Shown here piece after piece: positions 1-64,000 of a DNA stretch of 64,000 bases (its first letter is position 1; each line of letters opens with the position of its first letter). A model generated the notes under the pieces. It was not told the origin of the DNA. It did not search any database and saw only the letters and a list, made by a program, of their open reading frames with translations. Origin of the DNA: Piromyces finnis finn (Eukaryota > Fungi > Neocallimastigomycota); contig MCFH01000044.1 in assembly GCA_002104945.1 (NCBI GenBank), positions 372,001 through 436,000 on the forward strand. The letters run 5' to 3'. The position numbers and the translations under genes are program-made.

Positions 1-1140
1 ATTCTTCATTAGATTCCTCATTATTTAATTCTTCATTTGAATCTTCAACTTGTTTAGATTCTTCATTAGATTCCTCATTATTTAATTCTTCATTTGAATC
101 TTCAACTTGTTTAGATTCTTCATTAGATTCCTCATTATTTAATTCTTCATTTGAATCTTCAACTTGTTTAGATTCTTCATTAGATTCCTCATTATTTAAT
201 TCTTCATTTGAATCTTCAACTTGTTTAGATTCTTCATTAGATTCCTCATTATTTAATTCTTCATTTGAATCTTCAACTTGTTTAGATTCTTCATTAGGTT
301 CTTCATTATTTAATTCTTCCTTTGAATCTTCTTTATTTAATTCTTCATTAGATTCTTCATTATTTAATTCTTCCTTTGAATCTTCTTTATTTAATTCTTC
401 ATTAGATTCTTCACTATTTAATTCTTCATTTAAATCTTCTTTATTTAATTCTTCATTAGATTCTTCAACTTGTTCAAATTCTTCATTTAAATCTTCTTTA
501 TTTAATTCTTCATTAGATTCTTCAACTTGTTCAAATTCTTCATTTAAATCTTCTTTATTTAATTCTTCATTAGATTCTTCAACTTGTTCAAATTCTTCAT
601 TTGAATTTTCAACTTGTTTAGATTCTTCAACTTGTTCAAATTCTTCATTTGAATTTTCAACTTGTTTAGATTCTTCACTATTTAATTCTTCATTAGATTC
701 TTCATTATTTAATTCTTCATTTGAATTTTCTTTATTTAATTCTTCATTATATTCTTCATTATTTAGTTCTTCATTTGAATCCTCTTTATTTAATTCTTCA
801 TTAGATTCTTCACTATTTAATTCTTCATTTGAATCTTCTTTATTTAATTTTTCATTAGATTCTTCATTATTTAGTTCTTCATTTGAATCTTCAACTTGTT
901 CAGTTTTTTTATTAGATTCAACTTGTTCAAATTCCTCATTTGAGTCTTCTTTATTTAATTCTTCATTAGATTCTTCACTATTTAATTCTTCATTTGAATC
1001 TTCAACTTGTTTAGATTCTTCACTATTTAATTCTTCATTAGATTCTTCATTATTTAATTCTTCGTTTGAGTCTTCAACTTGTTTAGATTCTTCACTATTT
1101 AATTCTTCATTTGAATCTTCAGCTTGTTCAGTTCCTTCAT
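1..1140 (-). repeat. Coding minisatellite, 57-nt unit (19 aa, ESKQVEDSNEELNNEESNE)
   Basis: Five identical 57-nt units start at 1, 58, 115, 172 and 229. Shuffled, degenerate sub-units continue to about 1140. Confidence 0.9.
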
Positions 1141-3248
1141 CTGTTAAATTACCATTTTGATCATTTGCATTATTATTTTCTTTTATATATTCTTTAGTGT
1201 TTTGTTTTTTATCATTGATTTCTTCACTTTTATCATTTTTTTGATTTTTATCTTTTTTTAAAATTTCATTATCTGTAATCTGGTCATTTTCATTTTTCAT
1301 TTCTTCATTAGTATTTTCCGTTTTGTCTAATGAACTACTTTTTAATATCGGTACAGTACTATTAATATTTTGATTATCCTCTTCATCATTATTTATATTA
1401 GAAGAACTTCTATTTAATGGTGGTAGTTTATTAACTAATGGATTTTTAACAACCTTATTTAGATCAATGCTATCTTTTTCAACTATACTCATATTTTTTA
1501 TTATTTGCTTTTTTTCAATTTCTTTTGAAATGCTTAATTTATCCTTTTTTTTAGTACTCTTAATATGAATTGATGGAAGAGTAGTTTGATTTTGACTACC
1601 ATTACCACTATTATCATTATATAACTGTTTATATTGATTTATAGTATTGGCAATTGATTTAATATGCTTTATTGCGTCATCCTTACATTTTGTTTTCTTA
1701 TCTAAGGAATGAATATGAATATATTGAGGTATTTTCAAGGATGACTGACTTGTACTTGTTAACATCCGTTTAATTTCTAATGGAGACTTCATCATTTTAT
1801 TATGATAAATTGGGAAAGAATTTGGTTCTATTTTGTTTTTCGAATCTTTTCCAATATGTAAAACATTTGAACTTTGCGATTTAGTTTTTCTACTTAAATT
1901 GTATTTTTCTTCATTTTGTATTTGCTTTAAAGATGGTTCTTCCATAAATTTATGCTTGTTAAAACTCTTCAAATTTGAATCAAATATTTTCTTTTTTAAA
2001 TTTTTAATTATAATTTCCTTTTCTTCAATGTCTTTATTTTTTTGTTCTAATTCGATATTTTTTTTCTCCAATTCTTCACTTAAATGCTATTAACATATAT
2101 AATTTAAAAATATGATAGATATTAATATAAATTTTGTCATTAACAATAAGTAATAATAAATATAATATATACATACAGTAACATTTTCTTTTAATTTTTC
2201 ATTTTCATTATTGTATTTAAGTGTTTCATAATATTTTGTATCTTCTTTTATTTTCTTAATTTTTTCATTGCTCTTATATGTATCTTCCTTATTTTTAGCT
2301 AATATTTTCTATTTTTATATAAATATATTAATTTATTAAAATAATAAGATAACAGATATATCTTATATTTATATATATTTTTCTTACATCAATCTCATAA
2401 TTCTTTTCTTGAAGTTCAGTTTTTAAATCATCAATTTCAATCATTAAATTTTCTTTTTTTTCAACTAATTCATTTTTTCCATAACGAATGACTTCCTTCT
2501 TCTTCTTTTTTTTACTTTCATTTTTAAATTCAAAACTATTTGTTATAATTTCGATTCTTTTTTTGTAAATTTTATTTTGTGCCTGTATTAAAATGAAATA
2601 TATATTTTTTATAATAATTATATATATTAATATTTAAATAGATAAATTTTTTAAATTCAATATTTAAATTATTTAATACATTAAGATATATGCTACCTTT
2701 AATGTTTTAATTTCATCAGTTAATTTTGCAATAGTCTCGGGATATTTTCTTAAAAGCTTATTTGAGCTTTTAATTGTATTATCTTGAACTTTTTGAATCT
2801 ATTTAATATTTAAAAGCAAAAAATAATTATTTCTGTATTTAATATTAAGTAATAATTTTTAATTTGAAATTATTGTTATTATATATTACTTACATTAACT
2901 AAAAACGATTTATCTTTTTTTAAATCATTGATTTTTTGTAAATTAAGGTCGGAAAGTGTTTTTTTACCATGCTTTGTTTCTTTTATATTAATAACTTCTT
3001 TTAATTTTAGATTTTGAGTAGACTTTTTTTTATTTTTCAATACTTTTTTGTTTGCATTATTTTCTGAACAAAAATAAAAATATTAATATAAAGTTTGAAA
3101 AATATTTATATATATATTTATAAATAATGAATAATGAATATGTAAAAATTATACCATTTATCATTTCATCATTTTCTTGAAGAGAAGATGTACTTTTTTT
3201 AGACTTTATGGAATTTATTATTCCATCTTTTGATTTAGAGGAAAGCAT
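1..3248 (-). CDS. Uncharacterised K/E-rich coiled-coil protein with acidic C-terminal tandem repeats; 3' end lies outside the window
   Basis: ATG at 3248 (MLSSKSKDG...). Hand-joined GT-AG exons: 3248-3155, 3063-2894, 2798-2697, 2582-2388, 2298-2177, 2086-<1. The last exon reads open (HLSEELEKKNIELEQKNKDIEEKEIIIKNLKKK...) into E/N/S repeats. Family not recognised. Confidence 0.75.
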
Positions 3249-3937
3249 ATTTAAATGTTTAGTTTCCTATATTTTACAAATTTTCAAAAATATGTTTAAA
3301 AGTTTTTTTTTTTTTTTTTTTTTTTTTTTTGAAAAAATGAAAAGGTATTGAATATTTATTTAATTTTTAATAATGAAAATATTTTTTTTATTATATTACT
3401 TTATAATTCATTTTATTTTTTATGTAATATTCATTGCTTTTATTGTAACTTTTTTTTTCTTTAAAAAAACAGTTCAATTTAAACTTTTCGAACTACCAAA
3501 GTAATGGAATTTAATTTTATATAATTATGAATATTATTTAATTATTTTTTCATTTAATCATAAACTTTAATGTTTATGATAATAAGTACGCTTTGATATA
3601 ATTTTCATAAAATATATACAATATAATAAAGAATAGTGATAATTATTATTTAAATTATTAATGTAAATATTTTATAAAAAAAAACTTTAAAATTAAGTTA
3701 AATTTTATTAATGTAAAAAATTTTAAAATCTAAATTTTTTTATAATACTTTTTTATTTTATTATTTTCCTTTAACTATTTAGTAATTTTCCATAAACAAT
3801 TCTAAGCATACTATTATATTTATTATAAGAAGTATATACTTTTTATAATTAATATGATATTCTTTTATTATAAAATAAAAACTACTATTAAATACAATTA
3901 GTTTTTCTCTCTTTTTTATTATTTTTCAATTAATTTA

Positions 3938-4024
<87 letters not shown>

Positions 4025-4145
4025 ATAGATAAATAAATAAATAGATAAATAAATAAATAAATAAATAGATAAATAAATAAATAGATAAATAATAATATAG
4101 TAATAATATAGTAATAATATAGTATTAATATAGTATTGATATAAT
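3938..4145. repeat. (TAAA)n/(TAGA) microsatellite followed by (AATAATATAGT)n
   Basis: Read directly; intergenic, between two divergent genes. Ends approximate. Confidence 0.9.
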
Positions 4146-5552
4146 ATATTTAAATAAAATTTCTAAATAACTTGTAATAAGTATGCCATATTAATTACTA
4201 ATTTATTATTATTTATTTATCTTTTAAATTATGATGGTTAGTGTAATATATTACTTTTGTTGAAATAATTTTTTTTAAAATTTTTTTAATAATATACTAT
4301 TATAAAGTTAACCTTTTCATTTACAAATTGATTTACTAAAACAATGTTCCACAAATTAAATAAAAGAATAAGTAAAGAGAATATGTAATTAAGGAGTTAT
4401 TATTTAAATGATTTTTAATTATAAAGTGGATTTTATTATATAAAATCAATGGATAATCATTAAATTTGAAAAAACTTTTTTAAAAATATTTTAATTTTTA
4501 ATATTTTTCAATAATAAACTGAATAAACATTGATTACTGGTTATAAAAACAAATTTAAAAATTTACATAAGCAACAAAATTTTATTTTTATAACAATTTT
4601 TCTATTACAATAGTATTATTTTTATTTTTGGTTTGGTTTGCTATTTGTATAAAATAAAATTTTGATAATTAAATCATTCACCATTAATTATTATTTGTTA
4701 ATTTCGAAAAACGTTTTTAATTAATTAAATATAAATTAATATATGTTAATATATTAAAATAAAATATAAGCATTAAAAATATAATTTTATTTTTCTTTTT
4801 GCTACTTTAAAGAAATTGTAATTTCAAAGTAATATTAACCTTTTTTTTTTTTTTACTAACATTTTCAATAAAATAAAGAAGTTCTAATTTGTTATTTTTA
4901 TTAAATTAAAAAATAATTTGATAATTTAATATTTTTTTAAAAAAACACAATTATTTAAAATTATTTAATAAACTTAGCATTTATTATAATTATTATTAGT
5001 AAACAAATACTTCAATTAGCTTTATGTTTTACATTAGTAAAACATTCATTAATTATTAAAATTAAGTAAATATATATAATGTATACTATTTATTTATGCT
5101 CTGTTATATATGTATTCAAAATAAGCTATTGTAATATAATAATAGTTGAATTTTTTTTTTTTTTCAAAATTTAATTATACAATATGAAATTTATATTATT
5201 TTTTTAAAAAATGATAAATTTATTTAGAATTTTAAACACAGAATTTTGTTACTTGTTATAAATAAGTAAATAAAATAAAATAAAATAAAGCAATATAAAA
5301 TTAAAACCAATTTTAAAAAGAAAAAACAATTATATATATTAATTGATAATTTATAAAAAAGTAAAAAATCACAAATCTTGATAAAAATGACTATTTTTTA
5401 TTATTTTTAATACTTATACTATTTATATAAAAACCGAATGGACATTTTATAAAAAATTGACAAATTCATAAATATAGTAACAAAATATATATAAAAACAA
5501 TCTATATAAAGATTACTGACTTTTTTTTAAATATATTTAAACCAATTTAAAT

Positions 5553-7216
5553 ATGAAGATAAACAATCAAACTTTAAAAATGTCTTCATATATAATTCGT
5601 GAATATCCGGGTGTTGCTACATTTTTTTCCTCAAAGGAATATTTAGATATTTATAAAGGTAATGAGATTATATATATTTAAATTATTATTATTATCTATA
5701 AAAATTTCAAATTTTATATAAAATTTCTATCCATAAACAATAATTAATAATTAATAAATAATTTTATATATAAAAATTAGAAATAAATATATTAAGAGCA
5801 ACTGAAGATCCAATTACAGCCCCATTTCAATCTAAATATAAAGTAAATATATACTATATAGTATATATAATAATATATATATAATAGCAAACAATTATAA
5901 TTAAAATATTGATTTCATTTATATAATTTTAACAATAATTATAACAAATATTTTATAATATTTTAATTCAAAATATACGAAAAAAGGCTAGGGAAATCAT
6001 GGTACTTATTTTATTAAAAGAAAAGTAGCTTATATATATAATAAATAATAAATATTTTTTAATATATATATAATCTTTATATAGTTAGATATTAAAGAAA
6101 AGTTTATTGAAAGAGTAAGAACTGGTGCAGAAGAGGTTCCACAAGAAGTATATATTAAGTTTTTTTTTTTTTTTTTTAAAATGAAACTTCCAAAGTGAAA
6201 AAGTTATTATAACCTTTTATTTAAATAATATTTCATTTAGACGGAAGAATTGATATTAGCCTTATTTAACTACCATTTAGGTTTAAATTATATAGAAACT
6301 GATGAAGAATCACCTGGTGAAAAGAATCTTAATGCTAGGTAAATTAATATATAAAAATGCAAAAATTGAAATACTAACAAAAATATATATATATACTAAA
6401 AAATTTATTATTCTAAATAAAAAACTTTCATTAATTTTTAATAAAAAGTGTTTCAGTTTTACGTCAATATGAATTACAACCTCAATTTGTTGCCCATTTA
6501 ATAAATGCTTTAAATCAGCTTGGTATTTTATGGTTTAGTTGGGAGTATGTATAATAGTTATAATAAAAAAAACTCACTTCTTTATATAAATATTAGCATG
6601 AAACATTATTCTAAATATCATGTATATCATATATATAAAGTGATTTTACAAATAAAACTATTACTCCAAAATCCGAAAAATATTTTGAGGAAGCTTATGT
6701 ATGATAATACAATAATAAAATAACTTAATTAAATGTTGATTTTTGAAATATGAAATATGAAAATATAATTATTTAATATTACATTATATTCGTATTATAT
6801 TCATATATATTCATATATACATAATTTGATATAGAAATTATATGAAAAATACAATTATTTAAATAGAAACACCATCCCTACAATTGAGTAATATATCAAT
6901 AATAGAATAATAGCTTATTTGAATATACAAATTAATTAAATAAACTTTAAATTTAATTTTCCATATTAATTAGTATTTTAAACCCATTTGAAGAAGATGA
7001 TGATGAAAAAAAGAGAATGGAAACATTTGAATCATATCATACATTGACTATTTACTATCTTTCACAAGTTTATTCTGCAAAAAATATGAATGATAAATCG
7101 GCAAAATATTCAGCAATGACATTAGATAGGGAGTTAAGACATTCTTCAATTGATCATTATGTAAATATTTTTTTTTAATAACAAATGACGTCATATAGTT
7201 TGAAAAATGTATTAAC

Positions 7217-7252
<36 letters not shown>

Positions 7253-8544
7253 TTAATTTTAATAACAAGAACTGGTGTCTTAATTGCATTAAGCTTGGTC
7301 AATATCACTCTTCTATTCTCGAATTCAAGAATGCTTATCGCTGTTTATGTAATTAATTTAATTTTTTTTATTAATATATTCTTATTAAAATAGTATGTTG
7401 AATTGTTTTTATTTTTATATTAATTTGAAACCAAAAATATAATAAAAAAGCATGTGCTGAATATATGTCGAAAATAATTGATGCCAATAGTACTATTCCG
7501 GAAGATGTTGAAGAAGATCCAATTAAAAAATTAGAAGCAGAGTTAAATTGGAGCTGGGGTAAATTTTATCTTGCTGCTTTGGAGGAAAGCGTGTAAGCAT
7601 TTTGAGGAAAATAAATAATAAATAAAATAAAATTATAATTTTATATATTGGTGTACATTTATTGAATTAAAATTATAAAAATATTAAAATATAAGTAAAC
7701 GTTATGAAAGTGGAAATGTTAAATTTAATTTAAATGAACCAAGGTAAATATATTTATATTACTTTATTAATTTATATATATATTAATTTTTGTTTTTTTC
7801 TTAAACGTTCTTTTTCTTTATATTTATAGTCCTATTGGCCCACAATTATTTAGTGCTTTAACATTTGAATCAAATCGTACTCCAGTTAGATCGAATTTAG
7901 CTACTAATTTTAATGAAGTATATACTTATATAATAATAATAATAATAATAATAATTAAATATTATTACTGATAATTTTTTTCTTTTAAAATTTTTTTAAA
8001 GGCGAAAGAACTATTTATTGAAGGTGTTCAATCTCTTGAAAATTCATTAAACTTTTATATTTTTGATGGTTATGTTTCGGATCATGTTAACATTAATTTA
8101 GTAGGTTTTTTCACCTTTTTCTTTTATATATATATGAGTGCATCTAATAATTCATTAATACAACATATACACTTTTTTTATAGGAAATAAGCAAATTTTA
8201 TAAATTATTATCAGTCTTCCAATTAAATAATAAGGAATGCAGGTAAGCATGAATAATAATAAGATCTTAACATTAAATATATAGAAAAAAATATAAATTA
8301 ATAATAAATATTATTGTTATTATAAATAAAAGCATAATTCATCAAGCACGTATCTCCAGTTTATTACCATTAGAATCACAACTAAGCTTTGAACATTATT
8401 CTCATCTTGTACAATTATTAATTGCTGAAATTGCTAATGCTTATGAGGAATTAGCTAATTGTGAAATTAAATCATTAGAGGAAGAAGAAATAACAGATTT
8501 AAAAGGAAAATATGAAACTGCTAGAAACTCAAATGAATAGTAAT

Positions 8545-8584
<40 letters not shown>

Positions 8585-9315
8585 ATATAATTTAAAAATA
8601 AATATTTAATATTTTATACTATTTTTAAATTAAATTAATATGTTATATGTGAATTATATTATAGCAATTATAAAGCTATTGAATTCCTTGAAGAATATAT
8701 TATATCATTTGCTGATCCAACCCTTAAACGTTTACCTGATCCAATTCCAAAAGCTATCGTTAAAACTATCTTAAATACATGGTGGAAAATGGGTGATTTA
8801 TGGTCAAGAATAATTGTTATTCCAGATGTTGAGAAGGAAGAAAAAGAAAATGAAGTTTCAAGTGATGAATCTATGAAGAGCGAATATTTAGATAATATTC
8901 AAAAGAGGTAAATTCAAATAATTTTAAAAAAGATAATATATATGAAAAATTATATATTAATATAATAATTTAAATTAAAATAGTAAAAAGTTATATGAAG
9001 CTATCGTTAGTTACTGTAAAAAGAATTATGTTCATAAATATGATGATGAGTTAAAGGTAATTAAAGTTAATTATAGAATATATTTATTTCTTAATATATA
9101 AGTTCAATTTTATTAATATAATAAATCATCATTATTATAATAATTTAATCCTTTATGTTTTTTTTTTTTTTTTTTTTTATCGAAATATTATTATTATGCT
9201 TACATATATTAAGACTGTAAAACAATTATTAGAAAATATTGATAAAGAAATTGAAAAAACAACCAACTTAACAAAGTCTGATCATTGGTGTTTGACTTCA
9301 TTACCAATAGTATAA
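5553..9315 (+). CDS. KIFBP: KIF-binding protein (KBP/KIF1BP family, TPR-like kinesin inhibitor), multi-exon
   Basis: Start 5553 (MKINNQTLKMSSYIIREYPG; 5580 is an alternative). Exon peptides resembling KBP: ATEDPITAPFQSKYK, LALFNYHLGLNYIETDEESPGEKNL, ALNQLG, YHTLTIYYLSQVYSA, FYIFDGYVSDHVNINL, LLIAEIANAYEEL. Stop TAA 9313-9315 (..CLTSLPIV*). More than a dozen short GT-AG introns; not every junction was verified. Confidence 0.75.
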
Positions 9316-9429
9316 AATTAAGCTGTGAAATATTCGGGAAAAATTCTTAAAGTTACAATATAAATAAAATGCCAATTATTTAAATTATTTATTGAACAAT
9401 TAAATGTCCTTGACGACAATGTCAAAAAG

Positions 9430-9466
<37 letters not shown>

Positions 9467-9677
9467 ACATAAATATATTAACAATACTAATCAAATTAAT
9501 AACATTAATGAAATATTAGAATAAAAATAGAGAAAAATTATATATTTTGATAAACAAAAATTCAAAAAAGTAAAATAATCTTTTTTTTTTATTTTAATTT
9601 AACTAAGATAAAGTTTTAATATTTTCAATCATAATTATACTAATACCTTAAATACCATCATCAACAACAACAACAGC

Positions 9678-9717
<40 letters not shown>

Positions 9718-9940
9718 GTTAATGCTGTTATATTATTAGAAATATTATTCAAGAAAATTTCTTTAATTTTTAACAGTTTTAATTTTTAATGTATTTTTTT
9801 TACTTTAATTTTATAAAATTAACTACTAAATAAAATAATTATATAAATTTTTTAATTTCGAATATACATATATATTTGTATTAACTAATAATAATTATGT
9901 TTTTTGAAATAAAAATGAAATACAACAAAAGTAATTAAGT

Positions 9941-10068
<128 letters not shown>

Positions 10069-10296
10069 CAAATAATCGATATTAAAAATTTCAGATTATG
10101 TTTAATATAAATAAAAAAAATTTTTATTATTTTTTTATAGATGTGAAAAATATTTTTAATATTAAATTAAGACCTTATGCAAAAATTTTGATTGTTAAAT
10201 AAATAATGTATGTAAGATATAGATTAATTATAAATTATTGGTACAATTAAATGAAAAATAAATTATTGAAGGATATAATATGCGATTATGCTTTAA

Positions 10297-12276
10297 TTAT
10301 TCTCTATTATTGTTAAACAAATAATTTTTTTGAAATTTTTTCTTCTCCTTCTAAATGTTTTCTTTTATTTGAATTTGTATCTTGCTTTATGCAATGTGGC
10401 AATTTTGAAGGAATAGTTGGTCTTGGTTTATTTCTGAAATATGGGTGTAATAATGCCTATTTTCAAATGTATAAATATAATAATCATTTAGTTTTAAAAA
10501 GAAGGAATTATCATAATAATATTTATTATTTTAATGTTGCTTACATCTTGTGCTGAAATACGTTTAACAGGATTATATGTTAGCATTTTTTCCAATAAGT
10601 CAATTGCATCGTTACCTGCAGCTGTAAAGAGTTTTCCCCATGGAGTTTTTGGATAGACAGGAAAATCGAGTTTGAAAGAAGATGGTACAGGTAATGATTT
10701 CATACCAGGCCAAGTTTCTTCAGTAGGAGTACCTAAAGCTTGGAAAATTATATCTAATTGCCCCATATCTGTTTCACCTGGAAGATATGGGGTACGAAGC
10801 ATAAGCTCTGCAAAAATACATCCAACAGACCACATATCAACACCATAACCATATTTTTTAGCACCCAATAATAACTCTGGAGCACGATACCATCTATCAT
10901 GAAAGAAAAAAAAAGAAAGAAAGAAAAAAAAAAAAAAAAAAACAAATAAAGATTTTAGTATATTTTTTTATCTTTAAAATATATATAATATATGAAGAAA
11001 ATATTGATTATTTTATTACCTTGTTACTACTTGTGAAGTCATTGTTTCTGAAGGTTCACCATAGTCACGGGATAAACCAAAATCAGCAATTTTTAATTGA
11101 CCATTACTAGAAATTAAAAGATTATTTGGTTTTAAATCCTGTAATGTAATATAATATATTAGTTATGATTTATATTCAGTATTATAATTTATATATTAAT
11201 TAATTAATAGATAGAATCACAATATTATTGATTATTTATAGTATTTTCTTTCTATCTTTATCTTTTCCCTTTTATTTTTCTAGGAAATTATTATTTATAG
11301 TTTCGAGATTTTACCCTGTGAAGAATAAATGAACGATGACAGTGATAAAGCCCTCTTAATGTCATTAACATCCAACTTTTTATATCAGCTACAGAAAATA
11401 CCCCATCGTATTCTTTTATAACCTTTTCTAAATCTGAATCCAAGAATTCTAGTACCAAGTTCAGGTTAGTTTTATTGGAGAAGACATCAATTAACTTTTT
11501 ATAAAAATATAATTTTAATATTAATATTATCATTCTTATAATATAATTCTATTTTCATTTTATTTTCTTTTAATAAAATTACTTCAATAATGTTTGGATG
11601 TTTTAATTCTTGTAAAAACTTAATTTCTCTAATAGCAGTCATATCAAATCCATCTTTAAAACTACCTAATTTGATTTTTTTTATAGCAACTTTTTTCCCT
11701 GTGCTTAATTGAACACCTTTTAAATTTTAATGAATATATTACAAAATATAATAAATATAATGTGTGATTTTATTCCTGTTGTATTTTAATTTGTAAAAAT
11801 TTATAATTAAAAATCAATATACCTTCATAAACAACCTATTAATATATATATATATATATATATATTTTTTAAAAAAAGATTTATATTATTTATATATTTT
11901 ATCAGTAAAAACAGTTTAATGAAATTGAAATTTCATTAAAAAATACTATATTATATATTATGTTTAAATAAAATAAGGAATTATTCAATTCTACTTTACC
12001 GCAAAAGTACCTTCACCAATTTTTTTTTCTTTTATATAACTATATAATATAAATTTTAATAATAATAAAGTTAAAATTATTACTTTATATCTTACTTTTT
12101 TATATTTAATGAAATTTCATCTTTATAAATATTTCGGTATTCTATATGATTTACTTTTTTATTGGATTTATTTCAAATTTCTTTTTATTTTTTTTCTCAT
12201 TTTCTATTTTCTTTTCATCATCTATTGAATTTATTTTAGAATTAGGGTCAACAGGATCTTCTATTACTGATGTCAT
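10297..12276 (-). CDS. CDK7: CDK7/Kin28-type cyclin-dependent kinase (TFIIH/CAK), multi-exon
   Basis: ATG 12276 ([14 protein letters not shown]...). Kinase motifs across exons: [46 protein letters not shown] (Kin28-like DMxAIRE helix), [65 protein letters not shown]. Stop 10297-10299. Confidence 0.9.
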
Positions 12277-13634
12277 TATTTTGTATTAATTCTTGATGAT
12301 TTGAAATTTGGAATTATTATTAAGATTATTAATAATATTATTATTTTGATATATATGACTTTGTTATTGTGTATAATTAATTGATTGACTAATTATAGCA
12401 ACTTTTTAATGTATAAGCCTTGAATTAATTACAAATTACTTAGTTATGAAAATGTTAGAAATGTATTAATAAATCTTCAATTATGTGAATATATGTAAAT
12501 TAAATTTCAAGAATTAAATTAAAACCATTAACAAATCAAATAACTATTATATTGTATTATATTATTTATGTTATTATTGCTATTTACTATTATTATCATT
12601 AATTTATTTATTTATTTTTTTCTTTTTTTTATTTTATTTTTATTTTTTAATTTGGAATTTGATAATATTATAATAATTGTTGAACATTTATAACATAAAT
12701 ATTTATCTCCTTTTATTTTTTATTTTTTAATGCTATAAAATTTTGTGATAAATATTCACGTGTATTTCATAATTATTCATATATTTATGGAATAGATCTA
12801 TATTTTTTGTACAACATAATGGATAATCCATATCATATTATTTATTATTTATAATTTCATTAGACTATTTTTTTTTTAAATAAAATATAAACTATGAAAT
12901 GCATAAATAAAATTTTGAAATTTGAAATAAAGCCTTTTTTAATTATTAATTAAAATGAAGATTAAAGATTATCATTAATAATATTATTAGTTAATAGTAA
13001 ATAGTAAATATTTTTATTTTTTATTATTATTATTTTTTAAATTATTAATTATTTAATTTATACATCTATATATCTATAATTCGTATAAAACACATTTTAC
13101 ATTGTTTAAATTAAAATACAGAAAAGATAATTTTTCAAAAATTTAATTTAAAAATTGAAATTGTCAAAATTAAATTAGATAAATTTTAATATAAAAACAA
13201 CATATATAATTAAATTATAAATACTTTTTTTTGTAAAATAAAAAAAAAATATATATATATATATAAATATATATAAAAGGAAAATAAAAAAAAAGTTAAT
13301 ATAGAAATTAAATAATAAAGAACATTTATAAGGAAAGTTTTATAACTAAAAAGTAAGTATAATCAAAAATAATATATAAATATATACATTAAAAATAAAT
13401 AAAAATAATTAAATATTAATAAATTAAAAAGTAATTAATTTTTTAAATATTGTAATAAAATAAATTGGTTAATAGTAAATTAATACTTATAATTATTAAA
13501 TTGACTTTATTCATATATATACTTAATAAAAATAAAAATACATAAAAAAAGAACAACTATACCATATACTCAATATTAATATTTTAAATTTAAATTTTAT
13601 TGAACAAATTATAAAAGAAATAAATAAAATCAAA

Positions 13635-14894
13635 ATGGCAACTGATTTAGATGAAATTTACATCAAAGTAAAAAGATATTCGAAAACATTAATTCCGTTA
13701 ATTGCAAGAATATTAATTACATCTGCTTTTATTCAAGATTCTGTTGATATTTAGTAAATATTATCCCCTTTTTTTTAATTTTAATTATTATAATGAATTT
13801 AATAGTGCAAAAAACAAATAGATATTCCTTTTGTAAATATAATTTGAATTATAAAATAAATTTTAATATAAAAAATTATATGTTTTATCGCTTATTTATT
13901 AATATTAAAGGAAAAAAAAAGTCTTTTAAGTCTAATAATAATTGTTAATATATTTAATTATTTTTTAAGATTCAGCTAAATGTTATATTCATATATATAT
14001 TATTTTTTAAAAAATAAAAGAACGTACTAATTTTATTAAATTTTTATAAATATATAATCTTTATTATATAACTCATAACTACTATCAAATAATAAATATC
14101 CTGTTTAATAATTAGTAAAACACTTGAAAAACCATCTTTTAATATTTTGAAAATATTTTGGTATATCTACCAATGCAATATTATTCTGTCATCACTAATT
14201 TGCTCAATATTAATTATATGCAATAAATTTATAGCTCCATGTACTATATGTTTAACAACATTCTCTTTCATTTCTTTGATTGTATACCATAACTTTACTG
14301 ATACTATACTTATTACTAGAAGATGTTCTGTGTTAGGTGGTCTTTTACTTCTCATGGCTAAAGGTTTTGATGATAAGAAAAAGCAATTTAAGATAGGTTT
14401 ACCAGATGTTCCAATTATCTCAAATTCAATGTATATTCAACTTGCTGGCCGTCTTATGATTACTTTCTTATTCTTTACTCAACTTATTGGTATGAATTTC
14501 AAATCTCATATCTTCTGGAGTATTCTTACTATTATTCTTTGCGCTGCAGCTTTTGTTATGATTGGAATAGGATATAAAGTTAGAATTATTAGTCCAATTT
14601 TATGTATTGGTATTTTAATTGTAAATGTATTTATATATCCATGGTGGGAATTCGCCGATCCAGTAAGTTTTATTAAATTATTTAGAACATATATCAAATA
14701 TATGATATATATAGAGTAATTAATCATAATTATTTCTTTTTTTCTTTCCTTTTTTCATAATATTTAATTAGAAAATTGAAAGAGATGTTAGATTTGAATT
14801 CTTCCAAATGTTGGCTATTGCAGGTTCATTACTTTTACTTGCATATGAAGGTGCTGGTGAATTAAGTGTTGATGAGAAAAAGAAGAATTACTAA
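13635..14894 (+). CDS. SURF4: SURF4/Erv29 family ER cargo receptor
   Basis: Exons 13635-13753, 14116-14662, 14772-14894. LIPLIARILITSAFIQDS N-terminal motif, several hydrophobic segments, LLLLMAKG, IQLAGRLMITFLF, RFEFFQMLAIAGSLLLL, and C-terminus GAGELSVDEKKKNY* (dilysine ER-retrieval signal). Confidence 0.9.
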
Positions 14895-15206
14895 ACTTGT
14901 CAAAAGAAAAAAAAAAAAACTTATTAAAAACCTCATTTTTAAATATTAAAATAAAATGATAAATTATAAATTATTTGCATAATTAACAATATATTTAACA
15001 TAAAATTATAATTCTTAAAACTTATTTATAAAAATAAATAGTGTAAAATTATATATATGTACCCTGTCCTTTTTTCTATTAAAAAAAAAAAAAAGCAATA
15101 AATATTTAAAATTAATAAATATTAAATATTCATCATATGTATATGTGAATATGCCCCTTTCGTATATTATATACGAACGAAAATTATAACACTACATTTT
15201 TAATAC

Positions 15207-15243
<37 letters not shown>

Positions 15244-15816
15244 TATTATTTTTATTATTTTAAATATTTTATTTGTTGAAATTTTTAATGATAATCTATA
15301 TTATTTTCTTCTATTATATATTTGACTTTTAACGATTTTTTTTTTTTTCTTGATATATAAAGAAAAAAACTTTTTATGAATTGAAATTTATAAAAATGAA
15401 TTTAAAGAATTACATATTTAGTTCTTTTCTTTTGTTTTTTTTTATAATATTTCTTTTGATATTATTATTTAGATTATATAAATTAATTTTTGATAAAAAA
15501 TATATGTTTAATAATAACTTTTTTTTTTAATTTTTCTTATTTTTAAAACATTATTTCTAATATCATTATTACATATTATAACTCATGTATATGATATTTT
15601 AATATAATAAAAAAATCAAGTAAATATATCAGTACAATTATTATACTTTATTTCTTTAATCTTTTTATTATCATTAGCATTGTTTTTATCATTTTTGTAT
15701 TTAAAAAAAAGTTAAAATATTTATATTATAATACAATTAGTTGTTTATTGAATTTATTCATTTTTCTTTCATTTCTAAAAAAAAAAAAGAATAATGGTGA
15801 AAGCGCTTTACTGAAT

Positions 15817-16405
15817 TTATTGAAGCTTAGCTAAGAAATCGGTATCACGGTATAAGACGAATTCTTCCTTACCAATGTTAACAGTGTTACCACCAAAGTT
15901 TGGAAGAAGAACACGATCTCCTGGCTTGACAGCCATTGGGATAAGTTTACCAGTTTGTGGGTGAGTAAGACCTGGACCAGTAGCAATAACAACAGCTTCA
16001 TTTAAAGTTTCTTGTGATTTTTGTGGAATGTAAATACCACCATTGGTTTTACTTTCTGGCTTAACACGTTGAACAAGAACTCTATCGAATAATGGAACAA
16101 CCTTCTTACCAACAGAAGCAATGTTCTATAATAGATTAATAGAAATTTTTAGATTAGCGTCATTTATTTTAAAATAAAAATATATAACAATAAATCAATG
16201 ACTTTAATTTGTTACTAAATTTTCATTTAAAATTTAAAATAATATTTATAAAGTTCTTTAATAAATTATTTTAATTGGTATCTCATTATTTCAAAAAATG
16301 TTTAATTAAAAGTCTTATTAATTATTTAAATATAATTTTACATACGGAAGAGAAGCGAAGAGACATTCTCATTGGATTAACTCTGGTAACTAAAGAATTG
16401 AACAT
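15817..16405 (-). CDS. HSP10: Mitochondrial/hydrogenosomal-type co-chaperonin Hsp10 (GroES family); absent from the ORF track
   Basis: Exon 1 16405-16346 MFNSLVTRVNPMRMSLRFSS. Exon 2 (about 16125-15817) NIASVGKKVVPLFDRVLVQRVKPESKTNGGIYIPQKSQETLNEAVVIATGPG...VKPGDRVLLPNFGGNTVNIGKEEFVLYRDTDFLAKLQ*. PLxDRVLV and GGIYIP are GroES signatures. Confidence 0.95.
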
Positions 16406-18494
16406 TTTTGATAAATACTATAAAATATAAATTTCTGATTAAATTTATAAAAAAATATTATTTTAATAAAAAAAAAAGTTTTAAAAAAATTTTTATAACA
16501 CTTTTATTATTAAAAAAATTTCAAAAACTATTTTTGTAATATATTATAATATATTGATAATAAATGATCTAATTAATAATGTATGTAAAAAGAAAAATAC
16601 TAATATTGATAGTTATAAAAATTATAAAATAATATGAATACTTTGTACAAGAAATAAAACAATAGCGGTATTTCTATATAAATAGGAAGTTACACTTTAA
16701 AAATAACTCAAATCTCAAATTCATTAATACTACTTTCGAGAAATTGTAAAAATAAAATTATTTAATAAGAGGAAAATCCTATATTATACAAATAAAAAAA
16801 TTTATAATACAAAAGTTATATTAAAGAACTTTAAGATTTTATTTAATTCTTATTTTACTATATGTTATTTAAATTTATGTATATTAATTATTATTATTAT
16901 TTTATTTTAATTTTTATTCTTTTATAATAATGTGCCTTGTTTTTTTTATTTTACTACTACCAAAATTTATGGTAGCTTTTTTTTTTTTTTCTGATTTAAA
17001 GTATTTTTTATTATACATAAATCTTTTGAAAATCTACCAATTAAATTTTTTTATGATTAAAAATTTTTTTTTTGTAAAAGAAAATATAAAGGAAAAAGCT
17101 TAATTTAGAAAATAATATATTAAAATTAATTGTAATACATGAACCAAAAAAAAAGTAAAATTTCTTAAATGCTAATTTTCTCTACTTTACAATATATTAA
17201 TGAATATATTGTAATATGTTACATTTTCGAAAATTTAAGTTAATTTTATTTTAAATGGATAAAATTTGAATATCCGAGGAATTGATTAGAAAAAATTACT
17301 TTGAAATGTAATAACATTATAATTATAATGAATATGTAATTAAGTCCTTAAGAAATTAACAATATGTCAATTTTTTTATGGTAATTTTAAAGATGTTGTA
17401 GTACTGCATTTAAGCAACATAATTTATAGAATTATTTTTTGTAATATTAATTAGTATTAATATGATGATTTAATATTATTTTCATAATCTATGTAGTTTT
17501 TAATAAAATTATATTTTTTTTCCTAAAAGAATAAAAATAAATATTTATCGAAAATATTATTAAAGTCATTTTATGTATATTAACTATATTTTCAAAATAA
17601 TTTACACCTTAATATACAAATTATTATATTGAAGGTGTAAATTTCATTAAAAATATATATATAATTACTTTCTTATTATCAATTTTTGTTTATTACTATA
17701 AATTTTTTTTCAATATATATTATTAATATATAAAAATAAAATTAAGGAAAAATTTTATAGTGTATTTTATATATTATTTCAATCAAATCCTACATATATT
17801 AATTTTTATTACAAACTAGCAAATAAGTTAGAAATAATGTAGTTGTAATAATTTTTTTTATTCTTTGCTTCTTAATTTATTTATTTTAATTTTATTTTAA
17901 ATCAAAGTTTCTTTGAATACTTTAAAATAAAATTATATCTTTTAATATTTATTTATTGAAAATAGGTTTATATTAAATTAATAGGTAAATATGGCATTAA
18001 CAAGAAATAATTAGGTTTAGTTTTAACTTTTATTAATACTAGTATATATAAAAGTTTCCATTTCTAAAAAAATTTCCAAATACATTTAATATATATAATA
18101 TACACATGATTTTGATGAATTAATCAATATTTTAATATCATATTTTTAAAAAGTACCTAATTTGTTACATAACATTTCAATATTAACATTAATATATACT
18201 TTATATGCATAAATTATTAATTACTACTTTATTATTATAAAATACAGTCAATAATATTTGTTTTATACTTATATGGAAACAAAGAACAAAAAAAAAAAAT
18301 AAATATGTTAACATAATTTTCTAACATTTTATGCTTTTTTTTTAAAAAAAAAAGTGTAAATATTAAAGATGGAAAGAATTTAAATTAACTGAATAATAAT
18401 TTTAATTTTAAAATAATTTAAATTAAATGAAATATAAATTAATAAATATTAAATCTTTATATAATAATAAAATAGATATAGAATTGAAGATAAG

Positions 18495-20539
18495 ATGTTA
18501 TCTCAAAAATCTTTAAATTGTAAACAAATGATAAAATCTGGTTTCAGAAGAGCAATTGCTCCATCTGTTTCCATGACTACTAGTACTATAGCACTTAATG
18601 CTAAGCGTAACTATTCTAGCAAGTACAAGGATATTATCTTCGCTCAAGAAGGTAGAGACAAGCTTGCTAAGGGTGTTAATATTTTAGCTAAGGCTGTTTC
18701 TGTCACTTTAGGTCCAAAGGGAAGAAACGTATTAATTGGTATGATTAAATAAAAAATTAATAATTATGGAATAAAATTAAATAAAAATTTTTATTATAAA
18801 AAATTTATAAATTTAAATATAAAAATTAATTGAAAATAAATTTTTTATAATTCAAAAAAGAACAAGAATTCGACCCACCAAAGATTACTAAGGATGGTGT
18901 TACAGTTGCTAAATCCATTGAACTTGAAGATAAATTTGAAAATTTAGGTGCTAAAATTGTTCAAGATGTTGCTATCAAAACAAATGATGAAGCAGGTGAT
19001 GGTACCACTACTGCTACAGGTATAATTTATTTATAAAATAAAAAAATTATTAATTAAATATATCAATCTTAATAAAATTAATAAAAAAATAATTATTACA
19101 TTATTAAATATAAATTATTTTAAAATTTTAAAATATTAGTTCTTGCTAGAGCTATTTTTGCTGAAGGTTTAAAGAATGTTTCTGCTGGTGTTAACCCAGT
19201 CGAACTTAGAAGAGGTGTTCAACAAGCTGTTGATGTTGTTGTTGATTTTCTTAAAGAACAAGCCCACTCTATTTCTACTTTTGAAGAAATTGCTCAAGTT
19301 GGTACTATTTCTGCAAATGGTGATAAGCATATTGGTAATCTTTTAGCCGAAGCTATGAAAAAGGTTGGTAAGGAAGGTGTAATTAATATTCATGAAGGTA
19401 AAACTCTTGAAGATGAATTAGTTATTACTGAAGGTATGAAATTCGAAAATGGTTACTTATCTCCACACTTTATTACTGACAATAAGGGTAAAAAATGTGA
19501 ACTTGAAAACCCATATATTTTAATTTGTGAAGAAAAGATTTCTGTTGTTCAAGATATTGTTCCAGCATTAGAAATTGCTGCTAATAACCGTAGACCACTT
19601 TTAATTATTGCTGATGATGTCGAAGGTGACGCTTTAGCTACTTGTGTTCTTAATAAGGTTCGTGGTCAAGTTCAAGTTTGTTGTATTAAGGCTCCAGGAT
19701 ATGGTGATCACCGTAAGAACAATTTAGGTGATATTGCTTGTCTTACTAATTCCACTGTTATGAGCGCTAATGTTGAATTAACTTTAGATAAACTTACTGA
19801 AGAACATCTTGGTACTTGTGAAAGAATTACTGTAACTAGAGAAGATACCGTCTTCTTAAACGGAGCCGGTGATAAAGATAAGATTACTGAAAGATGCAGA
19901 CAAATTAGAAGTATTATTAAGGAAGCAGATCTTTCTATTTATGAAAGAGAAAGACATGAAGAACGTTTAGCTAAATTAACTGGTGGTGTTGCTGTCATTA
20001 AGGTTGGTGGTGTCTCAGAAGTTGAAGTTGGCGAAAGAAAAGATAGATTTGTTGATGCTTTACATGCTACTCGTGCAGCAATTGAAGAAGGTATTGTTCC
20101 AGGAGGTGGTACAGCTTTACTCAAGGCCTCAAAGGTTCTTACCAATTTAAAGGCTGATACTTTTGATCAACAACTTGGTGTTGATCTTGTTAAGAAAGCC
20201 ATTCAAGAACCATGTAAGAAGATTGTTAATAATGCTGGAGGTGAAGGTTCTGTTGTTGTTGGTCGTCTTTACAACAGTTTTGAAGTTAAGGGTGTTGAAG
20301 ACAAGGCCGTTAATAAGAAGGATTACAAACCATTCACTTACGGTTTTGATGCCTACAAGGGTGAATACTGTGATATGCTTAAGGCTGGTATCATTGATCC
20401 AGTTAAAGTTGTTCGTACTGCTATTCTTGATGCTAGTGGTGTTGCTAGTTTATTAACTACTTCTGAATGCATGATTGTTGATGGTGAAGATGAACAACCA
20501 CCAGCTGCTCCAGCTGGTATGCCAATGGGTATGATGTAA
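18495..20539 (+). CDS. HSP60: Mitochondrial-type (hydrogenosomal) chaperonin Hsp60/Cpn60
   Basis: Exons 18495-18738, 18861-19019, 19140-20539. [60 protein letters not shown], Gly/Met C-terminal tail. N-terminal Arg/Ser-rich presequence ending ..AKRNYSS. Confidence 0.97.
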
Positions 20540-22399
20540 AATAATTAAAAGTATTTGTTACTGAAGCCCACTGTCATAGTAAGAAATATCATATATTTTT
20601 AAATTTTAAACGTTATTTCATATACTTTCTTTTTTCAATATAAAATTTAATTTTTTTTAATCTATTTATAATACCATATATAAAAATTTTTTTTAATTTT
20701 CGTAAGAATAATCAATAATACAATATTTAAATAAATATTATTTATATAAAGAATATATATAAAATTCTTAACGTTGTAAAAATATTTTTTATCATTGTTT
20801 CTAATAAACAAAAATATCCCATTTCAAAATAAAGAAATCAGTAGTGAAAAGGGATATTGAAAAAATTATTTTATAAATATAAAATCTTAACAAAAAATAT
20901 ACACTTGAAAAAAAAAACATAAATGATAAAAAAAAAGTAAATTGAAAATTGAAGTAAATTTGCTTTTATCGCTAGATGGATAAAAAAAGGATAGTAAAAA
21001 ATATTTTTATTGTCTATAATTTAATATATAATCAAAGAGAATAGAAAATAATGAATAAAATGCATATATATAATTAAATAAATGAATAATAAAAAAAAAA
21101 AACAATAAAAAAAATCTTTATATATATGCAGATTAAAAATAAGAAATAATGAAAATAAAGAAAAAAAAATAATAATAATAAAAATAATAAAAAAAAATAT
21201 AAAATAAATTTTTTTAAATGAATAAATGATGTGTTATTCTATAAATAATATTAGTAATTATTGTTTAAGTATTGCAAAAGAATTATATAATTATAATGAT
21301 ATTAGTAGAATTAAAGTAATATTCAACTAACGGTTTATTTCATTTAACTTCAAATATAAATATTATAATTAAATTAACAAATTTAAATGCTGTTAGATTC
21401 ATAAATTTTTAAACTTAACTATTTAAAATTACAATAATATATCTATTAATTATCATATATTTCAAGAAGAGTATTTTAAAAAGTATATTACAATGAATTA
21501 AATTAAAATATCGTATCATAAAATTTAATTAATAATGAACAAAAAAATAAAATGTTTTCATAAATGTATTTTTCTCTTAATTAAATTTAATTTATTTTTT
21601 TTTTTTTCAAAAATCTAAATTAAAACTCTAAATATATAATATTAGACTTCCAAAATATTATAAAATTAAAACTTTAAAATTATTTTTTTTTTTTTATTTT
21701 TTATTTTCAAATACTGAACCTTTAATTATACTATATTTTATCAGCATAATAATAAAGAAAAAAAGTTTTTATTTTTTTATAAATAAAAATAAAAACATTG
21801 AATTTATTATTATGGTGATGTTTTAATACAATAAATATTGACTATAGTTCATTTAATGTTTCATGAGATAATTACTTATTATGAAAATTATACTGTTTCT
21901 ATTTTGTAAAAAAAAAAAAAAAAAATTTATTGAATGTTAATTCGAAATCTCTTTATAACTAACTTTAAATATTATGAAATTCTCATTAACTAATAGATAC
22001 AGAAAAATTTTATTAAATCTAATTTTTAATATAATAAAATTAGTAAAAATATTCACTTCATTGATTATCAAATAATTAATAATTGGATATGAAAACATAA
22101 AGTATTATACATTTAAAAAAAGAAATTATTAAAAAGGTACTATATTGATGTAAATTTTAGTTATAAATATTTTTATTTTATATTTAGCAGCCACTTTTTT
22201 AAAAAAAAAAATAGGTATCAATTAGAAGAAATTTAACCTAACATAGCAAAAATTTAATTTAAATATTGATATAATTATTATCAAAACTTATATTTTTTTA
22301 TTTTTAATTCTTTTGTTTTATATTTTTTTTGTATGCTACATTAAAAAAATATATTTATAATACATAATAAAAGCTTTAATTTCTTAATCATTACTATAT

Positions 22400-24454
22400 A
22401 TGAATATCATGTATATGAAATTAATTTAAGAGAAAAGGGATAATATAATTGAATTTCTATAGAAATATTGTATAACAGATTATTCTAAAGAAAATAACAA
22501 AAGTTCGATATTTTGATATATCAAATTGAAATGAACGCTCCACCTGAAATTATTAAAAATTATAAATGTAAAGCACTCAATCAATATATTAAAAAAAGAT
22601 AATAAAATAAAATTACGACATTAGTAAATAATAATACAGACATTGCAAAGATATTAATAAAACATAATGTAAATTTAAATTTTTTAATTACGATATTACA
22701 TATAATTAATAAAGTCAAGGACTTTTAAACCACAAATTTTTGGAAATAATTTAATACAAATTCATTATGGAATTTTTAAATTTATATAAAAATAAAGAAT
22801 TATATAAAAAAAATAATTGATTATGAAAATATAATATAAAAATAGTAATGTATCAAAAAGTAATAGCAAATAAAATTATTATCTATTAAGAATTTTATTG
22901 GTAAATGAAAGTAGCAAAGAAGAAGAAATCTTAATTAGAATAATAAATATGATTTATTAAAATATTCAGTAAAACCAACAATTATAATTTTGTTAAAAGT
23001 ATTTTATACTAAAAGCATATTAATAATAGATATATTCATTATGAAAGAATTATTATTGGGTCTATAAAAAAATTTGGAAATAGCATAATTTCTCATTAAA
23101 AATTTTATATAGTCTTCCAGCTGTTTAAAGTATAGAAACTTTTCTTAAATCTTAAATATTATAATTGATATTTTAATTTAATATCAAATTTGATGATAAA
23201 AATGAATAATATTATCTTAGTCTGATATTTGGTTGAAGACAATAATTTTATGCAATTATTGTTGAAGATATGAAAGATGAACTACCAATTACTATAGCAT
23301 TTTATTCAAATAATATGGAGATATTTATATATTTGATAAAATATGAAGTTAATAGCAATACCAAAAATAAAATTGGAATATTTTTATTATGAATGACTAT
23401 ATAAAATAGATTGATATTATAAATAAAGTGTTTAATAAAGTATAATGTTGATATTACTATAGAAAATTCTTCTGGTAATGCTCTAATTATATAAGTAGTT
23501 TTAAAGAATAATCCAAATATTGTAAAAAACCAATTATTAATTACAGTTTAGAAAATAAAAAAATCTTAATATTACAGAAAAAGATGAAAACGACAATTCC
23601 CCATTAGCAAATACTGTAAAACATAATGATACTGATATTGGTAAATACTAAATTCATTATGTTAATAAAATTGTGATCTCTATTAATATAAACAGAAAAA
23701 GATATTAACGTAAATTCATTACTACCCTATGCTGTTCATCATAATAATTTAGATATTATTATCACTCTTATAAATTATGGAATAAGTCATAATAATAATA
23801 TGAATACTTTAGATCCAGAAAGTAATACTCTTAATAATATCATATATAAAAATTATATGAAAATATTCAAATATTTATTAAGTTGAATTTCTAGATATTA
23901 ATCAAACAGATTTTATAATACAATATTATTATGCTATTGAGAAGGGCGATATGATGAAAAATGAAAAAATTTATTAATATTGGGGCAAACATTATTTTAA
24001 ATAGGATTATCTATTAAGGAAATATAGAAATTCTAGAGATATTATTGGAATATAATAACCAATTATTAAACGATAAAAATTATTTGAAATAACACCTTTT
24101 ATTTCGATAACTATATCTAAGAATTATACTATATAACATAAAGAAACTATTATTGAAAATTTAATAGAAAAGGGTGTAAATATAAATATGCCATGGAATT
24201 AATATGAAGATCCATCATTACTATTGATTTATGACTATCAAGAAGGTTATTCTTCAATTATTGGCTTTTTAATTTGCAATAGGGCTAATATAAATATAAA
24301 ATACAATAAAGGTAAAAGTTCTTTTATAATTAAGTACCCAATAGAAAATGGTGCAGATGTTAATATTAAAAATAATGAAAGGAAATCTCCATTACATTAT
24401 GAAGATGAAAATGTTACAGAATATTTGGTTATATCAAATAACAGTAGATATTAA
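22400..24454 (+). pseudogene. Disrupted ankyrin-repeat gene, paralogue of the two downstream genes
   Basis: Fragments in several frames, separated by stops, are collinear with the intact paralogues. 22501 KFDILIYQIEMNAPPEIIK (cf. NFDILIFAIEKKASLELIQ); about 22635 NTDIAKILIKHNVNLNF; about 23276 DELPITIAFYSNNMEIFIYLIKY (cf. GDYPIITAFYSNNLEIFEYIIEH); 24224-24454 IENGADVNIKNNERKSPLHY. Boundaries approximate. Confidence 0.75.
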
Positions 24455-24834
24455 TAAATGTTAATATAATTTATTAATTCTATTTTGTAAAATAAATAAG
24501 TTTAATTTCAACAATTATATATGTAACTAATAAACATTTATTTATTTGTAGTTTTCTTTATATATATTTTATAGAACATATTTTATTTTTTAGAATTTAA
24601 GGTTGATTTTGTATAAATTTTAAATTTAATTTTTCGAAGTACATATAAAAGTTTAAAAATAATAATTCTTTCTTATATTAATAATAAGAATAAACAAAAA
24701 AACCACTTCTCCAATTTAGTAGTATTAACACTGTATTAAATATATATATATTAAAAAAAGGATTTATTATTATTATCAATATTATTATTATAATTTAATA
24801 TTAATTTTATTTAATTATAATATAATTAATTATT

Positions 24835-27252
24835 ATGGAATATATTGAGGAATTAAGAGAAGATATAATTGATTTGATCAATAAAAATGATATAAATAAT
24901 TTTGAAAAATACATAAAAAATAATTATATAACGTTAAAAGATTTAAATGATAAAAGCTTTGATATATTAATTTATTCCATTGAAAATAATGCCTCATATG
25001 AAATGATTAAATTCATAATTGACCAGTGTCAATATGAAACATTAAATTATTTTATTGTTAAAGATGGTATATTTAAAATTCCTTTATTTTATGCAATCAT
25101 TAAAAATAATTTCAGAGTAGCTAATTTATTGTTGGAAAGAAAAGCAGATATAAATTTTACTCTAAACAAAACCAGTATTGTATATTATTTATTTAAATTA
25201 AATTTCCTTAATAAAGCAAATTTAAGATATATATTAAATAAAGGATTCAATATTAAATATATTACTTACAATATCATTGATGAGTTTATTCAAACTTTCC
25301 AGAATGAATTCTTAAATATTTTTTCAGATCATATTTACTTTTCCCTTGTTTTAAATTTACTTAAAGTTTATAAAAACAAAGATCCTATAAATGATCAACA
25401 ATTAAAAAAACTTTTAATTAATAATAAAGATAAAATAACAGTTGATGAATGTCTCTACAACAACGCCATTAATATTAATAATTACCATGCTATTAAATTT
25501 TTATTTTGTCATGATTGTAGTGATCAAGATATTATTTTTCGAAGGATTAATAAATATGAAATATTAGAGAAAGCCATTAAATTAAATGATTACTATTTTA
25601 TGAAAAATATATTAAATTATGAAATGTTTAATACCAGAAATATTAATTCTAGAAAATTATTTTTAGATGCTAATAAGACAAATAATATTAATATTATGAA
25701 ATTACTCATTAGAAAATCATTAGAATTCTGTCCAGATAATTTTGTTAATACAAATAATGGTGTCTCAAAAATATATAATATCAATTATTTGAATTTAATT
25801 TTAAATTCTGCTATTGAAGCATTAAACATTAATTTAATAAGATATTTAATAGAGGGAGATGAATTTAAAAATCAAATAGATATTAATGTACCAGATATTA
25901 ATGGTAATTACCCTATTATTTCAGCATTCTATACAAAGAACATTGATATATTTAATTATTTATTGGATAAAGGAGCTGACTATAATGTTAAGAACATAAA
26001 TGGCATTCCTCTTCTATCTTTAGCAATTGATAATAATCCTTGCATTGTCAAATATCTATTGAAAAGAAAAATAAATATTAATGAAAAAGACGCAAGTGGA
26101 ACTTATCCTCTTATTAAAGCAATTAATAAAAATAATATTGATACAGTTATTTTATTAATTGAATATGGTATCACTAATAATATTGATATGAATATCATAG
26201 ATATGAATGGTAATACCCCAATTACATTAGCCTATAAATTGAATTTTGATAACATTTTTAGATTTTTATTAAAATATTTAGATATTAATAAAAAGGATTC
26301 AAAAGGAAATAGTATATTATACTATGCTATATTTAGAAATGATACTGACACAATCAAAGATTTAATTAATTTAGGAGCAGATATCAATTTTAAGGATAAA
26401 TTTGGAAATTCGGCTACTCACATTGCAATATTTAAAAGAAATCAAAATATTTTAAGAATTCTACTCAATAATAGTAATTTATTATTAAATGTTCCAAATA
26501 ACAAGGGTGAAACACCTATATTTACTATAATAAATATTCCTAATTATAGTATTGATGAAAAATTAATAATTATTGATAGTTTAATTAAACGTGGTACAGA
26601 TATTAATTTTGAAGATAATGATGGATATACACCTTTAATTTGTGCTATTCAAACAGGCTCATTACCTATTATTGAATTATTAATAGAGAATGGAGCTAAT
26701 GTAAATCATATAATTAAAAACAAAAATAAATCAGTGTTGACCTTTGCAATTGAGTTAAGTGAATTAGAAATTGTGAAGCATTTGGTGAATTGTGGTGCTG
26801 ACGTTAACTTTAAAAATGAAAGTGGTGTATCAATTCTGGGTGAAGCTATTGATAACTTAAAATGGGAAATATTTAAATTTTTAGTAAATTTCAATGCAAA
26901 TAATTGTATGTCAGGTGATATATATGAAAAAGATATAGTTGAAAAGGTAATTGCTAATAATAAATTGGATATACTAAAATTTCTAGTAATTAATAATTTG
27001 AATATTAATATGAAAGATAAAGAGGGTAATACACCTTTAGCTTATGCTATTAAAGCTCAAAATAGTGATATTGTTAAGTATTTAATTGAAAATGGTGCAA
27101 ATATAAACCATAAAAATAATAAAGGACAATCTTATGATGATGTTAATTTGGCGTATAACTCATATATTAATAAAGGATATCAATATTATACAGATGTAGG
27201 AATGAAAATTAAAGATCTTAAAACAAGCATACGCAGAATTAGACATCATTAA
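24835..27252 (+). CDS. Intronless ankyrin-repeat protein, 805 aa
   Basis: Repeated ANK motifs: GNTPITLAY, GNSATHIA, GETPIF, DGYTPLICAIQTGSLPIIELLIENGANVN, GNTPLAYAIK..IVKYLIENGANIN. Confidence 0.92.
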   Translation: MEYIEELREDIIDLINKNDINNFEKYIKNNYITLKDLNDKSFDILIYSIENNASYEMIKFIIDQCQYETLNYFIVKDGIFKIPLFYAIIKNNFRVANLLLERKADINFTLNKTSIVYYLFKLNFLNKANLRYILNKGFNIKYITYNIIDEFIQTFQNEFLNIFSDHIYFSLVLNLLKVYKNKDPINDQQLKKLLINNKDKITVDECLYNNAININNYHAIKFLFCHDCSDQDIIFRRINKYEILEKAIKLNDYYFMKNILNYEMFNTRNINSRKLFLDANKTNNINIMKLLIRKSLEFCPDNFVNTNNGVSKIYNINYLNLILNSAIEALNINLIRYLIEGDEFKNQIDINVPDINGNYPIISAFYTKNIDIFNYLLDKGADYNVKNINGIPLLSLAIDNNPCIVKYLLKRKININEKDASGTYPLIKAINKNNIDTVILLIEYGITNNIDMNIIDMNGNTPITLAYKLNFDNIFRFLLKYLDINKKDSKGNSILYYAIFRNDTDTIKDLINLGADINFKDKFGNSATHIAIFKRNQNILRILLNNSNLLLNVPNNKGETPIFTIINIPNYSIDEKLIIIDSLIKRGTDINFEDNDGYTPLICAIQTGSLPIIELLIENGANVNHIIKNKNKSVLTFAIELSELEIVKHLVNCGADVNFKNESGVSILGEAIDNLKWEIFKFLVNFNANNCMSGDIYEKDIVEKVIANNKLDILKFLVINNLNINMKDKEGNTPLAYAIKAQNSDIVKYLIENGANINHKNNKGQSYDDVNLAYNSYINKGYQYYTDVGMKIKDLKTSIRRIRHH

Positions 27253-27927
27253 TTTATTTAATCAGAAAAAAATTAATATTATATAAATTATAAATCAACA
27301 TCATATATAAAATACATATATGATAGTTATTTAAAATATAATATTATAATATTTGTTTTATTTCTTGTAAATATTTAATACACATTTATTTAATTTTTAA
27401 AAAATTATAATAATTATTTATTTTTACATCAAACTTCAATATTACAATATAACTGATATTTAATTTTATATAAAAAGATTCTAATCCACTTTAGTTATAA
27501 CTTCAGAATTATTAATGGTTCATTGAATAATTGGGTTATAAACACATCTTTCTATTACAATATTATTTTAAATTCAAAATAAATAATAATTATTTAATCC
27601 ATATACAATGATATTTCGAATTTTTAAGATAAATAAAGAATTAATAGAACTATTACTATTATTATTATGTAATATATTTTTCTTTAGAAAGTACTTTTAA
27701 ATTGCCTGTATAAAAAATACAAAATAATTATAACTTTGTTAAACTTATTTGAATAAAACTAATTTTAAATATTACATAATAGATTTAACCAGTATTAATA
27801 AATTTTCCAAGTATAAAAATATTATTGAGAGAAACTAAAGCTTAATATTTATAACTTTTTAATGTAACTTAGCCACCATTAAAAGAACAAATAACAATTA
27901 AATTTTATTTTTAATATATTATTATAG

Positions 27928-28029
<102 letters not shown>

Positions 28030-28795
28030 AAATTAAATATTTTTGAATATTCTTAATTTAATTATTATCTTTATTTTATTTTGGTATCTTCTAAATCTTT
28101 TAATTAATATTTTGTTCCAGAATTTTATAGATATATTATCTTTAATTATTATTAAAACTTCAATTTTGCATTCATTTATTACTAAAAGGTTAATAGGATG
28201 TTTATGAAGAACAATTTGTTCAGTACATATATATAATTATAATAATTTATATATATATGTTTATATTGACAAAAACTCAATTAATTCTACATTTATTAAC
28301 ATCAAATTTTAATAATTAGAGTTATTTTTATTAAGTATTACATTGAGTAAATCACTTTTAATAGTTTTATAAGAATTAATATTAACAAAATTATCATTAT
28401 TATATATATATATTAAAATTCTATTATTATATTAATTTTTACTAACTCAATACAAGTACCAATTATTAAATAAGTAAATAATCAGTTTTTGAATATTTCT
28501 ATTTTGATAATAAAAAAAGGAAAATAAATTAAATTAATTTATAGTTGATTAATTAATATATTTATTTACAGTTTCTTAAAAAAACTGCATTATAATTATA
28601 GTATATTCTGTTAAAAAAAAAAAAAGAGTATATTTCTTTGCAAATGAATTCTATAAAACATAATTATTATTATAATAATAATAATAATAATAATAATATT
28701 TATTCATCAATTCATATATTATAAAAGCTATTACTAAAAGACATTTTTTAAATTTTTTATTATTTAAATAAAAAAAAAAAGATAGCATTTATATA

Positions 28796-31180
28796 ATGAG
28801 TAATTTAGAAGAAGAACTAGAAGAAGTAAAAAATAAAATTATTGAAATAATTAATAAAAATAATGTATATTTATTTAAAAAATATATTTCTGAAAATAAC
28901 ATTTTATTGAAAGATTTCAGTAATAGTGAGAATTTTGATATTTTAATTTTCGCTATCGAAAAAAAAGCTTCACTTGAATTAATACAATTTATAATTAATC
29001 AATGTCAATATGAAACTTTAAATTATTATATTATACAAGATGATAAAGTTAAAGTACCACTTTATACTGCTATTAGTAAAAATAAATTTAAAATAGCAGA
29101 TTTATTAACAAAAAACAATGCAGATATCAATTACTTTTCACCTAATATTATAACATATCTTTCTATTTATTATTGCCTTAATCCAATAAATTTAAAATAT
29201 ATTTTAAATCATAATTTTGATAAACAGAAAATAAATTCTAAACTAATAATGGATTTGTTAGAAAGAAAAAAAGACACATTAATAAATATTATATTTAAGC
29301 ATTATATTTTTAATGTTGATTTTATTTTGGAATTGTTAAAAATTTATAAAAATAAAGAACCATTCTCTGATAAATTATTAAATGGTATAATATCTAATGA
29401 AAGAAATAAAATTCATATTGATGAAAAAATGTATGAAAAAGCAATTGAAAAAGAAAATTATAATTCATTAAAGGTGTTATTCAATAATGACAGTAGTGAA
29501 CAAGATATAATATTTTGTAGAATTAACGAATATGATTTGTTGGAAAAAGCAGTTAAAGCAAATGATTATAACTTTGTTAAAAATGTTTTAAAATATGAAC
29601 CTTTTAACTTTAAAAGCTTAAATTCTAAGGAAATATTGTTAAATATCAATAAAAATAACAACCTTGATATTATGAAATTATTAATAAAGTCTTCATTAAA
29701 TTCTATTATAAATGAACAAAAAAATTCTATTAACAAAATGTATAATATACGTTACCTTAATTTCATATTAAATATGATGATAAAAATTAAAAATTTAACT
29801 TTTATTAAATATATTGTGGAGGGGATTGAGTTTAAATCAATTTTTAATATTAATATTGGAGATATTAATGGCGATTATCCAATTATTACAGCGTTCTATT
29901 CTAATAATCTCGAAATATTTGAATATATTATAGAACATGGAGGTGACTGTAATATAAAGAATCGTAATAATAATTCATTAATATCATTAGCTATCGATAG
30001 AAGTAATGGTAGGGATTATATTAAATTAATGCTAAAACAAAATATAACTATAATGAAAGAAGAATACATTAATGGTAGTGATTCTATAATGAAAGCAATC
30101 AATAATAATAATATCAATATTGTTGTGTTATTAATACAGTATGGAATTCAAAATAATATAAATATGAATATAATAGATAGAAATGGCAATACACCTTTAA
30201 CCTTATCTTACCGTTTAAAGCATAAAAATATATTCAAATTTTTAATTAAATATCTAGATATCAATAAAACTGATTTAAATGGAAATAATATATTGTATTA
30301 TGTTATTGTTAAAGAAGATATAGAAACTATGAGATCTTTAATAAGAAATGGTGCAGATGTTAATTCAAAAAATAAATTAGGAAAATCTAACATGGATCTC
30401 CTTATTTCAAAAGGATATACATTTTTAAATTCTTTACTTAATTATAGCCATTCAATATCATTAAATATACCTAACAGCCAAGGTGAAATACCCCTTATTA
30501 CTGTAATAAAAATTAATACATTTTCAGATGAAGAAAAAGAATTTATGGTCGAGAATTTAATTAAAAGAGGCTCTGATGTAAATTTCATAGATAGTACAGG
30601 AAATACATCATTAGTTTATGCAATTCAGAAAAAGTCGAAATCTATTGTTAATTTATTAGTAAAAAATGATGCTAATATAAATTATTTAATTCCAAGTAAT
30701 AATCAAACAATATTAATGTATGCAATAGATATAGGTAATATTGAAATTATTCAACTATTAGTAGAATATGGTGCAGATATTATTTTTAAAAACAATAAAG
30801 GATATTCAGCATTAGAAAAAACGTTTGAAAAAGAAAATTTAGAAATCTTTAAATTTTTTGTAAACTATGATATTAATAATTTTACTAATGAGATTATTAA
30901 TAATTTAATAAGTAAAGGAAATATTTCTTTATTAAAAATATTAATTGAAAACAATTTTGATGTTAATCTAAAAGATGAAAACAATGATACCCCATTAGTT
31001 TATGCTTTTAAAAATAGACAACCAGAAATTGTAAAATATTTAATTGAAAATGGAGCAGATGTTACAAACAAGAATAAACAGAATGAGACAATTGAAGACT
31101 TAAATACAAAATATTTTTACGAATTTGGTTGGCAAAAATCTTATGATAATACACGTCATATTATAAATAAGTATAAATAA
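28796..31180 (+). CDS. Intronless ankyrin-repeat protein, 794 aa; tandem paralogue of 24835-27252
   Basis: Collinear with the upstream gene (QCQYETLNY, SEQDIIF, LIKRGSDVNF, IVKYLIENGADV) and carries ANK motifs. Confidence 0.92.
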   Translation: MSNLEEELEEVKNKIIEIINKNNVYLFKKYISENNILLKDFSNSENFDILIFAIEKKASLELIQFIINQCQYETLNYYIIQDDKVKVPLYTAISKNKFKIADLLTKNNADINYFSPNIITYLSIYYCLNPINLKYILNHNFDKQKINSKLIMDLLERKKDTLINIIFKHYIFNVDFILELLKIYKNKEPFSDKLLNGIISNERNKIHIDEKMYEKAIEKENYNSLKVLFNNDSSEQDIIFCRINEYDLLEKAVKANDYNFVKNVLKYEPFNFKSLNSKEILLNINKNNNLDIMKLLIKSSLNSIINEQKNSINKMYNIRYLNFILNMMIKIKNLTFIKYIVEGIEFKSIFNINIGDINGDYPIITAFYSNNLEIFEYIIEHGGDCNIKNRNNNSLISLAIDRSNGRDYIKLMLKQNITIMKEEYINGSDSIMKAINNNNINIVVLLIQYGIQNNINMNIIDRNGNTPLTLSYRLKHKNIFKFLIKYLDINKTDLNGNNILYYVIVKEDIETMRSLIRNGADVNSKNKLGKSNMDLLISKGYTFLNSLLNYSHSISLNIPNSQGEIPLITVIKINTFSDEEKEFMVENLIKRGSDVNFIDSTGNTSLVYAIQKKSKSIVNLLVKNDANINYLIPSNNQTILMYAIDIGNIEIIQLLVEYGADIIFKNNKGYSALEKTFEKENLEIFKFFVNYDINNFTNEIINNLISKGNISLLKILIENNFDVNLKDENNDTPLVYAFKNRQPEIVKYLIENGADVTNKNKQNETIEDLNTKYFYEFGWQKSYDNTRHIINKYK

Positions 31181-31777
31181 ATGAATAGTAAGAAAATCAA
31201 AATGAATGCTTATATATATCCATTAATAATACAATATTGCTAATAAAGTTTTATTAAGAATATTATCACAATTACTATATCGTTATACATTGAACATATA
31301 AGTAAACATATATATAATATTTTAATAAATATCTAAACTTTTTAAAATAAATAAAAAAAAAATAGTATAATTTTGAAAAACTATTCTTAATTTAAATTTG
31401 TTGATTATATATATATATTGTTCAAAGAATTAAAAGTTGTTACTTTTATACTATTATATATTGAATTTAATAATACTTTATTATTTAATAATAATGACCA
31501 AAAACTTTTTAATGTCTTTCTTATATATGAAAACATTCTTAAAATAATAATATATATTTTTCTAGTAAGAGAAAACCATGTTTAAAAATTTTGTTAATTC
31601 TAAATTAGATAAAATCTTATTGATAAAATATGATCGTTTTCATCTTTTAATAAAACTATACATATATGATAAAAGTTAAACGATATATATAACATTAATA
31701 ATATTTATTTTTTTAAAATGACATTATTAGTAAATCATTAATATTAAATAATTCTTATATAAAATTCAATATTTTTA

Positions 31778-32097
31778 TTATTGATCTTCATTAACCAATA
31801 AGTAATTATATAAATATTTGCAAATTTCATTTTTGGCATCCTTTTTGGTTTTACAACTTAAATATCTATTAAATATTGTACCTTTAAAATTTATTGTACA
31901 ATTAAATAACCCATATTTATTTATTTCTAATTATTTATAATAAAAATAATTATATCAGTATATATTATAAACTTATTTAATATTTATATCTAACTTTATA
32001 TAATACCATATTCAAAAATTAAATCAGACAGTTCGATATTATCATTTTCATTACAATAATTGTATAATTTACTTATATAGTTAATATTATCGTCCAT
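31778..32097 (-). CDS. Putative 79-aa single double-stranded-RNA-binding-domain-like protein (two exons); absent from the ORF track
   Basis: Exon 1 32097-32007, an 80-nt GTATTA...CTGAT...TAG intron (32006-31927), exon 2 31926-31778; 240 nt in total. Translation: MDDNINYISKLYNYCNENDNIELSDLIFEYEINKYGLFNCTINFKGTIFNRYLSCKTKKDAKNEICKYLYNYLLVNEDQ*. Fits the dsRBD alpha-beta-beta-beta-alpha pattern and has a KKxAK motif. Confidence 0.65.
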
Positions 32098-33688
32098 TGC
32101 TAAATACTATACTTTAATAGTAATTAATAAATATATTATATATTGGTGATTTATTTTTATTATTATTGTTGTTGTTGTTGTTGTTTTAAATTTTCGATCT
32201 AAAAAAAAAAAAAAAAAAGTAATGGATGTTTGTTTGTTTTTATATTTATATATGTATGAAAATTTTTATTTTATGTATAAATAATTAGTTAATATTACTT
32301 TAATAATTATTATATGTTTTAGTAGATAATAAAAAATGTTTAATGAGGAAGTACAAAAATATTATTTACTCATTATAATATAATATATAATTATATAATT
32401 ACATTGTAATATTTATGATTAAAGTTATATTCATTCATTTTAATTAATTATATGCTCTAATGTAAAAAAAAAAAAAAAGATATTTAAAAACTTTATTCAT
32501 ATATAATTTTTAATATAATCATATAATCATATAACATTGGACATCTATATTTTAAATCATAAAAACATTACATTATTAATTTAGACATTTTTTTTTTCAA
32601 TTATATATTAAAATTATTCATATATTTATTTTTTATTATATTAAAAAAAATAGAACAGTTTTATTCATTTTTTTATTTAAAATATATAGCTCATTTAACA
32701 AAAATACATATTTACAATAAATAGAAATAATATTCAATATTATTAAAAGAAAACTGAGAATAATATAACAATTAAGAGGATATTAAACTTTTTGTAATTA
32801 TTTAAAATGTTATATAATTACTAATGATCTTGAATCCATATAAAAAAATATTAAAAGTATTTAGAGTATACTTTACTTTTAATAGTAATAATTATATTCT
32901 TTAGTTTATACTACTTTATATTTATTTTTAATAAATAAAAGATATTTAAAACTCATTTTATAAAATTTGTATTTTTCTAAGTTTACAATAGAAAAAGAAA
33001 GAATAAAAAGTTTGAATTTCATAATATTTGATGGCCATTAAAAAATATTCAAATTAATCTATTCAATAAGTTATTATTTATTATTTACTATTATTCTATT
33101 AATAAATAATAAATTATTTTATATATTATAAAAATATATCTTTTATTGAAAAAAAAAAATTATACTAATAAAATTATATATATATTAATATTATGATTGC
33201 ATTAAACGTTTTTAATAAGCATTATAAAAACATAAATGCTCTTTAAATTCTTAAACCAGGTTTATGATTATTATTTTATCCATCATGATATCATGATATT
33301 TATGGATTTAAAAATTAATTATAATTTAAAATTATATAAAATAATTTTTGTATAAATTAATTTTAATTTTCGAATTATTAATAATAGTAATATTTAGTCT
33401 ATCAGAGTGGATTATTTTTCCAATGAATCAAAAATTAATAATCTATATTAAATTATATTTTGAAAATATTCTTTTTTTAAAAAAAAAATTTTTTTTTAAA
33501 CTATCATTTGAAATCTAAAACTAAGATTTCTTTTAAAAAATTCTACATTTATAACTTGAATTAAATATAATTCACTTATAAAAAATTAAAAATATATTAT
33601 CAAAAAATTAATTAATAAAAACAATATCATAATATTTAAAAAAGGAGAAATTTACACATAAAATTTTAAAATAAATAAATTTCAAAAA

Positions 33689-34555
33689 ATGAAATTTTTT
33701 AATGTAAACCTCAATTCTTTAATTAATGTTTTAATTAATTATTTATTAAAAGAGAATTCTCAAGCTATTGGAATGCTTGATGAAAGTAGTTTTGATGAAA
33801 AATTTAATATATATAAGAGTTTATGTAATGTCCGTTATCCTAATCCAATTTCAAATGAATATTTAGAGAATGAGAGAAAATTTTTTGAAGAATTTAATAA
33901 AATCAGAAACTTACAAACTATTGATAAAATAGAACCAATATCTAACAATTATCCATCAGTAAATACGAAATATAAAAATATATTATCTTTGTGGCAAGGT
34001 GATATTACTACACTAAAAGTTGACGCTATTGTTAATGCTGCTAATTCTCAAGGTTTAGGTTGTTTTCAGCCATCACACATTTGCATTGATAATTTAATAC
34101 ATACTTATGCTGGGGTCGCACTACGTTTAGAATGTAATGAAAAAATGAAAGAAATAAAATACCTTGAGACGGGAAAGGCTTTTATTACAAGTGGACAAAA
34201 TTTACCATCAAAACATGTTATTCATACCGTTGGACCTATAATTGAAAATGATTCTTATAATCATAAACTCCATTCTAATGATTATGGAATTAGTGAATTA
34301 AAAATAAAAGATTTATCAAATTGTTATCTTAATAGTTTAAAATTGGCAAATGAAAATAATCTTAAAACTATTGCCTTCCCATGTATATCTACTGGTCTTT
34401 TTAGATTTCCACAAGAATTAGCATGTAAAATTGCAATAGAGACGGTAATTAAATATCTAAATACCCATGAAAATAATTTTGAAAGAATCATATTTAATGT
34501 ATATAGTGATAAAGATTTATCAATATATGACAACTATATAAAAAATAATTTGTAA
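33689..34555 (+). CDS. Zinc-containing macrodomain (Zn-Macro) protein-ADP-ribose hydrolase, intronless, bacterial-type
   Basis: Macro motifs WQGDITTLKVDAIVNAAN, AFITSGQNLPSKHVIHTVGP, IAFPCISTGLFRFP. Zn-loop LGCFQPSHICIDNLIH (C-H-C ligands). N-terminal helical extension (SLCNVRYPNPISNEYL) typical of SirTM-linked macrodomains. Confidence 0.9.
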   Translation: MKFFNVNLNSLINVLINYLLKENSQAIGMLDESSFDEKFNIYKSLCNVRYPNPISNEYLENERKFFEEFNKIRNLQTIDKIEPISNNYPSVNTKYKNILSLWQGDITTLKVDAIVNAANSQGLGCFQPSHICIDNLIHTYAGVALRLECNEKMKEIKYLETGKAFITSGQNLPSKHVIHTVGPIIENDSYNHKLHSNDYGISELKIKDLSNCYLNSLKLANENNLKTIAFPCISTGLFRFPQELACKIAIETVIKYLNTHENNFERIIFNVYSDKDLSIYDNYIKNNL

Positions 34556-34982
34556 AAATAATAAAAAAAAAATCAAAATTCTTATTATTATCTTATGAAA
34601 ATTATATTATTGCTATTTACTAAGATAACTGTTGACATGTATATATATGTGTGTATATATAATTTGACTATATTTGCCTCACCTTCCTTTTTTTTATTAT
34701 TTTAAGACTTTTTTTTTTAATAAAATAATAAAATTAATTTTATTTTTTCATTAATAAATTAATAAATTATATAATTTTATTCTTATTTAAATATAAATTA
34801 ATTTTTAAATTAAAATAGTTATAATTGTGACTTTAAGTATTATCTATCTTATCCAATATTAAATTAACTAAAATGATATTGTAATTTTAATATTTAATAA
34901 AAATTATAATATTATATAATTAAAAAAAATTATAAAAGAATATAAAGATATTAAGAAAAATTTTATATAATTGTTGATAAAT

Positions 34983-36074
34983 ATGAAAAGTTTTATAATA
35001 AATTCATTTATTTTATTAATAATATGTTATACTGAAATATATTTTATAAAAAATATTATCAAAAATCATTATTACCAAAAAACTGAAGAAAACAATAAAA
35101 AAAATATAAAAGAAGACAATTCATATACCTACAAAGAGAATCAAATTATTAATGAATTAGAATCTTCTGAACCAATGAGCGAATTAGATAAAAAAGTAAA
35201 GATTATTAAAGAATTATTAAATGACTGTGATAGTATTTTAATAGGTGCAGGTGCAGGATTGTCTTTAGCTGCAGGTCTTGATGAAGCTCATTTAAATTTT
35301 GAAGAAACCTTTAAAGATTTTATTGAGGTTTATCACATAAAAGATATTTATAGTGGTGGTTTTCAACCATTCAGTACCCTTGAAGAAAAATGGGGTTATT
35401 TTTCAAGAAATTGTGTTTCTTATATTGATACAAAATCTACTCAATTATACGAAAATATATTAAAACTAGTTAAAAATAAAGAATACTTTGTAATAACAAC
35501 AAATGTAGATGGACATTTTGAAAAGTCTGGCTTCGACACCAATAATATTTTTGCCACTCAAGGTGACTTTATTAATCTTCAATGTTCTGTACCATGTCAT
35601 AATAAATTATATGAATCAATTGATCTTTTAAAAGAAATGGTTAAAAATGCAAAAGGTAGATTTATTCCAACGGAATTAATACCAAAATGTCCAAAATGTG
35701 GAAAACCAATGACAACACATTTAAGAATTGATTCTTCCTTTGTAATGGATGATTATTGGTATCAACAAAATGATGCATATAATAATTTCATTAATAAAAA
35801 TAAGAATAAAAAATTATTATTACTTGAATTTGGCGTTGGTTTTAATACGCCTTCTATTATTCGTTTCCCATTTGAAAGAGAAACACTGAAAAATGAAAAT
35901 TGGAATTTAATTAGATTTAATAAAGATTTTTCAGGATTTGTAGCAAATAATATGGATTCTTCTACTTTAAATGATTGGGATTCCATCAAATCATTAAAAT
36001 TAAAAAACAATTTTCAAAATAGATTTATCCCAATAGCGGATGATATTAATGAAGTAATAAATAAACTATTGTAA
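34983..36074 (+). CDS. Class M sirtuin (SirTM, NAD-dependent mono-ADP-ribosyltransferase), intronless
   Basis: ILIGAGAGLS, ITTNVDGHF, FATQGDF (Gln in place of the catalytic His of deacylase sirtuins, a SirTM hallmark), Zn ligands C-x3-C and CPKC, LLLEFGVGFNTPSIIRFPFE. Start is ATG 34983 (with hydrophobic extension) or ATG 35175 (bacterial-length). Confidence 0.88.
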   Translation: MKSFIINSFILLIICYTEIYFIKNIIKNHYYQKTEENNKKNIKEDNSYTYKENQIINELESSEPMSELDKKVKIIKELLNDCDSILIGAGAGLSLAAGLDEAHLNFEETFKDFIEVYHIKDIYSGGFQPFSTLEEKWGYFSRNCVSYIDTKSTQLYENILKLVKNKEYFVITTNVDGHFEKSGFDTNNIFATQGDFINLQCSVPCHNKLYESIDLLKEMVKNAKGRFIPTELIPKCPKCGKPMTTHLRIDSSFVMDDYWYQQNDAYNNFINKNKNKKLLLLEFGVGFNTPSIIRFPFERETLKNENWNLIRFNKDFSGFVANNMDSSTLNDWDSIKSLKLKNNFQNRFIPIADDINEVINKLL

Positions 36075-36563
36075 TTTTTTTTTTTTTTTTTTTATTTCAT
36101 AAAAGCATTACCATAAAAATTAATAAATATTATAATAAATAAATATAAAGGAATTTATGTTTAATATTTTTATTAATGTATAATATTAGCTATATGTGGA
36201 AAAAAATATTTATATATGATATATATATATTAAAAAAATATTAAATATAATATTTTTATATAGAGGAATAATTAAATAAATATATTATTTCTCTTAATGT
36301 TAAATATATCTACAATGTTTTATTCATTAATATACACAATTAATGTTGTTTCTATCTTCTGAATTTTACTTTTAATTTTTCCTAAAATTTTTTTCTTCTT
36401 TCTTTTTTCTTTTTTTTCCTCGATATTGGTTATATTTATTTGTTCAATTTTTATTTGGTAATTATTATTGTCATTATAATAAAAACATTTATTATTGAAT
36501 GATAATTATAAACTATTATTTCATATATTAAAATTAGATTACATTTTTTGTTATCCATATAAT

Positions 36564-44284
<7,721 letters not shown>

Positions 44285-46696
44285 TATTAATATTAATTGC
44301 AATTAAATTTATAAAAGCTTAATGCACTCGAAAAATAAAACAAAATGTGTATCAAGAGAAATATTATTAATGATATTATTTTTTTTTGCTTTTGTTTTGT
44401 TTTTTTACTTTAATTGAAAATTTAATTGATAGTATTAAATAAAATTTAAATTAAGAAAAAAATAATAATAATTAAGAAATACAACCAAAAACTATAAATT
44501 CATTTTTTTTAATATATAACTTTATAAAAATTGTAATAAAGCTATATAAAAATTAAAATGTAATGAATTTTTTTACTTTAGAAACTTCAATGTATTATTC
44601 AATTATTGATATTCTCTAGTTTATGAAAATTTAATTATACTTACTTAAAACTAAAAATAAATATACATAAATATATCTATTTATTGTTGTTATTTTTATT
44701 ATTTTTATTTTAAAGAAAAAAAAAAGATATTATATTATGAAATGTATATTTTAAATCTATTACCGATATATATTATATAATATTGTACTGTATTGTATTG
44801 TTATGTTATTATATTTTTTCTTTTAATAATTTTGAATAAATCTTTTCTTTTTTTCTATTTTTATTACAAATATTATTAAAAAGGAAATATAAATCGATTT
44901 TCTATTGAATTTTATAAAATATATATTTAAGAATTGTAGTTGGGAAAAAAAAAAAAAAAAAAAAAAAAAAGGCTATATATTTTGAATGATTGTATTTACA
45001 AGAATAATTTGAAGAATTAATTTATCTAACATTAACAATAATTAATTTTCATTATTCCTTATAACTCTACTATCTTTACTTAATTTAAAATATATATTAT
45101 TTTTTAAATTAAATATCTTAAACTATTCACTCATGTTTATCTCTTTCTTTTTTTTATTCTCTTATTTTTTTTTCTTTGAATATAGACTAAATTTGTAATA
45201 TTATTTTTCTTATATTAGGTATTTTAATTATAGTGATAATTAGAGGGTAAAAAATATATATGCATGACAATAAAATATAATCATTAGAGTAAGATGTTAA
45301 TCTCTGTTTAAAATGGTATTTTTTATTTATTTTGTAATATAATTTTACTATAAATATATTTTTTTATTTATAATTAACAATTTTAATTAATAACAAATTT
45401 ATCAATAATTATTTTATTATTATTTTAAGTTTTTTTGTTTAAAAAAATGAAAAAATATTTAAAAAAAATATTGATAAGAAATTAATAAAAATTAATCGCT
45501 TAACATCATTTTAATTTTCAAGCCATTTTAATTGAAATTTGCACAACTTATAAGTTAAAATGTATATTATAACAAAAAAAGTTTTTAAGCATTATAATAT
45601 TGTTATATATTAATAATTATAATAAGTAAAATAAGTATACATATTTTGGTATTATTATTTTATTATTTATTATTTTATTATTTTATTATTTTATTTTTAT
45701 TATTTTATTATTTTATTATTTTATTATTATGTTTATTATTATGTTTATTATTATTATTATTTTATTGTTTTATTGTTTTATTATTTTATAGTACTTAGAA
45801 TTTTATTTATTATTAACAAAGCATTTATATATTAATAATGCTTTATTGCTTTATTTACTGGTTATAATCTATGAATCCTTATATATTATAATGTTTACTA
45901 CTTTAATTTTAAATTTTCTTTGTTATTAAGTAATTTTAATTTAATTTAATTTAATTTAATTAAAATAAGGAATATTTTTAATAACTTTATTATATATTAA
46001 ATTTAATATTTAATATGTTTTTGTTACACAATTTAGATTTACATTTTGTTAATATATTATAAATTAATTTAACTAGTTATTTTAGTATATGTATAATTAT
46101 ATTTCATCATTATTTGTGGATTGTATACTTCAGTATATTATTTCGATTTACCAATATATTTAATTATTTAAAAACTTTAATGTTAATATTTTGTATTTTA
46201 ATATATTATATTTTAACACTTTTACATAAATGGTAATATAACTATTATTTTTATCATATAACACTAAATATTTTAATTTGTGCTACCGATAATAATATTG
46301 TTTAAAGTTTAATAATAAATATTCCATAAATGATATTATATAATAATAATAATATGACTAATAAATTATGGCAATAAAATATAATAGTCAATTCATAAAA
46401 CTTATCCCATTTATATTCTTTATACTATTAATGAACATTTTATTTCATTGTTTTTTTTATTATAAATGTTAATATTGCACTATAGAACAAATTAACATAA
46501 AACTTATCTAAATTAGCGATGCTTTCTTAAATGTAATTACAATTAATTATAGTACTATTTACTAATTAGTTTATATAAGTAAATATAGTTAAGTTATTTA
46601 AAATTACCTCATTATTATTATTTTGAGTATGAATTAATTTAATATATTTACAAAAAATTAATATAAACAAGTTAGTATTATTTTTCAAAATATAAA

Positions 46697-46860
<164 letters not shown>

Positions 46861-47666
46861 TTACTATTTTTCTTTTTTAATCTTTATTTCTTCTGTATAA
46901 ATTATTATAAATGCTTAAATTCATATGATATTTATAAGTAATAAATTTAAAAAAATTTCAAATGATAATGAAATATATTAAATAACGTATATATTAGTGG
47001 TAATACTTTTAACCATTTTATAATCCATTATTTAATATTTGAAATAAAATAAAAAATAAAAAAAGATTATATTGATAGTTATTAATTAAAAAGAATTAGA
47101 TTATTAAACTTTTATATTAATTTTCCATACGGTTACACAATTTAATTAATGAGTTAAAAGGAATTTGCAATCTAAATTATTATATTAAATATGAACTTTA
47201 TTATTTTGGGGATATTTAATTTTTATTAATTATTAAAATTTTCATTATTGAGTAAAAATTGAAAAGATTAGATTATATGTTTAATTCATCAAACAACGAA
47301 TATAAATATATTTTAAAAATATATATTATTAAATAAAAAAAAAAAAAATATAAATCTAAAAATAAACACAAAACAAAGAAATACAATATTAATTTTTTAT
47401 TTATAACACAGACAAAATATAATAAAATAATATAATTGAAAGTTATATTTTATATTAATTTCGTTAAATTATTTAATTTTTAAAATCTCGTTGATATGAA
47501 ATAATATTTAAATACTGAATATTTTTTTCTTCTTTTTTTTTATACATTATTTTTATTTTATTAAAAGTTGTTAATTTATTAAATATTATTAATTTTTAAC
47601 AAAAAAAAATTTTTTTAAAAAAAATAGTTATTGCTCTGCTCTTACTAATAAATTTTTATTTGAAAC

Positions 47667-50177
47667 ATGATGAAAAACACTTTAATATTAAAAATAATAA
47701 TTATAATTATTTCTTTTTTATTGCCATGTAATGCTATATTTACTGTTTTAGAAACAAAATTTAAATTGTATTATAGTGAATATGATCAAAAAGTTGGCTT
47801 AAGTAATTCTTATCGTTCCTATGCATTATTTAACGTAGATATTGGAATTCAACAAAACTTTAAAAAAGCTGAAGTTATGAATTATATTACAGGATTTCTT
47901 GATAAAAATACAAAATCTAACCCACAAATTCCAATTCAAGAAAGATGTGCAGTATATTACTCAATTAATATTGAAAAGGAAAATACCACCGAATCAATAG
48001 TTAATAAAATTTATCAAAGTAAAAATAACATCTCAATTGGAAAGGTTGTTAAGCCATTTTTATTTCTTAATTATACAGATATATTAGAACATCATTGCGA
48101 TATTGACGATGTAATCTTTGTTAATAATTGGAATAAATCTAACAGTGATGATAAAATGGAAGAATCCTCTAATGATATTTTTATCTATGAAAACAATGAG
48201 TCCTCCATAATCTATAATAAAAATCATACAAAGAATATTGTTAACAATATGATTAATATTAATGGTAATAATAATAAACGAGATAATACCATCCACGAAA
48301 ATGAATATCTAAAAACTATTATTATTGAACCTTCCATGATAATTATTAGTCTTCCAGAAAAGGATTTTGAAAAAATGAAAACAGAAACGGATCCAAATAT
48401 TATTGGTTTAAAATATACAAAGAAAATTATGTATTCAAAAATTCCAATTACATTTGTTAAAGATGATGAATTACTCTTTTTAACATCAAATATTACTACT
48501 AATCAATTATGGATGCAAATGATACCAGCTCCAACTGAAGCTACAATTTTTCAATATCAAAATTCTACAAAAGTTGGTTATGTTATAGAATTTTTAATAA
48601 ATATTTCTCTTTTCTTTTACACCTTATTCATTAATTGTAATAGTTTTAAAAAACATTCAAAAGACAAGAAAAAAATATTAAATAAATCAAAGAATAGCAA
48701 TAAAGAATATAAAAAACTTAATTATCATATTCTTGGTCTTTGCCTTTTATCTACATTTTGTAAGAACTTCAAATTATTTTTAATTGCCATTTTATTAAAT
48801 TTTTATATGCTATATAAACTAATAATATATTTAATATTATTCATATAATCTAATATTTAAAAGGTTTTTTATTGGCTTCTCTACTTAAAGTTAGAATTGT
48901 ATATAAATATATTCCATTTATTACATCAGTAATTGAATATAGTGGACATGTTATTTTAACAAATATGGGTTATCTTTCATGCTATATATGTGGCTCCTTG
49001 TTACTTTATAAATTCATTGACGCTTATACAAAAAATTATATTTTTATTAAAACTCTCACTATTGTATGTGTATAGTTAAATTAATATTTTATATAAATAA
49101 ATAAATAAATAAATATGATATACTGATTAATAAATTAAAACAATATTATATATATAACATATAATCTAGTGCTCAAGTTTTATTATTTTACCTTGTTCAA
49201 TGATTATTAAAGTAATATTCGATTTACTAAATTTTTGGTGGTGCTCAATTATTAAATCACTTGCCTTTTATACTGTAATTTTTATTCTTTTTCTTCAATG
49301 TATTGGTATTTCCATTTTTGGTAAAAAAATTTATAATGTATTATCAAAATCACAAGAAACTATTTTGAATAGTCCATACCAGCCTAAAGCTAGTGATGAT
49401 AATATAAGTAATGGATCATATAAACCAAAATATCGTGTTTCCATTCTTACGATATCAGGGTAAATATTAAAAACTACTTAGTTTTCATACAATATTAATA
49501 AATAATATTATCCTTTTTTATTAATTTTATACTAACTTTAATTAATATCTTATTTTTTTTACTTTCATAGCTGTATACTTTTTATTGCCCAATTAATTAG
49601 TTTAATTATTTTTAATATATTAACAGAATCTGGAACAAGTTTTTGGATTATTCTTTTGGCTCGTATTATTTTAACTGATGGTTGTGTCTATTTAATTATA
49701 TTACTATTTAAAAATGAAAATACAGGTAAACAAAGATCCCCTGTTTGTAATTCTCCATATACTCCATATTCTCAATCATCAAACGCATCTTTTATATTTA
49801 ATTGTAATAAAACTGTTTTTAATGAAACACCAATAATACCTCCTTCTTCTTTTGTCCTTAATGATAGTGATTGTCTCAAATTAGATAATAATCAAAATCG
49901 AAAAAGTGGTTATAAAAATATTAAAGATGACCATTATAAAAAAATATCTAATAAGAATATACATAAAAGTCAGATTAATCATTATTCAAATTCGTCATGT
50001 AATATAAAGAATAATGATACAGCCATAAACATTATATATGATATTGATAATGGCAATAAAAAAGACAGAAATACTACAAAAAGCAATATTAATGAAAGTT
50101 TTGATGCAATTTTTAAAGAAATTGAAGATTCAATTATTACTTTAAGTGAGCATTCTGAATATATGAATGTTAATTAA
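47667..50177 (+). CDS. Putative 7-TM receptor-like membrane protein with signal peptide and about 270-aa ectodomain (paralogue A)
   Basis: Exons 47667-48759, 48864-49063, 49170-49459, 49571-50177 join in frame. N-terminal hydrophobic signal (IIIIIISFLLPCNA), N-x-S/T-rich ectodomain, seven hydrophobic segments after FQYQNSTKVG, Ser/Pro-rich tail. Confidence 0.72.
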
Positions 50178-51664
50178 TCAGAAAAAGAATATTTTATGAA
50201 AATTAAGAAAAGGATTAATTATACGTTTTATAATAATAATACTTTCAATAATAAATAGTTATGACTAATAATTTTTATAAAATACTTAAAGTTATTAAAT
50301 ACTGTAAATAGTTATAATTTTTTTTTTTTTTTTTTGATAATTTTTTGTAAATTTTTTTATATTTAATGATAATATATATATTATGTAAATTAATTTAACT
50401 GAAAAATAAAATAAAATATAATAAAATATAATATATTATTATTTTATAAAAATATAGGAAAATAATAATAATAATAGTTATTTAATTAATTTTTAAAAAA
50501 TATAAAATATTATAATGGTATAATTATTACTATTACTAGATCAATGATATATGGCAAATATTTATTATAATGAAAAGTCATAGATATAATATTATATTAT
50601 TTATATATAGAATTTTTATAATAGTTACATTTTTTTATATTTTCATTATGTAAATTTATAAATATGTACAATACAAAATAAAATAAAATATGACTGAATA
50701 AAATAATATAAATAAAAGAAATCTAAATACAATTATTGTAAACTAAAACTCATCATTCTAATACTACCCTTTATGAAGTAATAATTATAATTCCATTTTC
50801 GACTAATTTAATAAATATAATATAAATAAAATTTCATATATATATGAGCATGTAAATGAGAATTAGAAGATCTTAATATTATTAAATTTGTAGAATTTCA
50901 AAGTAACAACAAAAGCATTGTAATATTATATTATATAAAAATATAATTAATTAAATATTAAAACTATGTAATAAATATATGAATATATGCATCTACTAAA
51001 TATTAATTCTTTATATTAACAAAATGAAGAGTAAATCTAAATTTTAATAGTAATATAATTATACTATATAATATATATAATTATTTAATTATTCTTTTTA
51101 CTAAGTGGTTAAAAATAGTAATTAAAATAAACGTCAATTATTTAAATATCACATATTAATAATAAAAAAAAATAATGGATTGTGTAACATAAAAATAACG
51201 AAAAATAAATTAAAACTTTGTTCTTGATATAAGTACAAAGAGAAAAATAAAAATAATGAATTATTTTATAATGCATATTTTTTTGTAAAATTCTAATTAA
51301 TATTATTAATAATTACCTTAATATGCATCAAATAAATATGAATAAAGATAGATATATTTATGTAAGATATTTAATTTATTTCATATTTGATATTAATAAA
51401 TTATTAAAATTTTAAAAAAAAGATAAAATGCGGTAAAAAGTCTTTTGAAAAAAAAAAAAAAAGAATTTCAACTTAATATAATATTAAAAATAATTTAATT
51501 TATAATAATTGTATTTTTCTTTATTTTGTTTATATTACCTTATTAGCATTATATTTTACAACTTATTGTAAATATCTATAATTTAAAATAACTAAAAATA
51601 TATATATATATAATTCTAAATAATTTACCTAATTAAATAAATTTAATCAGAAAAACGTATAAAA

Positions 51665-54600
51665 ATGAATTCTTTTAATTTTATTTCTTCTATATGTTTA
51701 TTTATCCATTGGTCTTTTGCATCCTTTTTCATTTTTGAAGCAAAATCAGAAATAGATTTTAATGAGGATAAGCAAAGTCTTCATATTAATAGTCAATATC
51801 AATATTACACTGTTGGAAATGTCGATATTCCTGGTGTCTTATATAACTATGACAGTATCGTTAATTACAACTATTTAGATGGTTATATAGATAAATTTCA
51901 AGTTAATAGTACAGAGCGATGCCATTTAACCTATAATATTAATTACTTATACAATCATGAAATTAGTAAAGATACATTAAATGAAATATCTTTCAATGGT
52001 ACTTCGGATAAAAATGTAAAAAATGTAGTAAATAAAAATTATATAATGAAAAAAAAACATTCATTTAATCCAGAAAATTTTCTTTCCTATTCTTTTAAAT
52101 CTCAAACTATGAACAATATTAATAATAATACTATTATCAGTGATGCTGAAACTACTTCCAAAAAAAATATAACTAATTTAATGGGGGTTGAAGAATTAAT
52201 AATTGATAAAAAAGAACTCACAGTTACCATTAATCATGCCATTAAAACATTAAATATAAATAAATACAATATGCAAAATAAATATATAAGTAATCCTATT
52301 GTTTTTATTAATTATAATGACATAGTAGAAGTTGGTTGTTCTCTCTACGAGATTATTACGTTAAATCATTGGAACGACATAATAAATGCAAATGAAACCT
52401 TAAATATGGAAAATAAACAAGAAAAAGAAAATAATTGTGAAAACTCATCATCTTACTTAATAAGACCTTCACTTATTGCTCTTATTGTTAATGAAAAAGA
52501 TTTATATAACATTAAAATGGAATCTAACGCTAATAAAATTGGAATTAAATATGCAAAATTATTTTTAGCTTCTACAATACCAATAACTTTTATTTCTAGA
52601 AAAGAGTATGCAAATCTTATTGACAATAGTGAATCAAAGGAATTATGGATTCAAGTAACACCAGGTAATAATTTAATAAAACCATGAAAATAAAATTGTT
52701 ATAATACTTAATTATTTAACTTATATCTATATATTAAAATTAGCACCAACATCTACTACCATATTTCAATATCAAAATTCTACTAAAATTGGGCACATTA
52801 TTGGAACTATTGGAAGTATTTTTACATTTACATTTGCATTATATACTATGTTCTCAAAACTAATTAAAAACAGCTTTTCAATAAGAAAAAAATTCAAATT
52901 TCATTTAAATAGCAAAATAATTTTTATATATTTCTTTGCATCACTATGTAAATATATATATATATATATATATATTATTTTTAAAATTAAATTTAAAAAA
53001 AGAAAAAATATATATCTAATTTATATATACTAAATATGCAATATTTTTAATATTTAAAAAAATGTTCCAAAATAAAACAGTATTTGTTTTTTCATGGATT
53101 ATAAAAACTACTTTTATATATCAAGAAGTTGCTTTTATTACTTCTCCAATTATTTTATATATAAAGGAAATCATTACCAATTATGCTTATCTTTTATGTA
53201 ATATTGGTGGCTCTCTCTATATATCTTGTCTTCTTGAAAAATTTAAAGGAATTAATAATGCTTATTATGATATTTTTCTCAAGGTAAATTACTTTAAATA
53301 CATATTTAATAACTAATAGTAATGTTAATAATTAAACCTATTTATTTTAAACTCATTTATAGGTTACGAATTTTATTATTGAACCAATTATTATCATTGT
53401 TAATATCTTTATTAATAATATGGATAATGTTATTATATATTATATTTATTACATTTCTAATATTTTAATAATTATAATCATATCTGTTCAGGCATTCTTA
53501 TATTTAAGCTCTGGAAAATATATATATCATTTATTAATAACATTTTACGAAGAACAAGAAGATAAAAATTACATCCCAATTACTAGTATTGATAACTTTA
53601 TTGAACATCACAAGCTTAATAAAAATACTTTTTATGCGGCACCATCATTGTAAGTCTATTAATATATATAGATAATCAAAATTAATACTAGAATAATGAA
53701 ATAATAACTAATTTTTAATACTATAATATAATAGATGTTATCTATACTTTTTTCAACTTTTAAGTTTCATTGTATATAAAAGTTTTTATGAATCTGGTAT
53801 AGGATTTTGGATCATTCTTATTACACAACTCTTATTTATAAATACATGTATTTTTATAACACTTTTTATCTTTAGCCAAAAATATTCTAATTATAAATTA
53901 AATAGAGAAATGGAAAAAAATTTAAAAATATTAGACAATAATAAATGGTATCTTGCTGTGTCAAAAAGAAATATAGATTTTAATTCAATTCCTGATACTG
54001 ATATTAACATTAAATCAAAATTTAATCATTTTATTCCTGAAACTTCATATAGTCAACAATATTTAGCAAAAAATAACAGTAACTATCAGATTAAAGATAA
54101 TTTATATGTATTAAAAAATAATAGTAATTCAAATATCAAAACGTTATATAATATTAAAAAAAATAGTAATCAGGAAAATAAAAATAATACTAACTATTTA
54201 TTAAATTCTTATTCTGGCCCTCCAAACCAAGCAACATTAACTAATTCAAAAAAGAGTTTAAGTTCATCATCTGCTATCATCAAAGATATAAATAGCACAT
54301 CACACCTTAACTCTTTATCTAGTTGTATTCATAATTCAAAGGATTTATTAATACCTTCAATTACTAATATACCCTACACTATTACAGCTTCTGAAGATAA
54401 AACTCCTACTTCTGCTTCCCCTTCATTTACATCATATTCAAGTAACAAAGCTTATCATTTTCCATCAGTATTTGAACAACAACCTTCTATTGATTTTACT
54501 TCTCGCTACAAAAGTCTCATCACTACAATTAAACCTAGAAATAGTTGTAGAGATATCTATAGTAAAGGATTACATGAAAAAAAGGCTATAAATAATTATA

Positions 54601-56129
54601 ATAATTCAGTAACGAAAGATCAAAGTGTTTTATATAAAAAAAATACTTCTTATCCATCTTGTTGTACAGATATACCAAATGAAATAATTAATACATTTTC
54701 TAAACAAAAAATAAAACCTAGTGTTGAAAATAGTATTAGCATACCTTTTAAAGATATGAATCAATCCATTAATATGTGCACTATTGATACACCTACTATA
54801 ATTCAGTCAAATACTGAAAATATTAAAGATAAAAATAACTCATCTAATGTAAAGATAAATATTCTTTCTCACTGTACTGCCAATCCTAAATCGACTAATA
54901 ATAATTTACCTGTATCAATAGAAGTTGAACCAGAAAGAAAAATTAAAAAAATTCACAGTATAAAAAAAAAACTTTTAAAAAGTATATCCACATTAACTAT
55001 ATCATCTTTTGATAAAGAAAAAAATAAAAATAGCTCTACGAATCAAATTGAAAAACATAATAAAAATATAAAAAAAACATTAAACTTTGGAAGTTCATCA
55101 TTAAATCAAGAAATAAATAGTAAAAATAAATGTAATTTTATTAGTATTCCAATAAATAATCAATACAGACCACTTTTTAATAATATATATTCAACAAAAA
55201 AAGATATCCCTTCATTAAAAAACAATAATGATAATAATGATGATAATAGTAGCAGTTGCTCTTCTTCTGGTTCTAGTTCAATACATACAATAAATTTTGA
55301 TATTCAAGCAATGAGTACTTTACTTTATAATAATGAAAAAATCCCACAATCCTCAATATCGTCAACTTTACTTGGTTCTACACAAAATATTCAACCAGAA
55401 AATAAAGAAAAAGAAAAAATATATTGTCATAAATTAAATAATAGAAATATTATTGAAAGCTCTAATAATAATAGCGTTGAGAATAAAAAAGAAAAACAAA
55501 AATGTAGTATCGAACATTATCAAGAAAAAAATCATAAAAAATTTATTGTTCTTAAGGATGATACAGATGATAGTATAATATACACGAAAGGCTTTCACAA
55601 TAAAAGAAACTTTATTGTTCTTAAAGAACAAGATGAGGATATAAAAAATGAACACCATAAAAATAATAACGAAATATTAAAAATAAACAATGACGATAAT
55701 TATAATAATAATAATAATAACAATTTACCCTTAAAAGTAAAATATGAATCAAAAAAGTATGTAGAAAGGGTAAATGAGGAACAAGAAAAAGATAGTGAAA
55801 ATATATATGAAAAGGGAATTAATAACAAGCTTAAAAAAAAAAGAACTTTTAACAATCTTAAATCATTTAATTATTTCAATAATAATGATGAAAATATTTT
55901 CTCCTATTCATCAACTTCTTCTTTTTCATCAATAAAAGAGAAAAATAGTATCAATATTTATTCTAAAACTTCCTCAAATCAACTTAAAGTTACTATTCCT
56001 AAAGCAATAATAATTAATAAAGGTAGTAATACTAGTAATACATTCACTAAGGAACCATCTCCTCTCTCCAATATAACTACATTAAACATCCTTCATCCAA
56101 AATCAATACCTAAGAAAATTCCTAATTAA
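51665..56129 (+). CDS. Putative 7-TM receptor-like membrane protein (paralogue B) with about 740-aa low-complexity cytoplasmic tail
   Basis: Exons 51665-52664, 52745-52948, 53081-53283, 53363-53649, 53735-56129 join in frame. Shared with paralogue A: P(F/I)xFxNYxDI, IRPS/IEPS, IG(L/I)KY..(K/T)IPITF, LW(M/I)QxxPAP, TIFQYQNSTK(V/I)G, ESGxxFWIIL. Confidence 0.72.
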
Positions 56130-56512
56130 AGTTCTAATTTTAATGTCTACAATCCACCAATATTAAATATTCATAATAATTCTGATTGTAGCCCTAAAAA
56201 TACAGTTTACTATTTTAATTATTTAAAAAAATCGTATACTAAAGTAATAATAAATATATTAAAATTAATTAAACAAGTCTAGAAACCAATATTAATACCA
56301 AGATGAATTAGTAATATCCCTGTTTTTTTACCTTGAAATTTTCTGGTTAAGAGTCTGGCAGAGGTCGAATTTTTCTGACTAAAATTTCTGGCTAAAATCG
56401 CCAAAAATCTAGGATAATTACTAATTCATCCAAGATTTTCCAGTCTATTATTCCCTCTGAAAAAACATATTATTATGATATTGTTATGGGTTAATAATAA
56501 TTCATATTTTTT

Positions 56513-56558
<46 letters not shown>

Positions 56559-57923
56559 CACATATCATAATAAAAACATAATAAAAAATCATTAGTAACT
56601 ATTTTGATCTATTCTGATGTAGATCCTTTACTGTTTTTTTTTTATTGTAATAAAGAAAATAAAAATATAAATAATATTTCTAACATGATAACTAATTTTA
56701 CAACAGAAAATGATTTTCATATCTAATTTATAAAATTACAAACTATACCATTATCAATTATTTATTCATTTTTAACATTTTTCTATTAATTTCTAAATAA
56801 ATAAAAAAAAAATAGAGATCATAAACCTAACACAAGAATGAAACTGATTTTTTTATAAGTCTAATAATTCAGAGTTATCAATATCATAAATTTTATTTAA
56901 TTTTCTTGAAGGTGAAAATATAAAATTTTTTAAGGCTATTCTAATAACTAGAAACTAAACTAATTATTGATAATAAGGAAATAATGTAAATCTTTTTTAA
57001 TAATTAATTTTTATATTTTAAAATACTGAAAGAAAATGTATTTCTTGTTTTATTTATATAATTATAATACTAAAATATTTGATAAGAAATAACATATATA
57101 AATATACAATAAAATATAAAAAATTATAAGTTTCATAACATTCATGTGAACTCTAATGTTTAATCAACTTTGTCTTTGTAATTACTAACATTTCCAATAA
57201 AGCATTTGAATACGTTTTAAAAATATATTGAATAAATATAATTTATTTATAATAGTGTAATTTTAATGTGAGACATGATATAAATTTTCATCGCTATATT
57301 GATTTATTGTTTATTTTTATTTTTGTGTATATGTCAAGTATTTGATGAAAACAAATAATTTATGTTTGGTTGTTGAGTAAATGTATTTATGATTCCTATT
57401 ATTTTTTTTTTTTTTTAACTACAACAAATATTTTAAGATCTTTATTATTATTTCTCTTTTATTAAAAAGAGGGAAAAAATAATAATAATAATTAAAATAA
57501 AAACTTTCCAAAAGAAAAAACTATATCAATCATTAAAATTAAATAATAATTATCTATTTTTACCATAGCCTTATAAAATTCAGTATCTATCAACAATTCT
57601 CCGCTAATATTTTTTATAATTTTTTTTTTATTTTATTTTATTTATACAATGTTTAATTTTAAAATTTTAAAAGAGCGTTTTTATTATATATTATAATTTT
57701 ATTTCTCTTATTTATATCTAATAAGAACTGTTATTTTTTGTTTTTTGTTTATTATTAATTATATAATTTTTTATTTTTTATCTTTCTAAATTGCTTTTAT
57801 ATATAATTAATTTAAAATTAAAAAAATTTATAAGATAAAAGATATAATGAATGAAACGATTTTGTTCTTTGTTCTTTGTTTTTGTTTTGATTATTTCGTT
57901 TTTTCGTTTTTTTCGTTGTTATT

Positions 57924-57955
<32 letters not shown>

Positions 57956-58559
57956 CATTTCGTTACTTTTTATAATAAACTTCCTTTTTTTTAAATATTT
58001 TTTCTTCTTTTTTTTTTCTTGATCTACAACTTTTTAAATTTTCTACCTCATTATTTTATCGAAAGAATTATTTTAAAAGATTATTATATATTTTTTATAA
58101 AACTTTAAAAAACATATATAAATAAAAAATTTTGGGTAAAATATATATATATTTATTTAGGTTTTAATTAAAAATATATAATAGATCTTTTAAATAAAAT
58201 ATTTCTTTTCTTTTATAGAAAATACAGAGGTATACATTTAAAAGTATTATTTTTCAAGGATGGTAAAAACAGAAAAATATTAATATTTAAAAAAAATACT
58301 TTTTGTTTATAAATTAAAAAAATAGATAAAAAAATTGAAAATAAATAATTTATATTTATAATATTCTTTTCTTTCCTCTAAAATAAAAATCTAAATAAGA
58401 ATGGAATATAATATCTTTTCATGATAAAGGTTAAAAGATAATAGAATGTTTCAAAAGTGGGTAAATTATAAAATTCTTTTCACTAAAAAAAAATAACATT
58501 TTTAATTAAAAAATTTTATATTATAGGAATATATGATGTTTCAAAAACTATTGATTTAT

Positions 58560-60669
<2,110 letters not shown>

Positions 60670-63180
60670 TTATATATAATAATAATATTAATAATTCTAT
60701 CCATACATATTTACTTACAAATTTATTAATATTTTCTTATTAAATTTTTTTTCTATTATAAACATTTATTTTTTATGATATTTTTAACTATCTATTTTCA
60801 ATTTTTCATTCTATCTAAAATTATTTCGATATTCTTTATTTTTATTTAATTAATTTCAATCGTCCATCTATTATCAATTAAAAATATTATACAATTATTA
60901 CTTATTAAAATAATATTTTACTTTATATGTATATATATTAAATAAATAGTTTTAAATGAGGGTATATATAAATATTTTTTTTGATTGTGTTAAGGTATTA
61001 ATAAATTAATTTTTAAAGATAGTATATTTATTTTTATATTATAATTTAACAATTTAACGTTTTTATATATTATTATTTTCTATATATTGTTAATTTTTTT
61101 GTCTGCACTTTAATTACTTATTTATATTTTCTTTTTTTTTTTTTTTTTGAAAAACTTTTTACCTTTATATATAAAATATTCCTTTTAAAAATGTTATAAA
61201 TTAATAATTAGAATAATATTTAGCAAAGAGAAAAAAAAAAAAGAAAAAAAAGAAAAAAAAAACCGTAATTGTTTCCTTAAATTATTAAAAAAATTTTCGT
61301 TATTACTTTTTCCATACATTATTAATAAAAATCACACTTTTTTGTTATAATATGTAATATTTGAATAGATTAATGGAATAAAAAAATTATTTTATCCAGA
61401 AATTGCTAGTAAATATAACTCTAATTAATATAAATTGTTTTGCAACACTTTTTTTATAAATTGATTAATATAATAAACTCATAATATTAATATATTATAA
61501 TATATTTAAACTGAAGTTGGTTAGAAATAGTATAATATATCAATATTTGGCATATATTAATTCAAATATCAAAAACCATTTTTAATATTTTTAATATTAT
61601 TTTAGTATAACAGTACATATATTAAAATATATTAAACATTTAGTTTAAAAAAATAAAACTAAGAAGTTTAAAGTTTATATTTCAATTATAATATATTGTC
61701 AATAAATTATAATATATATTAAATATTTTTTTTTAATTATTACCTTTAAAATAATTCATTTTTGAAATTGATATGTATAAAATTTTCAGAAATGATATAT
61801 AAAAATTTATTGAATGCTAATATGTATTATATGTTTATAGTTTACAAACCCACCACTCACAAGCATAAAAAATAGCTATGGAAAAATCATAAAATTAAAG
61901 GAAAAAACTCCTTCAATTAATTGAAAAATTAAATTTTGAATCTATAAAAGATGTAGCCTATAATTACTTAAAATTATAATTAGATATACAACATCCGATG
62001 GAACTATTAGACAATTAAATCATATGAAAGAACGAAGGAGATATTCTCAAAAAATTGGAAATTCTTGTATTATCAATTATAAAATTTACATTAATAATAA
62101 TATGCAAATTTTTATTTTTTATTATTATAAATATTATGAAATTTAAAATAATTACTATTAATGTTAATTACATATTAAAATAATAAATAATTAAAATATA
62201 AATGTAAAAAAATATTTAATCATTAATATTTTTATTTAAAAAACTTATATTCATTTTTTCTAATTTTAAATCATAAAAAATTAATATAACAGAAAAGATA
62301 CATCTATTTTTATTTTTATATTATCTATAAAAAAAATATAAATAAGCACATAATTTTTATTATTGAAATAGTCTAACCTTTCCAAAACTATATTAATATT
62401 TCCTTTTTTAGTATTAACCAGTTTGTTGTAATTAACTAATTTCTATAAAGTAAACATTTTTTTAAGAATAAAAGATAAATAAAACATTTTGTTTAATAAA
62501 TATAATTGTAAATATTTCAAAATAGTTTCTTTTTATTATTTTCATTTCAATATCTATATAACCATTTTAAAACTATTATTTGGAATATAAAAGTTTAATA
62601 CATAAATTAATTAATTTTTTTATGTCAAAATTTAAAGTTTTGTAGATTCATTTTTTTCCATGACGTATATATACGATTTTTTTTTTTTTTTTTGTAAAAA
62701 ATCATATATAAGAATTTTAACCCGTTTTTTAGAAACAAAATTTTAAATCCGAATATAATCCGAATATATTCATCAAAAATGATTGGTTTATATTTTTCTT
62801 TTCTATCAATGTTTAAAGTTTATATATTTATGTATGTACATATTTTAATTTATTGTGTAATTAAATTTATCCAAATTTTTTTTAAAGATTTTACCTAACC
62901 TTTTAAACTGACATGATTTGGATGAATATAAAATTAATATTGAGTGGAAAATTAATGATAAAAAATATTTTTATCTCTATCTCTATAATAATAGTAAAAT
63001 TATTATGAACTAAAATATATATTAATATTAATCATGATATAAAAATTTTATTTATTTTTATTTTATTATTATTGGTTAATATTCTTATCTACCAATCATA
63101 TCGTTTTATATTTAATCCATGATATTTTCATTTTTTGAAAATAATATTATTTAAATATATAAATTATTCTCATATAAAAC

Positions 63181-63456
63181 AGTTGGATATAGTGGTGTAT
63201 ATCTGTAAGCTAAATGTCTGAGCAACTGGATGTAGAATAGTATGAGTTATGAGATTGTGATTTAGGACTTTCTTATGTAGAGAGTTGGTCTTATTCAAGT
63301 ACTGAGTTAACATTAGTTAGAAGATGTAGGTCTTCTGACAAGGTTATTAACGAAGTGGGTAATGCGTGAGGCTGGTAACAGAGCAGCGAAAACCACTCGC
63401 TTGGTACGGTGATTGAGATAGCTGGCTTGAGTAAGAACCTATTTCTGCTTATAACA
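63181..63456. mobile_element. Probable solo LTR / retroelement remnant
   Basis: Island of about 270 nt with visibly higher GC than the flanks and no useful ORF. Ends in TATAACA. One reading gives TG(63193)...CA(63456) flanked by ATAG on both sides (possible 4-bp TSD). Confidence 0.45.
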
Positions 63457-64000
63457 ATAGTTACTAAACGAAATTCCTTTTTTATTTTTTTTACTTTTAT
63501 TTTAATAAAATAAATTTAATATCGAAAAAATTTGAAAATTTATTATGGTAATTAAATATTATATATTTATTAATATAAAACAATATTTATGTATTATACA
63601 TAAAATAAAGACATAAAAATTTTTTTTGAAAACTTATATAAAGGTTAGAATTTAAGATTTATTTATTTTAAGACTTGATATGAATTAAGCATTAGTAGGA
63701 TTATTCTTCTATGAATAGTTATATAATTGAGAAATAATAAGAGGCATTAATTTTTTGTTTTAACAAAATATTTTGAATTTTTCTAAATTTTAGTTGTTAC
63801 AAAGTAAATAAGTAATATTAAAAATACTTTATTATGTAAAATGATAAAGTTTTTAATTAGTAAATATGTAATAAATGTAATAAATAATTATATAATTTTA
63901 ACTGTTAGTAAATGAATTAAAGAATCTATTCTATTTTTCTGTTATTATTATTTTTTTTTCTTATTCCATCATTTTAATAAATATTTACTTATTTCTATTT

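Follow-up and report, generated by a model that had tools for sequence, protein, structure and literature searches.

An adjacent pair of genes in the window, the 64,000-nt stretch of Piromyces finnis DNA analysed here, encodes a zinc macrodomain of the Zn-Macro type and a class M sirtuin (SirTM), the predicted eraser and writer of an ADP-ribosylation system. We put at roughly three in four the probability that this is a minimal SirTM/Zn-Macro module that was acquired once, now exists as two genes, has been duplicated into pairs A and B and has its A-type writer tethered to a membrane. On this reading, the ancestor of the Neocallimastigomycota would have taken up a minimal two-gene operon on a single occasion, from an anaerobic gut prokaryote whose nearest living kin would be certain uncultured Clostridia along with Methanosphaera. 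The two genes of the operon would since have become separate and host-like in the fungus, intronless and still adjacent, and duplication of this pair would have given rise to the paralogous pairs. The SirTM would use NAD+ to attach one ADP-ribose unit to an acidic residue in a target protein, and the zinc macrodomain would remove it. The pair A writer would have gained a transmembrane-type helix and a flexible linker, its eraser being soluble.

Layout of the locus

The two open reading frames share one orientation (Table 1). Both are colinear end to end with prokaryotic homologues and are therefore intronless, in agreement with the first-pass annotation, which described adjacent, co-oriented, intronless genes about 430 nt apart. 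The frame of ORF2 opens at 34971, ahead of its ATG, and the macrodomain gene, ORF1, lies in genetic linkage upstream on the same strand. A related Piromyces has a spacer of 917 nt, to which only the last ~90 nt of the P. finnis spacer (34881–34971) align, with 75% identity over 92 nt (blastn, E = 1e-10). In both species this block ends just before the ATG, and it is a candidate for the SirTM promoter or 5′ untranslated region.

Two paralogous Zn-Macro/SirTM pairs, A and B, are found in the Neocallimastigomycota. The locus in the window is pair A, and a tblastn search of the window revealed no remnant of pair B. An exact look-up of the 363-residue SirTM in assemblies gave no match.

Table 1. 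Positions of the features of pair A in the window
Feature	Position	Strand	Remarks
Zn-Macro gene (pair A)	33689..34555	+	288 aa + stop; predicted soluble ADP-ribosyl hydrolase (eraser)
Zn-loop C-x4-H-x-C (CFQPSHIC)	34061..34084	+	Read from the sequence; NAAN before, D-x3-H dyad (DNLIH) after
'Intron' of public fused model P0121	34506..35136	+	631 nt; model reproduced exactly; joins 34505 to 35137
Spacer between pair A genes	34556..34982	.	427 nt, 11% GC
SirTM gene (pair A)	34983..36074	+	363 aa + stop; predicted NAD+-dependent protein mono-ADP-ribosyltransferase (writer)
N-terminal hydrophobic helix	34989..35057	+	Residues 3–25, SFIINSFILLIICYTEIYFIKNI; predicted membrane anchor
Low-complexity linker	35058..35174	+	Predicted disordered; pLDDT 50–62
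SirTM catalytic domain	35175..36071	+	Asn174, Gln193, Arg248, four Zn-ribbon cysteines, GVGFNTP; from alignments
FATQGD motif (Gln193)	35550..35567	+	Gln in place of the catalytic His (QG not HG)
GVGFNTP motif	35832..35852	+	Within the SirTM catalytic domain

Identity of the two proteins

ORF1 matches the Pfam Macro profile (PF01661) with an E value of 7.9e-33 and NCBIfam NF003163, 'protein-ADP-ribose hydrolase', with 278.6 bits, the cut-off being 272. Its closest solved structures are MorMacro (PDB 8RSI; 1e-61) and SauMacro (5KIV; 5.7e-57), and the alignments to these, which start at residues 9–12, appear to cover the N-terminal three-helix bundle extension of ~95 residues. The sequence CFQPSHIC, which the first-pass annotation had taken for the Zn-loop, follows the published definition of that motif (PMC11490716) and stands where a glycine-rich catalytic loop would be. 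It is accompanied by VNAANS, DNLIH and CISTGLFRFP, which supply the NAAN motif, the D-x3-H dyad and the active-site arene, respectively. The Zn-loop is identical throughout 15 fungal macrodomain copies, NAAN and D-x3-H are likewise invariant, and most of the A and B copies in fungi share the C-terminus, IKNNL followed by the stop codon. These comparisons confirm ORF1 as a zinc macrodomain of the Zn-Macro family, MacroD-type, and suggest that it acts as an ADP-ribosyl hydrolase.

ORF2 matches SpySirTM (5A3A) with an E value of 1.4e-44. Gln193 aligns to Gln137 of SpySirTM and is unchanged in 37 sequences, as the His-to-Gln signature recognised earlier would have it. Also invariant in the alignments are Asn174, Arg248 and GVGFNTP, the equivalents of Asn118, Arg192 and the GVGx[NT]TP motif in SpySirTM; the roles of the catalytic residues have been described (PMC4518038). 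An AlphaFold model of the protein has a pLDDT of 89, rising to ~97 over the catalytic domain, and contains the sirtuin fold, a Rossmann domain with a Zn-ribbon and four conserved cysteines. The best Foldseek match of the model is again 5A3A (E = 3.7e-27, TM 0.88, rmsd 2.2). ORF2 is confirmed by these matches as a class M sirtuin and is predicted to act as an ADP-ribosyltransferase. At such scores, the match of either ORF to its family cannot be due to chance, and the earlier description of a Zn-Macro/SirTM pair of the predicted writer/eraser type holds. Both genes are under strong purifying selection: dN/dS against the Piromyces relative is 0.096 for the macrodomain, and it is 0.134 for the catalytic part of SirTM, at dS ~0.7.

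A 22-residue segment at the C-terminus of SirTM was considered as a synapomorphy with Methanosphaera and rejected, the same segment being present in several Clostridia and Bacilli.

Evidence for two separate genes

In GenBank, the locus is annotated as one fused protein of 584 residues (P0121), whose 'intron' removes the C-terminus of the macrodomain, the stop codon, the spacer and the N-terminal helix of SirTM. If this GenBank/JGI model were correct, splicing would yield a single macrodomain–SirTM fusion resembling Mfs1, and the stop codon and hydrophobic segment would be intronic. Such a product is not without precedent, as the two domains are naturally fused in Mfs1 and in a 572-residue metagenomic family; the boundaries are GT...AG, the frame is preserved, and the public model for A. 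robustus (P0127) is fused as well. However, the 'introns' of the two models measure 631 and 1874 nt, compared with 85–140 nt for local introns, and their donors are GTGATA and GTTTTA. The junctions are unlike in the two species, as is expected of homology-guided gene prediction. Moreover, splicing would discard both the conserved C-terminal helix of the macrodomain and a hydrophobic N-terminus of SirTM that is conserved in four genera.

The arrangement of the genes in related fungi also argues against a fusion. The spacer is 0.43, 0.92, 1.35 and 3.8 kb long in four species, and the 3.8-kb spacer, that of N. lanati, contains a gene on the opposite strand. The pair B genes of A. robustus lie head to head and are divergently oriented. 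Ahead of the catalytic domain, the SirTM frame runs without a stop for 64–223 codons through DNA with a GC content of 11–13%. Contigs of ~1–1.5 kb from JGI and Logan, whose sizes and ends suggest that they are transcripts, bear just one gene of the pair; two such contigs from different samples have an identical 5′ end, and no fused product was found among the transcript-sized contigs. Overall, we consider a spliced fusion unlikely and judge the 'intron' to be an annotation artefact. The separate ORFs are conserved across fungi, and the most likely reading of the sequences, despite the public annotation, is that Zn-Macro and SirTM are separate genes, which we would expect to give rise to separate mRNAs. 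The description of the pair as unfused thus stands at the level of the ORFs, with a conserved stop codon, a spacer and independently conserved termini, although the public record for the locus is a fused protein. The fused 'A1pp-domain' proteins of two public genomes are probably mis-annotated.

A second possible donor, GTAAAA at the macrodomain stop codon, would permit an in-frame fusion to 34991. It was treated as a chance occurrence because relatives (locus L010 and A. robustus) do not share the GT.

Phylogeny and origin of the pair

Homologues with 63–87% identity come from Neocallimastigomycota only; the next best, at ~50%, are prokaryotic and include Methanosphaera, and no other eukaryote is present among the best 120 matches of either protein. 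In a concatenated tree, the Neocallimastigomycota copies are monophyletic with support of 100/100, on a stem branch of length 0.5, and lie inside a 100/99 clade with the pairs of two Methanosphaera and two uncultured gut Clostridia (L015 and L018). The single-gene trees agree. Fungal monophyly within a strongly supported prokaryotic clade indicates a single horizontal acquisition, apparently from an anaerobic gut prokaryote, and these sequences would narrow the donor lineage down to a clade of 11 members. The Methanosphaera pairs may in turn derive from Firmicutes. The proposal of an ameliorated transfer from a gut prokaryote, with the macro-then-SirTM order retained, is upheld by this position, by host-like base composition (below) and by identical gene order; linkage of the two genes is kept across four fungal genera. 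The Staphylococcus/Streptococcus type, on the other hand, is not the closest kin, the nearest named relatives being Methanosphaera, which are archaea, together with the uncultured Clostridia. Across the literature consulted, including the supplement of one preprint on horizontal gene transfer, there was no mention of SirTM or Zn-Macro in Neocallimastigomycota, nor any information about lipoylation in them.

The alternative of vertical descent, in which the pair would be ancient in fungi or eukaryotes, a relative of ascomycete Mfs1 kept by Neocallimastigomycota in its unfused ancestral state, can draw on the length of the fungal stem branch and on a published Zn-Macro tree with archaeal and fungal (Mfs1) branches as sisters (PMC11490716). 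Our trees compare the Neocallimastigomycota with prokaryotes; Mfs1 was set against the pair by pairwise comparison, in which it lies far apart. Identity is ~50% to Methanosphaera and Clostridia, as opposed to ~24% to Foc1Mfs1 in a structure-based alignment, and the bit scores of the latter are the lowest of the solved Zn-Macro and SirTM structures (86.7 and 133.5 for ascomycete Mfs1, compared with 156 for SpySirTM and 212 for MorMacro). Given also the lack of other eukaryotes in those best 120 matches of either protein and the nesting of the fungi in a prokaryotic subclade, we regard vertical descent as very improbable.

The pair is integrated in fungal chromosomes. As the first-pass annotation had observed, the flanking genes bear introns and the codons are as AT-rich as those of the host: spliceosomal introns of ~85–140 nt separate the exons of the neighbouring cyclase and interrupt the genes for Cpn60 and Hsp70, and GC3 is 0.130 and 0.135 for the pair versus 0.131–0.143 in neighbouring host genes. 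In A. robustus and N. lanati the pair likewise lies on large scaffolds, and in the Piromyces relative on contigs of 13–20 kb; orthologues occur in at least four fungal assemblies. Prokaryotic kinship and the want of introns might otherwise have pointed to bacterial or archaeal contamination, or to a decaying, non-functional relic of transfer. This reading is effectively refuted by the host-like GC3 and intron-bearing eukaryotic neighbours on either side, by the orthologues and by a dN/dS of ~0.1 with all catalytic motifs invariant. Horizontal acquisition of the pair would add a signalling module to the genes that anaerobic fungi have gained from other inhabitants of the gut, and the closest relatives of the pair include the fungi's methanogen partners.

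The N-terminal extension of the A-type SirTM

Upstream of its catalytic domain, the A-type SirTM carries an extension of 64 residues in P. finnis and up to 223 in relatives. Neither the 80 prokaryotic loci examined nor the best database matches have such an extension, and the first-pass annotation had noted neither it nor the A/B paralogy. The extension opens with a hydrophobic segment whose 19-residue Kyte–Doolittle mean is 2.05; across four genera, six further A-type proteins have values of 1.96–2.37. AlphaFold predicts a helix at residues 2–41 (pLDDT 85–94). For the hydrophobic segment, pN/pS is mostly below 1, although over 23 codons the estimate is noisy (0.3–2.5). Hydropathy and the predicted helix, on which our transmembrane prediction is based, suggest that the segment is probably a membrane anchor. 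With this helix and the flexible linker, the writer is probably tethered to a membrane, its catalytic domain facing the cytosol.

The opposite topology, with the segment serving as a signal peptide or type II anchor and the catalytic domain in the lumen or outside the cell, apart from a cytosolic macrodomain, has to be considered, as the hydrophobic stretch is N-terminal and about 20 residues long. Many proteins acquired horizontally by anaerobic gut fungi are secreted. Basic residues are, however, commoner after the helix than before it (KNIIKNH, KKVYQHHK), and by the positive-inside rule this excess favours a cytosolic C-terminal domain. There is no evident small-residue cleavage motif, the cofactor NAD+ is found in the cytosol or in organelles, and the macrodomain eraser has no targeting signal. 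A lumenal or secreted catalytic domain is, on this evidence, quite unlikely, and we prefer a cytosolic one.

More tentatively, and with the odds against the reading as a whole, SirTM-A might sit on the cytosolic face of the endoplasmic reticulum or hydrogenosome and modify a membrane-proximal, possibly non-lipoylated target, the modification being reversed by the soluble macrodomain. On that reading, SirTM signalling would for the first time be confined to one compartment, and the system would be a eukaryotic equivalent of Mfs1 in unfused form. The coexistence of a soluble SirTM paralogue (B) with a probably membrane-anchored one (A) amounts to a built-in natural experiment that could help to locate substrates.

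Genes neighbouring the pair

The first-pass annotation had described the pair as lacking its usual partner genes. Among the 77 ORFs of the window that reach 60 residues, the GCV_H, BPL_LplA_LipB and lipoyl-domain Pfam profiles gave no match, at a sensitivity that would miss short exons; this is in keeping with that description. It does not follow that partners were lost. No GcvH-L or LplA lies beside the pair in Methanosphaera (L014), in the Clostridia (L015 and L018), in L020 or in L066, the last being Streptococcus porci, where the extended operon was expected and was not found within 8 kb. As the nearest prokaryotic loci are already minimal pairs, the absence of partners would have been inherited. 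The pair-only 'minimal operon' is a published configuration (PMC11490716), and in published assays GcvH-L was not demodified by the macrodomains of minimal operons or of fusions. The lipoyl-carrier mechanism is thus not simply transferable to the fungal pair, and the question of the target belongs to the whole subclade.

In the nearest prokaryotes, the pair is adjoined by genes for glutathione peroxidase and HxlR-family regulators. The SirTM/Zn-Macro system has been linked to oxidative stress (PMC4518038, PMC11490716), and by analogy the fungal pair might have some connection with oxidative or electrophile stress.

Comparison with known systems

The closest counterpart is the minimal prokaryotic operon of Methanobrevibacter oralis, the source of MorMacro, and of Methanosphaera. 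It consists of two genes only, macrodomain then SirTM, has all its catalytic motifs in common with the fungal pair and provides, in MorMacro, the best solved match of the fungal macrodomain; the Methanosphaera pairs, which share a strongly supported clade with the fungal pair, have no linked GcvH-L or LplA. The genes of the prokaryotic operon overlap, whereas those of the fungi are eukaryotic, predicted to be monocistronic and 0.4–3.8 kb apart. The fungal pair differs further in its duplication into A and B and in the N-terminal hydrophobic helix and low-complexity linker of the A-type SirTM. It would represent the minimal class, unfused, in a eukaryote.

In the extended operon of Staphylococcus aureus and Streptococcus pyogenes, SirTM and Zn-Macro are encoded with GcvH-L, LplA2 and oxidoreductases. 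Both enzyme families and their catalytic residues are shared with the fungal pair, but this operon is phylogenetically farther from it, and the partner genes are absent from the window and from the nearest prokaryotic loci. Lipoylated GcvH-L of the extended operon is the single known substrate of SirTM/Zn-Macro systems; what the minimal pairs and fungal Mfs1 act on is acknowledged in the literature as a question still to be answered (PMC11490716, PMC13720257).

Mfs1 (8RSN), the macrodomain-fused SirTM of Dikarya that is found also in Entamoeba and Phytophthora, is likewise eukaryotic, has both domains in the same order and has been proposed to take part in the response to oxidative stress. It is a single polypeptide, whereas the ORFs of the anaerobic fungal pair are split by a conserved stop codon and a spacer; it is far more divergent in sequence, and it has no described membrane anchor, in contrast to the one predicted for A-type SirTM. 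A search with the A. robustus fused model returned mostly members of the 572-residue metagenomic family of SirTM–macrodomain fusions.

A zinc macrodomain and a SirTM sirtuin, probably encoded by two adjacent genes

The first-pass annotation had described two co-oriented open reading frames (ORFs), and both are present exactly as described, in a window of about 19% GC. ORF1 encodes a macrodomain (Pfam PF01661, E 7.9e-33) and scores 278.6 bits against the NCBIfam equivalog NF003163, 'protein-ADP-ribose hydrolase', above the curated cut-off of 272. Its best solved relatives, from Methanobrevibacter oralis (8RSI, 1e-61) and Staphylococcus aureus (5KIV, 5.7e-57), are both zinc macrodomains. ORF2 matches the ADP-ribosylating sirtuin SirTM of Streptococcus pyogenes (5A3A, 1.4e-44) and, more weakly, the macro-fused SirTM of Fusarium (8RSN, 1.9e-23). 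With its start taken, as for a eukaryote, at ATG 34983, it lies 427 nt beyond the stop of ORF1.

Features of the window, in order of position
Feature	Position	Strand	Remarks
Cpn60-family chaperonin	18851-20536	+	exons 18851-19033, 19124-20536
ORF1, Zn-Macro	33689-34555	+	288 aa
Zn-loop CFQPSHIC	34061-34084		
ORF2, SirTM	34971/34983-36074	+	363 aa from ATG 34983
FATQGD (contains Gln193)	35550-35567		
Hsp70	58563-60669	-	exons 60337-60669, 58563-60233; PF00012, E 1e-238

SirTM proteins are marked by Asn118, Gln137 in place of the catalytic His, Arg192 and GVGx[NT]TP (Rack et al. 2015, PMC4518038); the fungal protein carries Asn174, Gln193, Arg248 and GVGFNTP, with no variation at these positions in two alignments, one of 20 and one of 37 sequences. 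For Zn-Macros, Ariza et al. 2024 (PMC11490716) list a Zn-loop of the form C-x4-H-x-C, the NAAN motif, the dyad D-x3-H and a bundle of helices at the N-terminus. The fungal macrodomain has the Zn-loop, VNAANS and DNLIH, and aligns with bacterial Zn-Macros from residues 9-12 of the latter onward. The CFQPSHIC and FATQGD signatures noted earlier are borne out. The AlphaFold model of the SirTM has a mean pLDDT of 89 (about 97 in the catalytic domain), and a structure search with it returned 5A3A first (TM 0.88, rmsd 2.2 Å) and Fusarium Mfs1, a macro-SirTM fusion, second. The dyad His is kept in all fungal macro copies (DN[LI]IH); D-x3-N (DNQIN) replaces D-x3-H in several of the closest prokaryotic Zn-Macros (mg_P0052, L014 of Methanosphaera, L018 of an uncultured Clostridia).

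Residence in the fungal chromosome

Three introns, each about 85-140 nt long and bounded by GT...AG, interrupt a cyclase gene near the pair, and the Cpn60 and Hsp70 genes are also split, so that the flanking genes do contain spliceosomal introns, as had been claimed. Codon usage is likewise host-like: GC3 is 0.130 for the macro gene and 0.135 for the SirTM gene, against 0.131-0.143 for host genes and about 0.30 for the Methanosphaera pair. Orthologues were located on large scaffolds in both Anaeromyces robustus and Neocallimastix lanati, and a Piromyces relative has them on contigs of 13-20 kb. On these grounds we place the pair in fungal chromosomal DNA and rule out contamination. Both genes are constrained, with dN/dS against the Piromyces relative of 0.096 (macro) and 0.134 (SirTM) at a dS of 0.63-0.77.

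The Cpn60 and Hsp70 genes, each interrupted by an intron of some 90-100 nt, lie in GC-richer islands, and a Cpn10 match was found among the window ORFs. These could be organellar (hydrogenosomal) chaperones clustered within one 64-kb window.

One gene or two

Public gene models fuse both domains into one protein, of 584 aa in P. finnis (a GenBank entry, P0121, identical in sequence to the two window ORFs, which identifies the window as Piromyces finnis) and 550 aa in A. robustus, and both could be reproduced exactly. These two models speak for a single macro-SirTM gene. However, they require introns of 631 nt (34505 joined to 35137, donor GTGATA) and 1874 nt (donor GTTTTA), whereas local introns span only 85-140 nt, and they remove the C-terminal helix of the macrodomain as well as 50-185 codons from the start of the SirTM ORF. 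IKNNL and a stop end the macro ORF in most fungal copies of two paralogous pairs, A (that of the window) and B. Ahead of the catalytic domain, 64-223 codons of the SirTM ORF are free of stops. The DNA there has a GC content of 11-13%, at which stops are frequent, and 64 open codons are estimated to arise by chance with a probability of <1e-3. A synteny check found the two genes linked in other Neocallimastigomycota: the gap, 0.43 kb in P. finnis, measures 0.92 kb in the Piromyces relative and 1.35 kb in A. robustus, and in N. lanati it reaches 3.8 kb and has an opposite-strand gene inside; pair B of A. robustus is arranged head to head. When the spacers of the two Piromyces species are compared, only about 90 nt can be aligned; they lie directly ahead of the SirTM ATG, as might be expected of a promoter or 5' UTR. 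Contigs of 0.9-1.5 kb hold one gene each, and two of these from different samples have starts within one base of each other. Among database matches of both proteins, no fused product was found besides the two gene models. Judging from the sequences, we put the probability at roughly four in five that the genes are separate and the fused models artefacts of homology-guided prediction. The conserved stop, varying gaps and head-to-head pair B uphold, at the level of ORFs, the description of the pair as unfused.

GTAAAA at 34551-34556, like local intron donors, overlaps the macro stop codon; paired with the AG at 34989-34990 it would define a 438-nt intron that keeps the reading frame and links the macrodomain to the SirTM hydrophobic segment. 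It is probably a chance occurrence, as the GT is not conserved in relatives. Separately, metagenome contigs (the longest 632 kb) carry a very abundant family of 572-aa SirTM-macro fusions (P0262-P0373, e.g. P0357), residues ~30-290 forming the SirTM part and ~320-570 the Zn-Macro part; they are about 46% identical to the fungal proteins. Their domain order is opposite to that of Mfs1.

Duplication and an N-terminal extension

Pair B SirTMs have about 300 aa, as in prokaryotes, and those of pair A group together within the B sequences with 100/100 support. In the Piromyces relative (L094:6851-17473, L002:2354-7110) macro-B comes first; some 7 kb with a DUF218 gene and small ORFs separate it from SirTM-B, after which come macro-A and SirTM-A. 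Pair B is thus pulled apart, with SirTM-B directly upstream of pair A. Methanobrevibacter olleyae offers a prokaryotic parallel to this one-macro, two-SirTM layout (L030:7055-10006), one macro gene being followed by tandem SirTM genes at 7836-8903 and 9104-10006. Ankyrin-repeat genes flank the pair cluster in the Piromyces relative, the window and A. robustus (L099). The P. finnis window holds pair A only, with no remnant of pair B found in it.

A hydrophobic N-terminal segment, SFIINSFILLIICYTEIYFIKNI in the window SirTM, is conserved in seven of the nine A-type SirTMs examined, from four genera. Its Kyte-Doolittle 19-residue mean is 1.96-2.37, a value that in the catalytic domain does not exceed 1.25. 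Counted with its low-complexity linker, the extension covers 64-223 residues, and AlphaFold predicts a confident helix at residues 2-41 and a low-confidence linker. Values of pN/pS for the segment are noisy, mostly 0.3-0.8. Basic residues are more numerous after the helix than before it; under the positive-inside rule this speaks for a catalytic domain in the cytosol. No such extension was found in 80 prokaryotic loci or the other best database matches, and the segment is probably a membrane anchor gained in the fungus.

Origin of the pair

Among the matches listed, those above about 60% identity come, for both proteins, only from Neocallimastigomycota (Piromyces, Anaeromyces, Neocallimastix, rumen and faecal contigs); the next, at 48-59%, come from prokaryotes, several Methanosphaera proteins among them. 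A scan of one prokaryotic genome per species gave the 80 loci, the best from Methanosphaera sp. SHI613 (49%, 2e-90). In nearly all, the macro gene directly precedes or overlaps the SirTM gene, an order kept in the fungus, as the first-pass annotation proposed. In a concatenated tree (55 rows, 541 columns, LG+C20) the fungal sequences form one clade (100/100), with which single-gene trees agree, nested in a clade (100/99) that also holds two pairs from Methanosphaera and two from uncultured Clostridia (L015, L018). This accords with the proposed horizontal transfer from a gut prokaryote. The tree does not order the members of the 100/99 clade. The donor can be narrowed only to a gut anaerobe of that subclade, and Methanosphaera may itself be a recipient. 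The trees covered gut fungal and prokaryotic sequences; judged from the solved structures, vertical kinship with ascomycete Mfs1 is unlikely, its structure being the most distant solved relative of both domains. One bacterial SirTM homologue (P0137, 408 aa, ENA contig) repeats about 110 residues, from Zn-ribbon to GVGFNTP, which may reflect either an assembly error or a genuine tandem duplication.

Partner genes and possible role

Of the ORFs in the window, the 77 with 60 aa or more gave no match to GCV_H, lipoate-ligase or lipoyl-domain models, so the reported lack of GcvH-L and LplA stands for these ORFs. Such genes were likewise not found beside the pair in the closest prokaryotic loci. Extended operon, pair-only operon and fusion have already been distinguished, and macrodomains of the latter two are reported not to demodify GcvH-L but to remove Asp/Glu-linked ADP-ribose (PMC11490716). 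Since the pair-only operon is published and the closest loci share the absence, we take this to be the inherited state of the subclade; the substrate question is general to pair-only systems rather than peculiar to the fungus.

The Methanosphaera pair L014 neighbours a cation-efflux gene and a glutathione peroxidase gene, the latter (5569-6105) after the pair. HxlR-family regulators and GNAT acetyltransferases adjoin the pairs of L015, L018, L020 and Streptococcus porci L066; the HxlR-family (DUF24-type) genes, L015:6001-6333(-), L018:6500-6820(-), L020:6887-7207(+) and L066:7479-7823(-), are directly beside the minimal pair in four unrelated Firmicutes loci. The HxlR and peroxidase genes hint that pair-only operons are redox- or electrophile-regulated.

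We propose that SirTM would use NAD+ to mono-ADP-ribosylate an acidic residue of a target protein, the pair A enzyme acting at a membrane surface, and that the soluble Zn-Macro would take the mark off. Going by literature on other SirTM systems and by the redox genes beside prokaryotic relatives, the pair may have a role in oxidative or electrophile stress, which would be plausible in an oxygen-sensitive fungus.

Comparison with known systems

The literature searched holds no mention of the system in Neocallimastigomycota, and GenBank lists the fungal proteins under generic names, two as fused models. The SirTM/Zn-Macro system and its pair-only form are known, and the fungal pair is a eukaryotic version of the latter; what is probably new is that the minimal pair is here eukaryotic, unfused and duplicated, and has a writer predicted to be membrane-anchored. 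It resembles the minimal pairs of Methanosphaera, L015 and L018 in gene order and absence of partners. The prokaryotic SirTMs examined are without the N-terminal extension, whereas most fungal A-type SirTMs examined have a hydrophobic segment and linker; and whereas SirTM is fused to the macrodomain in Mfs1, the fungal pair consists of two ORFs with a stop and a spacer between them.
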